Below, piece after piece: positions 1-64,000 of a DNA stretch of 64,000 nt. Source of the stretch: an uncultured archaeon (GTDB lineage Archaea; Asgardarchaeota; Lokiarchaeia; Sigyniarchaeales; SOKP01); contig CAYUTF010000001.1 in the NCBI GenBank assembly GCA_964447495.1, positions 1 to 64,000 of the forward strand, read 5' to 3'. Each line of letters opens with the position of its first letter. The first letter of the stretch is position 1. A model generated the notes under the pieces. The model was not told where the DNA came from and ran no database searches. It saw only the letters and a program-made list of their open reading frames with translations. Position numbers and translations under genes: made by a program.

Positions 1-492
1 GAAAAGAAATTGCTCACCATTAGGTTTGAGAAATCGGAATATATAATAACTGGCTCTTTGCTGGGCTTTATTGGTTCTTAATTGTTGTTCAAAGATTTTC
101 GGATGAGGCGCATTTAGAATGATTAGTTTTTTGATCAAATTAGGATACTTTTCCGCTAATGCCCATGCCACAACTCCACCCCAGTCATGGCCTGCGATAT
201 ATGGCGCTCTCAAATCCAATTCCTCAATTAATCCTTTAATATCATTTATTAAATGTTCCATTTTATACTTTTGAGTGCCTTTTGGCTTATCTGATAAATT
301 AAACCCTCTCATATCTGGAATAATCAGTTTAAACTCCTTCTTTAGCCCGGGAATAAGATTTTTCCATCCATACCAAAAATCTGGAAATCCATGAAGGAGA
401 ATTAACGGTTTTCCCTCTCCTACTAAGTTTGTATGGAGTGAAATTTTATTTACTTTAATATATTCCTCTTCAATTTCATTTAATATTTCCAT
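1..492 (-). CDS. Alpha/beta hydrolase, epoxide-hydrolase-like (runs off the window edge)
   Basis: Manual translation from ATG at 492: MEILNEIEEEYIKVNKISLHTNLVGEGKPLILLHGFPDFWYGW...PDMRGFNLSDKP...GHDWGG. Contains the HGFP oxyanion motif and the GHDWG nucleophile motif. Not in the ORF track. Confidence 0.9.
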   Translation of the reverse strand, partial: MEILNEIEEEYIKVNKISLHTNLVGEGKPLILLHGFPDFWYGWKNLIPGLKKEFKLIIPDMRGFNLSDKPKGTQKYKMEHLINDIKGLIEELDLRAPYIAGHDWGGVVAWALAEKYPNLIKKLIILNAPHPKIFEQQLRTNKAQQRASYYIFRFLKPNGEQFLF

Positions 493-657
493 GAGTTATG
501 ACTCATTTTCATAAGTATTAAATAATTGGGCTATAATTCAAAATGTTGCGCAAAAATTAGCTTTTGACAATACAATTGGAGACATCATTCATGGTTATGA
601 AGTTGAGGAAATCTTATCAAGAGATTTCAATTAAGTATAGTAGAAATAGTTAAGTCA

Positions 658-2313
658 TTATTTTATTAAGATTTTAGTCAATAATTGTTCTATATCTGAA
701 TGTGAAGCTTTAACATCTTGACCGCCTTTCCTAAGATAGAATTCTTTGTTAAATTGGATTGGTCTTTCAAGATTAAAATCCCTTATAATAATAATAATAA
801 CCTCTAAATCATTTTCAATATTGGCATAACCTTTCAGATTGATACTTTTAACAACGTAACAAGAATCGGGACATGGATCAAGATGAGATTTTGTTAATCT
901 ATTGACAGTAAACTGAAAATCTGAAGCAGTTTTTAATTTCGATATTTCTAACATTGTATCTAAATCGATTATTCTTTCTTCAATTTTAAAAATTTCTGGT
1001 ATATCCTTCAAGTCCCTAATTCCAAATACTATATATGATTCGGTCTTAGTTAATATGTACCTATTACAAAAAGCAGAAATTGTTTTTGCTATTTCATCTT
1101 TGTTTTTCAAACAGTATTTAAATTCTATGTTGTCTAATTCATCAATTTTTTGTTTCAGCTGATGAACTAAAAATCTCTTGATTCGGAAATCAGGATCACT
1201 TTTCTCCAAAAAATCAATCTTGATTCTTAAAATTCTCTCATTTTCTATAACTTCAATGAATCTTTGGGCATTTGCTATCTCGTTTTGATTTTTAAGCTTT
1301 TTAAATTCGTATGCTAAATTTAGATATTTATAAATAGTATTATCTGCTTTAAATATCTCTAAAATTTCATTTTGAATTGATTCATCGAAATAATTAAATG
1401 ATTGGACTTCAGTTGATAAAAGGTATTCAAGATTTTTACTTAAAATTTGACTGTTGACAATTAGTCTTACATTTTTGAAAAATAATTTACCCGTTTTATT
1501 AACTATAAGAGGATCTATGTCATTTATCTTAACTCTGGGAAAATCTAATCCATACTTGCGATTCAATACTTCAATTTCTTGATACCATATTTTTTTAGCG
1601 ATGATACTTGCAAAAGCAACAGGTACATAACTTTCTCCTTTTGGTATCTGCTTGATATCAATAAACTCATTTTCTGAAAGGTTTTTTAACCTCTCATCAA
1701 CTTTGTTAATATCAAACTTATCTATAATTATTAAAATTCTCTTTTTAATCTCTATACCTTTAAGAATATCTAGGATAGCTCTCTGGTGTTGCCAAGCGAT
1801 CAAATCATTATAATTTTTGCCCTCTTTTGTAAAATCTTCCCATAATTTATTTAAACTACCAGGTTTTGTTATAACTGTCTTTCTTCTATAATTAATCTGT
1901 CTTGCTTTATCAAATAGTTGAAATATCTGATTTCTATTTAGGCTCTTACTATCTCTAACCCCTAAGAGTTGCAACTTTGAAATTTGTTGCTTAGTTAAAC
2001 ATACAGCTGCTGTTATTAAAGGTCCGTACCATTCTCCCTTACCAACCTCATCAGAACCAATGATTAAATCATAATTTTCAAATATCTCATCTAAATTAGT
2101 ATCTACCACTTTGTCGATAAGCGCTTGAAATCTTTGGCTATTTTCAAGTAGAATTGTTCTACTTTTATATACAACTAGAAGTTCAGTATCCTTCTTAAAC
2201 CTGATAAGTTCATGGATTGTATTACCAGCATAGTTCTCTACTGTAATATTTATCTGACTTAATTCATTAAGAAATGATTTAAATTGTTTCTCATCAAGTT
2301 TAATAGACGTCAT
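658..2313 (-). CDS. RNase HIII/HII-family nuclease fused to a C-terminal Schlafen/AlbA_2 domain
   Basis: RNase H motifs GSDEVGKGEWYGP, VRDSK, IIIDKF and PVAFASIIAK. N-terminal VVYKSRTI resembles the RNase HIII TBP-like domain. C-terminal ELDNIEFK, IAKTISAFCN, YIVFGIRD and FYLRKG are Schlafen-core motifs. Confidence 0.8.
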   Translation of the reverse strand: MTSIKLDEKQFKSFLNELSQINITVENYAGNTIHELIRFKKDTELLVVYKSRTILLENSQRFQALIDKVVDTNLDEIFENYDLIIGSDEVGKGEWYGPLITAAVCLTKQQISKLQLLGVRDSKSLNRNQIFQLFDKARQINYRRKTVITKPGSLNKLWEDFTKEGKNYNDLIAWQHQRAILDILKGIEIKKRILIIIDKFDINKVDERLKNLSENEFIDIKQIPKGESYVPVAFASIIAKKIWYQEIEVLNRKYGLDFPRVKINDIDPLIVNKTGKLFFKNVRLIVNSQILSKNLEYLLSTEVQSFNYFDESIQNEILEIFKADNTIYKYLNLAYEFKKLKNQNEIANAQRFIEVIENERILRIKIDFLEKSDPDFRIKRFLVHQLKQKIDELDNIEFKYCLKNKDEIAKTISAFCNRYILTKTESYIVFGIRDLKDIPEIFKIEERIIDLDTMLEISKLKTASDFQFTVNRLTKSHLDPCPDSCYVVKSINLKGYANIENDLEVIIIIIRDFNLERPIQFNKEFYLRKGGQDVKASHSDIEQLLTKILIK

Positions 2314-2320
2314 TTTTGTG

Positions 2321-2743
2321 TCATTTTTGAGTAATTATATATTTAGTTGTAAATTCGATAAATTCTCCTTCAATATGTTTTAAGAGATTCTTAAGTAAAC
2401 GGAATTCTCCTCCAAAAAAAGATTTCTGGTGTGATCGAACTTCATTTCTCCCTTTTACAGAAAAAACCAAATCTGTTTGTTTCTTTTCGAAACCTATCCA
2501 AAAATCCTTTTTTTGTTCTTGATACTTATGAATTATTTTCGTGTTTCCTTTTCCAGCTTCTAAAACCTCGTTGATATCACAAATTTCCTTAGGATTTAAT
2601 TTAATATTCAAGCCTTCTTTATAAGTTTCCCAATTTTTATTTATCTCCTGAATAAAATTAAGATAAAAATCTCCAGTTTCGTAATTTGAGTTTATAATTA
2701 ATGCACATTTATTGCCAAAAAAAGATTGATAATGTTTTTCCAT
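2321..2743 (-). CDS. Hypothetical protein, putative Whirly/PC4-fold single-stranded nucleic-acid-binding protein
   Basis: 140 aa with two beta-rich/helix units. Motifs FFGNKCAL, W..., IKLNPKEICDI, IIHK and GEFRLL resemble Whirly domains by eye. Ends 7 nt upstream of the RNase H-Schlafen start. Confidence 0.5.
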   Translation of the reverse strand: MEKHYQSFFGNKCALIINSNYETGDFYLNFIQEINKNWETYKEGLNIKLNPKEICDINEVLEAGKGNTKIIHKYQEQKKDFWIGFEKKQTDLVFSVKGRNEVRSHQKSFFGGEFRLLKNLLKHIEGEFIEFTTKYIITQK

Positions 2744-2864
2744 GATAAAATCACGTTTAAATCGTTACATTTCGTGATTATAACTTTATATTTATAACTT
2801 TGTATTTTACTTTTTTTTTTGAAGTAAAACACAGAGTTTAAATATTTAAATATTTAATTATTAT

Positions 2865-3212
2865 ATGGAAGAAATGAATGTTGAACAAGAAAATTTTATA
2901 AAAGATCTTGTAGAAAACTCAAAAAAAATTAATTCAAAAGCCATATCGTTAACAAGGTGCATTTTATTATCACTAATGAACTTCAATAGGGATGGGCTTC
3001 AATTCAGAGAGTTAAAGGCTGTTTTAGATATATCAGATGGTAAATTAAAATCGAATCTTGATTTTCTAGAGGGAGTTGGATATATTAAAAAAGTACAAAT
3101 TCAACTTGATCAGAAGAAAATGCATATATATCTCATAACTAATAGTGGTGAAAGTGAATTAAATAATATCTTAGATTGGGTTAAAATTTTAGTAAGTATG
3201 AGGGGGGAATAA
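2865..3212 (+). CDS. Winged-helix transcriptional regulator (ArsR/MarR-like)
   Basis: RCILLSLM...LQFRELKAVLDISDGKLKSNLDFLEGVGYI...YLITNSG; first gene of a tight 3-gene operon. Confidence 0.85.
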   Translation: MEEMNVEQENFIKDLVENSKKINSKAISLTRCILLSLMNFNRDGLQFRELKAVLDISDGKLKSNLDFLEGVGYIKKVQIQLDQKKMHIYLITNSGESELNNILDWVKILVSMRGE

Positions 3213-3213
3213 A

Positions 3214-3780
3214 ATGAATGAAGTGAATTCTAATTTTCAAAAAGTAATAGCTATCCTAAAACAGTTAAATTTGGAACTTGAAGACCCAAAAAAACAGAAA
3301 AATTTTCAGACAAGGTTAGTAATTCAAAAAATTGTTTTCTTAAGTGAAAAAATGGGAATAAACTTAGGGAATTATATATATAGTCTATATAGGAATGGTC
3401 CTTATTCGTCTCAACTAACTGCTGATTACTATGAACATAATGAGTTGGTAACAACATTAGAAACTCCAGTTCAATTAAATAGTGAAGAAACAGAAATTGT
3501 AGAAAAATTAAGAGAGATAGTTTTAAATCATCCATTAAGCAATTCCCATCAAGCAGATTTTCTTGAAGCTGTGTCTACTGCTTATCACTTCAAGATTTAT
3601 AATAATGATATATTAGATGACGAACTTTTTGAAAAAGTAAAACACGAGAAGAAGTATATCAATGAAACAACCATAACTATTGCTATTAATCAATTAAAAA
3701 AGTTACTTTTCAAACCTAAATATCTTACAGATGAAATCAAAAAAGAATTAAAAATGTGGGATAATATTGGCAATGAATAA
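3214..3780 (+). CDS. YwgA/SocA(Panacea)-like putative antitoxin
   Basis: RLVIQKIVFL...YSLYRNGPYSSQL motif (LQKxxY/F and GPYS) and LEAVST. 1-nt gap to the HTH gene and directly upstream of a MazF gene. Confidence 0.65.
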   Translation: MNEVNSNFQKVIAILKQLNLELEDPKKQKNFQTRLVIQKIVFLSEKMGINLGNYIYSLYRNGPYSSQLTADYYEHNELVTTLETPVQLNSEETEIVEKLREIVLNHPLSNSHQADFLEAVSTAYHFKIYNNDILDDELFEKVKHEKKYINETTITIAINQLKKLLFKPKYLTDEIKKELKMWDNIGNE

Positions 3781-3791
3781 ATAATAGTACG

Positions 3792-4160
3792 ATGACTGAT
3801 AAGAGATATGCAAGGATTAAAGCTGGAGAGATATGGTGGGTAGATTTATCTAGCATACTTGAAGATACTAGAGGTCATGAAACTCAAAAATTACGTCCAT
3901 GCTTAGTAGTTGCGAATTGTTCAGAAGCAGAAATGTTAATGATAATACCATTTCAATCAAATTTGGATGCCAAACGACTACCTCATACTTATATAATTAA
4001 GCAACATCCAAATAACGGATTAAAAAGGGATTCAGTAGTAATGGGTTTTCAAATGCGGGCAATCGACTATGAGAGAATTACGGAGTACAGTGGTACAGTT
4101 AATTATACTGATTTAAATAGGATTAGAATTATTATTAAGAATTATTTAAATATAAAATAA
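3792..4160 (+). CDS. mazF: PemK/MazF-family endoribonuclease toxin
   Basis: GEIWWVDL...GHETQKLRPCLVV...NGLKRDSVVMGFQMRAIDYER signature. Confidence 0.9.
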   Translation: MTDKRYARIKAGEIWWVDLSSILEDTRGHETQKLRPCLVVANCSEAEMLMIIPFQSNLDAKRLPHTYIIKQHPNNGLKRDSVVMGFQMRAIDYERITEYSGTVNYTDLNRIRIIIKNYLNIK

Positions 4161-4446
4161 GAAGTCGGAGAAAGCTCTCCTCAATTTGAACTAATGTACT
4201 GAGTTATCAAATTTAGTTAAATTTATTTGGGTAATTTTTTATTAAATCCTTTTTCAATGAATTTTCATGGAAATCAGACTCTGAATTTACCTTTCCCGTA
4301 GTTCAGTGGTATTAAAAATTGTAGTAAATAAAACGAATAATATGCATATAGCTTTCTTGATGAAAATCAGTAACCCTAAATTAATAAAGCTTGAAAATAA
4401 TAAATAATTATAGAAAATACGTTAAATTATTAAAAAATCCTTACAT

Positions 4447-4656
4447 TTACTCAAAATACTCATTGAATGATTCTTCAAAATCATCAATACTACTATTATT
4501 AAGCTCAGCGAATTTATAACGTCCACGAGGCAATTTATCTTTCTTATTTAGATGTCGTCTTAGCGCGCTCTCAAAGTCACTTGCACTTAAACTTTTTTCC
4601 TCTGCGAACTTTATCTCGCCAAAATGCTTTAAGTATTCTGGATCGGTTTTATTCAT
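4447..4656 (-). CDS. Small hypothetical protein (69 aa)
   Basis: ORF with an upstream AAAGGTG ribosome-binding-like site and an acidic/aromatic C-terminus (DDFEESFNEYFE). Confidence 0.55.
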   Translation of the reverse strand: MNKTDPEYLKHFGEIKFAEEKSLSASDFESALRRHLNKKDKLPRGRYKFAELNNSSIDDFEESFNEYFE

Positions 4657-5020
4657 TCGTTTTACACCTTTTTTCGTTTATATTTTTTTTGTTCAAATAA
4701 TCATTTGTTAAAACAAATAATGGATAGTCGAATATATAAATCTTTTCATACCGAAAAAAGTATCAAAAAAGGGTAAAAAAATGGGAATCTTAGCCCATAT
4801 TCAATACCGATTATTGTCGGTTTTTCTTGTTTTACCAATATTTTATAAATTAATGTCGAAACAGTATCGAAATATTCCTTTTTGAAAACTATAATTTAAC
4901 AAAGCCAAAAACCTTTCATAAATACTGGAAAGATAGTATTAAATAGAAGGATAAAAAATAATAACAAAAAGACTAAAGGAAGAATTTCATAATATTTAGA
5001 AAGATGGAGGTTTTGGAATA

Positions 5021-5953
5021 ATGAAACGAAAGGTTGATGATAAAACCTACTTAAATTATTTACTGCAATCCTTGAATGTTACAGAATTGAAAGAAGTATG
5101 CAAGACTTTTGCGATAAAGGGATATTCTGGCTTAAAGAAAGCAGAATTAATTGATTTTATCCTTGATTCGCTCGCTGAGGAGGAGATTAAAGAGCTTATT
5201 GATCAAAAGGAGTTAGAAATTATTGGTAGTTCTATTGATCTTGCTATAAAGAAGATAAATGGAGAAGATCGAGAGAAGTTAGATGCCATTAAAATTGTTA
5301 ATGAAAAAAACCATGATATCGAACTTAACTTCAAAGGATTCAATTGGGAGAGTTCAATTTTCTTATCCATTAATCCTAAGAACATAGATAACCCAGAAAG
5401 GGATTGTGATTGTAGAATAGGGGAGAATATGGGTTTTTGTAGCCATTTTTGGACAGGATTTATTTTCTCGTTAAAACAAGGCTATTTTAAGCTATCTGAT
5501 TGGACTTTAACGAAATTACCAAAGGATTTTGAGCAGAAAGTAAATTCAATAAAAATTAGTTTACCAACAACCACAGGAGAAAAAAGTTCTGAGATTAAGA
5601 TGGTAGATGAGAGCTCTCCGAATTATAAACTAATGAAATATCATCGAGTTACCGTATATGAAGGGGAGATTACAGAAGCATTAAAAAAAGAATCAGATTT
5701 TCAGGGAAATATTAGCATTTACTATTTGATAAATCTTAAAGATGTAAAGGTGGGTCCGCAATTAAAAAAACCTTCTGATTACAAGGAGGAGGAAATACTT
5801 TCATTAGAGAGTTTGAGACTTAGATTGAGCGATAATGCGTATGATAAATCTAAAATAGATATTGGAGATAAGATAAAATGTAATGGTGGAGTTGATCAAG
5901 ATAGATTTTTAGGATTAATCTTGAAAAGGGTTACTTCTGTGAAAAAACTATAA
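5021..5953 (+). CDS. Hypothetical nucleic-acid-binding protein: Rho-N/SAP-like helix-extension-helix, SWIM-type Zn finger and possible OB fold
   Basis: LNVTELKEVCKTFAIKGYSGLKKAELIDFI; CDC-x8-CSH; beta-rich C-terminus; GGAGG SD upstream. Confidence 0.65.
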   Translation: MKRKVDDKTYLNYLLQSLNVTELKEVCKTFAIKGYSGLKKAELIDFILDSLAEEEIKELIDQKELEIIGSSIDLAIKKINGEDREKLDAIKIVNEKNHDIELNFKGFNWESSIFLSINPKNIDNPERDCDCRIGENMGFCSHFWTGFIFSLKQGYFKLSDWTLTKLPKDFEQKVNSIKISLPTTTGEKSSEIKMVDESSPNYKLMKYHRVTVYEGEITEALKKESDFQGNISIYYLINLKDVKVGPQLKKPSDYKEEEILSLESLRLRLSDNAYDKSKIDIGDKIKCNGGVDQDRFLGLILKRVTSVKKL

Positions 5954-6035
5954 CAAAATCTAGCGTATTTTAATTTATACATTCTTATTTAATAGTAAGG
6001 AAGAATTATATCTATTTTTTAGAAGGTGAGTTAAA

Positions 6036-7457
6036 ATTAATTATGATTATTCACTCCTCACTGATTTTTATGAGCTCACGATGGCAAATGGTTATTTGAA
6101 GAAGGGGATCGCTCATGATAAAGCGGTTTTTGACCTCTACTTTCGAAAAGCTCCATTTAATGGTGTGTATGCGATTTGTTACGGTTTAAGTAAAGCAATA
6201 AGAGATATTCATGATATGAAATTTTCAGAGGGATCAATCAAATATCTCCAAACACAAGGTTTATTTTCAGATGAGTTTTTTGAATATTTATCCCATTTTA
6301 AGCCAGAATTATCTATTCAATCAATTGAGGAGGGCAGAGTCATATTTCCCAATGAAACTATTGCTCAAATTGAAGGTCCTTTAATCCAGTGCCAATTAAT
6401 TGAAACTTATCTTTTAAATTGTTTTAACTTCCCGACACTTTGCGCCACGAAAGCGAACCGTATGTGGTTAACTTCGGGAAAACAACCAATACTTGAGTTT
6501 GGTTTAAGAAGATCTCAAGGTCCAAATGGAGGGATCACTGCTAGCGAAGCTGCTATGGTAGGAGGGTGTGTAGGTACCTCAAATGTCTTAGCAGGAAAAT
6601 TGTTTGATATACAGATAAGTGGTACTCAAGCACATTCATGGATTATGGCATTTAATTCAGAGTTGGAAGCATTTCGAGCTTATGCTGAAATTTATCCTAA
6701 AAATTGTATATTACTCATCGATACATATGATACAATTGAAGGATGCAAGAATGCGGTTATAGTAGGAAAAGAATTAGAAGATAAGGGAGAAAAATTGGTT
6801 GGTGTACGCATAGATTCAGGTGATCTTGCCTATTTCAGTCAAGAGGTTAGAAAAATCTTAGATAAAGCAGGACTCGGTTATGTAAAAGTCGTTGCATCGA
6901 ATGATGTTGATGAATATATTATTGCCGAAATTCAGAGAAATAAAGGAACTGTTGATATGTGGGGCATTGGAACGAAATTAGCTACTTGTTACGATGATCC
7001 TGCCCTTGGAGGTGTGTATAAACTGGTAGAAATAAATGATGAGCCGAAGATTAAAATTTCAAGTAATGTGGATAAAATGACGATTCCATCCAAGAAGCAA
7101 GTCTATAGGATTTATAATGGTGATGGATTCATGACGGGAGATATAATAGAATTGAGAGAAAAAGAGGGTTTAGAAGAAGGATATGTCTATGATCCCACCA
7201 ATCCAATGAGGTTTTATAAGGTAAAAAGTCCTGCGAAAGTTGAACCCTTACTCCACTTGAGAATGAAAGAAGGAAAGATTGTAAGTGAACTAAAGGATTG
7301 GCGAAAAGCAAGGGAAACCATGGAAAAAGACATCAATTATTTAGCAGATGCCTCAAAAAGACTATTAAATCCCCAGAACTATAGAGTGAGTATAAGTCAA
7401 TCAATTCATGATCTTCGAACACAATTAATTGAAACCTATATGCATAAGGAAAAATAA
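6036..7457 (+). CDS. pncB: Nicotinate phosphoribosyltransferase
   Basis: LLTDFYELTM (upstream of the ORF-track ATG at 6081), EFGLRR, GTSNV, GTQAHS, LLIDTYD, GVRIDSGD, GIGT and GGVYKLV. Start is inferred at ATT 6036 behind a GGTGA SD. Confidence 0.92.
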   Translation: MNYDYSLLTDFYELTMANGYLKKGIAHDKAVFDLYFRKAPFNGVYAICYGLSKAIRDIHDMKFSEGSIKYLQTQGLFSDEFFEYLSHFKPELSIQSIEEGRVIFPNETIAQIEGPLIQCQLIETYLLNCFNFPTLCATKANRMWLTSGKQPILEFGLRRSQGPNGGITASEAAMVGGCVGTSNVLAGKLFDIQISGTQAHSWIMAFNSELEAFRAYAEIYPKNCILLIDTYDTIEGCKNAVIVGKELEDKGEKLVGVRIDSGDLAYFSQEVRKILDKAGLGYVKVVASNDVDEYIIAEIQRNKGTVDMWGIGTKLATCYDDPALGGVYKLVEINDEPKIKISSNVDKMTIPSKKQVYRIYNGDGFMTGDIIELREKEGLEEGYVYDPTNPMRFYKVKSPAKVEPLLHLRMKEGKIVSELKDWRKARETMEKDINYLADASKRLLNPQNYRVSISQSIHDLRTQLIETYMHKEK

Positions 7458-7653
7458 TACAATTTTGTAGAAGAATCCTTTTTCTATTTCATTATATTCA
7501 GGATAAGGTGACAAATATTCCCCCTTTATTAGAGAAGCGGGCTAAAAACCTCCATTTACTATGTTTTTGAAATATTCTTAACATAATGGGATTAATTAAC
7601 TTTTTAACATTGTGTTCGTTTCTTCATAAAAAAAAATATTTTTAGAGATAATA

Positions 7654-10104
7654 ATGAAAGAAATTAATCCTGAAGAATTTATCTTAAAGATACCCGAAGA
7701 AGATACCTTGAAAGAGATCAATGCCTTATTTACCGAGAAAGTTGCATATTCCTTTCTTGTGGGTGCCGGAATTTCAATGGATGCTCCTTCTTATGTTCCC
7801 TCGGCTAGGATGTTTGTGAAAGAATTATTCAATTATTATGCTCCTGATGATGAAATTGAAAGTCTCTCGAAATTAGAGTCCTTAAGATATGAATTTTTAG
7901 TAGAGAAAATCCAAAATTTGTTTGATAAAGATCTAACGTTCTTGGATTATTTGGATGAGGTTAAAGAACCGAATGCTAATCATGTGTTTTTAGCTAATAT
8001 GATCATGAGATATAATTATATAATAACAACCAATTTCGATTTTTTGCTTGAAATGGCATTGAAGAATAAACTAGCATCGTTTCCTATGTATCATTCCTAC
8101 CACAAAAAAGTCATGATTATCATTACTAAAGAAGATTATGAGAAAAATGTGAGATTACAATTTCCAATAATTAAAATCCATGGTTCAAAATGGGATTGCA
8201 TTAAAGGGAGGCCCACTAAGAATTCATTAATAACTACTATTAGCGCTCTAGGAAAAGATAAGGAAAAAGGCAAAACCTTCGCTATTGAACCTTTTAAAAA
8301 AAAATTAGTAGATAGCATCATAGAAAACCGAGATCTTGTAGTTATGGGATATTCTGGTAGCGATGATTTCGATATTAGCCCCATGTTAAAAGAATTAACA
8401 AGTGTTAAAAGAATCATTTGGATTGATCATACTCAAGAGCTTGAAACTGAAGAAGTATATAAATATAAACCTTTAGAAATATCAAAAATAAATACCATTT
8501 CAAACCTCTCAAAACAAGATACCATACTCCTTGAACTTGCTTCTCTTAATAATATCGAAGTATTTAAAGTAAGAACAAACACGATTAATTTTGTGAAAAA
8601 GAGATTAGCTCCGGTATTCAACGAGAATTTCGAGACATTAAAAGAAGATTTTTCAAAGAAAGTTCCTAGTTTCAATGAATACATGAGAGAGCACTACTTC
8701 AAAACAACAAATTCTTTCAAATACCGCCTTGCTCACGAAATTTATAGTGATTTAGGTGAAGTACAATCTGCTGAAAGAACAGCTTTAGCAGGATTAGAAA
8801 ATGCAAGACAAGAAAATAATGATATTAATGAGATGTTCTTTACAAATGCATTAGGGTTATTATATCTCACTAAAGGAGACTTAGAAAATGCTTTGGAAAA
8901 ATTTAATGAGACCCTTAAACTAACGGATAAATTAGATCAGAAGAATGAAAAAATTGGAGTTCTCATCAATATTGGAGAATATTATCGAAATAAGGGGGAT
9001 CTTAAAAATTCGCTAAAATATATAATTGACGCATCAAACCAAACCTCTGATGAGACTCCGAACTTGTTAAAATTTTCAATTTTTAATAGTCTGGGAGTCA
9101 TTTATAGGACCAATGGAGATGTCCAAAATGCAATAAAGCATATTAATATCGCTCTCGAAATAGCTGAAAAAATGGGAGATCTATTCAGAAAGGCATTATG
9201 TTATAATAATTTAGCGGGAATATACTTTTTCCAAGGACTACTTGAACCTGCCTTAAAAAATGCTTCTGAAGCACTTAAAATAGATGAGTTATTAGGAGAT
9301 TTAGATGATATGGCTTCAAATTTAAACACGATCGGAAATATTTATCGAACTGCGGGACATTATAATGAGGCATTAAAGTATTTGGAACGAGCTCACCGAA
9401 CCGCTGATAAAACTCAGAATCTAAAAGTTAAAGGCCTCGCAGCTAATTCAATGGGTGTTATTTACTTTAATTACGGAAAGCTTGAATTGGCAATGAAAAT
9501 GTATAATGAGGCATATGAAATTAGAAAAAGATTAGGAGATATATCGGGTCAAGCAACTAGCTTAAACAATATCGGGTTAATTCATCGTGTAAGAAGAGAT
9601 TATAAAACTGCTAATGAATTTTTCACTCAATCAATCGAAATTGCGGAGAGGATTGGAGAAAAAACACACTTGGGAGTACGTTATGCTAATAGAGCGTCCA
9701 TTTATGAGGCAAAGAGGGATTTCCAAAAAGCACTGGAAGAATATAAAAAAGCGCTTGCTATTGAGAGATCGCAGCAAAATTTACACGGAGTTGCCAATCA
9801 ACTTATGAATATTGGAGGAATTTTAGGAGATATGGGTAATCATGATGAGTGTATAGAAAATTATGCCAAAGCGCTTAATATAATGGAAGAGCTGAAAATA
9901 AAACCAGGAATTGCCCAAGCGCTGAATAATCTAGGTTCTGCTTATTATAAATACAAGCAAGATTTTGAAAAATCTATTTCTCTTTTAGAACGATCACTTG
10001 AAATCTATAAGGAAATTGATGACCCTCGGATGATGTCACTAACTACCCAGAATCTTGGTCGTATCAAAAGCCATTATGAAAGTCAAAGAGGAGAGAAATT
10101 ATAA
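7654..10104 (+). CDS. SIR2-like domain protein with a long C-terminal TPR array
   Basis: FLVGAGIS, PNANH, ITTNFD, KIHGS and GYSGSDDFDI, followed by about 10 TPR-like ~40-aa repeats (NNLAGIY, NTIGNIY, NNIGLIH, NNLGSAY). Confidence 0.85.
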   Translation: MKEINPEEFILKIPEEDTLKEINALFTEKVAYSFLVGAGISMDAPSYVPSARMFVKELFNYYAPDDEIESLSKLESLRYEFLVEKIQNLFDKDLTFLDYLDEVKEPNANHVFLANMIMRYNYIITTNFDFLLEMALKNKLASFPMYHSYHKKVMIIITKEDYEKNVRLQFPIIKIHGSKWDCIKGRPTKNSLITTISALGKDKEKGKTFAIEPFKKKLVDSIIENRDLVVMGYSGSDDFDISPMLKELTSVKRIIWIDHTQELETEEVYKYKPLEISKINTISNLSKQDTILLELASLNNIEVFKVRTNTINFVKKRLAPVFNENFETLKEDFSKKVPSFNEYMREHYFKTTNSFKYRLAHEIYSDLGEVQSAERTALAGLENARQENNDINEMFFTNALGLLYLTKGDLENALEKFNETLKLTDKLDQKNEKIGVLINIGEYYRNKGDLKNSLKYIIDASNQTSDETPNLLKFSIFNSLGVIYRTNGDVQNAIKHINIALEIAEKMGDLFRKALCYNNLAGIYFFQGLLEPALKNASEALKIDELLGDLDDMASNLNTIGNIYRTAGHYNEALKYLERAHRTADKTQNLKVKGLAANSMGVIYFNYGKLELAMKMYNEAYEIRKRLGDISGQATSLNNIGLIHRVRRDYKTANEFFTQSIEIAERIGEKTHLGVRYANRASIYEAKRDFQKALEEYKKALAIERSQQNLHGVANQLMNIGGILGDMGNHDECIENYAKALNIMEELKIKPGIAQALNNLGSAYYKYKQDFEKSISLLERSLEIYKEIDDPRMMSLTTQNLGRIKSHYESQRGEKL

Positions 10105-10130
10105 AATAAAAAAAAGAAAAATAAAATTAA

Positions 10131-10967
10131 TTATCCCGTTGGAGAGAAAACTCCTCCGAACACCAACCATGCTAAGAATGTTTTAGAGACAAGACTAAGT
10201 ACTATATACATTCTCTCACCATATAAATAATCCTTCCACTTTCCTACGCCCTTATATTGGAGGATCATGTTAATTGCAAATGTATTAAAAAAGAACAATT
10301 CAATTCCATAAATCCAATAGACAAAAGCAGGAATTTCGCCTCCACTTACTCCTGTATTTATAAAATATGCAGTAATCACTATCCATGGAACGGCTCCAGC
10401 TACAACTCCCAGATAATATGCAGTCCATCTAACTTTTTCTTTTAGCTTTCTTGTATATACATTATGGAGTTCCATCATAAGTCCAAACATGTTCATAAGT
10501 GCGTTTGATATAAAGATCATAAATAAGGACCAGAAATCTAAAACCCCAAAGAATAAAGCGATGAGTACAATCATAACAGAGCTGGAAAGAGCATATTCAA
10601 ACCATCGTACTTTATTTATTCCTTTCTTAAGATCTCTAACATATTTTTTATTTAGGGGGTACGCTATTAGAAAATGTGCTACAGCAGATAACAATAAAAA
10701 TGTACCAACTAAAGCTCCGAGTGCGGTAAATGTAAATAAAACTTCTGGGTTAGGAGATAAGGTGGGTGGAGGTCCGAGATCGAACTCTAAATAGGAGGTA
10801 TAGATATCTGCTGAAAAGGATAAGAAAGGCAAAAATCCAAAGATAACCATTAATATCCCTTGAACTAAGTGTAAAATCATGGCATTTCGATTGAATTTCT
10901 TTAGATACTCAAAGCTAATCTCTGATTTTGGGATTAACCATTCATCTTCATTTTTTGTAGAATTCAT
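10131..10967 (-). CDS. heR: Heliorhodopsin
   Basis: 7-TM protein with LHLVQG (TM1 His), AVAHF (TM2 His), RWFEYALSSS (counterion Glu), FGLMME and ERMYIVLSLVSK (retinal Schiff-base Lys). Confidence 0.95.
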   Translation of the reverse strand: MNSTKNEDEWLIPKSEISFEYLKKFNRNAMILHLVQGILMVIFGFLPFLSFSADIYTSYLEFDLGPPPTLSPNPEVLFTFTALGALVGTFLLLSAVAHFLIAYPLNKKYVRDLKKGINKVRWFEYALSSSVMIVLIALFFGVLDFWSLFMIFISNALMNMFGLMMELHNVYTRKLKEKVRWTAYYLGVVAGAVPWIVITAYFINTGVSGGEIPAFVYWIYGIELFFFNTFAINMILQYKGVGKWKDYLYGERMYIVLSLVSKTFLAWLVFGGVFSPTG

Positions 10968-11048
10968 AATATTTAGGGTTCTTATGAGAATTTAAAAAAA
11001 ACCTATAAAAATTATAAATTTGTAGTATAAATCAAGCAAAAATCTTGA

Positions 11049-11507
11049 TTAATTGAAATAAGTTTTCAAGAAATCTTTTAGTTCTCTACCCTTAGAATCA
11101 TCATATGAACCGCTTGTACGCCAAAGAATTTCTCCACTTTTATTAACCAGGAAGATATAAATGGTCTTTTCGTTTGGAATCTCAAGTTCTTTTTTAAATC
11201 TGGACTTATTCACATATATTGTAATTGTTCTCTCTCGAACATCTTTATTTGGTATACCAGCGCGCATTCCACCATCAATCATAAAATTAATCATCTTATA
11301 ACTACTACTTAAAGCTGGCACTTCATAAAACTTAACTTCTGGAAAATTATTACAAATATTAACTAAATAATCAACCCAACTATCAACCAAATCCTGGTGC
11401 CATCGTTGAAATGGAATTAATATTAGGTTTAGATCACCTTCTAAATCAAACGGTAAATTAAAGTTTTTAAATTCTAAATTTCTACCTTCTACTTCTGGAA
11501 ACATCAT
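11049..11507 (-). CDS. ATP10-like thioredoxin-fold protein
   Basis: FPEVEGRNL..LP.DL, FQRWHQDLVDSW, IDGGMRAGIP and IFLVNKSGEILWRTSG pattern; no CxxC. Confidence 0.6.
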   Translation of the reverse strand: MMFPEVEGRNLEFKNFNLPFDLEGDLNLILIPFQRWHQDLVDSWVDYLVNICNNFPEVKFYEVPALSSSYKMINFMIDGGMRAGIPNKDVRERTITIYVNKSRFKKELEIPNEKTIYIFLVNKSGEILWRTSGSYDDSKGRELKDFLKTYFN

Positions 11508-11697
11508 AATATTAATTATCATTTTTTTTATATCTAACAATAAAAGAAAGAATTAAAATGCTGATATGATATTTTAATCAAATTTCACTCATATAACGAT
11601 ATTGATATAATGCTTATAAGAGATGCATTTATTTATTATGTATTATATTTTATTAACCGTTTCCTATTAGCAATTAGTAGATTTGAATGATTATAAA

Positions 11698-13842
11698 ATG
11701 AGTAACCAAAAAAAAAGTATAAGAAAACCAAAAGGATCTCTTGATAGAACTGTAATTGAGCGCCTTGCTGAATTCTGGCCTGAACCTCGTGAACAACTGC
11801 ATTTTGGTGGTTGGAATGCTACTTATAATCTTATAGAAAAATTAGATTTAAAGAATGTCTCAAATATTCTTGATGTCTGTTGCGGTGAGGGTGGTACTGC
11901 TTGTTGGATAGCAAAGGAATATGGTTGTCGAGTAAGTGGAATAGATATATTAGACAAAGCGATTCTTGTAGCTAATAATCGAGCTAAAAATTATAATGTT
12001 TCTGATTTAGTAGATTTCAAAATTGGGGATGTATTTGAATTACCATATGGAGAATCTTCATTTGACATGGTATATGGTCAAGATCCGGATGGTTTGGCCC
12101 ATAAAGAGCGAAAAGTGATTTTTAAGGAAATTAGTAGAGTTCTTAAACCTCATGGAAGATTTGGGTTCCAATTATGGATACCTTTTTCAAATGTTCCAGA
12201 AAAGAGAATTCAACATTTCGAAAAAATTACGAGTGAAGTAGGGTTTCCAGAAATGATAAGGCTATCAGTGCACGATTTTGTTCAGGATCTGAAAGAAGCA
12301 GGATTTACTAACATTATTATTGAAGATCTTAGTGAAGTCTATGAAACACACCTAAGAGGGATGGAAAAGATATATAAAGAGAAACTTGTAGTGCCTGACA
12401 AATGGCATAAAATGCTTATAGAAATGGCCAATGATGGTTATAAATTTGGTGTAAGGATTATAGCGAAAGTTGTAAAAGAAAAAAAATCGATTAGCTTTTC
12501 AAAAGATCTTCCCAAAGCAGAAGAACTTTATTTCTATGGAACAGGTGTGTATAGTCCAGATCAAATCTTTGATTTTGATACAATTACCGAAGAAAAGAAA
12601 TATCGTAAAATAATCACTGATTATCTACTAAATAATCATACAAAATTTGAATGGTCCAAAGAGAGTGTCGGAGTTTTAGCTTCTGGGGCAGTAGATAATT
12701 ATTCACCGCCTAGAGTGGGCACATTTTTAAGCGTAGATATTACAAATGCACTGGAATCCAAAGAATTTAATATTAAAATTAGCAACGATAAATACATAGA
12801 AGTAAAGATCGATAAGATTCGTATTGATATTTACCATTTTAATTGCGCTATCCTTCATTTCATGGTATATCTTCCTCAAGAATCCTGGCAGGATATGGAA
12901 GTATTAAAAAGGGTTAGATTCTTCATCCAAAAGCATTCACATCCATTAAGTGAATTTGGGATAGATATGGAGTCAATTTTTGCCCCTGTCATCATAGAAT
13001 TAAATTCAATATTTAATAAAGTAGTTGAAGATATAAATCCTCCAATATTGAAGACTCCAATCATGGATTTTACTCGTTTGAGTGAAGAAATGACCACCCA
13101 ATTATTTTGGACACACAGTACGATAGTAGCGATCATGTCAGAAGACTTTAACCCTGATTCGGAACATTTTCAAAAAGTCCTTCTTAATGTCAATCCCGAT
13201 GGAATTTACAATTATTCTATTTTACCTAATATATTTGCTTATGTAGAATCAGGAGATTCTTTGATTTGTTTGCCGAATATTCCAGATATCCGCAATAGAG
13301 CCCCAAAAATCATTGCTAATGAGGACTGGATACAATGGATAGCGATTCAGCATTATACTTGGAAGACAGCTTGGGAATTGGACCGTGGTTTTTATATTCT
13401 CTTGAATATTGTAACTTCTCACTTGAAACATAAAAGAACTGAAGAATATCGAGATGTGTATGCCGTAAATGCTTTGCTAAATCACATCATTTTAGTATTA
13501 GATACTCACAAACCACGAAATGTAACTTCTACGTATTATAGCATTGCTTTTATAGAAAAAATCCGCAAAGTTTGGAGAACTGAAGCTATACTTGAAGCCG
13601 CAACTACAAAAATGGATATTTTACGTGATTTAATAAGTCAACTAGATGAAATTGAATCCGCAAGGAGAAGTAAAAGAGTGGAGTTATTCCTTACATTACT
13701 TGGTATTTTCGCATTAGGCAGCCTAGTCCTTGATTTTTTGGGAGCTCTTTCTTTTCAATTTCCAGATTGGATAACATTAACTCTTGGGTTGAGCATTCCA
13801 GTGATATTCTCAGTCGTGGCATATCGCTTATTGAATGAATAA
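11698..13842 (+). CDS. Class I SAM-dependent methyltransferase fused to a C-terminal CorA-like domain with 2 TM helices
   Basis: LHFGG, ILDVCCGEGG, VSGIDI, GDVFELPY and RVLKPHG, then a ~450-aa domain ending in a long stalk helix and two hydrophobic helices. The alternative start is TTG at 11683. Confidence 0.7.
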   Translation: MSNQKKSIRKPKGSLDRTVIERLAEFWPEPREQLHFGGWNATYNLIEKLDLKNVSNILDVCCGEGGTACWIAKEYGCRVSGIDILDKAILVANNRAKNYNVSDLVDFKIGDVFELPYGESSFDMVYGQDPDGLAHKERKVIFKEISRVLKPHGRFGFQLWIPFSNVPEKRIQHFEKITSEVGFPEMIRLSVHDFVQDLKEAGFTNIIIEDLSEVYETHLRGMEKIYKEKLVVPDKWHKMLIEMANDGYKFGVRIIAKVVKEKKSISFSKDLPKAEELYFYGTGVYSPDQIFDFDTITEEKKYRKIITDYLLNNHTKFEWSKESVGVLASGAVDNYSPPRVGTFLSVDITNALESKEFNIKISNDKYIEVKIDKIRIDIYHFNCAILHFMVYLPQESWQDMEVLKRVRFFIQKHSHPLSEFGIDMESIFAPVIIELNSIFNKVVEDINPPILKTPIMDFTRLSEEMTTQLFWTHSTIVAIMSEDFNPDSEHFQKVLLNVNPDGIYNYSILPNIFAYVESGDSLICLPNIPDIRNRAPKIIANEDWIQWIAIQHYTWKTAWELDRGFYILLNIVTSHLKHKRTEEYRDVYAVNALLNHIILVLDTHKPRNVTSTYYSIAFIEKIRKVWRTEAILEAATTKMDILRDLISQLDEIESARRSKRVELFLTLLGIFALGSLVLDFLGALSFQFPDWITLTLGLSIPVIFSVVAYRLLNE

Positions 13843-14232
13843 AAAATTATTTTTGAGTTTTTTCTATGTTTTTTCTTTCTTTATTAACCCGGCAATAAAT
13901 ATTTACCTCTTTTATAAAAGAATATCCTATGATTGCCTTTCCATTTGAGTTACAGCTAGATAAATATACATGATAAGAACATAAGAAGTATACAAAAGAT
14001 AAGAAGTATTCATGATAGAGAGCGATCTTTAAACTTTTAAATTTAAAATATTTTTGACTTTATAAATACTAGTAATAAAACAAGAAAAGAGAGAATTGAA
14101 TACCGATCTGTAAACCATTACGAGCTTTAATAATATTAATAGAGGTATTAATCATCTGATTTTATTTAAATAACTTAAAACCTATTTTTGTTTAAAAATT
14201 TACTATTTTTAAAAATTTGGAGAATTATAATT

Positions 14233-15981
14233 ATGTACCATTTAGACGGAACAGATATTTTAGACGCTAAATATTATCGAAAAACTTTCAGTGTTTGCCC
14301 TGAATGCTTGGGACGGATTCCAGCTGTAGTAAAGGAAGATGACGATGGTAAAGTTTATATGTATAAAACCTGTGAAGAACATGGTGATTTCAGAGATTTA
14401 ATTAGCTCTTCAGCGAAATATTATAAATGGACGCATTATGCGAAAAAAGATAAAGATGGAAAAGTAGTGTGGCAATTTGAAAAGAACGGTGATGCCAACC
14501 CTCCCGATTGCGCGATAGAGGATCCTCGAGGATGTCCATATAATTGTGGTCTCTGCGCAGAACATCTCTCTACATGTTCACTTGCCCTCATTGACCTTAC
14601 GAATCGATGTAATTTCAACTGTAATTTTTGTTATGCGAATGTGGAAAAAGCAGGTTATTTAATTGAACCAAGCATGGAAGAACTTGAAAGAATTATGGAT
14701 CATTTCCGAAACAAACCCTTTCCTGCTGTAGCAATTATGTTCACTGGCGGTGAGCCAACGGTTCGCAAAGATTTCCCAGAAATCTGTAAAATGGCTAAAG
14801 ATAAAGGCTTTAAGGAAGTTATCGTAGCCACTAATGGTTACGGCTTTCAGAAGAAGAAAGGCGGGCTTGAATGGACTAAAAAAGTCTATGAAATGGGACT
14901 CGATACCCTTTACTTTCAGTTTGACGGAATTAACAATGTCACTTATGAAAAAACTCGTGGAATTAAGAATTTAATGCAATATAAGATGCGAGTTATTGAG
15001 AACTGTCGAAAAGTGGGGCTCTCTTCAATCAATCTTGTTGCAACCATCGCACGCGGAGTCACAGATATTGAAGTGGGGAATATTATTCAGTTTGCACTTG
15101 ATAACATTGATGTAGTACGTGGGATAACCTTTCAGCCTGTTTCTCTGTGCGGAAGAATAAGTGCAGAGGAAATGCGAGATTTGAGGATTACCAATGCAGA
15201 TGTAATTCAAGAAATAGATAATCAAACTGGTGGAAAAATTGGTATTGAAACTTCGTGGTACCCTCTTTCGACCATAGTTGAATTTGGGAGAATTATAGCT
15301 TACTTGGCTGAAGTAGATCCCATAGAATTCACGTGTCATCCGGATTGTGGCTTCGCAAGTTATATGGTCGTCGATCCTGACACGAAAGAGATGGTTCCGA
15401 TTACGGATTACTTCGATCCGCTCAAAGTCATCGATTTCGCCAATAGATTTTGGGCGAAAGTAAAACATAAAGAGAAAGAGCCTCTAAAATTTTTTGAAAA
15501 TTTAATGGGGGATGCGGGTAAAACCTTAGATAACGGTTTAAATTTCTTAGATAAGACGCAGCTGAAAGCACGATTCCTATTAGGCGTACTTCAATATATT
15601 AAGAAACCAGGGAAACTCATGGAAATGTTTTCGCGCTTGGTAATGAATGGAGATTGGGAAAGTATTAGCTCATTTACTCACGGCACATTGCTCTTATCGA
15701 GCATGCATTTTCAGGATGCCTATAATATGGACATAGAAAGGACAAGACGATGCATTGTTCATTTTGGTGTGGCGATGCCTGATGGTTCAGTGAAGGAAGT
15801 TCCATTTTGTACAATGAACACATTACACCGGCCTGATATCGAGAAACAAGTAGCGAAGAAGCTCACTCAAAAGGTCAAACAAGAATTTGATACAAGTTTA
15901 GGCCAAGCACGGGAAGATATAGAACGTGAAATACAACCGAAAGTCGCGCAGAATGGTGGAATAAACAAGGAGGAGAAATAA
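14233..15981 (+). CDS. tes: Radical SAM tetraether lipid synthase (Tes/GDGT-MAS, MJ0619 family)
   Basis: N-terminal SVCPEC...KTCEEHG, CPYNCGLCAEH, DLTNRCNFNCNFCYA (CX3CX2C), TGGEPT, TCHPDCG, HFQDAYN...RCIVH and VPFC. Confidence 0.88.
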   Translation: MYHLDGTDILDAKYYRKTFSVCPECLGRIPAVVKEDDDGKVYMYKTCEEHGDFRDLISSSAKYYKWTHYAKKDKDGKVVWQFEKNGDANPPDCAIEDPRGCPYNCGLCAEHLSTCSLALIDLTNRCNFNCNFCYANVEKAGYLIEPSMEELERIMDHFRNKPFPAVAIMFTGGEPTVRKDFPEICKMAKDKGFKEVIVATNGYGFQKKKGGLEWTKKVYEMGLDTLYFQFDGINNVTYEKTRGIKNLMQYKMRVIENCRKVGLSSINLVATIARGVTDIEVGNIIQFALDNIDVVRGITFQPVSLCGRISAEEMRDLRITNADVIQEIDNQTGGKIGIETSWYPLSTIVEFGRIIAYLAEVDPIEFTCHPDCGFASYMVVDPDTKEMVPITDYFDPLKVIDFANRFWAKVKHKEKEPLKFFENLMGDAGKTLDNGLNFLDKTQLKARFLLGVLQYIKKPGKLMEMFSRLVMNGDWESISSFTHGTLLLSSMHFQDAYNMDIERTRRCIVHFGVAMPDGSVKEVPFCTMNTLHRPDIEKQVAKKLTQKVKQEFDTSLGQAREDIEREIQPKVAQNGGINKEEK

Positions 15982-15983
15982 AT

Positions 15984-16271
15984 ATGCCCGATGAATTAGT
16001 AGAAACGAAGGATGGAATGAAATTACGAAAATTAGTGGAATTAAAGACGACGACAGCGGAAGAATATCAAAAGGCGATGTTAGATCGGGTTGAATATTTC
16101 AAGGAGAAAAATCAACAGAAGAGCCAGTTTAATAGTTTTCTTCAAAACACTGTGGTGAAAGCGTTTAGCACGCTTTTAGACCTCAAGGTTAATGTTGACA
16201 AGGCATTAGGCGAAGAAAACCTGAAAAAAGTCCATGAAGTTTTAGACAACGTTTTGTTATTTGGACTTTAA
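15984..16271 (+). CDS. Hypothetical helical protein in an operon with tes
   Basis: Starts 2 nt after the tes stop, with an AGGAGG SD inside the end of tes. Confidence 0.7.
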   Translation: MPDELVETKDGMKLRKLVELKTTTAEEYQKAMLDRVEYFKEKNQQKSQFNSFLQNTVVKAFSTLLDLKVNVDKALGEENLKKVHEVLDNVLLFGL

Positions 16272-16314
16272 AATTAAATTATTTATCTTTTTATATTTAC
16301 TTTTAACTTTTTTA

Positions 16315-17352
16315 TTAGCGATATAATTGATATAACTCTGTATATTTTTTATTTGAGAAGATCCATTTTTGGATGATATCTTTTGGGAAAAAATCCATCA
16401 ATCCTTCGGTGATTAAGAAATAGACTAAATTATTATTATTTAAATCAACATTTTTAAATATATCATAGCATATAAAATTTTTTTCATCTGGTACTTCTAA
16501 TTCGTCAAAAATTGTTATTAGTTCAAAAGGAAATTCTCTGTAAGAACTTGGATAGCCTTTATGGAATTTCTCATCCCTCAAAGTGGTTATTATGTAGTTT
16601 CGTAATTCAGATTTTTCTTCCAACCATTCAGATCTAAAATAATTCTTATCTACAAAATCATAGTTGAAATCTACTATAAATCTCAATATACTTGGTAAAT
16701 CACTACGCTCAATATGGTTTTTTAAATTTATTTCTACCAATTCTTTTGCTTTTGAATCTCCAAAATAAGCCAGATACTGAATAATAGGAAATATGATTCT
16801 AAGAAAGTCTTTTGTATTGTCAATTTCTTTAATGATATTATTACAGAGTTTAAGATTAACATCTAGAAAACAAAGTTCTAATTCCTCTCTTTCTAAAGAA
16901 TCTAAATAATATTCTTTTACAAGATATAATGCTGTTGGAAGGTATCCACTTGAAAATCGTTTTACAACTTCTTCTTTGTAAAAGCTTCGCGCTTTTATAT
17001 CACCAACATCATAAAGTCGCTTCAGTAAGGGGAACGCTAAATTACTATGCAAGAGACATGTATCATAATTATTTTCTGCCCATATCTGTAAATTTGAGCA
17101 ATGAGCTTGGAATTCTTCTTCAGGAGATAACAGTTTTAGATTTTCATATTCCCCCTCTAAAGAATGGTTATACTTTTCTGATTCTTCATCTATAGAACTA
17201 AAATCTTTAATAAAGCCATTAATATCATCAAACTTTAGATTTGCTAGTAAAATATATTTGCATTGCCTAAATAAGATCCCATCAATATAAATTACTGTCT
17301 TTCCATCTTCTAACTTTAAACTAATATGTTCGTTCACTAGAAATTCTCTCAT
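16315..17352 (-). CDS. Hypothetical protein of a Lokiarchaeia-expanded family
   Basis: F.VNEHISLKLE.GKT.IYI.G..F.QCKY and EEFQAHCSNLQ.W.EN.YDT.LLHSNLAFPLLK.L N-terminal domain, recognised from lokiarchaeal paralog families. Confidence 0.7.
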   Translation of the reverse strand: MREFLVNEHISLKLEDGKTVIYIDGILFRQCKYILLANLKFDDINGFIKDFSSIDEESEKYNHSLEGEYENLKLLSPEEEFQAHCSNLQIWAENNYDTCLLHSNLAFPLLKRLYDVGDIKARSFYKEEVVKRFSSGYLPTALYLVKEYYLDSLEREELELCFLDVNLKLCNNIIKEIDNTKDFLRIIFPIIQYLAYFGDSKAKELVEINLKNHIERSDLPSILRFIVDFNYDFVDKNYFRSEWLEEKSELRNYIITTLRDEKFHKGYPSSYREFPFELITIFDELEVPDEKNFICYDIFKNVDLNNNNLVYFLITEGLMDFFPKDIIQKWIFSNKKYTELYQLYR

Positions 17353-17585
17353 ATGCCCAATAAAAGAATAAATATGATTATATTTAAAAGTATATGAAAA
17401 ATGTCATTATATTATTACATATAATTTTCAATAATAGATTTTTTATAAAAATCTTATAAAAGCTAAATTTTAAGTTTACTTCAGCAATAGGATATTTGAT
17501 TTGTAGTGCTTAGGCATTTAAATCATAAGGAGAAGGTTTAAAGCATTTTTACAAAGATTAGATCATGAAAGAAGGTGGTTATTGA

Positions 17586-18095
17586 ATGGAGTTAAATCTG
17601 AAACTATACGGAATGTTAAAGGAAAAGGTGAAACCAGGGAGCTCTAATGGAGAGAATATAAATAAATTAGATATTAGCGATAAGGAAAAGCTTAGAGTAT
17701 CTGATGTAATGGATAAGCTAGACATCTTAGAATCTGAAGTCAGTCACATCTTTGTAAACGGGAGATATAGCGGCATTGGCAAAGAAGTACAGGAAGGAGA
17801 CAGAGTGGGATTATTTCCTAAAAATATGGGTATTATATTTGCAGAAATACCAAAAATTGGCTCTATATCTATTATGGTAAAATTATTTGCGAATTTGAGA
17901 ACTTACGGTCCTCCGAAATCAATCGTTGATATTCCTGAAGGAAGCACTATCAAGTCATTAATAAAAAAATTTAGAATCTCTGAAAAGGAGGGAAAATTGA
18001 TTATATTAATTAATGGCCTCCCATGCCATGATAATGATTATATATTGCTTGAACACGATCAAGTAGCAATCTTTCCTCCATTGGCAGGAGGGTAA
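17586..18095 (+). CDS. Tandem MoaD/ThiS (SAMP-like) ubiquitin-fold protein
   Basis: Two beta-grasp repeats (LKLYGML...FVNG...GDRVGLFP and VKLFANL...LING...DQVAIFPPLAGG); C-terminal GG. Confidence 0.85.
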   Translation: MELNLKLYGMLKEKVKPGSSNGENINKLDISDKEKLRVSDVMDKLDILESEVSHIFVNGRYSGIGKEVQEGDRVGLFPKNMGIIFAEIPKIGSISIMVKLFANLRTYGPPKSIVDIPEGSTIKSLIKKFRISEKEGKLIILINGLPCHDNDYILLEHDQVAIFPPLAGG

Positions 18096-18194
18096 ATCTT
18101 TAGTTTTTTAATGAGTTTTTCCTTCGAGATTATATTTATAAATATCGTATTTTTGGAAAGCTATTTTTAAGAGAATGATTTAAATTAAGATAAG

Positions 18195-19283
18195 ATGGTC
18201 TATAATATATTTACGATACCAGTAACTATCTTTTTTGTTGTTAATGGTTGTATTCAGTTATATTATGGAATCAAGTTAAAAAGAAACTACCCTTTATATC
18301 ATAATTTTTTAAATACTATTGTTATTTTTTTCCTATGGATTTTGGCTGGAGTGCTATATCCTGCGTTTTACCAGAGAGACAATTTTAGCGTAAGATTTTT
18401 TGAATGGCTTTCAATGACGATTATTTGTATATATGGGCCCCTCCTGATAATTCTCATATTATTGTACCAATATCAGTTTGTTATTAGAAAAAATCCAGAA
18501 TTAAAGAAAGAGCGAAATTTTGAATATTTTTTCAGTAAATTTAATCACTCTCATGATGATGCTATCTGTGAGGAAGAAAGTCACTCCTTTAATACTGACC
18601 TTCACAGAAAAATTTTTCACTTATTACCCGCAGTGCTAATCATTTTTTTATGGTTATTTGCAATACATATTTGGGAAGGGATTTGGAAAGCAGATGAATT
18701 CTGGGGGATAAATGGTGAAGAGTATGGTATTTTCTTGATTTTAACCATAGGATACACAGCAATAATCATATTTGCCGCTCTAGATTATGTGAGATTATCT
18801 TATATATTCGAGAAGAGGAATCTTTTCCATCTTGTACCTCAAAGCATTTCAAACTTATTGGTGAAGACGTTAAAAAGAAAGGAGAATTGTGAATTTACGA
18901 AACCTGTTGCCTTGATTTTATCATTAGTGCCTATTTTTTTCTGGACTCCTTTTAGCATCTTCACAGCTACAGCATTAATTGCTAGTTTAGGGGATGGAGC
19001 TGCTTCACTTTTAGGATTAAGATTCGGCATGCACCATTTTCCAAAGAACAGTACAAAAACAATTGAGGGCTATATAAGTGGATTTGTTGTTTCGTTTGTT
19101 GCTTCTCTCATAGTATTTTGGGTCTTTGAACCTTCAATTGAATTAATCTACGTACTGTTATTAGCTTTAGGGGGTGCGTCAGGCTTCCTAATAGTTGACC
19201 TTTTAAACTTAAAACTTGATGATAATATCTTAAACCCGATTTTATGTGCTTTAATAATGACCTTGATTTATGTACTCATCTAG
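18195..19283 (+). CDS. CTP-dependent isoprenoid-alcohol/diacylglycerol kinase (dolichol/phytol kinase family)
   Basis: Polytopic protein with RKIFHL, GDGAASLLG, KTIEG and DDNILNP motifs. Confidence 0.8.
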   Translation: MVYNIFTIPVTIFFVVNGCIQLYYGIKLKRNYPLYHNFLNTIVIFFLWILAGVLYPAFYQRDNFSVRFFEWLSMTIICIYGPLLIILILLYQYQFVIRKNPELKKERNFEYFFSKFNHSHDDAICEEESHSFNTDLHRKIFHLLPAVLIIFLWLFAIHIWEGIWKADEFWGINGEEYGIFLILTIGYTAIIIFAALDYVRLSYIFEKRNLFHLVPQSISNLLVKTLKRKENCEFTKPVALILSLVPIFFWTPFSIFTATALIASLGDGAASLLGLRFGMHHFPKNSTKTIEGYISGFVVSFVASLIVFWVFEPSIELIYVLLLALGGASGFLIVDLLNLKLDDNILNPILCALIMTLIYVLI

Positions 19284-19300
19284 ATATATGCTAACAGTGT

Positions 19301-22243
19301 TTAAAAGAAAGAATCCATTTTTTTTATACCTCGAATTTCTTCAAAGGTTATTCCTAGTGCATCTAATACTTGTTCAAGAGCGGATTTAAGTAATTCCTTA
19401 TACTTGGGGATGTCAATATCTTGAAGTTTTGCTATTTCTAAAACTTTGGCACCAACACTGTCTTTACTCTTAATAAGGCGAATAGTTTCACCTTTTTGAA
19501 ATTCCCTTCCCGTTATTTTCTCAAGCTCGATAGCAGCTCTTACATGTTGGGGGATTGTCTTATTATAATTGCTAATTTTTTTCTGCATTGAGATATTGAT
19601 AGCATAATCCTCTAATGGAAAAGCATCAGGTTTACCTATTTTTTTAAGATTGTCTTTTACAATTTGTATAATCTGTTGTTTCGCTTGTGAGAATTCCTCG
19701 TCATTCGTTATTTTTTTTAAAATTTCAAGTAATTGACTGAAAACTTCTTTAATAAAGTCAGGTGTGTTTTTCTTTTTTGCAACCAAGCCTTTAATATCGA
19801 CATATTTGGAATCTTTATAAATTCCGACATAATTTTTCTTTCTTTGGGAGAGAGCTAAAAATTGATAGGTTTTTTCTTCCTCTAAATCTAAATCCAATTC
19901 CTTTTTACTCCAATCGGAGATCTCTTCTAATTGTTTCTTTGAGGGATTCGCTAGAAATACAGAATCTGTGTCTCCATAAAGTACTTTTACGCCTAATCCC
20001 TCTGCTTTTCTTATAGTCTGTTTAATAGAATACTGTCCGATCCCTGTGGTACTTTCAGCCACAGGGAGGCAAAAAAGAGGAAAATTTTGACTACCGAATA
20101 CTCCATATGAGCCATTTATAAAAACCTTAAGAGCTTGTTGGATTGTATTATAATAATCTTGCTGTTTTTTAGTTAAGGTTTTGTCACTTGATTTTGGTTT
20201 AAAGTATTTAACTCTAATATCTCGGAAGAATCCTACAACATACGCAAAAATACCCATTTTATGGGTACATATATAATATGGAGAGCCTTTTACAAAATTA
20301 TCTTCATCATCCTTATGGGGGCAAAGAACAGTTTCATACGATAGATTAGATTCTTTTATGATAGAAGGATATAGCGATGCAAAATCCATTACGACAACAT
20401 CATAGTGAATACCTGGAACTGGAGGAATGACATACGCACCTTGAAATTTCTCATCATTGGCTTTTGACATCATCTTTCCTCCTTTCTTCAATTCAGAAAT
20501 TTCGGATCTACGTGGAATAAGCAGATTTTTCCGGCGATGTTCGAAATAAAAAATATTTTGAATCCAAGTCGAGATTTGTCTCCGTACCATCTCATGAATT
20601 GGCATTTTAGTAATTCTACATAATAAAATAATTAAATTCCAAACCAATGAGTTGTTGAATTTAGTTAATTCTAATGTTAATAAAGAATCTTTCAAATTAT
20701 ACCATGAAAGAATACTATATTTCATTTCATGGATTTCTTCTTCATGTTCATACTTCTTCTTTCCCAGAAGAGCCGCGCTAATGGCATTTAAAGAAGCACT
20801 CTGATAAGCACCACTGAAGGCATATCCTGCAATACTTCTATTAAAGAAAAAATTGAACACATCAATATGAACACCTTTCCTTAAATCGCATTCTGCCTTA
20901 GACAAGATTCCGAATCCTCTCTTAACTTGAATTGGATTTAGATCTTTACTGATTTTCAACTTTTCAGCTCTATGATACATATAATTTAAATCAAAATTAT
21001 CGCCATTAAACGTGATGACTACAGGATATTCCCAAAGAATTCTAAAAGTCTCAATTAAGAGTTCTTTTTCTGAGGTGAAGAAATACATTTTCGCGTCAGG
21101 GGGAAATTTCTTATGGAGCTTTTCAAAGGTAAAACCTTCACGCTCCAATACATACACTAATTTTAATCCATCTGTTGCGACAAATGAAATGCTGATGATT
21201 TCTTGTCTAGCTAAACTTGGGTCTGGAATAGTATAATCATGTTCTCCCATATTGACTTCAATATCCATAGCGACCCGTTTTACATCGGGGATAGGTGTGA
21301 GGAAAATATCTAAATACTTTTCAGCGAATTCTCTAATTTCTGGTTCTTCATTTTTAAACAGATTACGAAGTTCTTCAGCTAATGTTTTTGATTCATCGCT
21401 TAGTTGTTCATAATTGATCTTTTGAATATTTCCCTTTTTTATTTTATAAATTAATCCGGGAATTAGTTGTCTATCAAATATATAGTTTAAATGGTATCTA
21501 ATATCTGCTTCCCAAGCCTTTAAATCATTTCTTTCTAAGATAGATCGAATATTAATCCCTGAGCCTCCTATATCCGATGGAGTTTTGCCATAAATCTTAG
21601 TTAGAGGAATTTCTTTGTCACTTAAGAGATCATAGCGTTTTATTGCTTCGAATCTCGTGAATCCCGAAAAATCTGAGATTTTTTTTTGTTGCTCATGATC
21701 GCCTATTTTTTCTACGTATGTTAGATTTTTCAATATTGAGAGATCTGTTTCTTTACTCAAGCAATACGGCTCATGATTAGTAGTATCGATCCAAATTTTA
21801 ATGTCATCATTCTCGAGATCATAAAATTTACAATATGCTTTATTTTGTCCGCCATCATATTCAACATCAAGGAGTAAACCTCTTTCTAAATCTTGAACTA
21901 TGTCATTATTTTCAATGAGATAGCGTAGGTATTTTGAACTAAGTGATTCTCTCTTTAATTTATCCACATTAATTCCTCCAGATTTTAACCCAAAATTTTC
22001 ATCTACTTTCTTAAAGTAAAGCTTTTTAGGCACTGTTTGAGGTATCTCTTTAATAGCTTGACCAGATACGTTAATTTCTTGTCCTTTCATCTCTTTTTCT
22101 TCAGATAAAGGTTCAATTTCTTTAATTTCAGCGATTGCTTTTTCTGATTTTTTCTTGGTTTTATTAACCTCTATAAACGAAATCAGTGATTTTTGTTTTT
22201 CATCCACTTTTTTCTTCTTTTTAGGATTTTTAGAATTAGGCAC
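19301..22243 (-). CDS. polB1: Family B DNA polymerase, PolB1 type
   Basis: Exonuclease motifs MDIEV, TFNGDNFD and YNLKDS; polymerase motifs DFASLYPS, QALKVFINGSYG, YGDTDS and KKNY; N-terminal D.T.H.PYC typical of PolB1; GTG start. Confidence 0.92.
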   Translation of the reverse strand: MPNSKNPKKKKKVDEKQKSLISFIEVNKTKKKSEKAIAEIKEIEPLSEEKEMKGQEINVSGQAIKEIPQTVPKKLYFKKVDENFGLKSGGINVDKLKRESLSSKYLRYLIENNDIVQDLERGLLLDVEYDGGQNKAYCKFYDLENDDIKIWIDTTNHEPYCLSKETDLSILKNLTYVEKIGDHEQQKKISDFSGFTRFEAIKRYDLLSDKEIPLTKIYGKTPSDIGGSGINIRSILERNDLKAWEADIRYHLNYIFDRQLIPGLIYKIKKGNIQKINYEQLSDESKTLAEELRNLFKNEEPEIREFAEKYLDIFLTPIPDVKRVAMDIEVNMGEHDYTIPDPSLARQEIISISFVATDGLKLVYVLEREGFTFEKLHKKFPPDAKMYFFTSEKELLIETFRILWEYPVVITFNGDNFDLNYMYHRAEKLKISKDLNPIQVKRGFGILSKAECDLRKGVHIDVFNFFFNRSIAGYAFSGAYQSASLNAISAALLGKKKYEHEEEIHEMKYSILSWYNLKDSLLTLELTKFNNSLVWNLIILLCRITKMPIHEMVRRQISTWIQNIFYFEHRRKNLLIPRRSEISELKKGGKMMSKANDEKFQGAYVIPPVPGIHYDVVVMDFASLYPSIIKESNLSYETVLCPHKDDEDNFVKGSPYYICTHKMGIFAYVVGFFRDIRVKYFKPKSSDKTLTKKQQDYYNTIQQALKVFINGSYGVFGSQNFPLFCLPVAESTTGIGQYSIKQTIRKAEGLGVKVLYGDTDSVFLANPSKKQLEEISDWSKKELDLDLEEEKTYQFLALSQRKKNYVGIYKDSKYVDIKGLVAKKKNTPDFIKEVFSQLLEILKKITNDEEFSQAKQQIIQIVKDNLKKIGKPDAFPLEDYAINISMQKKISNYNKTIPQHVRAAIELEKITGREFQKGETIRLIKSKDSVGAKVLEIAKLQDIDIPKYKELLKSALEQVLDALGITFEEIRGIKKMDSFF

Positions 22244-22468
22244 GTTTTTAACCTGTTTTTAATTCATTTCAATATTCTAAGTATTATTATGTAAATATTA
22301 ATATTAATCTCAACTATTCTGAGTTTAATATTGCATATTCATACAATTTAAAAAAAGGTAGGTCATTCAAGAATTACCTCTTTTTTTAATACGAAAAAAC
22401 GAAAGTAGCGTAATGCTTACCACAAAGAGTAATCTTTATGATATCAGAGGATGGCAAAGATTATGGTA

Positions 22469-22813
22469 TCAATTATGCTTATTTTCGCTTAAAACCTTTT
22501 TGATCTCTTCTAATAGGAGCTGTTTCTCGGCAATAAAGAAATGTAATTTACTTTTTTCTGGATGCTCACTGTAAATAACCTCTGCCATATCCTTTACTTC
22601 TTCCTCCGTTGGTTCAATGAGCACACCATCCACATTTTCATTTAATAATATAACAAGATTGTCAGTTTCCAGCGGTTTAAAATCCAAACTGTTCCTAGTA
22701 TTTTTATTAATCTTCACACAGAGTTCTGCTAAATACCACACACTTTTTTCATAATCTTCTCCCGATTTATAACGTTGATAAGCTAAAATCTCTACATCTT
22801 CTTTTGTGAACAC
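22469..22813 (-). CDS. Hypothetical protein with two DUF2934-like helical repeats
   Basis: TKEDVEILAYQRY...WYLAE and TEEEVKDMAEVIY...FFIAE. Confidence 0.6.
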   Translation of the reverse strand: MFTKEDVEILAYQRYKSGEDYEKSVWYLAELCVKINKNTRNSLDFKPLETDNLVILLNENVDGVLIEPTEEEVKDMAEVIYSEHPEKSKLHFFIAEKQLLLEEIKKVLSENKHN

Positions 22814-22979
22814 TTTTTCGACACAACTCTAATATTTAAGTAATTAATTGTATTTAATTAAACAAAAGTAAGATTAGCATTTAATTATTTGTATGAATAT
22901 CCATAGCTGTCAAAACCACAAAATTAATAATAAATTCCGCTTTAATAACATATAATTACCAGATAATTTTAAAAAATGA

Positions 22980-23081
22980 GCCTCTGTGGCTTAGCGGTAG
23001 AGCAGCTGACTTGTAATCAGCAGGCCGTGGGTTCAAGTGCTCAAAATTAAGAATTTTGGACTGAAAATCCCACCAGGGGCT
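22980..23081 (+). tRNA. tRNA-Thr(UGU) with a 30-nt intron in the T-loop (position 59/60; intron 23038-23067)
   Basis: Acceptor stem GCCTCTG/CAGGGGC; anticodon arm GCTGA-CTTGTAA-TCAGC; T-stem GTGGG/CCCAC; BHB with a TTCA/TGAA central helix and AGT/AAT bulges. Spliced T-loop reads TTCAAGT. CCA is not encoded. Confidence 0.93.
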
Positions 23082-23183
23082 TATTATCATCTTTTAATCT
23101 ATATAATTATTTTTAATAAGCATTGAAAATATCAATAATTTAGATTTTTCAATTAATTAATAGTTTTTAAAGCACCTTTTCTA

Positions 23184-24767
23184 ATGAATAAAATTAACAG
23201 AATAATTTATTGCATCATAGACGATATAAGAGCAGAACAGTTATTTCAGCTAATTAATAAAGGTTTGATGCCTAATTTTAAGAAATTAAGTGAAGAAGGG
23301 ATATTTTCTAAAAATTGTGTAACAGATTTCCCAGCAGTCACATATCCCACTCAAGTATCAATGATTACAGGCACTCACACTGGAGATTATCGAAATGAAT
23401 TATGTCACGGGGTTCCATTATACAATTGGATGGAAAGAGGTGTTTCTCCTCCTCTTTTTCGATCTTATGGCACAATTGGTTCAGATGAGAGAATTCAAAT
23501 ATATAAAATGAATGAAGATATTGGTGAGAATTGCCAAACAATACTAGAAATGATAAAGGGAGGAAACAAAGCAAGTATTCTTCAATTTATTAACCGAGGG
23601 GCAGATTATTTTTACCCTGAAACCAAAGCAAAATTTGCATTTTATTATTTATTATTAAAAAATTCAAGACATATTGAGAAGCATCTCTTTAGAGTTAACA
23701 CTCTTGTTGTTAAAAAGATTATAGAGGTATTTAAAAATCCAAGGAGGTTTTTTGATTTAAATGAGGCACCTATAGCGAGTTTACTTTGGTTTGTTTCACC
23801 AGATGTTCTTTTACATTTATATGGATCAACCTCTAAGCAGTATCTTCTTAATATGATTCATATTGACAAAGTTTTCGGAGTATTGCTAAAGGAACTTGAA
23901 AATATGGGATATTTAGACGATACTGCAATTGCGATTTCATCTGATCATGGGAATTATCCAGTGAAAGCTTTTGGGAATCTATCACCATTTATTCAAAATT
24001 ATGGACTACACAATTATCATCCACGTAAGAATGTTAAAGGTACCATAAATATGACTGATATTGGAGGTGTTGGTTTTTTTAATGTAAAATCGAGGGATTC
24101 CTATTCTAAAACCTATTGGAAGCCTCCTAAATTGAAAGATCTTGAAAGTTATGGTCCCAAAAAAATAAATCTTCTTTCTGAATTGTTTAAAATCAAAGGA
24201 TGCGAATTAATGTATTATAGGGATGATGATAATAAATTAGACAAGGGAATCATTCATTTGAAGAGAAAATTAAATAATTCTGAAAAAATTATATCCGGAT
24301 ATTTAGAATATCGTGGTTTAGGAAGAGAATATCAGATAAAATATTCCAATGAGGATCAAGATTACGATATTTTTGATTATTATAAGGATGAACTTTCTTG
24401 TAAGTTAATTGATAACAAATTTCACTATCCACGAGAATGGTTAGAAAATACACATCATATAGATTATCCTATTTATCCAGAACTAGTGCCTCATCATTTT
24501 AAAAATCCACGTGGAGCAGATATCATTATTAGTACAAAAGGCTCTGTTGTATATAATATCAAACATGGAGTAGAAAAAAAGCCAAATCGATATGTACATG
24601 ACATTGGATTAAGGAGTTGTTCGATAGTACCATTATTAATAGGAGGGTCGAAAGATATCCCAAAAAAAGAGGTCACTTTTTGCAAAACCATTGATATCGT
24701 TCCTACATTATTAAAAATGATTCAGCAAAAGCTTCATAAAAGTGTATTAGGAGAAAGTTTAATATAA
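23184..24767 (+). CDS. Alkaline-phosphatase superfamily nucleotide pyrophosphatase/phosphodiesterase
   Basis: IIDD, FPAVTYP (Thr nucleophile), PDVLLH, SSDHG, HD and DIVPTLL motifs. Confidence 0.8.
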   Translation: MNKINRIIYCIIDDIRAEQLFQLINKGLMPNFKKLSEEGIFSKNCVTDFPAVTYPTQVSMITGTHTGDYRNELCHGVPLYNWMERGVSPPLFRSYGTIGSDERIQIYKMNEDIGENCQTILEMIKGGNKASILQFINRGADYFYPETKAKFAFYYLLLKNSRHIEKHLFRVNTLVVKKIIEVFKNPRRFFDLNEAPIASLLWFVSPDVLLHLYGSTSKQYLLNMIHIDKVFGVLLKELENMGYLDDTAIAISSDHGNYPVKAFGNLSPFIQNYGLHNYHPRKNVKGTINMTDIGGVGFFNVKSRDSYSKTYWKPPKLKDLESYGPKKINLLSELFKIKGCELMYYRDDDNKLDKGIIHLKRKLNNSEKIISGYLEYRGLGREYQIKYSNEDQDYDIFDYYKDELSCKLIDNKFHYPREWLENTHHIDYPIYPELVPHHFKNPRGADIIISTKGSVVYNIKHGVEKKPNRYVHDIGLRSCSIVPLLIGGSKDIPKKEVTFCKTIDIVPTLLKMIQQKLHKSVLGESLI

Positions 24768-24808
24768 TTAATTTTACGATAATTTAGGAAAGAATTTTTG
24801 TATCCTTT

Positions 24809-25912
24809 TTATTTATGAGCTTTTAAATATTGATAGACTAATTCAGCAGCTTTTTCTATTGATTGCAAATTACTTACTTCAGGAACATTATGAGAATACT
24901 TGATAGGAATCCCAATTAAAATAGAACTAATACCTAACCATTTCTGTGTTTTTCCCGCATCTGACCCATAAAATTCTAAAACCCCCTCTTGAAAGTCAAG
25001 TTTATTCTTTTCAGCGATATCTACAAATCTTTTACATAAGTTATAATCAAATATACCGGAACCCCTTGCCTCTTGCCACACAATAACGGGACCCCCATCT
25101 ATAGTAATATCTGAACTGACTGCTCCTTTAAAATCGGAAACAATACCGATATCTAATGCAATCACTTGATCGATAGGATTATTTTTAGTGAAAAAGAGAG
25201 CACCTTCAGTTCCAATCTCTTCTCTTGTAGTAGCTACTAAATAAAGATCATAAGACTTGTTTAAATAGCCAAATTCGGTGAGTAAATTTTTAAGTATTTT
25301 TTCTGAAAGAGAAATTAAAGCTGTGAGGGCAACTAAATTATCCATTGAATACCCTGCAATAACCTTATCATCAATAGTAGGATTTAATAATCCAAAATCT
25401 CCAGAAAAAACAAATGGAGCCCCAATGTGAAGCTTATATCTCTCTTTTGCTTCTTCTTTTGATATTGCTCCAATGTAAATCTCCATCTCATCAGTATTAA
25501 TCTTTTCCTTAACTCTTAGTTTTTCCGGAACAGCATGAGTCGCTCTCCCTGCGATAATTCCATTAATCCACTCTCCATCCCTATTTAAAATTACTACTCT
25601 TCTTGATACTAACCATCTTCCCTCGTAACCTCCTCTTTTTGAAAATTCTAAAGTACCGTCTTTATTTATTTTTCGGATAGTTCCTCCAATTTCATCTAAG
25701 TGGGCAACGATAGCAATGGATTTCTTCTTCTCTTTTCCTTTAAATTTGATATAAACGTTTCCCAACTCATCAATTTTGATCGGGATATCTTTTTCTTTTA
25801 TAATATTTTCCATTTCTTTCTTAAATACTGCGCCACGCCATTCTTCAAGACCAGAAGGCGCTCTTTTAGAAGCAAGGTTACTTATTATTCTTAATAGTTC
25901 AGTTGTATTCAA
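24809..25912 (-). CDS. M42-family (TET-like) metallo-aminopeptidase
   Basis: APSGLE, DELGN, AHLDEIG, SMDN, REEIG, ALD, GSDAG and YSH. Confidence 0.88.
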   Translation of the reverse strand: MNTTELLRIISNLASKRAPSGLEEWRGAVFKKEMENIIKEKDIPIKIDELGNVYIKFKGKEKKKSIAIVAHLDEIGGTIRKINKDGTLEFSKRGGYEGRWLVSRRVVILNRDGEWINGIIAGRATHAVPEKLRVKEKINTDEMEIYIGAISKEEAKERYKLHIGAPFVFSGDFGLLNPTIDDKVIAGYSMDNLVALTALISLSEKILKNLLTEFGYLNKSYDLYLVATTREEIGTEGALFFTKNNPIDQVIALDIGIVSDFKGAVSSDITIDGGPVIVWQEARGSGIFDYNLCKRFVDIAEKNKLDFQEGVLEFYGSDAGKTQKWLGISSILIGIPIKYSHNVPEVSNLQSIEKAAELVYQYLKAHK

Positions 25913-26063
25913 GATTTTTTCACTTTAATTATCGAAATTAAATTCATTACAATTTAATATTTCTACATTGCAAAAAGTCTTTACAGATTAAAAAAAGTTT
26001 TAGTTTTAGCAAATTTTTTACACTTGATGGAAGAGACTAGCAATAACTCTTAAATAGTAAATG

Positions 26064-27170
26064 TTAATTATTTGATTGTTTCTTTGGAGGCACAAATACT
26101 TCTCTTGGGCCAACTCGCTCTAACTCTATCGCATTTTCTGGACAATGGTGTGCACAAACACCGCATCCAATACACTTAGCTTCATCTATGACCGCAACAC
26201 CATCTACTAATTCAATTGTTTCCATCGGGCATTTTGAAACACAGGTACCACATCCAATACAGTCTTCCATGTTTACTCTTGCAATATAGGAGGTAATGGT
26301 ATGAATTGGCATTATTCCTTGGTAATACATCTGAAATGGTCCACAACAACATTTGCAACAATTACAGATCGCTTCAATATTATTTGTGGTGTCCAAATGA
26401 ACATGAAATACTTTATGAACTAAACCATAATCTTCGGCTTCTCGAAAAACCTTTAAAGCATCCTTTTTAGAAATTTCCTTTCCAAAGTTATGTTGGACTA
26501 CAAATTGGGCACTTTTATCAAAGAAAAAACAATTTAATTTTGGAGCATTCAATTTGCATGGATCATTAACTAATTCTTTTTCTGTTCTGCAATAGCAATT
26601 AGAGATTGCGATAATATCATAATCATTTATGATACTCTTAATTTCTTCATAAGGTAGGATGCCTTCAGCCCCTATATCGATTTGTTCTTCTACTGGTATG
26701 ATTCTATCAAGAGCCGGAAACTTTTTAAATTGTTCTATTATAGTATCATAATTCTTTTGAGTCCCTTCTCTTAATTCCTCAAATATCTTCTCAAAAAGGT
26801 GAGCTTTTTTCTTATCATGGTCCGTAGTTGTGCCCCTTAAAAATTGATATTCAAATAGTCCCGGCCACATTGGCAATAAACGATATACCATTAATCCTGT
26901 AGTTCGACTTGGAACACCCACAATAATACCTCGATTCATTAAATCGTTTAAGATTTCATTGAGGATATCATCATCCAAACGCGTTATTTCTTTAATTTGA
27001 TCTATATTTAAGGTAGGTGATTTGAAATGTAAAATAAACTTCGCTTGCTGCTCAGTCATAATAGCCTTTAATAATTCTATTACTGTTGAACTTATTGGAA
27101 TTGGCATTTTACCTGCTTTAGCAATGGTTCTAGCAGCACGATACCATAATTTGTCTAAATCTTCTGGCAT
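26064..27170 (-). CDS. 4Fe-4S dicluster ferredoxin-domain protein
   Basis: CYCR, ICNCCKCCC, CIGCGTCVSKCP and CIGCGVCAHHCP. Confidence 0.85.
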   Translation of the reverse strand: MPEDLDKLWYRAARTIAKAGKMPIPISSTVIELLKAIMTEQQAKFILHFKSPTLNIDQIKEITRLDDDILNEILNDLMNRGIIVGVPSRTTGLMVYRLLPMWPGLFEYQFLRGTTTDHDKKKAHLFEKIFEELREGTQKNYDTIIEQFKKFPALDRIIPVEEQIDIGAEGILPYEEIKSIINDYDIIAISNCYCRTEKELVNDPCKLNAPKLNCFFFDKSAQFVVQHNFGKEISKKDALKVFREAEDYGLVHKVFHVHLDTTNNIEAICNCCKCCCGPFQMYYQGIMPIHTITSYIARVNMEDCIGCGTCVSKCPMETIELVDGVAVIDEAKCIGCGVCAHHCPENAIELERVGPREVFVPPKKQSNN

Positions 27171-27277
27171 TTAATCTCAAATATGTATTTAATATGAAAT
27201 GTATTAAGAAGGTTTATTAGTAAAATCAAAAATTACATTAATATTTTATACCATTTACTTAAAGGAAGAATTAGTTA

Positions 27278-27703
27278 TTAAAGAGGATTTTTAACAAGGA
27301 AGTAAACCTCTTTTGAACCACAATTAGGACATTTAGTTTTTGAGTCCTTAGTCGCATCTAAATCCTCCCACTCGTGATTGCAATTTAAACATCCGTATCC
27401 TAAAAATTGCTTTTTAAAATTGATATTCCCCCCATAAACATTGAGATTCTTGCCCTCTACAAAAGCTTGTGTTACTTTCTGATGGGCACTTTCTAATATT
27501 CTCGAAAAAGTGGGTTGGGAAACCCCCATTTTATCAGCAGAATCTTTTTGAGTTAATGAAACATAATGCTTAAGTCTCATCGCTTCAAATTCAGCGATAG
27601 TTAATACAACGGATGCTTCATACAAAGGATCATCAATTCTTTGTATAAAATAAAAATTATTGGGGGGGTCTTTAACAAACCTCATTCTTGTCCTGCGTCC
27701 CAT
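27278..27703 (-). CDS. DUF134 (UPF0251) HTH protein with a C-terminal Zn ribbon
   Basis: EFEAMRL..Y..LTQ..SA..MGVSQPTFSRIL.SA; CLNC...CPNCGS. Confidence 0.85.
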   Translation of the reverse strand: MGRRTRMRFVKDPPNNFYFIQRIDDPLYEASVVLTIAEFEAMRLKHYVSLTQKDSADKMGVSQPTFSRILESAHQKVTQAFVEGKNLNVYGGNINFKKQFLGYGCLNCNHEWEDLDATKDSKTKCPNCGSKEVYFLVKNPL

Positions 27704-27747
27704 AAAAATCAAATCATATAGTTATTGGATAATAACGATATTAATAA

Positions 27748-27784
27748 TAATTATTCATAAATTATTATATTAATTATTCATAAA
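27748..27784. promoter_or_regulatory. 14-bp direct repeat TAATTATTCATAAA (x2) in a divergent promoter region; candidate operator
   Basis: Exact copies at 27748-27761 and 27771-27784, 23 nt apart. The AT-rich context lowers significance. Confidence 0.35.
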
Positions 27785-27913
27785 AAAATATTTAACATTA
27801 ACTTTCTCTAAGTTTTATTAGCTAAGATAATTGAAATGCATCACATATAAAAACCTTAAGATCTAATTAATATCTAATTTTAATTTATAATTTTATAAAT
27901 GAGGTTTTACATA

Positions 27914-29314
27914 ATGGAAAAAACTGAAGATAGCATTCAACATTCGAAGTTGAATATGGCATCATATGGATTTGGAAAATTTTTAAATGAATTCATCGAA
28001 ATGGCCTTTACATCTTTCTATTTCTTCTTTTATGAAAGAGCAGTCGGTCTCAATACTGTACTAGTGGGTGTAGCGTTTACTATTTATGCTATTTGGAATG
28101 CGGTTAATGATCCTATAGTAGGTTATTTTACTAATAGACCATACAAATTTACTAAGAAATGGGGCAGAAGAAAACCTTGGATTTTGATTGGGGGTATCCC
28201 TTGGGTTCTTAGTTTCATACTAATTTTTACTCCCCCTCAAGTAGATCCTATTGGAGGGCAATGGATTATCTTTTTTTGGGCTATATTTGCGACCTGTCTT
28301 TATGATTTCTTTGGCTCAATATTTTTTGTCAATTTTGCCTCCCTCTTTCCAGATAAATTCCGTTCTTTAAAAGAACGAAGATTGGCAACGGGGATACAAA
28401 CTCCAATAGGAATATTTGGGGTGGCACTTGGTGCATTATTACCCGCTATTATTGTTACAGATTACAGTATAGCAAGTTTGTACGTCTTAATGGCAGGAGT
28501 TATGATAATTATTGGCTTAATCGTATTGGGAATATCGATTCCGGGTTATCGTGAAGATCAAGAATTTATTGATAGATTTCTTGAGAAACATGAAAAAAAA
28601 GATAGATGGTCATTCTTTGAATCTTTGAAGAATTCATTGAAACTAAAATCTTTTGTAGTATTTATTATAACATATACCTTATATCGATGTTTGGTAATTT
28701 CAATACAAGCATCTGTTCCATATGTTGTTGAATATGTATTAGCTGAAGGAACAATTATTCAAACAATTTTATCTGCGGGATTTCTTATTGGGGCCTTAAT
28801 TTCTTCTCCTATATGGATAATTTTAGCACAAAAAACAAATAATAATAAAAGAATAATACTGATTAACAGCATATTACTGACTTTATTTACAATCCCATTG
28901 TTCTTCATGAATAGTGTTGTAATAATGTTTATTGGGTTGATACTATGGGGTGCTGGCTTAGGTGGCTTCTGGACGATGCTATCCCCTGTACTAGCAGATG
29001 TTATTGACGATTCTGTAGTTAAATTTGGTAAACGTGATGAAGGTATATATAATGGATTTCAACAATTTTTTGGTCGAATGGGTTTATTTTTCCAAGTTTT
29101 AATTTTCACCACCGTTCATGTACTGACAGGATTTAAAGAGCGTGCTCCTTTAATAGATCAACCAGCTTCAGCAATATTAGGTATTCAAATCCATTTTGCG
29201 TTAATTCCGGCTATAGTTATGTTAATAGGAACCATAATCTTTTGGAAATATTATAAACTAACTCCGGATGTCGTAACTAAAAATCAATTAAAGGTCGAAG
29301 AACTAGGTTTGTAG
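27914..29314 (+). CDS. MFS transporter, glycoside-pentoside-hexuronide (GPH) family
   Basis: WNAVNDPIVG, WGRRKPW and LADVIDD...RDEGIYNG; about 12 TM; GAGGT SD at 27901. Confidence 0.88.
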   Translation: MEKTEDSIQHSKLNMASYGFGKFLNEFIEMAFTSFYFFFYERAVGLNTVLVGVAFTIYAIWNAVNDPIVGYFTNRPYKFTKKWGRRKPWILIGGIPWVLSFILIFTPPQVDPIGGQWIIFFWAIFATCLYDFFGSIFFVNFASLFPDKFRSLKERRLATGIQTPIGIFGVALGALLPAIIVTDYSIASLYVLMAGVMIIIGLIVLGISIPGYREDQEFIDRFLEKHEKKDRWSFFESLKNSLKLKSFVVFIITYTLYRCLVISIQASVPYVVEYVLAEGTIIQTILSAGFLIGALISSPIWIILAQKTNNNKRIILINSILLTLFTIPLFFMNSVVIMFIGLILWGAGLGGFWTMLSPVLADVIDDSVVKFGKRDEGIYNGFQQFFGRMGLFFQVLIFTTVHVLTGFKERAPLIDQPASAILGIQIHFALIPAIVMLIGTIIFWKYYKLTPDVVTKNQLKVEELGL

Positions 29315-29388
29315 ATCTGAAAACTATAATTTTTTCTTTTTTTTTTCTTTTTCATAATTTTAAATTAGAAATATTCATATGAAAACAT

Positions 29389-30567
29389 ATGAAAATAGAA
29401 TACTCTGAAAGAGTTAATCGATTGCCAAAGTATATTTTTGCGGCGATTGAGGAGTTAAAACTTCAGAAGAAAAAAGAAGGTGTAGATTTAATATCATTAG
29501 GCATTGGAGATCCTGACCTTTCAACTCCACAATTAATTCTTGATGAATTGATTAAGCAAGTAGAGAACCCTTCAAATCAGAATTATCCTTCAAGTATGGG
29601 AGAACCTGTTTTCAGAGAGGCTGTTAAGAGATGGTATAAAGTTAGATTTAATTTAGATTTTAATGTTGACACAGAAGTTACCAATTTAATCGGTGGTAAG
29701 GAAGGAGTAGCAAATATTGCTCGCGCTTTTATAAATCCGGGAGACATCGTTATGTGTCCTAATCCTGGTTATCCTGTTTATGAGAATGGAGGTACACAAT
29801 TAAGTGATGGCATCCCTTACAGAGTTCCGTTATTAATGAAAAATGGATTTTTACCGAATTTCGAGGATATAGACAGAGATGTTTTAAAGAAGGCTAAAAT
29901 GCTTTATTTAAATTATCCAAATAATCCTACTGGTGCTATTGCGTCAAAAGAATTTCTTAAAACTGCTGTAGATTATGCTGAAGATTATAACTTTTTTATT
30001 GTATATGATAATCCTTATTCTGAGTTTACATACGGTGATTATATTGCTCCTTCCCTCTTGGAAATTAACCCTGATCATATTGAGATAAATAGTGCTTCTA
30101 AGATGTTCTGCATGACAGGATTTCGCTGTGCATGGGCAGTTGGGAATGCAGAAATCATCGAAGGAATTCGAAAAATTAAATCTCAAATCGATTCCGGATG
30201 TCCTATCTTTATCCAGAAAGCAGTTATTAAAGGATTAAAGGAGTATACTTCAGAGAAAAAACCGAAAATTGTGAAGGATAATATCGATATCTATGAAAAA
30301 CGCAGAGATGTTTTAATCCAAGGTCTTAATAAGATTGGATGGAAAACAGAAAAACCAAAAGCTACATTTTATTTATGGACACAAATTCCTGAAAACGAAA
30401 ATAACAGTATGGAATTTGTTAAAAAACTTATAAATGTGGGAGTAATTCTTACTCCTGGTGAGGGTTTTGGTAAATTTGGGGAGGGCTATGTAAGATTTGC
30501 ATTAACTCAACCAATCGATAAAATAAAAGAAGCTATAGAGCGTATTGACAGAGTTATTAATGAATAA
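29389..30567 (+). CDS. PLP-dependent class I/II aminotransferase (LL-diaminopimelate aminotransferase-like)
   Basis: LGIGDPD, GGKEG, NYPNNPTG, DNPY, SASKMFCMTGFR and GEGYVRFAL. Confidence 0.85.
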   Translation: MKIEYSERVNRLPKYIFAAIEELKLQKKKEGVDLISLGIGDPDLSTPQLILDELIKQVENPSNQNYPSSMGEPVFREAVKRWYKVRFNLDFNVDTEVTNLIGGKEGVANIARAFINPGDIVMCPNPGYPVYENGGTQLSDGIPYRVPLLMKNGFLPNFEDIDRDVLKKAKMLYLNYPNNPTGAIASKEFLKTAVDYAEDYNFFIVYDNPYSEFTYGDYIAPSLLEINPDHIEINSASKMFCMTGFRCAWAVGNAEIIEGIRKIKSQIDSGCPIFIQKAVIKGLKEYTSEKKPKIVKDNIDIYEKRRDVLIQGLNKIGWKTEKPKATFYLWTQIPENENNSMEFVKKLINVGVILTPGEGFGKFGEGYVRFALTQPIDKIKEAIERIDRVINE

Positions 30568-30582
30568 AATAAAAAAATAAAA

Positions 30583-30825
30583 TTATTTTGAAAGATTGTC
30601 GTACTTCTTCCTCAGATACGCCATCTTTTTTTCATCCTCATTTTCTAAGTCTGAGGCATCTAAAAACATCATTAATGGGGCATTATCAGAGTTCCAATCT
30701 TTATAATAATCTAGAATCATCTTTGGATCGATTTTCCCAGAGAATTCTTTATTCGTACTTTTCACCTCCTTATGTATTATTAAATTCTCGCATAGAAAGA
30801 TCAATCCACTTTCTACCTCTTTCAA
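30583..30825 (-). CDS. Small hypothetical protein (80 aa)
   Basis: ORF with a TTG start and plausible composition, converging on the aminotransferase. Confidence 0.45.
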   Translation of the reverse strand: MKEVESGLIFLCENLIIHKEVKSTNKEFSGKIDPKMILDYYKDWNSDNAPLMMFLDASDLENEDEKKMAYLRKKYDNLSK

Positions 30826-31188
30826 TTAATTTTTAGAATATTATGTTAAGAGAACAAATCCCGAAAAGTTAAAAGAAAAAGGTAAAAAGAAGGATTTATT
30901 CTCTCTTCATAATACTACTAAATCTGGGATGAAGGCTCTCTTATAGCCTGCCCATGAAGTTGTAGTATTATGATGTGAAAATTTCATTATAATTAAATTC
31001 TGTATTAAAAAAAGAAATAGAATTGGTAATTTATAAATTTACCCATTTCATTCCCATTATAACAGAAAATTCCAACACAATCACCTTAGATGACTATGAG
31101 ATTGGATTTCAAAATTCTTTAAATAAATTCATCGTTTATTATATTGAATGGAAATAGCATTCAATAAAAAATATGGGGATTTAGACGT

Positions 31189-32508
31189 ATGGATAAAAAA
31201 ATCGTATTAATAGGCGCGGGTTCTACTTCATTTGGACCATCTATGTTTTCTGATTTATTTTTAAGCAATATTTTGGAAGGATCAGAAATTGTTTTACATG
31301 ATATTGATAAAAACAAACTAGATATGATGTATGAACTATTAGTTATTGAAAACGAGCGAAGAAAGGATAAGTTTACCTTAAAAAGAACAATAAATCGACA
31401 AGAGGCGTTAAAAGAAGCTGATTTTATAATAAGTTCAATAGAAGTTGGAAATCGAATGGAATTATGGCGACAAGATTATAAATTACCAAGAAAGTATGGT
31501 TCTACTCAAGTTTTAGGTGAAAATGGAGGTCCAGGAGGTATCTTTCATACGTTCCGTATCCTTCCGAAAATTATAGAAATTGTTAAAGATGTCGAAAGAA
31601 TATGCCCAGATGCTTTTTTCATTAATTTTTCAAATCCAATGTCTCGAGTTTGCCTCGGAATTAAACGAGCAGTTAAGATCAATTTTATCGGTCTTTGTCA
31701 TGAGATCCATTCACTGGAACATCATATACCAATAATGTTTAGAAAAAAATTGGCTGACCTCAAATTAGTTGTTGCAGGATTGAATCATTTTGGGTTCTTA
31801 TTATCCTTAGAAGATACAATTTCAGGAAAGGATTTTTTACCTGAATTTAATAAGAAAGTGATGGAATATTTTAAGGGAAAAGAACATCGGTTTGAATTTT
31901 CAGAATTAACTTTTGAAGTCTATAAAAGATTTGGTTATTTTCCCCACGCTGGAGATAACCATATGGGAGAATATTTACAATTTGCCGAAGAATTTACAAA
32001 AACTCAAGATATGATTGATTGGATTGACCGCACTGAAAAGTTTAATCAAGATATTTTTAATAAAGCAGTTAGATATCATAAGAATCTAAAGAAGAATAAA
32101 TATCTTAAGAATGGTTTTCTACTTAAAAGTGCCTCTGGTGAACGAGCAATACCTATTATTGAGGCTATTTTAACCAATAAAAATTCTTACGAGAATTCTG
32201 TAAATGTTCCGAATAATAGCATTATTGATAATCTCCCTCAAGATTTAGTAGTTGAAGTACCCTGCATAGTAAATAAGGATGGAGTAAAAGGAATTAAACT
32301 AGGGAATATTCCTAAAAATGTCGCTGCAATCCTTAGGATTGAAGCTACGATTCAAGATATTTGTGTAGAGGCCATCTTACAACGATCAAAAGATCTTGCA
32401 TTAACTGCATTAGCGATTGATCCCAATGTAGGAAGTTTTAAGAAAGCTGAAAGTATATTTGATGAGATGATTCAAGTACAGAAGGATTATTTACCGATTT
32501 TTAAATAG
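31189..32508 (+). CDS. GH4 NAD-dependent alpha-galactosidase/alpha-glucosidase
   Basis: LIGAGSTSF, GENGGPGG, NFSNPM, GLCHE and AGLNHF. Confidence 0.9.
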   Translation: MDKKIVLIGAGSTSFGPSMFSDLFLSNILEGSEIVLHDIDKNKLDMMYELLVIENERRKDKFTLKRTINRQEALKEADFIISSIEVGNRMELWRQDYKLPRKYGSTQVLGENGGPGGIFHTFRILPKIIEIVKDVERICPDAFFINFSNPMSRVCLGIKRAVKINFIGLCHEIHSLEHHIPIMFRKKLADLKLVVAGLNHFGFLLSLEDTISGKDFLPEFNKKVMEYFKGKEHRFEFSELTFEVYKRFGYFPHAGDNHMGEYLQFAEEFTKTQDMIDWIDRTEKFNQDIFNKAVRYHKNLKKNKYLKNGFLLKSASGERAIPIIEAILTNKNSYENSVNVPNNSIIDNLPQDLVVEVPCIVNKDGVKGIKLGNIPKNVAAILRIEATIQDICVEAILQRSKDLALTALAIDPNVGSFKKAESIFDEMIQVQKDYLPIFK

Positions 32509-32579
32509 CATAATAATTTTTCTTCCCTTTCTGTCTAAGATACATACATTTTTTTATCAATATTATCTAATTATTACTT

Positions 32580-33521
32580 ATGAAATCTGATGGGAGAGAG
32601 ATTTCTGGAGGGAAAATTGAAAAAGCAACAGAGCTATTGTGGAAAATTTGGTGGTTTTCCTTTTATATGCTTATTGTTCCTTCTTTAATTGCTGTAATTG
32701 GGTTTTTTATCTTTTACTTTATGCTTCATGATGTTTTTATTTCATCTGGATTTACCGTTCTAACCTTTATGTTTTCACTACTTGTTTTTTATAAACCATT
32801 TGATAAATATAGAAATGATCCATTCTTTCTTAAAAGTACAAATAATCCTTCAGCACGAATACATATTTTATATTTAATATCAATAGTAGCATTAATTGTT
32901 ACTCCCATTTTTGTCTACATCACTCCCGAGAATTACCATTTTGAACTATTACCTTTAATATCCTATTGTATATTGTATAATGTAGTATATCTTTATTTCA
33001 TATTCCAACCAATTGATTATTTTGATTTTTCGGAAGGTAAGTTCAAACATTCAGGACCTTTTTCAGATTCAGTAAAAAAATTCTATAATTATATCATCGT
33101 TATTAATTTTATCTCTCATGTAGTGTTCCTATCATATACTTTTGATACAAAATATTCTTGGTTATTTGCACTTATATCAGATCTGATATTTTATTTAATC
33201 TCCATCTTATCAACGAGAAGTTTATGTAAGAAAATTACTATAAAAATTCAACAAAAAGAACCAATAATTTCCGAACTAAATGAGTATAAGCATAAATTTT
33301 CAATTTTAGTAATTAGTCTAATTTTTTTGTTATTAATCCAAATGCCATTCGTCGTTATTATAATCTTTAGTCTATTGGGTCAAGTATTTTCATATATAGA
33401 AATTTTTAACGCCTCTTTATTTTCTATAGCACTATTTCTGTTTTACTTAAAAACTAGAGTCTATTTTAGTATTTATCATTATAGAAGCATAAAAAGGAGT
33501 GAGTTCGATGCAAAAGAATGA
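32580..33521 (+). CDS. Hypothetical polytopic membrane protein (about 8 TM); possibly the N-terminal part of the next ORF
   Basis: Hydrophobic ORF overlapping the start of the 2548-aa ORF, which is in the +1 frame. Confidence 0.7.
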   Translation: MKSDGREISGGKIEKATELLWKIWWFSFYMLIVPSLIAVIGFFIFYFMLHDVFISSGFTVLTFMFSLLVFYKPFDKYRNDPFFLKSTNNPSARIHILYLISIVALIVTPIFVYITPENYHFELLPLISYCILYNVVYLYFIFQPIDYFDFSEGKFKHSGPFSDSVKKFYNYIIVINFISHVVFLSYTFDTKYSWLFALISDLIFYLISILSTRSLCKKITIKIQQKEPIISELNEYKHKFSILVISLIFLLLIQMPFVVIIIFSLLGQVFSYIEIFNASLFSIALFLFYLKTRVYFSIYHYRSIKRSEFDAKE

Positions 33522-36500
33522 TACATTAGGTTCTGATAGTAAAATTCAGAGATATCAAATTATTAATCTATTATTATCATTGAGTTTTATATTAACAAGT
33601 ATTATATTTGCGTATTTAATTGAATACCCCGTTATAATTCTTATAATTACTCCTATAATTCTTTTAATAACTTATTATGAACAAAAATCCGAAATTTGTC
33701 CTCGAAAATATAGCCGATATGTATATTTAGTTAGCATTTTAGTGATATTAGGGGTTATGAATTTTTGGATAATACCTCTCTTTTTTGTAACTTATCCAAT
33801 GAATATTCAAGTAATAGTATTTTCTATTGTCCTATACCTTTTATTGCAATACTTTATAAGATATGATTATTTTAGAAGAGAGAATGTAATTATCGCACAA
33901 CATCTCTTAGCTTTTCTTACATTTTTAACTTTTATTTATTCACTCTTTCCCATTCTTAGTTTTGAATTCTCCAGTATTTCAAATGAATCTATTGTTTTGA
34001 TTTTAAATATCTTAACTCATGTATTAATTAATCTTTGTGTATTATTAAGCTCATTTTATTACCTCTATATTCGCCAATTGCAAATAAAATCATCTCGATT
34101 TTTCAATATAAGCATAATGGCGATTTTTTTACTAATTGAGTTCGTTTCTTATGCTATAATAAATTTAATGAACTTTTTTCTTGTACCTTTCGATATATTT
34201 ATACAAACTTTTCTTTTAAGTGTAAATTTAATTCCAGTTATTTTCTTAGGTTATGTATTTTTGAACTATATTTTAGGAATCATTCCTGAAAAGCTAAGTA
34301 AAAAGTTGGCGTATATATTATTTTGGAATATTTTAATTATGATATGTTTTTCGATAATCGTTATTTTTTATTATTCCTTCCGAGTGATACTTATAACACT
34401 TTTATGTTTTTCAATCATTTCCCAATTCTTAGTTAAGTTTGGGTTTAATAATGCAATTATTTCAGAGAAAATCTTAACCTGGTATAGAAAATTAAGTTTT
34501 TATTTGATATATTTAGAAGTGTTTATTTTAGCATTCACTTCATTCTTTGAACTATTTCAAGTATTTGAGATACTCCAAAATCTATTCTTATCAACTTTCT
34601 TTTCTCTAGTAATCATCACTGTTTTACATAATGTCGTGTATAGCACTTTTCATATCTCAAAACTTTTAGCTTACATCCTAAATACTAGCTTATTATTTTT
34701 TACTAACTTCTTGGTGTTTTTTTATAGCGCTCTTTTAACTTTAAACACATTCTATATCTTTCTAATTCCTATTACTTTTTCAAGTATTTTTTTAAATATT
34801 CCATTATACTATTTAAAAACTGTTGTGAAAAAGAGGTTTTTAATCAAAAAATTAATTATTATTAATAGTTTTATTGTTTCAATTGCTTTTACAGCTATTC
34901 CTTCAGTTATCTCCTTAGAAATGATTAAATTAGGGTACCTTGTTGATATTGTGTCTACATTTAATTTTTCTATCTACATTCTTTACATAATATTGGGATG
35001 CATTTACATTTTTTCCAGGAGTCTCAATCTAAAGGAAAATAGCAAAACTGCAATTCTAAAATCTCAGGTTTTTATAGAAATCATAATTGCATTTACGACA
35101 GTTTTTTATTATCTGAATGTGCTCCTTAAAGATACATTATATGGCTTTATATTACCAATTTTAGCTACATCGGCCTTTTTATATATCCCCTTATTATTTT
35201 CTTACAAAAAGAACTATTTCCTAAACCTATCGATCCGAAGAATTATCATAGTTAATACTTTTATTTTTTGGATTTGCATTATTTCCACACCTTCTTTCAT
35301 AGCACTTGAATTAGCGATTTTAGGGTTCAATGTTGATTCAAATGTGATTATCTTAGTGAGTATAATACTATGGTTCATTTTTTTAAAATTCCTTGACATT
35401 ATCACACAGTTTTTAAAGATTAAAGAGAAGGGTATTGAATTCATAAAAATTTGTCAAATTTTTAGCTGGATTGCAATTTGCATTTTGGTTAGTAGGCAGG
35501 TTTTTCTATTCTTATTTGATATTTTTAGTGGTGATCTTCTTTGGGGAGTAAACATTTCTATTTCACTTATATCATTTTTACTGCTAAATATCCTTAATTT
35601 ATCGTTATTGGAAAGTTTAAAACAGATTACTTTTGAAAATAGAGAGAGCAAATATGATTATTATAAAATTTATAAAATTTATGAATATAATAAAAATCTC
35701 ATTTATTTTGGATTGATTTTTGCGATATCTCTGCTAATAAGTTTATTAACTCAACAGATTGGGTTATTATCGCTTATTTTTATAGATGAGACGATTCTTA
35801 TCCCCTTACTGGTTCAAATAGGTATATTTATGCTAATTTCTTTACTATTATTGCGCATCACTTCATCCTTTTTTGAAATAGAGTTTGTTAAAACCAAATT
35901 AATCTTAGAAGCAATATGTTGGTTTGTTTTAAAGATAATAATATGCCTGATTTTAATATTCATTCCTTTTAATATATCCTTCTTTAATCGATTTTTATTA
36001 GTCGTATTAGTGTTTTCAGTCTTAAGTCCGATAAGTTTGTATTTCTTAAGTGAACTCTTTGTCATTTTAGACTCATCAATAAGAAGAATGAAAAAAATCA
36101 TAATAATAATCTTCCTTATATCTGCTCTAATATTTTTCTCAGAACTGTATTGGTTAATATATTTTGATCTCCATCTTTTTGCTATTGATCAAACTCTTTT
36201 AATTTTAAATTATGCTTGTATAGTTTACCTATTTTTAAATTTCGTAATTACTTATTATCACAATATTTTTGAGGGAGAAGAAAGCTTAAAGATTTACAAG
36301 ATATTCGGACTAGATATCTTGCTCTCCACCTCATTGCTATTGATTAATTCTAGCTTCTTTATCTTTTTCTTACTTCTCCTCTATTCTATTATTTTATATA
36401 ATAGAAACCGAAATATTGTATTTCGCATAATGATATACTTGGTTCTTTCAATTTTTTGTTTAATTGAAGTATTGATTAATTTTAATTATTTTAATTTTTT

Positions 36501-39500
36501 GAAAGCGTATATCCTCAATGATATTGGTTTCTTTATATTAATTGCACTAATCTCAATTATATCAGTTTTATTATTTTCAGTTATCATTAATGCTAAACGA
36601 GAGAATTTTATCGAGAATCATTTGCTTTATATTTTATTCTCATTATTGTCTTATTTTACACTTCTAACTTTCACTTTATTACCCCAAATATACAGTCTCT
36701 CGATTTTAATTTTAGTTTATTTGTTATTTATTGGAGTATCCCTATATCGACGGGAAAGTGAAAATTATAAGTGGTATATTGGTCCATGCATTCTTATTTT
36801 TATATTTGATTTTATTTTCTTTTCCTCAGACGTTTTTCTTTTCACTGGAACATTATTTTACAAGTACAAAGCAATACTAGGAATATCTCTAACATTAAGT
36901 ATCACAGGATTGCTATTCATATTAATATATAATAGCGCATCCAAGAATTTGAGAAAATATTCGTTTATTGTAGTTTTAGGAATGATTTTAGGAACATTGC
37001 CTACATTTATATATTTTCTGTTGATTTCTCTATTCGCACTCCCTATTTTAGATCCTATAGCATTAATTGTTGCCATAAATGTCTTCATATTTCTTTTTTA
37101 TCTCTCAATTGGGATTTATCAAGGGAAAATCTCATGGCAAATTTGGAGAACTGGTTGGTGGCTGTGGATTATCTGTCCAATTGCTAATTTTTATATCATC
37201 TATGAAAGTTTCGCAGGTGTAGATCTTTTTACGAAATCATTATCCTTTTTCGGTCTCTTCACCATTAATGGCTCATTTATCCTTTCCATCATGATCTGTA
37301 TAGTGATTTCACTTCCATTTTGGTATTCCTGGATTAAAAAACATTTTTCTGAAACTTTGTTGATAGTGTGGGGGTTAAGTTTATTTGCTTTGTATTGGCT
37401 AAGTCAAAATATATTTGCCGATAACATATTCTTCACAAATTTTCTCTTTATCCTTTTTGCAATCTTTTTATTAATACCCATATTTTTTTGGATGAAAGTA
37501 TGGAAATTATTATCACTCCTTTGGACAATCTTCTCAATAACTATGGTCGTATTTTTATTTATCCTTTTTAGTGAGTTAGGTTTTATCTTTGAGATAAATT
37601 TTTCTCTTAATATTATGATAGGTGGAACTTTTTTCATCATAGCATCGTTTTTTCCTACATTTCAAGCTCAGAAGAGTGTTATTCTAATATTATCTTACTC
37701 AATGGTTATAATTGGAATATTCTTGACGGTGTATAATATTAATTACTTGCTATTTTTAAATTTTCCAATCTCATTAGCTATTTCTTTAATAATTATTGGA
37801 ATGAGTCTTTTTAGTTCCAAGCTGTTCAAATTAAACCAATCAATATTTAATTTTCTTATCTCAATTGTTCTAATCTTTGGGTTCTCATTACTCAGCTATA
37901 TAACATTTAGTCTAATACCTAACTTTGAGCTATTTTCTGTATTTTTGACAATAACCGTTGCGGGGATCTCGTTTTTTGCCTTTAACCATTATAAAATGTT
38001 ATTAGGAATTAAGAAAATAATCCCTATCTCTATACTTTCTATTGGATTATCTTTAACGTTATCTAATTTAGTTCTAATACTCTTTTCGGATGCATTCTTT
38101 TTATCAGGTTCAGTTTTTATTGCGATTAATTTAATCTTCCTTTATTATTTATTGTATGAAAAAAGATTCATTATGTTGTATTTATTTCCTCTGCCATTTA
38201 CAATCTTTTTTCTTGAATTTATAAGACTTATTGAAATTTTTCAACCTTTAGCTATTTTTATACTAATTGGTTTGATGTTATACACTACTTTCTTTCAACT
38301 TATCTTAAACATACTAAATCCAAATAACCAAAAAGTTAAAGAAGAAGATTTAAAAGGCTTAAAGAAGTTTTTCAAAAATCAGAATCAAGTAAAAGTATTA
38401 AATTTTCTCTCATTAGTTTTAAATAGCACATATTTCTCACTTTTTATAGCATTTATAAGCCAATTATCTATTTTGTATAAGATAATAGAATTCTTCATTA
38501 TATGGTCTATTTTGATCTTAATAAGTTTTAAATATTATAAAAAGTGGGGGTTAGACAAGGAATTTGTTGTCATATCTTCAAAAATTTTGAAATTCGGCTC
38601 TCTAATTGCTTTATTCTTATATTTCGAAATCTCTATCTTAATGCTTGGATTGTTAATGGAATTTTTCTTATTGGATATTCAAACAAGTGTGATAATTTCC
38701 TTGACATTTTATTTCCTTCTAAATACATTGGATATTTATGTTATTAAAAAAGGTTATAAAAATGTAATGCACATTCTAAATATTATCGTCTATACCTTTC
38801 TTTCGATTTATACATATATATTCTTAAATCAATTTACAATAATTAATAGTGATTTAGCTCTCCTCTTTATAATAATACTATTATTGATGCAATTCTATAC
38901 TAACTATGCCACATTTAACTTTTTAAAAGGATTCAATAAATATGATAACACTAAACTAGATAACCTTAAAGGGTATATCAAAAATATTATATTAAATTTA
39001 ATCTATATTACGATAAGTCTTTATAGTGCAACATTAATAGTTAGTTTTTTCCAAGTGAGCTTTCTGGGTATTTATGCTATTTCTTTATTCTCGTTATACA
39101 TCATGATATTCTCCCTTTTAATGTATTTCTTTAACTATATCATCAAGAGCAAATTTAAACCTATTTTAACCTCTTCACTTTTTATTGTATTTCAACTTTC
39201 ATTAGGATTATTCTGGGTATCTTTTTCTATTTATCTGAATTTATTAAATTTATTCAATATATCATTGATACTCATAGCTGAGACAACACTATCTTTTTAT
39301 TCTACTAAATTATTAGGAATGTTATTTAAAGAAAAAATTAGGGAAAATATAGTAGCTCAAATTTATTCGATCATAACGATTATTATATATTTTGAGTTAT
39401 CTTTCCTTGTTTATAGCATTTCAAATTTAATCTTAGGAATCTATGAAAGCTTATTAGCCTCACAAATATCAATATTTTTAATTTCTTTTCTTGAAATAGA

Positions 39501-41145
39501 CATTTTAAAGCGAATGAAAGTGAAATATATGCTTATTATCCAATTATTAAGCTATTTGGCCATTTCTTTACTCATCTTAGTTATTTTTAGTCAGATATAT
39601 ATTTTAAAAATCAATTTTGTTTTTCTGTCTATTGTTCTACTCACTTTAATGCAATTCTATACAAATTATTTGTATTTCAAGATTAGAAAGTTATCACATC
39701 CCGAGAAAGAGAATATATTTATCAAGTGGAAAAAATATAGACAGAATATCCTTGGAATATGTTTCTATATATTTTTAATCGTATACATATCCCAGAACTT
39801 ATTAAGCTTAAATCTAGAATTGCAGTTATTTTTGTTTATCATAAGTCTAATCACTCATTTACTCATAATTGGAGATAATTTCATATTCAAATTTATAGGA
39901 AAATATACTAATATAATTGTATTGATTACGTGGGCTCTAATTTTTGGTTTTTCATTCCTATACTTTCTTTCTTGGATTCCTCCTTTTTCTATTAGAGTAA
40001 TTCCAGTAATTATTTTGTTGTTATTATTAGAAATCTTATATTTATACAAGACCATTGAGTACTCCACAACGCTCAAATTTGATATTAGTAAGATTAAAAA
40101 AGTATTAATTTACCTATTTTATTTCAATTTTACTAGTTGGCCTCTTTACTATGCAACTCTCGAGGTGTTACAAACTTTAAATTTGATTCTTTTTTCTCTT
40201 GCAATTTTATTATTAATAGTTTTGATTGATAGGAGTATTGGAGCAATAAATAACACGATTAGGAAAAAATTAATAGATATATGTATTATGAGTATAGGTT
40301 TTGTTCTTTCAGTGAATATTTTTCTCTTTTTAGAATTTTATTTAATATCTAATTTCTTAGCAAATCTGTGTGTCGCCTTATTACCATTTATGCTTTTCTT
40401 AGGCTACCTATTAAAACCATTTAAGAGAAAGAAAATACTTTCATTTGCCTACTGGACATCATTATTCATATTATTAAGTATAATAACCTATAATTTAACT
40501 GCCTCAGGTTTTAGCTGGGGAATCCTCCTCTTTGGCGCAATACTTTATCCATTCATCTTCATGCTAGAAGAACTGAAATTGTTTCTTGAAAACATTGCTA
40601 CTTTTATAAAGATATCCTACTATAAAGTAAAAAATGCGATGATAACAATGTATTACAGTATTCTAAATTTCTTAATAAGAAATTTCAAATATGTAAAAGT
40701 AGTAATTTGTTTTGGGTTTGGAATTAGCATAGGAATACTCTTTTCTGATATAATATTAGGATTATTAAATCCCCTACACTCATTTTTATTAACTTTTGCT
40801 GTGTTTGGTATTTTATATGGATTAATTCCAGGTAAAAAAACTGAAGATCTAGATGAGATTTTTGAGCAAAAAATGAAAAGGTTCATAATAATTTGGATAA
40901 GCACCTCTTTATTCATTTATATATTGATATTACCCTATATTGAATCATTTATTTATTCATTAATTCTTATGACGTCATCAATATTGGGATTAGGGGCGAT
41001 TTTATTGATATTTATATATAGAAAAGAAAAGAAGAAAAAAATATCAATTAAGTGGCGTTTTTATACTACAATTGTTTCGATTTCATTAGTGATTTTTTGG
41101 GTTATATTAATTCTTATTTGGTATTTCACCGAAGTTCGAATTTAG
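33508..41145 (+). CDS. Giant polytopic membrane protein of unknown function (about 2545 aa)
   Basis: Uninterrupted 7.6-kb ORF in very AT-rich DNA with continuous alternating hydrophobic helices and short Lys-rich loops. ATG 33508 is preceded by AAGGAGTGA; GTG 33499 is the alternative start. Confidence 0.85.
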   Translation: MQKNDTLGSDSKIQRYQIINLLLSLSFILTSIIFAYLIEYPVIILIITPIILLITYYEQKSEICPRKYSRYVYLVSILVILGVMNFWIIPLFFVTYPMNIQVIVFSIVLYLLLQYFIRYDYFRRENVIIAQHLLAFLTFLTFIYSLFPILSFEFSSISNESIVLILNILTHVLINLCVLLSSFYYLYIRQLQIKSSRFFNISIMAIFLLIEFVSYAIINLMNFFLVPFDIFIQTFLLSVNLIPVIFLGYVFLNYILGIIPEKLSKKLAYILFWNILIMICFSIIVIFYYSFRVILITLLCFSIISQFLVKFGFNNAIISEKILTWYRKLSFYLIYLEVFILAFTSFFELFQVFEILQNLFLSTFFSLVIITVLHNVVYSTFHISKLLAYILNTSLLFFTNFLVFFYSALLTLNTFYIFLIPITFSSIFLNIPLYYLKTVVKKRFLIKKLIIINSFIVSIAFTAIPSVISLEMIKLGYLVDIVSTFNFSIYILYIILGCIYIFSRSLNLKENSKTAILKSQVFIEIIIAFTTVFYYLNVLLKDTLYGFILPILATSAFLYIPLLFSYKKNYFLNLSIRRIIIVNTFIFWICIISTPSFIALELAILGFNVDSNVIILVSIILWFIFLKFLDIITQFLKIKEKGIEFIKICQIFSWIAICILVSRQVFLFLFDIFSGDLLWGVNISISLISFLLLNILNLSLLESLKQITFENRESKYDYYKIYKIYEYNKNLIYFGLIFAISLLISLLTQQIGLLSLIFIDETILIPLLVQIGIFMLISLLLLRITSSFFEIEFVKTKLILEAICWFVLKIIICLILIFIPFNISFFNRFLLVVLVFSVLSPISLYFLSELFVILDSSIRRMKKIIIIIFLISALIFFSELYWLIYFDLHLFAIDQTLLILNYACIVYLFLNFVITYYHNIFEGEESLKIYKIFGLDILLSTSLLLINSSFFIFFLLLLYSIILYNRNRNIVFRIMIYLVLSIFCLIEVLINFNYFNFLKAYILNDIGFFILIALISIISVLLFSVIINAKRENFIENHLLYILFSLLSYFTLLTFTLLPQIYSLSILILVYLLFIGVSLYRRESENYKWYIGPCILIFIFDFIFFSSDVFLFTGTLFYKYKAILGISLTLSITGLLFILIYNSASKNLRKYSFIVVLGMILGTLPTFIYFLLISLFALPILDPIALIVAINVFIFLFYLSIGIYQGKISWQIWRTGWWLWIICPIANFYIIYESFAGVDLFTKSLSFFGLFTINGSFILSIMICIVISLPFWYSWIKKHFSETLLIVWGLSLFALYWLSQNIFADNIFFTNFLFILFAIFLLIPIFFWMKVWKLLSLLWTIFSITMVVFLFILFSELGFIFEINFSLNIMIGGTFFIIASFFPTFQAQKSVILILSYSMVIIGIFLTVYNINYLLFLNFPISLAISLIIIGMSLFSSKLFKLNQSIFNFLISIVLIFGFSLLSYITFSLIPNFELFSVFLTITVAGISFFAFNHYKMLLGIKKIIPISILSIGLSLTLSNLVLILFSDAFFLSGSVFIAINLIFLYYLLYEKRFIMLYLFPLPFTIFFLEFIRLIEIFQPLAIFILIGLMLYTTFFQLILNILNPNNQKVKEEDLKGLKKFFKNQNQVKVLNFLSLVLNSTYFSLFIAFISQLSILYKIIEFFIIWSILILISFKYYKKWGLDKEFVVISSKILKFGSLIALFLYFEISILMLGLLMEFFLLDIQTSVIISLTFYFLLNTLDIYVIKKGYKNVMHILNIIVYTFLSIYTYIFLNQFTIINSDLALLFIIILLLMQFYTNYATFNFLKGFNKYDNTKLDNLKGYIKNIILNLIYITISLYSATLIVSFFQVSFLGIYAISLFSLYIMIFSLLMYFFNYIIKSKFKPILTSSLFIVFQLSLGLFWVSFSIYLNLLNLFNISLILIAETTLSFYSTKLLGMLFKEKIRENIVAQIYSIITIIIYFELSFLVYSISNLILGIYESLLASQISIFLISFLEIDILKRMKVKYMLIIQLLSYLAISLLILVIFSQIYILKINFVFLSIVLLTLMQFYTNYLYFKIRKLSHPEKENIFIKWKKYRQNILGICFYIFLIVYISQNLLSLNLELQLFLFIISLITHLLIIGDNFIFKFIGKYTNIIVLITWALIFGFSFLYFLSWIPPFSIRVIPVIILLLLLEILYLYKTIEYSTTLKFDISKIKKVLIYLFYFNFTSWPLYYATLEVLQTLNLILFSLAILLLIVLIDRSIGAINNTIRKKLIDICIMSIGFVLSVNIFLFLEFYLISNFLANLCVALLPFMLFLGYLLKPFKRKKILSFAYWTSLFILLSIITYNLTASGFSWGILLFGAILYPFIFMLEELKLFLENIATFIKISYYKVKNAMITMYYSILNFLIRNFKYVKVVICFGFGISIGILFSDIILGLLNPLHSFLLTFAVFGILYGLIPGKKTEDLDEIFEQKMKRFIIIWISTSLFIYILILPYIESFIYSLILMTSSILGLGAILLIFIYRKEKKKKISIKWRFYTTIVSISLVIFWVILILIWYFTEVRI

Positions 41146-41220
41146 AGTATTGAAATTAACTCACATTCAAAAAATTAATGGATTACAAAATGCAAGAAAT
41201 TAACAATAAGAAGTATAAAC

Positions 41221-41385
41221 TTAGTTAAAATTTGAAAAGTTTTTACTTTTCCATTTATTAAGATATTCCTTAAATTCAATCTCATCAAGTCCAATTGAAT
41301 TCATTTTCCTTGTAGTTTTGTGATTTGACGAGGTTTTTTTGAATCCTAAGGACCAATCATAATACGAGTTTGCTTTTGAGGACAT
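41221..41385 (-). CDS. Small hypothetical protein (54 aa)
   Basis: MSSKANSYYDWSLGFKK...EFKEYLNKWKSKNFSNFN; ORF evidence only. Confidence 0.4.
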   Translation of the reverse strand: MSSKANSYYDWSLGFKKTSSNHKTTRKMNSIGLDEIEFKEYLNKWKSKNFSNFN

Positions 41386-41556
41386 AATAATAAAATACAA
41401 ACAAGTAAAAATAAACACCTACAGACTGGAAATTTTCTGATATTCCAAAAGTGGTCTAAATTGTTTTTCCATACTATACAAAAGTGAGAATTCTTAAAAT
41501 TTATAAGTCTAGAACAAAATTTTTAGTGCATAATAAAAAATTCAAATTGAGTTTTT

Positions 41557-42096
41557 ATGGAACAAGATAAAAAAAGAATTAATGTAAAAGATTGGATAAT
41601 AACTAGTACAACGATGATTGGCGTGAATCTTACAATTCTTGCGCTTATTTGGCAAGCGGCGCCTCCCCAAGGCATTTATACAGCAACCTTGTTTTTAATG
41701 TTATCTTTTATTCTCTTTATTAATAGTGTTTCAGCAAATTCTAAAGCTAACTTTGAGGTAAAGTCTGGTAATGCGACTGAAGAGAAGATTCTAAAGTTTG
41801 TATCATTTGCGGAATATTCATTTGGGCTCGGATTTACCTTGATCATAATCGGATTTTCCATTTTGAGCTATGAATATCTATTAGATTTCATAGGAAATGA
41901 ACTTATTGTACTCATAATACCTTCAGCTTTCCTTATCACAGCATGGATTATGATTTTTATTTATAATTCGATTAATTTTTCAGGAAAACCACTTAAAGGA
42001 ATAAGGAGTCTAAAGCGTAATTTATGGATGATAATGGAACTGATTTGTTTAATAATTATCATATTAGATTTTTTTAACTTAATAATAATTCCATAA
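41557..42096 (+). CDS. Hypothetical membrane protein (about 5 TM)
   Basis: 179-aa hydrophobic ORF followed by a T-run. Confidence 0.75.
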   Translation: MEQDKKRINVKDWIITSTTMIGVNLTILALIWQAAPPQGIYTATLFLMLSFILFINSVSANSKANFEVKSGNATEEKILKFVSFAEYSFGLGFTLIIIGFSILSYEYLLDFIGNELIVLIIPSAFLITAWIMIFIYNSINFSGKPLKGIRSLKRNLWMIMELICLIIIILDFFNLIIIP

Positions 42097-42207
42097 TTTT
42101 TTTTATATTTGTTTAAGATTAATTCAGTGTTAATTTTTTAATCTAACCTAATATATCAATTTATAAAATAGTAAGAATAGAATAGTTATAAGTATTAAAA
42201 ATAGAAA

Positions 42208-42570
42208 GGCCGAGAAGATGCAAATGAAAACCGAAAGGTATTCATTGCATTTGTATAGTAATTCTTTACTTGCGTAAAGGGTTTTCAATGCATTTTCTTC
42301 AACCGAAAGTTTGATTCAAGAACCAATCATTCAATTGCTTATCCGAAGATAATGCCTACTCCCCGAGGGAAGTGAGACAAGTGCAAAATTATTGTACTCG
42401 AAAGTACATTAACTTGCAATAATACATTGCTTTTACTATACTACTTCTCGAAGTTCATACGGTAAGGTATGAACATTATATGTATTGAAAGTTGCATATT
42501 TAAATGAACCTATTAAGGGGTTATTAAATTTTTATGTCGTGAATTTCGGCATCATAGATTTTTAGGTCGG
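42208..42570. ncRNA. Unidentified large structured non-coding element (about 360 nt)
   Basis: At least 10 local hairpins plus nested long-range helices (42211-17/42444-50, 42253-61/42433-41, 42286-94/42421-29). Loops read UUCG/CUCG/GCAA on the minus strand or GAAA on the plus strand. No ORF of 60 aa or more. Confidence 0.75.
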
Positions 42571-42602
42571 GATCAAACAGCAGTTTTAATATGAATTCTT
42601 TT

Positions 42603-45017
42603 TTATATTCTATTGATATAGCATGATAAATCTTTCTGGATGAGGTTTCGATTATGATTGTTATCTAAGAGATCATCTAATTCAGGAAAATCAAGGGGAA
42701 ATAGATTCTCAAAAGCTCTTTTCAATATTTCAATATATTTCTTTTTATCATATCGATGTTTTTTCTCATCATAGAGATCTGAAAGGATGACTTTCCTTTC
42801 AGGGAATGCCTGATCCGCGTCAGCATCGAGAATGATATAGCGTATCTTTTTCCCTGCGGATGCAACTACTCCTGAGTTCTCCAGTTGTTTTGCTGCGACG
42901 GCTTGATATGAATTTACTTTGTATTTGGAAGGTTTACGAGATATTCTTTGACAGATTGTTAAATCTTCTTTCGAAATATTACCCATTTCAATATGATTTA
43001 CATAATGATATAATCGTGCTTTCGCTTCAGGAATTCTCCTTTTAAATTCCTCAACTGTTTTTGCCCCTTTAAAAACGTCAATAAAAGAGTATTGCGCATC
43101 TTTAATGACTTTGGGTATGTCTCTGCGTCGAACTTCTATTCCCCTTACCTTTATTTCATTTTTACTTTTTATACCCCAATAGTGACTCAATGCGGGAACA
43201 TCAGCCTCTGCTCGAGAAGGTAGAAATACAATAATATCAAATCTTCCATCCCAACTCATTGGAATTCTGGTTTCATCAGTAATCTCTTGAGCAAGTTGTT
43301 TAGTTACTATCTCAAACTCTTCTGGAGTTCTATTATTCGTATCTTGAAGCCACATTGAGTCAACGATTCCGTGAATTACTTTACAGCCATATTTTTCAGC
43401 AATCTCAGCAGAACGCATAAGGAATTCACGAGCAAAGGCACAAACCGTTTGGTGGGCCTCAATTTTTCCGAAACGAGCATTTTTAAACCCTAAATATCCA
43501 AAACTTACCACTAAAACCCATTTTAGCGCGATATCCGTGAACTTATAACGCAACTCTCCCGTCTTTCTTACATGTTCTTTATACTTGAGTCTTTTATTCA
43601 ATGGCAAACTAATTGATTTCGATATAATACCTTGTCTCTTTGAACAAATATGAAAATCTAATCCAGGTACTTTTATTCCTGTATTGTCATCTTTGCAGCA
43701 TTGGCAATTAATTGTTTCAGAAGAGATATTGAAGTTAGCCATCAAAGACGGGTACATTGAAGAGAAGTCTAACTCCACAACTTGAGCAAAAATGCCAATC
43801 TTTGGTTCAAAAATGTGGCCACCACGATCACTTTTAATAAGATCCATACCTGTATTGAATCCTTCGGGGCTTTTCTTGAAAGGAGGGATCAGATAATCAA
43901 GTTTGTAGGCATAATAATACTGTATTGACTGGAGTGCTCCACCAATTGTAATACGAGATAATCTCTGTAGTGAGACACGGGAAATACGTGCAACTTCAAT
44001 AACTCCCGGAATATTTCCTTCAGTGAAATGAAGGCTCGCATATGAAGTTGTATCCAGATGAAACCGGCCAGAAAAGTAGACTTGTGTTTTCGAACGATGC
44101 CTTATTATTCCATAGGACATATAATGATCGGATCTTCCTGAAAGATTGAAAATACACTCTGCTAGGGGGGTTTTATCTCGAGAGAAATAAAGTTCCTTTG
44201 TTATACGATTAACTGATGCTCGAGCAGCTAAGTAGGGGAATACAAATTCATCCCCTCTTTGAGTAAGTATTATGTCAGGATCCAGTTTCTCTATAATCCT
44301 ACTAATTTCTTTTATATTTTCTACCTCATCAGCATTATTTATTAAGAATTTTCTTTTTTTATATCCATCAGCGCGTGGAACGTTATTTTCGTCATTTTCG
44401 ACAATGCTTATTTCAGCATACGCCATAGGATCGTCATAATAGGATCTAATTCCCCGCTGCTGAACTTTTACATCTAACCAAACTGCTTTTAGGGGAGGAA
44501 GGTCATAAAATAGTTTTTCATTATCATCATTAAGGTGTAGAGAGCGTAAGTTCATGCTATCTTGATCGCTTTTTTTGTCCTTTTTTATTTCAACATTGAA
44601 GTCGCAGAGAGACATAGGGAATAAATCATTGACATAATAATACATTTGAGCAATAGGAAGATCTGTATTATAAAGAATAAAAAGACCGATTTCATTGACT
44701 TCTTGAATTACTTTCTTAAAGAAAGCGGGTTTTATTACAGAAATTCCAAGGAGTTTGGTCTTTTTATGATCTTCCAGTTTCACATATTTTTCACAAATTC
44801 TTACAGACTTGACATTATGATTTTGTTCCAGAATATGCTTAAACCGTTTTAAATCATTCCCAACGCTCTTTCTTGGAACAGCAAAAAACTCTGGAGAAAA
44901 AGAATGATGAATTCTCACAACTTTTTGCTCACTAACATTCTTTACCCAAAGAATTACCCCTTCACTGAATGTTGAGACATCTAAAAGCCAACCAGCAAAA
45001 TTTTGTTCTTGCGGCAA
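42603..45017 (-). CDS. polB2: Family B DNA polymerase, PolB2 (Dpo2-like) type
   Basis: ELDFSSMYPS, NISSET, ALKWVLVVSFGYLGF and HGIVDS (variant of YGDTDS); degenerate exonuclease motifs; TTG start. Confidence 0.88.
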   Translation of the reverse strand: MPQEQNFAGWLLDVSTFSEGVILWVKNVSEQKVVRIHHSFSPEFFAVPRKSVGNDLKRFKHILEQNHNVKSVRICEKYVKLEDHKKTKLLGISVIKPAFFKKVIQEVNEIGLFILYNTDLPIAQMYYYVNDLFPMSLCDFNVEIKKDKKSDQDSMNLRSLHLNDDNEKLFYDLPPLKAVWLDVKVQQRGIRSYYDDPMAYAEISIVENDENNVPRADGYKKRKFLINNADEVENIKEISRIIEKLDPDIILTQRGDEFVFPYLAARASVNRITKELYFSRDKTPLAECIFNLSGRSDHYMSYGIIRHRSKTQVYFSGRFHLDTTSYASLHFTEGNIPGVIEVARISRVSLQRLSRITIGGALQSIQYYYAYKLDYLIPPFKKSPEGFNTGMDLIKSDRGGHIFEPKIGIFAQVVELDFSSMYPSLMANFNISSETINCQCCKDDNTGIKVPGLDFHICSKRQGIISKSISLPLNKRLKYKEHVRKTGELRYKFTDIALKWVLVVSFGYLGFKNARFGKIEAHQTVCAFAREFLMRSAEIAEKYGCKVIHGIVDSMWLQDTNNRTPEEFEIVTKQLAQEITDETRIPMSWDGRFDIIVFLPSRAEADVPALSHYWGIKSKNEIKVRGIEVRRRDIPKVIKDAQYSFIDVFKGAKTVEEFKRRIPEAKARLYHYVNHIEMGNISKEDLTICQRISRKPSKYKVNSYQAVAAKQLENSGVVASAGKKIRYIILDADADQAFPERKVILSDLYDEKKHRYDKKKYIEILKRAFENLFPLDFPELDDLLDNNHNRNLIQKDLSCYINRI

Positions 45018-45018
45018 A

Positions 45019-45291
45019 TTAACTTTTCTCTTTAATTATTTCTTCTAACTCTTTGATATGATTTTCCAAGAGCTCAATTCTTTTCTCTTGTTCAATAGCA
45101 AACGAAATAAAGAGGATTTCTGAAAGCATTGGACGTGCTCCTAAGCTACCAGCATCAGCATGAATACGCGCATAGTTCATCAATTTGTCAAAAATTTTTT
45201 GATCCACTGGTCTAAGCGCTCTTTTATAATCTTTCCAGCTTTCAATTTCATGTTCAAGCGCGGGTCTAAACGCAGGTACAGTTCTTCCCAT
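45019..45291 (-). CDS. Small helical PolB2-associated protein (arCOG07300-like)
   Basis: MGRTVPAFR...W..YKRALR..DQ..FD.L...AR.H; 1-nt gap to polB2; GGTG SD. Confidence 0.8.
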   Translation of the reverse strand: MGRTVPAFRPALEHEIESWKDYKRALRPVDQKIFDKLMNYARIHADAGSLGARPMLSEILFISFAIEQEKRIELLENHIKELEEIIKEKS

Positions 45292-45438
45292 CAAAACACC
45301 ACAAAACAAAATGACGAATCACATTAAAAAAACAATACATCGCTAATTTTTTGATTTATATTTAAAGCAATAAGATATAAGAATAAATAGAACTTTAACG
45401 TTCTAAAAATTATAATATAAAAATTTCCATATTGAAAA

Positions 45439-46410
45439 ATGACATATCGGATAATAGATAGTTTGTGCTATGTCCCTACGGAAGAGGTTTTTATTGATCT
45501 CTTAGTTTCTTTGCCGCCTCAGATGTCTCGATATTTAAAAGATGTTTTTGGTCCAAGAGTTGCTCCATTGTTAGGAATAAGTGCTGAAGAGCTTTATAAT
45601 ATGAAATCAACGTTAACTGTGGAAGAATTGAAAGCCGCAATTAAACCTTTTATGCCTAAAATAAGAAAATTAACTATGAGTATAGAGGAGTTCGTTGACC
45701 AACTTAATAAGATGGGAGTGGAAAAGGCGGTCATTTTTAATCTTGATGAAGAAACACCTAGTGGAATTGCAGGACTTCCAAATGATTACTATGCGGATAT
45801 TGTAAAAAACTACCCAGAAAAGTTTATTGGATTTGCGGGAATAGACCCTCTGAAAAAAATGAAAGCCGTGAGAGAGATTAATAGATGTTACGACTTAGGT
45901 CTTAGAGGTGTAGCAGTTCGTCCTTTTATGTTTGGAATACCGCCACATGATGCAAAAATGTATCCCATCTACTCGAAGTGTGTAGAACTTGATATACCAA
46001 TTTGGTTCCATCTCTCAATCAATTATTCAGCAAACTCTATGGAGGTTGAGCGTCCCATTTATTTGGATGTAGTTGCTCAAGATTTTCCAGAATTGAAAGT
46101 TATCGCGGGACATGGAGGATGGCCCTGGGTAGATGAATTAGTTGCTGTTGCATGGAAAAATCCTAATATCTACATTGATATCGCTTCTTATCTTCCTAAA
46201 TACATTGGAATGAAAGGAACTGGCTGGGAACCCCTTATTCATTATGGCAATTCCATATTACAGGATAAAATACTATTTGGATCAACATGGCTATTTATGG
46301 GAACAACCATTAAAAAACTTGCTGATGCTGTTATGGCATTACCATTGAAAGAAGAAGTTAAAAAAAAATGGTTGTATCATAATGCGGCAAAACTTTTAGG
46401 AATTGAATGA
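45439..46410 (+). CDS. Amidohydrolase_2 family TIM-barrel protein
   Basis: FIGFAGIDP, YPIY..C.ELDIPI.FH, FPELKVIAGHGGWPW and KILFGS. Confidence 0.85.
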   Translation: MTYRIIDSLCYVPTEEVFIDLLVSLPPQMSRYLKDVFGPRVAPLLGISAEELYNMKSTLTVEELKAAIKPFMPKIRKLTMSIEEFVDQLNKMGVEKAVIFNLDEETPSGIAGLPNDYYADIVKNYPEKFIGFAGIDPLKKMKAVREINRCYDLGLRGVAVRPFMFGIPPHDAKMYPIYSKCVELDIPIWFHLSINYSANSMEVERPIYLDVVAQDFPELKVIAGHGGWPWVDELVAVAWKNPNIYIDIASYLPKYIGMKGTGWEPLIHYGNSILQDKILFGSTWLFMGTTIKKLADAVMALPLKEEVKKKWLYHNAAKLLGIE

Positions 46411-46471
46411 ATCAGGAGTTATATCAATTAATATAATAATTTAAATTAAAATGAGTGGGAGATATTGTTTT

Positions 46472-46897
46472 ATGTCAGTCTATTTGAATGATCATGTACC
46501 TTGTGGGATTTACTGTAAAAGATGTCCAGGCATGAAGGTTTATAATTGTAAAGGATGCAGAGAGCAAAAAGGGCAAATAAAGGATTTCCCTACGTGCAAA
46601 ACCTATGAATGCGTTACAACGAAAGGATATAATTTTTGTTTTGAATGCGATGATTTTCCATGCGAAAAGCTGCAACCCATTGTAAATTTTGAAATATTCA
46701 TGCCACATAATTCCAAAATTTATAACTTACTTATGATCAAAAAGTTAAGCCTAGTAAAATGGAATGAAATCTGTGAGGAACAATCAGATTTATATTATAA
46801 AGGACATAAAGTTCGATATGGAGGAGATAACCTTACTTTAGAAAAGAAAGATCCAAATCTCTATAAACATAAAAAGGAAGAGGAAACAAAAGGCTAA
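46472..46897 (+). CDS. DUF3795-family Cys-rich protein
   Basis: PCGIYCKRC...CKGCR...C..YEC...FCFECDDFPC. Confidence 0.8.
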   Translation: MSVYLNDHVPCGIYCKRCPGMKVYNCKGCREQKGQIKDFPTCKTYECVTTKGYNFCFECDDFPCEKLQPIVNFEIFMPHNSKIYNLLMIKKLSLVKWNEICEEQSDLYYKGHKVRYGGDNLTLEKKDPNLYKHKKEEETKG

Positions 46898-47643
46898 AAC
46901 CAACAGTCCAATGTTAAATTTCTTAACGGAACTTTTCTTTTTGATTCAGCGGGTTTCCATTTTACAAGCTTCTTTTCTTGGAGAAAGGGGTGTTGGATAA
47001 GAGTATATTCAATAAAACGATCTTTGTCATTTATTAAGACTAATACATTCCCAAAATGCGAAAGAATTTTTCCGCCTTTTGGTCTAAAGAGCGAATATTC
47101 ATTTAAAGGAGCAGTTATGATTATTAATGGCTTAGTCTTGGAAAGTATTGCCTTAATTCCGCTTATTGCTCGCAGTAAATCTTCAAATGTCTGCTTTTCA
47201 TAGCTTTGAAATAAGGTTGTAATCCCTGAAATCAAAACAACCTTTATATGTTCAAGTTTTGAAAGGCGATTTTCGAGAAGCTCAACCATTTGATCCCATG
47301 TGAACGCTCGAGCTATAAGAATATTCTCCAATGTTTTTGAAGGCGATAGATTCTGAGTGACTGCAAACTTACTTACATCATATGGATTAAATCGATTATT
47401 CCCATCAATAAAGGCTATCTTATTACCACCCCCTCCAAGCCCACCGTTTAAAAAGGACTTTTGCGAAATAACTGCTGTCGTCAGCAAGATGTTTGTAGTA
47501 ACCTTTTTATCTCCATAAAGCAGATATACTAAATCCTTCTGAAATCCACCCTGTAGTATTTCATCAAGTGTGGAATCTCCGCTTGAGAGGAGTGGGATGC
47601 TCTTTCCTTTCTTATAAAACCCGAAACCTGAATGAAACGACAT
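46894..47643 (-). CDS. RadA/RecA-like protein with a degenerate Walker A (PolB2-associated type)
   Basis: SSG...LD.IL.GG, FIDGNNRFNPY and ENILIARAFT.DQ. The P-loop reads LYGDKKVTT, lacking GKT. Confidence 0.8.
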   Translation of the reverse strand: MSFHSGFGFYKKGKSIPLLSSGDSTLDEILQGGFQKDLVYLLYGDKKVTTNILLTTAVISQKSFLNGGLGGGGNKIAFIDGNNRFNPYDVSKFAVTQNLSPSKTLENILIARAFTWDQMVELLENRLSKLEHIKVVLISGITTLFQSYEKQTFEDLLRAISGIKAILSKTKPLIIITAPLNEYSLFRPKGGKILSHFGNVLVLINDKDRFIEYTLIQHPFLQEKKLVKWKPAESKRKVPLRNLTLDCWF

Positions 47644-48049
47644 CAACACATATAAGGATCTGTAAAACTAAAATTGGGTTACCCCGACAATTTTCTGAAA
47701 TTTGACTTTATATTACAGACTTATGGTAGAGGGGAGTTATCAAGAGAATGGTAGTAAATTTAAAAGTACTATTGTTATAGGGAGACTGAGAGAGGATATT
47801 GGAAGTAAATATAGAATGAAGGGATTATGAAGTAAGAAGAGTACCGACGAAATTTATCTCTTCAAGATTGAAAGGTTTTAATATGATTTTTAAGAATTTT
47901 TGTAAAGTAAGTGTCATCATAATTGTCAATTTTAGGATAAATAATATGCGAAAAAGATCAAATTCTACTTAAAACTTTAAATCTTATTCTATCAATAATA
48001 AATAATAACAAATTTAAAAAGAAATTTAATGAAAAAAGGAATAAATAAT

Positions 48050-49765
48050 ATGTCAAGTCCATATGTAAGTAGATTCTGGAAAAAAAATTGGGATCCAAAT
48101 GTCAAAGACATTGATCCGAAAGAATTTGACACTACGTATCCCGAAATGATAAAAGAAACCTTCAAAGAGTATTCTAATAAGATGGCATTAGAATATTTAG
48201 GAGTTGAGATTACTTTTAAGGAAGTAGATGAATACTCAAATCAATTTGCCCACATGTTAATTGATCATGGTTTTAAAAAGGGAGATGTAGTTGGTATTAA
48301 TTTGCCTAATACGCCTCAATATATAATTGCATTGGTTGGAACATTAAAAGCAGGATGTATCGTTTCTGGTGTCTCTCCGTTACTTTCAGCAGTTCAAATA
48401 CAATATCAAATTAATGATTTAGGATCTGGAGGAAAGCAAGTTGCTTTAATTACTCTTGACGCTATTTTTGCAGGGCACATTGTAAAAATAGCCGAGAAGA
48501 TGCCACAATTAAAGTTAGTGATTACTACAGGCGTCGCAAGTTTCTTACCTAAAATTAAACAAGTCTTAGGGAAGGCTCTTGGGAAAGTACCTAAAGGAAA
48601 AGTAACACCTCTGGAGGGAAAGACGGTAGTTGATCTTCATAAAGATGTATTTGGAAAGTATTCTAAAGATCCTGTAAACGTAGACATAAAGCCAGATGAT
48701 ATTGGTTGGATTCAATATACTGGAGGAACAACAGGACCTCCAAAAGGTGCAATGCTTAGCCACAGGAATTGTATATCAAATATGAAAAGTATCATTGCTT
48801 GGCTCCAATGGGAGCAAGGCAAAGGTACTTTATGCAGTGGCTTTCCGTACTTCCATATTGCTGGTTTAACGGTTTGTGAAAGTTCTCTTTCTGCGGGATT
48901 CGGGCAATTAGTAATTCCAAATCCAAGAGATACTGATCATATCGTTAAGGTGATGAAAAAATATCATCCAACAAATCTTGTGAATGTTCCATCTTTATAT
49001 CAAATGCTAATCAAGAATCCAAAATTTAGAGAAATAGATCATTCTCAATTAGGAACTTGTGTATCAGCCGCAGCGCCATTTCCAAAGGAATCTCAAGAAG
49101 AATTAGAAGATATTATCGGGGAAGGTAAATTATTGGAGCTTTATGGTATGACGGAATTATCACCCGTAGCAACCATGAACCCTTCATTAGGGAAAAAAAT
49201 TCTTGGAACTGTTGGATTACCTATACAAAATGTAGAGTTAAAATTGGTGGATCCGGATACCAGAAAAGAAGTTCCACTGGGAGAACCAGGTGAGATCTGT
49301 TGTCGCGGACCTTTAGTTATGAAAGGATACTACAATAAGCCAGAGGAAACAAAAAAAGCAATCGATGCAGATGGTTATATGCATAGCGGGGACGTTGGGG
49401 TAATGGATGAAAATGGATATGTAAGAATTGTTGACAGAACAAAAGACATGATAATTGTAGGTGGATATAAAGTATTCTCGACTAAAGTAGAAGATACTCT
49501 AATGAAACATCCTGCAATTGGAATGATTGCTCTAATTGGAGAGCCTAATCCTGATCGACCAGGTTCGGAAATAGTTAATGCGTATATACAGCTAAATCCC
49601 GACTATCCTTATGATGGTAATGAAGATAATTTAAAGAACGAAATCGAAACCTTTGCTAAAGAGCAGTGTGCTCCTTATGAAGTTCCAAAAAAGATTCATA
49701 TCATGAAGGAAATACCCTTAACCGCAGTAGGAAAGGTTGATAAGAAAGTATTACGTCAAAAATAA
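48050..49765 (+). CDS. Long-chain fatty acyl-CoA ligase (AMP-binding), paralog 1
   Basis: QYTGGTTGPPKG, YGMTE, SGD, VDRTKDMI and VGKVDKK. Confidence 0.9.
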   Translation: MSSPYVSRFWKKNWDPNVKDIDPKEFDTTYPEMIKETFKEYSNKMALEYLGVEITFKEVDEYSNQFAHMLIDHGFKKGDVVGINLPNTPQYIIALVGTLKAGCIVSGVSPLLSAVQIQYQINDLGSGGKQVALITLDAIFAGHIVKIAEKMPQLKLVITTGVASFLPKIKQVLGKALGKVPKGKVTPLEGKTVVDLHKDVFGKYSKDPVNVDIKPDDIGWIQYTGGTTGPPKGAMLSHRNCISNMKSIIAWLQWEQGKGTLCSGFPYFHIAGLTVCESSLSAGFGQLVIPNPRDTDHIVKVMKKYHPTNLVNVPSLYQMLIKNPKFREIDHSQLGTCVSAAAPFPKESQEELEDIIGEGKLLELYGMTELSPVATMNPSLGKKILGTVGLPIQNVELKLVDPDTRKEVPLGEPGEICCRGPLVMKGYYNKPEETKKAIDADGYMHSGDVGVMDENGYVRIVDRTKDMIIVGGYKVFSTKVEDTLMKHPAIGMIALIGEPNPDRPGSEIVNAYIQLNPDYPYDGNEDNLKNEIETFAKEQCAPYEVPKKIHIMKEIPLTAVGKVDKKVLRQK

Positions 49766-49975
49766 TTTACTTTAATTATTATTTTTTTTATTTTATTATT
49801 TTTAAATATTTGTTCATCTATAACTTAGAAACTATAAAATATTAAAATAAAAGATGGGCAAATTTTGGTTTTTTTTAATTTTTATGTTAATTAATTTTGA
49901 TTTTTAATAAATCTTTTTAATGAAATCCAACCTAATTAATATTACAAATTTTATTTAATAAAAAGTGACTAAATT

Positions 49976-51688
49976 ATGTCAAATCCGTATGAAACGAGAT
50001 TTTGGCGCGAAAATTGGGATAAAGGGCTCTCGGATTTAGATCCTAGTGTGTGGGAAACAACTTATGCGAATGCAGTAAGAGATACTTTCTTGTCTTTTCC
50101 TGATAAGATTGCTCTAGCATACCAAGGATTAGAAATAAGTTTTGCTGAAGTTGATAATTATTCTAATCAGTTTGCCAACATGTTAATAGAAAACGGTTTT
50201 AAGAAAGGTGATGTTGTAGGAATCAATTTAGCCAACATTCCGGAATATGTATATGCCCTTCTTGGAACTTTAAAGGCTGGTTGCATCGTATCTGGTGTAA
50301 GTCCTCTAATGTCCGAATTGCAAATGCATTATCAAATAAATGATTTAGGTTCTGGAGGAAAAAATGTTGCGTTAGTGACTTTAGATGCCATTTTCGAACA
50401 TCGTTTAACTAAAATTGCAGATAAATTACCACAACTTAAAATTGTTGTCGTGACAAGTGTTATTGGATCATTTGATAAAGAATCAAGAGAAAAGATCAAA
50501 GCTGTCAAGGAAATTCCTAGTGGTACGGTTACTCCACTTGAGGGGAAGAAAGTGTTAGATTTTCAAGATGATATACTGGCTAAATATTCAACTGCTTTAC
50601 CTAAAGTTGATATTAATCCTGAGGATATCGCGTTTATTCAATATACGGGTGGAACCACAGGACCACCTAAAGGAGCCATGCTTACACACCGTAATTGCGT
50701 TTCTGATCTGTTAATTGTTCAGACTTGGCTTGGATGGGAAAAAGGAAAAGGCATAGCATTATCAGGTTTTCCATTTTTCCATATCGCAGGGACATTCTTC
50801 TTGGAAAACTGTATCTATTTAGGTTGGACACAAGTATTAATACCAGACCCCCGAGATGCATTACATATATGCAACGAAATTAAGAAATATCAACCAACTG
50901 CTCTTGTAAATGTACCCTCATTATATCAGATCTTAATAAATTTTCGCAAGTTTAAAAGATTAGACCATTCGAAGGTAGAAGTATGCATTTCTGCAGCTTC
51001 ACCCTTTCCAGTAGAATCTCAAAAGGCACTCGAAGGTATTGTAGGGGAGGGTAAATTATTAGAAGTGTATGGTATGACTGAAACGTCGCCACTCACTACG
51101 ATGAATCCGATGTGGGGCAAGCGCATGCTTGGTTCGATTGGCTTACCATTATTAAATACAGAACTAAAACTGATGGATCCTGAATCGGGTAATTTGGTAC
51201 CCTTAGGAGAACCAGGGGAGATCTGCGTGCGAGGGGCTATGGTAATGAAAGGTTATTATAACAAACCTGAAGAGACGGCTAAAGCGATTGATGCAGATGG
51301 CTTTATGCACACTGGTGATATTGGGGTAATGGATGAGGAGGGCTATTTAAAAATAGTTGATAGGACCAAAGATATGATAATTGTGGGAGGGTTTAAGGTA
51401 TTTTCAGCGAAAGTTGAAGATACCCTAGTTAAGCACCCCGCTGTCGGTATAGTAGCTTTAATTGGCGTTCCGAATCCCGATAGACCTGGTTCTGAAATTG
51501 TTAAAGCATATATCCAATTGAATCCGGATTATGAATATGATGGCAATGAGGCAACTTTAAGAGAAGATATAATAGCTTTTGCGAAGGAGAATTGCGCGCC
51601 TTATGAAGTACCAAAAATAATAGAAATTTCGAAAGAGTTACCTCTTACGACTGTAGGGAAGATAGATAAGAAGATTCTTCGAAATTAA
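49976..51688 (+). CDS. Long-chain fatty acyl-CoA ligase (AMP-binding), paralog 2
   Basis: Same motifs (QYTGGTTGPPKG, YGMTE, TGD) and colinear similarity to the upstream gene. Confidence 0.9.
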   Translation: MSNPYETRFWRENWDKGLSDLDPSVWETTYANAVRDTFLSFPDKIALAYQGLEISFAEVDNYSNQFANMLIENGFKKGDVVGINLANIPEYVYALLGTLKAGCIVSGVSPLMSELQMHYQINDLGSGGKNVALVTLDAIFEHRLTKIADKLPQLKIVVVTSVIGSFDKESREKIKAVKEIPSGTVTPLEGKKVLDFQDDILAKYSTALPKVDINPEDIAFIQYTGGTTGPPKGAMLTHRNCVSDLLIVQTWLGWEKGKGIALSGFPFFHIAGTFFLENCIYLGWTQVLIPDPRDALHICNEIKKYQPTALVNVPSLYQILINFRKFKRLDHSKVEVCISAASPFPVESQKALEGIVGEGKLLEVYGMTETSPLTTMNPMWGKRMLGSIGLPLLNTELKLMDPESGNLVPLGEPGEICVRGAMVMKGYYNKPEETAKAIDADGFMHTGDIGVMDEEGYLKIVDRTKDMIIVGGFKVFSAKVEDTLVKHPAVGIVALIGVPNPDRPGSEIVKAYIQLNPDYEYDGNEATLREDIIAFAKENCAPYEVPKIIEISKELPLTTVGKIDKKILRN

Positions 51689-51831
51689 AAATATTTTAAT
51701 AACTCTCTTTTTTTTGTTAAAAAATGTTAAGATTTAACCCTATATATAAATGGAGTATAACCTAATTCCCGAATAAATGCTAATTTTTAAAATCTGTAAA
51801 CCAATATAAGATAAATAAGGAGTAAAACAGA

Positions 51832-51969
51832 ATGAAGAAGGAAACAACGTTAAAATGTGGGTTTTGTAATAAAGAATTAGAGAAAGAGAATATCATTAGT
51901 GTTAAATGGGGAGTCCATACGTTACTCAAATGTACCTATTGTAATGCTATCCTAGGAGTAGCATATTAG
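51832..51969 (+). CDS. Zinc-finger microprotein (45 aa, 2x CxxC)
   Basis: Manual translation MKKETTLKCGFCNKELEKENIISVKWGVHTLLKCTYCNAILGVAY*; AAGGAG SD at 51817-51822. Confidence 0.75.
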   Translation: MKKETTLKCGFCNKELEKENIISVKWGVHTLLKCTYCNAILGVAY

Positions 51970-51993
51970 GAGGGCCTTTTAGAATTTTAATTT

Positions 51994-52524
51994 TTAATTA
52001 TTATTATAAATCGTATGGAAACCAGGACACACTTTCCAATTAGCGTTATATTCACAATTTTTACATGTTTTTAGAAAATTATAGGCATGGTATCCATTCA
52101 AAATTACGATGAGTATCCCGAATATTAATATAAAATTAAGGAGATTAACAAAAATATTAGAAGAAAACGTCCATATCCACCAAAATAGAAAAACTGAGCC
52201 TATTCCGATGAAAAATTTCTGTATTATTTTGACAGCTTTTATCTTTGTCAGATTTAGCGGACTAAGTATAAAAAAAGAAAAAAAAATTATCCCAAATAAT
52301 AAAAGAGTTGTTGAATTAAATAGAAGATAAATTTTAAATACGTGAAATAATACAATACCAATTATTGCAGTTGGATATCCAATATAACATCCAATACAAA
52401 ATCTCAAGGTCCCTATTTTTATAGTGTGATTCTTATATTCATCACATTCTGGGTGGTGACTTAATAAAATGCGTTTATATTTACGGAAATTAGATTTTAA
52501 TGAGTTCTTTTTTTGATTTTGCAT
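51994..52524 (-). CDS. Membrane protein with putative metal-binding His/Cys motifs (DUF2085-like)
   Basis: LSHHPEC...H...FCIGC, 4 TM helices and C-terminal CKNC...CPG. Confidence 0.6.
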   Translation of the reverse strand: MQNQKKNSLKSNFRKYKRILLSHHPECDEYKNHTIKIGTLRFCIGCYIGYPTAIIGIVLFHVFKIYLLFNSTTLLLFGIIFFSFFILSPLNLTKIKAVKIIQKFFIGIGSVFLFWWIWTFSSNIFVNLLNFILIFGILIVILNGYHAYNFLKTCKNCEYNANWKVCPGFHTIYNNN

Positions 52525-52571
52525 AAGACTTGACCATTAAATTTACCATTCAACTCTTTTATTCATATCAC

Positions 52572-53345
52572 TTAGTCTTTCATAACGTTTATTACGGTCT
52601 CAACAATTAAAGGAAACACGTCACCTATTTTATCATGGATTACCACTTCTGCGTACTTGTCAATATGTGTTTCTTGGATGTTGATTATGACTAATTTCGC
52701 TCCAACCGCTAATGCCTTATCTGGATATGACGCTACGGGATAAACTAGTAAAGAGCTTCCAAGAATAATTAGCAAATCGCAGTCATTAATCATTTGATCT
52801 GCTTTGATCAAGGTCTCTGAGAGTAAAGGTTCTCCAAAAAAGATTGCATTTGGCTTCAATAACCCATGGCATACTTCACATGATGGAGAATAATTGCCTT
52901 GCAAAACTTGATTTATCATTGAGGTTATGGGGTAAACTTTATGGCATCTCAAGCATTTCGATTCGTTAGCAGTTCCATGTAATTCAACTATATTCTTTGA
53001 ATGAGCTTTTTGGTGAATTCCATCAATATTTTGAGTGAGAATACCTTTTACTTTCCCCAGTTTCTGTAATTTTGTTATTGCTTTATGTCCCTTATTCGGT
53101 TTTGCACGAAATATATTCATACCCATTTCAAGCATAAATTTTAGGTTTTTAGAAGTATTTGCAATATAGGAATTCACGCTTCCGAATTCATAAGGGTCAA
53201 CTTTTTCCCACAAACCGGTACCGGGTGATCTAAAATCAGCAATCCCTGATTCGGTACTCATACCGGCCCCAGTTAATATCACTATAGCCTGTGATTTAAG
53301 TATTAATTCAGCAACTTTTTGGATTTTTTCATCTAACTCATTCAT
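52572..53345 (-). CDS. cobB: NAD-dependent protein deacylase (sirtuin)
   Basis: LTGAGMSTESGIADFRS, TQNIDG.HQ, ELHG, 2x CxxC, FGE and GSSL.VYP. Confidence 0.92.
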   Translation of the reverse strand: MNELDEKIQKVAELILKSQAIVILTGAGMSTESGIADFRSPGTGLWEKVDPYEFGSVNSYIANTSKNLKFMLEMGMNIFRAKPNKGHKAITKLQKLGKVKGILTQNIDGIHQKAHSKNIVELHGTANESKCLRCHKVYPITSMINQVLQGNYSPSCEVCHGLLKPNAIFFGEPLLSETLIKADQMINDCDLLIILGSSLLVYPVASYPDKALAVGAKLVIINIQETHIDKYAEVVIHDKIGDVFPLIVETVINVMKD

Positions 53346-53477
53346 AATTCGCAATTCTCTAAAATTATTATAGACTTGCTTAAAAAATAGAAAAAATATT
53401 TAATACTATTATTTTTATTTAGTGATTATAGTATAATAATATAATTCACTAAATTAATTCTTTAAATTCATAACACC

Positions 53478-54023
53478 ATGCAAGCATTAAAGTCCTATAT
53501 CTATAAGATCTGCGTCGTGGGCAACGGAGGTGTTGGGAAGACTTCTATGGTATTGAGGTATTGCGAAAATTCCTTTAAAGATAATTATATAATGACAATT
53601 GGGTCAAATTTCTCAACCAAGACAGTATACCTTCAGGATTACCCCCAGTTCCAGGTAAAACTTCAGATTTGGGACCTTGCGGGCCAAAAACATTTCAGTT
53701 TTGTACGACCTCCATTTTATAGGGGGGCTACGGGAATAATTTACGTATTTGATTTGACAAGAAGATCTTCTTTTGCAGATCTAAATGAATGGAAAAGCGA
53801 GGTTGAAAAAGTAGTTGGACAGAAGACCAGTCTCTTAGTGGGAAATAAAATCGATTTAGCAAGGATAGGGAAAAGAGAAGTGGCAAATCAAGATGGAGAG
53901 GCGTTTAAAAATGAACTTAATGCTAAGAAGTATTTCGAAACCAGTGCTAAAGAAGGAGATTCTGTAGAAGAGGTGTTTAAGCTACTCACTTTAGAAATTT
54001 TGAGACGTTCTGGAAAAATTTAG
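53478..54023 (+). CDS. Rab-like small GTPase (eukaryotic signature protein)
   Basis: GNGGVGKTS, TIG..F, WDLAGQ, FYRGA, GNKID and ETSAK; no C-terminal Cys. Confidence 0.92.
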   Translation: MQALKSYIYKICVVGNGGVGKTSMVLRYCENSFKDNYIMTIGSNFSTKTVYLQDYPQFQVKLQIWDLAGQKHFSFVRPPFYRGATGIIYVFDLTRRSSFADLNEWKSEVEKVVGQKTSLLVGNKIDLARIGKREVANQDGEAFKNELNAKKYFETSAKEGDSVEEVFKLLTLEILRRSGKI

Positions 54024-54135
54024 GAATTAATTTGTTATAAACATTAAATTCTTATTTATTAATTAATTGTTAAATATTAATTATTTTAGAACTAAAAATG
54101 GATTATAGTAATTTTAGGAGTTTGAGAATTAAATT

Positions 54136-54858
54136 ATGATTGGTGGCGGACAAGTTAAATATGATAGAGCCCTTACTGTATTCTCTCCCGAGGGTCGCTT
54201 ATTCCAAGTAGAGTATGCTTTAGAAGCTGTTCGGCGAGGAACCTTAGCAGTTGCAGTAAAATCTAAAGATAGTGTAGCTCTTGCGGCGCAAATTAAAATT
54301 CCATCAAAATTAATGGATGCTGACGAAATTGATAAATTATTTCAAGTAGATGAGCATATTGGCGTAGCAATTTCTGGGTTACATGCCGATTCCCGAATGC
54401 TTATTAATTATGCGCGTGTGCAAGCTCAATCTTTCAGATTAACCTACGATGAGCCAGTTCGACTTAATATGTTGGTTAAGTCTATCGCCGATATTAAACA
54501 ACAATACACACAATTTGGCGGAATAAGACCTTTTGGTTGTGCTCTATTCTTTATTGCTATTGATCCTGCAGGAACACAGATTTATACTACATCACCAAGT
54601 GGAATATATCGTTCCTTTAAAAGCTATGCGTTAGGAAGTGGAGAGGCGAAAGCAAGAGAATATCTTAAAGAACATTACAAACCAGGATTGAGTTTTGCCG
54701 AAGTAGTAAATTTAACTCTTAACGCATTAAAAGAATCTATTGATGAAGAAGCAACAAAGGAAAATATTCGCTTAGCATACATTAAATCTGAAGATAAAAT
54801 GTTTCATATGTGCAATAAAGAAGAAATAGAACAATATTTAGCCAATTTAAATAAATAA
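54136..54858 (+). CDS. psmA: Proteasome alpha subunit
   Basis: YDRALTVFSPEGRLFQVEYA, YTQFGGIRPFG and ALGSG. Confidence 0.95.
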   Translation: MIGGGQVKYDRALTVFSPEGRLFQVEYALEAVRRGTLAVAVKSKDSVALAAQIKIPSKLMDADEIDKLFQVDEHIGVAISGLHADSRMLINYARVQAQSFRLTYDEPVRLNMLVKSIADIKQQYTQFGGIRPFGCALFFIAIDPAGTQIYTTSPSGIYRSFKSYALGSGEAKAREYLKEHYKPGLSFAEVVNLTLNALKESIDEEATKENIRLAYIKSEDKMFHMCNKEEIEQYLANLNK

Positions 54859-54937
54859 TTGTACTACTTATAGAATTTTCCTTTTTAAATTAGCCTTTTC
54901 TTCTAATACTTAAGATAAAAGAAAAATTAAAAAAAAA

Positions 54938-57900
54938 TTAAGTTAGAACTGTTAAGATACTTATACTTGATGTATATAAGACAAAACCATCGACGATTAA
55001 AGTCCATCTAAATCTTACAATTATATCTCCAACAGAAGACTCCAGTAACCCGTTTAATCCGATAATTTCCCCTGAATTTAAATCAATACTATCAATTAGT
55101 GTAAAGTTAACAGCGTAGTATTGGATTGAACCTTGCATAAATGTATAAGAGAAATTTGAGGTCGTATAAGCTGGTGGGACTTGGATGGAGAAATCAACGC
55201 CTGGAACTGCTGTATAAAGTGTTAAGTTGACTTGGATGTTTTGTATTGGTGGTGCGGAAAAGTTGGTGTTAAAGTTTTCTAAAAATATTCGAAAAGTTGC
55301 TGGATGAGACGGATAAGTCATTGAATCATCTAATTCGAAGTCGAATGAAATTGGTAACAGTATAATATTAACTGTTATATTGTTTGAATTCCTCGTACCA
55401 TATTTATTTTTTGCGATAACATAGAAATTATAAGTACCATCCGTCAAGTCAGTAATTTGGAAATTTCTTTGAGATACAGATAAATCCTCAGCAATTAATG
55501 TATTATTTTGATATACAGAATACGTATCTGCAAAATTAGATGCGGACCAATTTAAAATGAAGTTGCCATCAATATCAGGGTTTCCAGCATTAGAGAACAG
55601 TGAAAAAGTGCCTGGAGGAAAATTCTCTAAATCATAATATGCATCGTATGCATCAACGCCATACCCTACTTCCCTAGTAAAAGCTTCGACAAATCCGGCT
55701 AATTGTAATTCTTGTAGACCTTCCACATTACTATACGTAGGAATATAATAGTAAATTGAGCCCCCGAGAGGATAAATTAAGGTATTTCCATTCCGTCTAT
55801 CAATTACCGTAAAAAGTCGCTGACTAGCTTCAGATGTATATGTATCTCTTGCTGTTTTAGGTCCAATAAGTTTATCTTGTGAAGTTCGTGTGCTATAAAA
55901 TATAGCTTCTCCAAAGTGACTCCCATGTCTTACAAAATACATCCCAGCTAAAGTTCTTGCTTCTAATCCTTGATATTCAACTAAATCTAATCCAACATAT
56001 TCAATACCTTCTCCTAAATCTGTTTCAATATAGAATAAATCTCCATCTTCGGGTCTTTCTTGAAAATCATCAGCTCTTCTCCACGTTGTAGGATTATCTA
56101 CGTGATAAATATAATTTGCTTCAAGCTGTGTTTCGAATAAATCTTCGGGATATCTTAGTTGCTGCCTAAGCCAAGAGGGAGTGTCTTGCCAATCATACTT
56201 TTGTAGATACACTTGCCAAAGTAAATATGTAGGATCACTTAAAGTAGCAAGATTAGGGTTTTTGTAAAATTCCATTTCGCCAGTCAGCACATCAATTAGA
56301 GATATTCCAAGAAAGCGTAAAATAGGAAATCTCGCGTATGATCCAATCCTAAGTGAAGTATATATTGACACGGCATAATACATTTTCCCATTAAGACTAT
56401 CAAAAACGAGATAAGGGTCACTATCAATTGTCAATCCTGGAAGGAGTATTGCAGAAACTCTGTCTTTAACATTACGATTTATTAAATAATAATGTTCTTC
56501 TTGAAATACATACCCCCATAATCCAAAACTTGCAGTATACCAGAAGCTTTCTAAGCCAGTAAGCATTCCGTCAGGTTCTCCAGTATAGTTATATTTATTA
56601 TTTGGTATTGCATTACCCCATTCAGTACCAAGGAGTATACCATTATCATACGCACCTAAACTACTATATTCACCTTGTTGCTCTAAAAATCGTCGACTTT
56701 CAGATTCACCGAAAAATATAGGATAATTCTCGGAGACTCCAAAAATTTCTGATACATTGACTAATTTTCCTGATGAAGAATTTAATGCTAAAAATCCTTC
56801 AACATGATCATATAATTGAGTATGAGTAGCCACAGAATCTCCTTCGAATTGTGAGAGTCTCACTGTTTTTGGGGCGACCCAATATTCTCCTCCATTGAAG
56901 TAGACAATATCGGAATCTGCGAGACCTTCAAAGGTAGTTCCTATTTTTGCCGCGATGAATTGAACCGCATAATCTTGATCGTACTGACGAATTTGATGAA
57001 GTATGTCAGCATCAGAAGTATTAGATGTTAACTTAGATAACGTAAAATTCTCAATAGGTCTATCCTCAAACATATCTAAACCCGCGCAATCTGAAGTCCA
57101 TTGGACTTCTCTTAGATTTTTTCTGGTCCACTGTTGATCAATCCATACATCAGTTTTATTAAGGTTAATATAGGAGCCAATACTGATAAATAATGGAATT
57201 ATAACTAAAATTGTTAACACTACTCCAATGAACCCCAATTTTTTCCATTTATCCCTTTTAATCATATATTTACCTGAATCTTTCGAATAGATTAATCTAC
57301 CAAAAATGTATACGAAAGCACCTACTGCGATTAAACCAATGAATCCAAATATTAGTGACCAGCTTTGAGTGATGCTTATACCATCTAAAGATAGGGTTGG
57401 CAAGCCAAAGAATCCAATTCCCAATAACAATCCAATTATGATTATAATGTTAGATAAAACATAATAGTCATTTCTTCTTAGGTAAAAATTTTTCGCAATA
57501 TTTAGTACTGCACGAAAAATTAATACCATGAGAATAAAATTTATAATTGGTATGATTAAATTGCTATAGATAAAAATTGTCGTAAAATCTTTACTCGTAG
57601 GGTTGAATAGGACATTAAAAGCATCTGTAAGGATAGTGGGGGATATTTGTAATTCTCCATTTTCAAGTAAATAAATTACCCATGAAAAACCTTGATTATT
57701 GGAATCTAATAAAAATCCAAATAAATAGAAAACTACGAATCCTATTGTCCACCAAAATATTATTGATTTTAAATAAGAAGGTTTTCCAAACCTTAATTTT
57801 GTACCGATAATACTCAGCAGGATTTTATCTGGAGGTAGACTCATAATTGTACTTCCAATTAAAGCTCCAATTAATGCAGTCTTATTAAAGAAGAATTTCG

Positions 57901-58135
57901 TCGACCAAAAGTTAAGAAGATAAATATCCACGAAATTTGTATCTGCTTTATTTTGATATAATTGTATTTGAAGGTTTATAGGTCCAAACCATGAAGGTAT
58001 CAACCAAACAAAGATAAGGATAAGAGCAATTATGATAATTGGAACGGAATAAAGTAGATATTTTCTCAAATGTGGTTTCTTTTTTAATGGTTTGTAATCA
58101 AATCTTCCATCTTTTCTATTAATATTGTTTACCAT
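54938..58135 (-). CDS. UPF0182-family membrane protein with C-terminal fibronectin-III/Ig-like domains
   Basis: N-terminal TM bundle; PIFFGE, RNVKDRV, DSDPYLV and QLRYPEDLF..Q..Y..YHV motifs; C-terminal LNWS...Y.VY...ITDL..GTY.FYV.A.N.YG Fn3 pattern. Confidence 0.8.
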   Translation of the reverse strand: MVNNINRKDGRFDYKPLKKKPHLRKYLLYSVPIIIIALILIFVWLIPSWFGPINLQIQLYQNKADTNFVDIYLLNFWSTKFFFNKTALIGALIGSTIMSLPPDKILLSIIGTKLRFGKPSYLKSIIFWWTIGFVVFYLFGFLLDSNNQGFSWVIYLLENGELQISPTILTDAFNVLFNPTSKDFTTIFIYSNLIIPIINFILMVLIFRAVLNIAKNFYLRRNDYYVLSNIIIIIGLLLGIGFFGLPTLSLDGISITQSWSLIFGFIGLIAVGAFVYIFGRLIYSKDSGKYMIKRDKWKKLGFIGVVLTILVIIPLFISIGSYINLNKTDVWIDQQWTRKNLREVQWTSDCAGLDMFEDRPIENFTLSKLTSNTSDADILHQIRQYDQDYAVQFIAAKIGTTFEGLADSDIVYFNGGEYWVAPKTVRLSQFEGDSVATHTQLYDHVEGFLALNSSSGKLVNVSEIFGVSENYPIFFGESESRRFLEQQGEYSSLGAYDNGILLGTEWGNAIPNNKYNYTGEPDGMLTGLESFWYTASFGLWGYVFQEEHYYLINRNVKDRVSAILLPGLTIDSDPYLVFDSLNGKMYYAVSIYTSLRIGSYARFPILRFLGISLIDVLTGEMEFYKNPNLATLSDPTYLLWQVYLQKYDWQDTPSWLRQQLRYPEDLFETQLEANYIYHVDNPTTWRRADDFQERPEDGDLFYIETDLGEGIEYVGLDLVEYQGLEARTLAGMYFVRHGSHFGEAIFYSTRTSQDKLIGPKTARDTYTSEASQRLFTVIDRRNGNTLIYPLGGSIYYYIPTYSNVEGLQELQLAGFVEAFTREVGYGVDAYDAYYDLENFPPGTFSLFSNAGNPDIDGNFILNWSASNFADTYSVYQNNTLIAEDLSVSQRNFQITDLTDGTYNFYVIAKNKYGTRNSNNITVNIILLPISFDFELDDSMTYPSHPATFRIFLENFNTNFSAPPIQNIQVNLTLYTAVPGVDFSIQVPPAYTTSNFSYTFMQGSIQYYAVNFTLIDSIDLNSGEIIGLNGLLESSVGDIIVRFRWTLIVDGFVLYTSSISILTVLT

Positions 58136-58289
58136 AGAAATTCAATTATTTATTTTATTTTTTATACTTAAAATTAAAAATATTAACTAACATTAGATTC
58201 TATAATGATTAGAAAATTATAAAATGCTTTAATATTAGAAACAACTACCCTTATTAAGGATTTTTCTTATATTATTAACGTGAATTAAT

Positions 58290-58682
58290 ATGGCTAAAAA
58301 AAAGAAAATCAGAGAGGAATTTGATACTATTTTCAAAAGTGGTAATGAAAAAGCCATTAAGAAGATGTTAGATAAATACCCTTGGTTATTATCAGAAGTA
58401 TCAAGTGAAATGGAAAAAGATATGGGAGAACAACAAAAAGTTATCGCAGCTTTAGGAGTTATGGAAGATGAACTTGGTGGAACTGTTCCTGTTGATGAAG
58501 TAGTATTTAGTTTAAAAGTAGACTTTAATGCTCGCCTTACTGAGGAGGAAGTATTGAAAGTTTTAAAGGATGTAGAAGAATTAGGTTTAGCAAAAAGGGA
58601 TGAAGACGGTTGGATTTTAACTCGTGAGGGGGGTAAGATTTGTGATGATTATTTAAATAAAAATTTAGAAAATTATTCTTAA
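58290..58682 (+). CDS. Hypothetical protein with a C-terminal winged helix
   Basis: EEVLKVLKDVEELGLA...GWILTREG pattern. Confidence 0.65.
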   Translation: MAKKKKIREEFDTIFKSGNEKAIKKMLDKYPWLLSEVSSEMEKDMGEQQKVIAALGVMEDELGGTVPVDEVVFSLKVDFNARLTEEEVLKVLKDVEELGLAKRDEDGWILTREGGKICDDYLNKNLENYS

Positions 58683-58822
58683 TACAGAAAAGAGGGCTGT
58701 ATTTTAAAATTTTAACTTACTCATATTACATTCAATTTACGTAGTATTTTTTGAAAATTATATTTATTATGATATTTAGTTTAGAGCATATTTTTTTGTA
58801 TTTTGATATTTTAAAATAATTC

Positions 58823-61800
58823 GTGATAATTGTGGATGGAAAAAACAACAAAGAAGAAGAAAATAACAATAACGATAATTATGAATCAGATTTAACAAAA
58901 GATGCTTTTTTCTCAGATATGGAAAATATAGAAGAGGAGATTGCTTCAGAAGCTTATAGTATTGTTGAACACGCGTTAACTCTGATCCAATCTGGTTATT
59001 TTGATGATGCCATAGAAGTATTACGACAGGCTATCGGTTTATATGAGCAAATTAAGAAAGAGGCGGAAATAAATGCTTTAAGAGCAAAAATAGCTGATGT
59101 ATATATAATGAAAGAGAGCTCATTTAAACAGGAAGAAAGTGAAAAAATTCTAGAATCGTCTATTGAAGTATTAGATGCAAGTTCTCCTAAAGAGATGATA
59201 AAGAAGGATATTAATATATCAAACTTATTAATGGAAGCAAGCAAATTAATAGATTCAAATCAATTTGATGATGCATTAGATATATACGATGAGATTATTC
59301 TTTTCCTTCAACAAATGAATCATGATTCCCAAATAGTGGATATTAATAATTTAATTGAAGAATGCTATAATAAAAAAGCTCAATTTTTGCGTCAAAAGAA
59401 TAAAATTGAAAGTATCGAGAAAATTATAGAACCTAGTAATATTGGAGGAGAGCTCTCAGAAGAAGCAATAAAAGCTCATAAACTTAAAGCGTATGAAGAA
59501 GCTAAACAGCGAGAAGAAAAGATATCCAATGAAGCTTATGATATAATCGGTAAGGCTTCAGATCTAGCAAAACTTCATCAATATGATGGCGCTATAAATT
59601 TATATAACAATGGAGCTTCATTGTTTGATGAAATCGGTTGGGTAAATGAGAGTAAAAAAATCCGTGATACGATCTTATTTTTACAGAATGAAAGAGAGAA
59701 ATATCTTCAAGAAATTGAAAGGATAAAAGCTCAGGAAAAAAAAAAAGAAATGCTCAAAAAACAAAAGGCAGCAAAATTAATAGACAGTCCAAGGGTTCAA
59801 GAAGATCAAATTATTGCGTCTCAAGCAGAAAGAATAGCCCAGATTGCAACGAAAAAACAAGAAGAGGAATTTTTTCAGAAGAAAATCTCTGAGATGATAG
59901 ATGAAGCTGAAAAGTTAGCACGTGATTATGACGTGAGTATGAAAAAAGCCATAAAAAAAGGAGAGCTCTTAGAAGAATGTATCTATCCAAGAGTCATTCA
60001 TATATATGAAGAAATTAGAGATAAAGTAAATGAAAAGGGTTGGAAAAATCAAGTAGCAATATATACTGATCAAATCAAAAAGTTTACAGATTTATTGGCT
60101 AAAGATTTAAAAATTCGACAAATTGAGGCAGAAAAAATACAAAAACAAAAAGAATATGAAGAATCACATAAAATTAAGGTTCCAGAGCTATTGGATACTC
60201 AACAAGTGAAACATACACAAGAGTTAAGAATGAATGAGCAAGAAGACATCGAATATAAAAATCAAATTGAATTTATGGCTAGTCGGGCTGAAAAACTAGC
60301 GCGCGATTATGATTCAAAATTTAAAAAAGCAATTAAAGAAGGAAATTTGACACTTGAATCTAAGTATCCAGATATCATCAATATTTATTCGCGAATCATA
60401 GAAATGGCTAAGCAAAAGGGTTGGAGTGAAGATGTTGCTATATATAATACTCAAATAAGGAAATATAAAGAATTGTATGAAAAAGAAAACAAAGTAAGGA
60501 AATTAGAGTTACAAAAATTGAAAGAGAAAAGAGCCTTCGAGGAATCTTATAAATTACAGATGAGAAAAGATAATGAAAGAGAAGATATTGATAAATTAAA
60601 AGAAATACAAGCGAAAACTGAGCAAGAAGATCTGGAAGTAGTATTAGAACAGGAAATCGACAAGATGGTTAATGCAGCTGAAAAAATGGCTCGTGAATAT
60701 GAAGTTGCTATAAAAAGGGGGAATTTTGATTTAGAATGTCCATATTCAAAAATAGTTGATATTTATAAAGAAATAAGACAAAAAGTATATGCTCGGGGTT
60801 GGCAAGGGGAAGCAGAATTATATGCTAACCAGATTAGAATATATCAAGAAAAAAATCATAATGATATCAAATTACGTAATTTAGAAGAAGAAAAGCGCAA
60901 TAAACAATTGTTATATAAGAAGGCTATGAAAGCGCCGCAAACTGATGAACCTTCAAAATATATTGAATTAAAGGCAGCAGAAGAAAAGGTTGACCAAACC
61001 GAATTGATCTTCAATCAAGCTATGGATATAATTAATAAAACTGAAAATGAAGTAAAAAGCTATGAATTAAGCCTTAAAAAAGAAATATTAAATATACATA
61101 GTCCATATGATAAAGCAATCAAAAATTATGAAGAAGCAAAAAAATTATTGCTTCAGATTGGATGGAAAGATGAAGCACTAAAACTAAATAATACAATTAG
61201 TTTATATCAGCAAAAAAAGGCGAGAGACGATAATCTAAGAGATATGGAATTAGAAAAGAAAAGGAAAGAAGCCTCTATAACAGAAAAACCTAAAGAATTT
61301 ATAAAAGAACCATTCTTTGAAGAAGAAGAAAAAAGAATTGAATTAGAAAAATTAAAAAAACAAAAATCAATAGAAGCAGATTTTATATTTGAATTGATTA
61401 ATCGCGCGGAAAAAATGGCTCAAGAGTATGATCTGAGAAAAAAAGAGGATTTACTAAATATAAAATCTCCTTATCATGAGATCATCAACACTTATAAAGT
61501 CGCAAAACAAAAGTTTGAAGAGATTGGATGGACTGAACAAGCATCTCAACTTATCAATACTATTGAACATTATAAGGAAAAGATGATTACAGATGAAAGA
61601 TTGAGAGCATTAGAGCAGGAAAGAATTAGAAAAGAAGAAGAAGACTTACATAAGATGAAAATTGAATCTAAACTTGCGAGAGACGCTGAAGCGGAGTTAC
61701 TAAAACAAAAAGTTAAAGCCCTTGAAATTAAAAAGAAGCAACAATTAGAATATGAAGGAAAAAAGGAACAAGCATTTAATTTTATGGATCTAGCTAAAAA

Positions 61801-62953
61801 GGAATTATCACAAAAAAATTTTGAAAAAGCGATTAACTTTTATAAAGAAAGTGAAAAAATTTTTACAGAAATTAATTGGCCAGAAGGTAGAAGAATGATA
61901 GGTGAATCAGTCAATATAATTAAGAAGAAGAAAGAGAAATACGAGCAAGAACAGAAATATCTAGTAGAACGAGAAGTAGAAAGAAAAAGAATTGAATCTG
62001 AAATAAAACAACAAATATCAAAAGCTCAAGATTTAAAAAAGATGCAAGAGGAACAAAGAAAGCAGGAATTTTTAGAATTACAAAAAGAGAAAGAAAAAGA
62101 AAGAGAGATTTCAGACCAAGCTTATAAATTATTAGGCGAGGGAACAAAATTAAAAGATAAAAAGAAGTTTGAAGCCGCATATGAGAAATATATTATGGGA
62201 AGGAATCTATTTGAAAAACTTGAGTGGCAGCATGAGGTAAGTCGAATTAATAATGATTTACTTTTCATACTTAAAAAAGAGATGAAGCAAACTGAAAAAA
62301 TCAAGGCAATGCAGGAAAAAAAAGTAGAAGAACAAAAAGAGTTAGAGGTATTATTGAAAGAGGCGGATATAAAACAGCAAGAGCTTGAAAAGGTTAGAAA
62401 AGAAGAAAAAAGAAAACAACGTGAAAAGATCATTCAGGAAGAGATGGAGGAAACAAATTTAATTATAAAAGATCTTAAGTATAACGAAGCTATTTTGAAA
62501 TTAAAACGAGTTATTAGGAAATTAGAAAAAATTGGAAATGAAAAATTAATTAAACAAATAAAAAGTAAGATAAAAATCTTGGAAAATGCCAGCCAAGTTC
62601 CCTTAATAACAATTGAAGATCTGGAGAAAAGTGAATACATTGAAAAGTATAAATTAGCCTTTAAAGCATTAGATAAGGCACAGCTTTCTTTATCAAAAAA
62701 TCTTTTTATGAGAGCTATTTCAGAGTTAAATGAAGCTATTTTCAACCTTGAAGAAACTAAACTTGGAGATAAATATATTCCACTCCTCAATGAAAAAATT
62801 GATGCTTATAAAAAAGAGCTCGGCATAGTAGAAAGTAGTAAACCTGAAGTAAAAGAAAAATTGCCTAAAACTGATACTGATGATTTGAGAGCGAGAATTG
62901 CTGCAAGAAGAGCAGAAAGAAGAAAAAAAATTAGGGATTTGATGGAGGAATAA
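58823..62953 (+). CDS. Large alpha-helical repeat/coiled-coil protein (1376 aa)
   Basis: Repeated A..LA..Y...Y......Y..A...F..IGW...A..I units separated by E/K-rich coiled coils. Confidence 0.8.
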   Translation: MIIVDGKNNKEEENNNNDNYESDLTKDAFFSDMENIEEEIASEAYSIVEHALTLIQSGYFDDAIEVLRQAIGLYEQIKKEAEINALRAKIADVYIMKESSFKQEESEKILESSIEVLDASSPKEMIKKDINISNLLMEASKLIDSNQFDDALDIYDEIILFLQQMNHDSQIVDINNLIEECYNKKAQFLRQKNKIESIEKIIEPSNIGGELSEEAIKAHKLKAYEEAKQREEKISNEAYDIIGKASDLAKLHQYDGAINLYNNGASLFDEIGWVNESKKIRDTILFLQNEREKYLQEIERIKAQEKKKEMLKKQKAAKLIDSPRVQEDQIIASQAERIAQIATKKQEEEFFQKKISEMIDEAEKLARDYDVSMKKAIKKGELLEECIYPRVIHIYEEIRDKVNEKGWKNQVAIYTDQIKKFTDLLAKDLKIRQIEAEKIQKQKEYEESHKIKVPELLDTQQVKHTQELRMNEQEDIEYKNQIEFMASRAEKLARDYDSKFKKAIKEGNLTLESKYPDIINIYSRIIEMAKQKGWSEDVAIYNTQIRKYKELYEKENKVRKLELQKLKEKRAFEESYKLQMRKDNEREDIDKLKEIQAKTEQEDLEVVLEQEIDKMVNAAEKMAREYEVAIKRGNFDLECPYSKIVDIYKEIRQKVYARGWQGEAELYANQIRIYQEKNHNDIKLRNLEEEKRNKQLLYKKAMKAPQTDEPSKYIELKAAEEKVDQTELIFNQAMDIINKTENEVKSYELSLKKEILNIHSPYDKAIKNYEEAKKLLLQIGWKDEALKLNNTISLYQQKKARDDNLRDMELEKKRKEASITEKPKEFIKEPFFEEEEKRIELEKLKKQKSIEADFIFELINRAEKMAQEYDLRKKEDLLNIKSPYHEIINTYKVAKQKFEEIGWTEQASQLINTIEHYKEKMITDERLRALEQERIRKEEEDLHKMKIESKLARDAEAELLKQKVKALEIKKKQQLEYEGKKEQAFNFMDLAKKELSQKNFEKAINFYKESEKIFTEINWPEGRRMIGESVNIIKKKKEKYEQEQKYLVEREVERKRIESEIKQQISKAQDLKKMQEEQRKQEFLELQKEKEKEREISDQAYKLLGEGTKLKDKKKFEAAYEKYIMGRNLFEKLEWQHEVSRINNDLLFILKKEMKQTEKIKAMQEKKVEEQKELEVLLKEADIKQQELEKVRKEEKRKQREKIIQEEMEETNLIIKDLKYNEAILKLKRVIRKLEKIGNEKLIKQIKSKIKILENASQVPLITIEDLEKSEYIEKYKLAFKALDKAQLSLSKNLFMRAISELNEAIFNLEETKLGDKYIPLLNEKIDAYKKELGIVESSKPEVKEKLPKTDTDDLRARIAARRAERRKKIRDLMEE

Positions 62954-63005
62954 AGGTTCTGCTGTTTAGCAAAAAAAAAGATTAAAAAATAAAAAAAATA
63001 GAAGG

Positions 63006-63224
63006 TTATATTAATTCTTCAATCTCAGTTGAAATTTCGGATTCAATTATACTTGGATTTAAATTCCTTTTAACTGATTCTTCAATTAAATATTCTGTTT
63101 TTATGAGATCTCTTATTCCTACTCTTATAGCTTCACTTCTGTTTGGAAATTTCCCTTCTGCAACCAAAATTTCTAAAACTTTTAAATAGGATTCAGGTAA
63201 ATTAACTGAAATAAGTTTCATCAT
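63006..63224 (-). CDS. Ribbon-helix-helix regulator, CdrS-like
   Basis: MKLISVNLPE..L..LE.LV.EGKFPNRSEAIR.GIRDL matches the FPNRSEAIR motif of archaeal CdrS-type RHH proteins. Confidence 0.8.
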   Translation of the reverse strand: MMKLISVNLPESYLKVLEILVAEGKFPNRSEAIRVGIRDLIKTEYLIEESVKRNLNPSIIESEISTEIEELI

Positions 63225-63542
63225 ACAAAGCTCCAAATATTTTATAATCATATTATGAAGGTATATATTAACATATAACAGAGGTGATATTTAAAGATTT
63301 CAATGGAAAATGACCCCAAGTATTACGACAAAAGTGATGAAAGAATCTATTTTAAATATATACAAGATTTTGTCAAAGATTTTCTAATTTCAGTTAAAAT
63401 TCAATTAAAGAAATTAGCCTACTTCCCTTTTTTACTTCTTTTTTCTAAAAAAATATAGAAAAATATTTATATATGGTATTATATGTAACACATAATATAT
63501 AATATAATATGTAAAATTTACAAAGTTGGAGAATGATATAGT

Positions 63543-63866
63543 ATGGCTAACATTGAAGCTCAACTAAAGGAACATTTAAAAAGTGGAAAAGATTGGGAAA
63601 AGATGGAGACCCCTGTGGCAGGAGTTTCGGTTGTAAAAGTTCCTGCGACTAAAACAAGACCCGCATTACTATTCTTAGAAGTAAATCCTTTAAAAGATGA
63701 TGGAAAACCTATGAAACGTAAGGGATTATTTGTTGGATCTAAGGAAATGCTTGTAAAGTTCGGAGAAGCATTAAATGACGATAAGGTTTTTCAATTGATC
63801 GGAGAACTTGAAAAAGTGAATCCAAAAGGTTCTATGAATGGAAGTGCGAAAAAGTTAGAAATGTAA
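63543..63866 (+). CDS. Hypothetical protein (107 aa)
   Basis: ORF with a GGAG SD and typical codon composition. Confidence 0.7.
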   Translation: MANIEAQLKEHLKSGKDWEKMETPVAGVSVVKVPATKTRPALLFLEVNPLKDDGKPMKRKGLFVGSKEMLVKFGEALNDDKVFQLIGELEKVNPKGSMNGSAKKLEM

Positions 63867-64000
63867 TGATTTTTATTATTAATTCTTTTTTTATTCTCTT
63901 ATGTAAGAGTTTTATTTAACTTTCTAAGTAAATTTAAATTTATAGACAATTATTTTTAATTATACTATTTATTATCTTATTGATTAAGAAAATATATTTT

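What the first reader, a model, noticed from the sequence alone, without database searches (positions are those of the whole stretch)
42208..42570. Unannotated ~360-nt multi-domain structured RNA (or ssDNA) element abutting polB2
Seen: this ORF-free intergenic stretch is almost entirely base-pairable in a nested architecture. Long-range helices are CGAGAAG(42211-17)/CTTCTCG(42444-50), GTATAGTAA(42253-61)/TTACTATAC(42433-41), CAATGCATT(42286-94)/AATACATTG(42421-29), TTCTT/AAGAA, TGCAA/TTGCA, and a possible overall closure GGCC(42208)/GGTC(42565). Local hairpins are ATGCAA-ATGAA-ACC[GAAA]GGT-TTCAT-TGCAT, CTTTAC[TTGC]GTAAAG, TCAACC[GAAA]GTTTGA, TTATC[CGAA]GATAA, ACTCCC[CGAG]GGAAGT, TGTACT[CGAA]AGTACA, GTTCATAC[6]GTATGAAC, ATATGTA[..GAAA..]TGCATAT, AACCT[..]GGGTT and ATGTCG[7]CGGCAT. 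On the minus strand the loops read C(UUCG)G, U(UUCG)A, CUCG and C(GCAA)G, the RNA starts ~35 nt after the polB2 stop, and it ends in a U-rich tract. On the plus strand there are GAAA loops, several G-U pairs and TATA-like boxes at 42160 and 42186. Strand is therefore unresolved, leaning minus. Established: UNCG/GNRA tetraloops mark functional structured RNAs. I see no RNase P (GAGGAAAGUCC / AACAGAA), SRP helix 8, tRNA, rRNA, hammerhead or group II D5 signature. Inference: a new class of large Asgard ncRNA (ribozyme, scaffold or template), possibly linked to the PolB2 damage-tolerance module.
Basis: partly seen in the sequence, partly recalled or inferred. Interest (0 to 1): 0.88.

Follow-up and report, generated by a model that had tools for sequence, protein, structure and literature searches.

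The report
New abundant structured RNA in Lokiarchaeia
The stretch holds a real, highly expressed, about 240-base folded non-coding RNA with its own promoter, found only in one family of Asgard (Loki-type) archaea and matching no known RNA family; what it does is still unknown.

Summary
The nested helices at 42211-42450 are real. The strand is minus, and this stretch is the whole RNA. It folds far better than shuffles (z -8.4). It is kept with compensatory changes in relatives: 68 of 77 pairs changed on both sides, 88% of cells paired against about 40% in slid controls. Metatranscriptome contigs from four studies cover only 42209-42446, one with adapter letters at both ends. The remaining 42452-42575 is not supported as folded RNA (z -1.8). 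It is a sequence-conserved upstream block: two CGAC-A-run boxes, a 17-bp element, a perfect TTTAAATA box, then 46 nt to the first helix, including one conserved leader hairpin. No Rfam family matches. The genome's RNase P and SRP RNAs lie elsewhere. The gene occurs in 58 of 135 genomes of one Asgard family, and in 0 of 125 genomes of 26 other families of the phylum. It has one to four tandem modules. The polymerase neighbour is shared by only about half of the loci, so no link to PolB is supported. Best reading: a new lineage-specific, processed, stable RNA, probably a protein-binding scaffold. The function is inferred, not shown.

The parts
42209..42450 (-). Mature RNA module of about 242 nt. 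It is a rod of three stacked long-range helices (P1-P2-P3) with two side hairpins and a four-hairpin 'crown'.
   Evidence: MFE -80.3 kcal/mol, z -8.44, and the centroid equals the MFE. CM R1 scores 255 bits. Covariation is shown. RNA contigs of 4 studies cover 42209-42446 only.
42444..42450 (-). P1 5' strand (CGAGAAG). It pairs with 42211-42217 (CUUCUCG). The 7-bp terminal helix is nearly invariant in sequence.
   Evidence: In alignment A1, 6 of its 7 pairs never vary. In A2, 94% of its cells are paired.
42211..42217 (-). P1 3' strand
   Evidence: RNA contigs end at 42209-42211 in three runs.
42433..42441 (-). P2 5' strand. It pairs with 42253-42261.
   Evidence: 6 of its 8 pairs show changes on both sides in A2.
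42253..42261 (-). P2 3' strand
42421..42429 (-). P3 5' strand. It pairs with 42286-42294.
   Evidence: All 9 pairs show changes on both sides in A2.
42286..42294 (-). P3 3' strand
42382..42418 (-). Crown hairpin A, with a UUCG loop
   Evidence: Helices 4 and 5 covary. Relatives carry insertions at its tip.
42353..42379 (-). Crown hairpin B, with a CUCG loop
   Evidence: This is the weakest helix: 73% of cells paired in A2.
42339..42352 (-). Crown hairpin C, C(UUCG)G
   Evidence: All 5 pairs show changes on both sides.
42300..42337 (-). Crown hairpin D, with a CUUG loop
   Evidence: All 16 pairs of helices 8 and 9 show changes on both sides.
42264..42279 (-). Side hairpin E, between the 3' strands of P3 and P2
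   Evidence: All 5 pairs of helix 11 covary.
42218..42250 (-). Side hairpin F. It abuts the P1 3' strand and is conserved in sequence.
   Evidence: 8 of the 9 pairs of helix 12 show changes on both sides.
42197..42207 (-). U-rich tract after a conserved CC. Probable transcription terminator.
   Evidence: Sequence. The run of A followed by GG on the plus strand was found in 32 of 34 relatives by the pattern. Its role as terminator is inferred.
42453..42474 (-). Leader hairpin just upstream of P1. It is absent from the RNA contigs. The predicted transcription start lies at its first base.
   Evidence: It is the only helix RNAalifold keeps in the upstream block (8 pairs). It is conserved in all 29 aligned relatives, with U.G pairs on the minus strand. 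It is duplicated in two relatives.
42497..42504 (-). TTTAAATA box. Probable TATA box of the RNA gene.
   Evidence: Six of its eight columns are invariant and two nearly so in 29 relatives. It lies exactly 46 nt from P1 in 28 of 34 loci examined. Its promoter function is inferred.
42510..42526 (-). Conserved 17-bp upstream element (TAATAAYCCNTTAATAG)
   Evidence: Together with the TATA box it is unique in this genome. In all species genomes scanned it was found only in Asgard MAGs.
42529..42539 (-). Proximal CGAC + A-run box
42559..42569 (-). Distal CGAC + A-run box. It marks the upstream edge of conservation.
   Evidence: CGAC is invariant in 29 relatives.

Best explanation
A stand-alone gene on the minus strand encodes a new family of stable, highly expressed, structured non-coding RNA. 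The family is restricted to one family of Loki-type Asgard archaea.

Shown:
- The mature species is the roughly 240-nt domain 42450->42209. Its two ends are locked in an almost invariant 7-bp helix.
- The fold is conserved through many compensatory changes.
- The RNA is present in metatranscriptomes while the neighbouring genes are not seen there.
- Relatives carry one to four such modules in tandem, each preceded by a small hairpin.

Inferred:
- Transcription starts about 23 nt downstream of the invariant TTTAAATA box, at the first base of the leader hairpin.
- It stops in the U tract after the conserved CC.
- An endonuclease cuts between each small hairpin and the following P1, and 3' trimming stops at P1. 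This releases exonuclease-resistant modules.

Most likely role (inferred): a protein-binding scaffold of a small ribonucleoprotein. The conserved P1-P2-P3 rod and hairpin F would be the recognition surface, and the variable UUCG-capped crown hairpins would be structural.

The CGAC boxes and the 17-bp element would bind a regulator of this promoter.
For: Fold:
- z -8.44.
- A sequence-only MAFFT alignment of 8 relatives gives 92.1% paired cells against 38-44% when partners are slid, and 32 of 77 pairs changed on both sides.
- The CM alignment of 49 modules gives 88.1% against 37-42%, 68 of 77 pairs, and 0 of 500 shuffles as high.

Strand:
- The minus strand folds better in 32 of 32 relatives, by 23.8 kcal/mol on average.
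- There are 310 G.U cells against 82 A.C cells.
- Loops read UUCG, UCCG and CUCG on the minus strand.
- The adapter order in contig X8 puts read 1 on the plus strand.

Expression and ends:
- Contigs of 4 RNA runs from 4 studies lie only within 42209-42446.
- Three start at 42209-42211.
- One has adapter letters directly at 42211 and 42446.

Promoter:
- The TATA box is invariant, and the spacing to P1 is fixed at 46 nt in 28 of 34 loci.
- The upstream block keeps its sequence (74% mean column identity) but shows no structure beyond one hairpin.

Independence from neighbours.

Tandem modules with spacer hairpins.

No known family.
Against: - No protein partner was identified. No conserved neighbouring gene exists.
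- Few unpaired nucleotides are conserved, so no binding motif can be named.
- The contigs cannot show exact ends, strand or level. The 5' end (42446 in one run, about 42438 in a relative) falls short of the full P1.
- Removal of the leader rests on absence of cover plus one adapter junction.
- The transcription start and the terminator are predicted only.
- The gene is missing from about half of the genomes of its two main genera. These include 100%-complete genomes and an empty syntenic site. The RNA is therefore dispensable, which fits an accessory role better than a core housekeeping particle.
- The CM alignment is fitted to the model, which inflates the pair counts.
Confidence: 0.6

Rival explanations
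1. Self-processing catalytic RNA. Each module is a ribozyme that cuts itself free of the leader or spacer hairpin at the base of P1, which would explain the discrete ends and the tandem arrays.
For: Discrete ends lie at a helix base. Modules are tandem, with short spacers. The sequence of P1 and of the junction is nearly invariant. The size and ornate fold are compatible with catalysis.
Against: No match to any self-cleaving ribozyme or intron family in Rfam, even at E up to 10. The one weak twister-P3 match (24 bits, E 0.41, below the cut-off of 39.9) lies outside the RNA in a relative. Almost no conserved unpaired nucleotides could form an active site. No covarying pseudoknot was seen.
Confidence: 0.1
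2. Regulatory decoy or sponge RNA. An abundant, dispensable RNA would sequester a protein, as 6S, CsrB or type III antitoxin RNAs do. Module number would set its capacity.
For: High abundance relative to neighbours. Patchy presence and an empty syntenic site. Variable module copy number of 1 to 4. A conserved upstream block that could make expression conditional.
Against: There is no repeated single-stranded binding motif; the loops are structural tetraloops. No toxin or partner gene lies next to it. Modules of 230 nt are far larger than known antitoxin repeats (size of those repeats is recalled, not taken from a call).
Confidence: 0.15
3. Cis element of the DNA polymerase gene: a 3' UTR, a terminator, or a template or cofactor RNA of PolB.
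For: It lies 150 nt downstream of polB on the same strand in the window. It is next to polB in 17 of 33 related loci.
Against: The other 16 of 33 loci have different neighbours: a small membrane protein, Zn-ribbon, GNAT, gelsolin or histidine kinase genes. The element carries its own conserved promoter block wherever it sits. One genome has polB and the 179-aa ORF homologue 180 nt apart with no RNA. RNA contigs do not extend into polB.
Confidence: 0.03
4. Divergent copy of a known housekeeping RNA (RNase P, SRP, tRNA-like or tmRNA-like), or a non-autonomous mobile element.
For: The terminal 7-bp helix followed by a long-range helix, with a hairpin abutting the 3' strand, resembles the end-to-end closure of RNase P, SRP and tmRNA-type RNAs (resemblance recalled, not tested by a model).
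Against: RNase P RNA (141 bits) and SRP RNA (69 bits, full model length) lie on other contigs of this genome. No Rfam hit falls here. ARAGORN finds nothing. There is a single copy in the genome and no scattered copies.
Confidence: 0.03

Closest known systems
Large 'ornate' bacterial ncRNAs of unknown or recently emerging function (OLE, ROOL, GOLLD, raiA; names and properties recalled, only their Rfam models were tested)
   Same: An abundant, stand-alone, multi-junction RNA of hundreds of nucleotides. It was found by its structure and has a patchy, lineage-restricted distribution. Its peripheral hairpins vary while the core is kept. No function is evident from gene neighbours.
   Different: No Rfam model of any of them matches. 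The host is archaeal. The unit is a 230-nt module that occurs in tandem arrays of 1 to 4 behind one promoter. The ends are locked in an invariant 7-bp helix.
Archaeal RNase P RNA and SRP (7S) RNA
   Same: Stable archaeal RNAs of 250-320 nt whose 5' and 3' ends pair. They are protein-bound scaffolds or ribozymes with variable peripheral helices.
   Different: Both are present elsewhere in this genome. The element matches neither model. It is dispensable: 58 of 135 family genomes carry it.
HgcC/HgcE-G-type archaeal ncRNAs found as G+C-rich islands in A+T-rich genomes (recalled)
   Same: A G+C-enriched island (36% against a genome mean of 31%) that marks a structured RNA of unknown function in an A+T-rich archaeon.
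   Different: No Rfam match. It is larger, modular, and from a different lineage.
Polycistronic small-RNA precursors cut at hairpins (CRISPR pre-crRNA cut by Cas6; type III antitoxin arrays; both recalled)
   Same: One promoter is followed by repeats of [small hairpin + unit], which suggests hairpin-guided endonucleolytic release.
   Different: The units are 200-330-nt folded domains that are homologous to each other, not guides. No cas or toxin gene lies nearby. The hairpin occurs only at this locus in the genome.

Membership tests
Archaeal RNase P RNA (RF00373) | Match to the covariance model (P4 pseudoknot core, CR-I/CR-V) | tested here: not met
   No match in 42050-42700 at E up to 10. The genome's RNase P RNA lies at C58:17535-17858, 140.9 bits.
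Archaeal SRP RNA (RF01857) | Match to the covariance model (helix 8, helix 5, helix 6) | tested here: not met
   No match here. A full-length model match of 68.7 bits, E 4e-15, lies at C69:5207-5464.
tRNA / tmRNA | Cloverleaf or tRNA-like domain with a T-loop, detectable by ARAGORN or Rfam | tested here: not met
   ARAGORN finds 0 genes in 41800-42900. There is no Rfam tRNA or tmRNA hit there.
Known self-cleaving ribozymes and group I/II introns (Rfam) | Match to any of their covariance models | tested here: not met
   None in the window region or in 5 related loci at E up to 1. The exception is a twister-P3 match of 24.1 bits (cut-off 39.9) outside the RNA in L018.
Known self-cleaving ribozymes and group I/II introns (Rfam) | Self-cleavage or splicing activity | not testable with these tools
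   Needs an in vitro assay.
Non-autonomous mobile element (MITE-like) | Many dispersed copies with terminal inverted repeats and target-site duplications | tested here: not met
   One copy in the 3.8-Mb genome. Most relatives have one locus. Extra copies are tandem.
Y RNA / Ro60 particle | A Ro60 (TROVE) protein gene in the genome, and a Y RNA model match | tested here: not met
   No TROVE match in the genome, which is 98% complete. The control rang in 2 of 14 genomes. No Rfam Y RNA hit.
Vault RNA / vault particle | A major vault protein gene in the genome | tested here: inconclusive
   No PF01505 match, but the control rang in none of 14 genomes, so the search is uninformative.
   17 of 33 related loci have polB within the locus. 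One genome has an empty site between polB and the ORF179 homologue.
Conserved structured ncRNA (generic criteria) | Fold better than shuffles, compensatory changes in relatives, transcription | tested here: met
   z -8.44. 32 of 77 pairs changed on both sides in a sequence-only alignment and 68 of 77 in the CM alignment. RNA contigs from 4 studies.

The most novel reading that the evidence does not exclude
The modules are the RNA cores of a previously unseen small ribonucleoprotein particle of Loki-type Asgard archaea. They would be cut out of a polycistronic precursor by a hairpin-guided endonuclease. The invariant purine/pyrimidine P1 helix and the P1-P2-P3 rod would recruit a dedicated protein, or would form a catalytic or self-assembling core. 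This would be an archaeal counterpart in kind, not in descent, of eukaryotic small stable RNPs or of the cage-forming bacterial ROOL/GOLLD RNAs.
Probability: 0.12. Interest if true: 0.85.

Novelty: categorically new. Interest (0 to 1): 0.66.

Why it matters
Almost nothing is known about non-coding RNAs of Asgard archaea beyond rRNA, tRNA, RNase P and SRP. My four full-text searches found no paper describing this RNA. This one is abundant in sediment and salt-marsh metatranscriptomes. It has a well-defined fold supported by dozens of compensatory pairs, a sharply defined promoter cassette, and a modular tandem architecture.

It gives:
(i) a new RNA family that could be added to Rfam and used to annotate these genomes;
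(ii) a natural example of an archaeal promoter with conserved upstream elements and fixed geometry in a lineage where promoters are unstudied;

Because it is dispensable, natural strains with and without it could be compared.

Tried and rejected
RNase P, SRP, tRNA, tmRNA, known ribozymes and introns: rejected by Rfam and ARAGORN.

Y RNA: no TROVE gene. Vault: the search was uninformative because the control rang nowhere.

Mobile element: single copy.

PolB link: not conserved. Partner protein among neighbours: the small ORF upstream in the second genus is a hydrophobic membrane protein. Its homologue in this genome lies on another contig. Other neighbours differ from locus to locus.

Similarity or complementarity of the RNA to other parts of the genome, including the only 23S piece assembled: only chance-level words.

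Pseudoknots or tertiary pairs from mutual information on the 49-module alignment: none convincing.

tRNA-like reading of the 7-bp P1 plus N-CC 3' end: dropped. Internal modules of tandem arrays lack the CC, and hairpin F has no T-loop.

Plus-strand RNA with TATA-like boxes at 42160 and 42186: rejected.

Parts without RNA cover: no contig of the four RNA runs lay on 41600-42208 or 42447-43200. The tool itself warns that this proves nothing. No DNA run was laid, so the contig stops are at most a weak hint.

A blastn hit in G001 (27 nt, E 0.008) was treated as chance.

R1 misses the 345-nt size class when run genome-wide, so the counts are lower bounds.

Supplementary files of papers were not consulted. 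For papers I saw only search listings and the starts of abstracts.
Full report
WHAT IS THERE.
Window 42097-42602 holds no long ORF. It lies between a 179-aa ORF with no family match (+, 41557-42096) and an 804-aa family-B DNA polymerase (-, 42603-45017).
- P1: 42444-50 with 42211-17.
- P2: 42433-41 with 42253-61.
- P3: 42421-29 with 42286-94.
- Four 'crown' hairpins inside P3: 42382-418, 42353-79, 42339-52 and 42300-37.
- Side hairpin E: 42264-79.
- Side hairpin F: 42218-50.

IS IT MORE THAN CHANCE?
Yes. The whole 381-nt stretch has z -5.1 on the plus strand and -5.3 on the minus strand. The 244-nt core alone gives -80.3 kcal/mol and z -8.44 on the minus strand, with the centroid identical to the MFE. 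The plus strand gives -65.5 kcal/mol and z -4.80. By contrast, 42452-42575 has z -1.80, and 12 of 200 shuffles fold as well.

NOT A KNOWN FAMILY.
Rfam 15 at gathering thresholds finds only a tRNA at 22980 in the whole window. At E up to 10 the region gives three meaningless partial matches. Five related loci give nothing except a sub-threshold twister-P3 match outside the RNA. ARAGORN finds nothing. The genome has its RNase P RNA on contig 58 (140.9 bits) and an SRP RNA on contig 69 (68.7 bits, full model length), so the element is neither. It is single-copy in the 3.8-Mb, 98%-complete genome.

RELATIVES AND COVARIATION.
blastn first found only the 42438-42539 part in 11 of 24 genomes of the same genus; one of those 11 matches, G001, I later treated as chance. 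Reading the loci showed that the hairpin-rich part is present too but has diverged in sequence. The end motifs are kept.

A sequence-only MAFFT alignment of eight relatives of the same size class gave an RNAalifold structure of 77 pairs. Of these, 32 show changes on both sides. Paired cells are 92.1%, against 38-44% when partners are slid by 1-3 columns, and 0 of 500 shuffles reach the covariation score.

A covariance model built from this alignment (R1) found 49 full-length modules in all 34 sources searched. On that alignment, 68 of 77 pairs change on both sides. Paired cells are 88.1% against 37-42% for slid partners, and 0 of 500 shuffles are as high. One caveat: this alignment is fitted to the model.

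Insertions of up to about 150 columns sit at the tips of the crown hairpins. Conserved sequence is concentrated in P1, the outer parts of P2 and P3, and hairpin F. I saw no convincing pseudoknot.

STRAND.
The minus strand folds better in 32 of 32 relatives, by 23.8 kcal/mol on average. In the helices there are 310 G.U/U.G cells against 82 A.C/C.A cells. The loops read UUCG, UCCG, CUCG and CUUG on the minus strand. The RNA is therefore on the minus strand, co-directional with polB.

EXPRESSION AND ENDS.
Twenty-four public runs hold part of the stretch, all from salt-marsh, wetland or sediment metagenomes; eight of them are RNA runs. Contigs of four metatranscriptome runs from four studies were laid on 41600-43200. 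They lie only within 42209-42446:
- X10: 42209-42359.
- X14: 42209-42414.
- X8: 42211-42446.
- X13 (a close relative, depth 68-81): 42222-42412, and it then continues with its own variant letters.

The X8 contig carries sequencing-adapter letters directly before 42211 and directly behind 42446. That insert was therefore a recurrent, discrete molecule. The adapter order puts read 1 on the plus strand. In the common dUTP-type stranded libraries this means a minus-strand RNA; the adapter identity is recalled from memory, and the rule is stated in the tool text.

Contigs cannot give exact ends or levels, and uncovered parts prove nothing. With those limits, the abundant species matches the P1-closed domain: 3' end at 42209-42211, 5' end at or a few bases upstream of 42446. 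Full P1 pairing would need 42450.

On the minus strand, 42452-42575 lies upstream of the RNA. In 29 aligned relatives it is the best-conserved part in sequence (74% mean column identity) but shows structure only in one hairpin. From upstream to downstream it contains:
- a CGAC + A-run box (42559-69), which is the sharp edge of conservation;
- a variable spacer;
- a second CGAC + A-run box (42529-39);
- a 17-bp element (42510-26);
- 5 bp;
- TTTAAATA (42497-504), which equals the archaeal box-A consensus as I recall it;
- a 22-nt spacer;
- the leader hairpin (42453-74);
- 2 nt;
- P1.

I examined 34 loci for the distance from the box to P1:
- It is 46 nt in 28.
- It is 45 nt in one.
- In one, my pattern caught an upstream look-alike box.
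- Four did not fit the pattern: two have a duplicated leader hairpin, one has a variant box and one a variant P1.

With a TATA box centred near -27 (established archaeal geometry, recalled), transcription would start at the first base of the hairpin. On the minus strand the gene ends in CC followed by a U tract (42197-42207). The complementary run of A followed by GG was found in 32 of 34 relatives. The promoter, the start site and the terminator are inferred.

TANDEM MODULES.
Seven related loci hold three full-length modules in a row behind one upstream block. An eighth, L022, gave two hits with room for a third between them. One metagenome contig holds four. One genome has two complete cassette-plus-module units in tandem. 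The 18-25-nt spacers between modules form small hairpins like the leader hairpin. The repeating unit is thus [small hairpin + module]. This is why I infer hairpin-linked endonucleolytic release. No data show whether the arrays are cut.

DISTRIBUTION.
A model of the upstream block plus P1 (R2) matches 58 of 135 genomes of the family:
- own genus: 19 of 41, plus the window's genome;
- second genus: 37 of 54;
- third genus: 1 of 6;
- ten other genera: 0 of 33.

In a sample of the phylum, R2 matches 12 of 25 genomes of this family and 0 of 125 genomes of 26 other families. R1 gave 50 of 151 in the order sample, with none in 19 genomes of three other families. It misses the 345-nt class genome-wide: one 'negative' genome does have the element next to polB.

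An exact pattern for the 17-bp element plus box hits 31 of 135 family genomes, against 0 for the reversed control. It adds two genomes that R2 missed. Across one genome for each of 185,579 species it hits 31 stretches, all in Asgard MAGs. By record title these are 23 Promethearchaeota/-ia, 3 'Hodarchaeota', 2 'Hermodarchaeota', 1 'Thorarchaeota', 1 'Odinarchaeota' and 1 'uncultured archaeon'. In metagenome contigs it hits 41 stretches, and 32 of them have an R1 module directly downstream.

Absence is real in at least some genomes. One 100%-complete genome of the same genus has polB and a 63%-identical homologue of the 179-aa ORF only 180 nt apart, with no trace of the element.

NO LINK TO THE POLYMERASE.
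polB lies within the fetched locus in 17 of 33 relatives, and in three of those another ORF lies between. The other 16, mostly the 314-nt class of the second genus, have unrelated neighbours: a small membrane protein, and Zn-ribbon, GNAT, gelsolin-repeat or histidine-kinase genes. The upstream block travels with the RNA, not with any neighbour.

HOW IT MOST LIKELY WORKS.
Shown: a conserved fold, the minus strand, presence in metatranscriptomes, a discrete molecule of about 240 nt, its own conserved upstream block, and modular tandem arrays.

Inferred:
- a strong TATA-driven promoter under control of a factor that binds the CGAC boxes and the 17-bp element;
- a primary transcript that begins with the leader hairpin;
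- cutting between hairpin and P1, and 3' trimming back to P1;
- a stable RNA with closed ends that acts through bound protein. The sequence-invariant P1-P2-P3 rod and hairpin F would be the recognition surface.

I put about 0.85 on 'real, new, expressed, stand-alone minus-strand RNA' and about 0.4 on 'protein scaffold'. That gives 0.6 for the combined statement. The rivals are self-cleaving ribozyme, decoy or sponge, PolB cis element, and divergent known RNA or mobile element. They are weighed in their own sections.

NOVELTY.
No Rfam family matches. Four full-text searches listed no paper on such an RNA; I saw listings and the starts of abstracts only. I rate it as a new RNA family with no known relatives. 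Its kind of function remains open.

Noticed in passing
window 33499-41145 (+): A 2548-aa ORF directly upstream of the 179-aa ORF has no Pfam family at E 0.001. It is a giant protein of unknown kind.
   Followed up: partly
window 22980-23041 (+): The only Rfam gathering-level hit in the window is a tRNA of just 62 nt covering model positions 1-71, at 32.6 bits, barely above the cut-off of 29. Its 3' end as read looks short. It may be a truncated, split or intron-bearing tRNA.
   Followed up: no
G000 contig C69:5207-5464 (L010): The genome's SRP RNA match spans the full model but is only 258 nt long. It scores 68.7 bits, below Rfam's gathering score of 96.5. This suggests a short or divergent SRP RNA in this lineage.
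   Followed up: no
G000 contig C218:1200-1498 (L213): The only 23S rRNA match in the genome is a 299-nt piece (model positions 1804-2099) in the middle of a 2743-nt contig. The flanks were not examined. Possible causes are a fragmented assembly, insertions, or an artefact of the search.
   Followed up: no
L039 1600-1666 and L048 1600-1664: Two relatives carry a tandem duplication of the leader hairpin between the TATA box and P1. The same 22-nt-longer match to R2 is seen in several genomes of the second genus (171-173-nt matches).
   Followed up: partly
G107 contig C76:5099-5987: Two complete units (upstream block plus module) lie head to tail about 510 nt apart, each with its own TATA cassette. 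This is a different mode of duplication from the promoter-less tandem modules.
   Followed up: partly
L036 2431-3042 and L046 2417-3016: Gelsolin-repeat proteins of about 200 aa lie a few hundred bases downstream of the RNA in some relatives. This fits an Asgard host. No link to the RNA was tested.
   Followed up: no
L077 1-2346 (G142): In the genome with the empty site, the polymerase reading frame is longer (open frame 845 aa against 804) and runs into what is intergenic DNA elsewhere.
   Followed up: no
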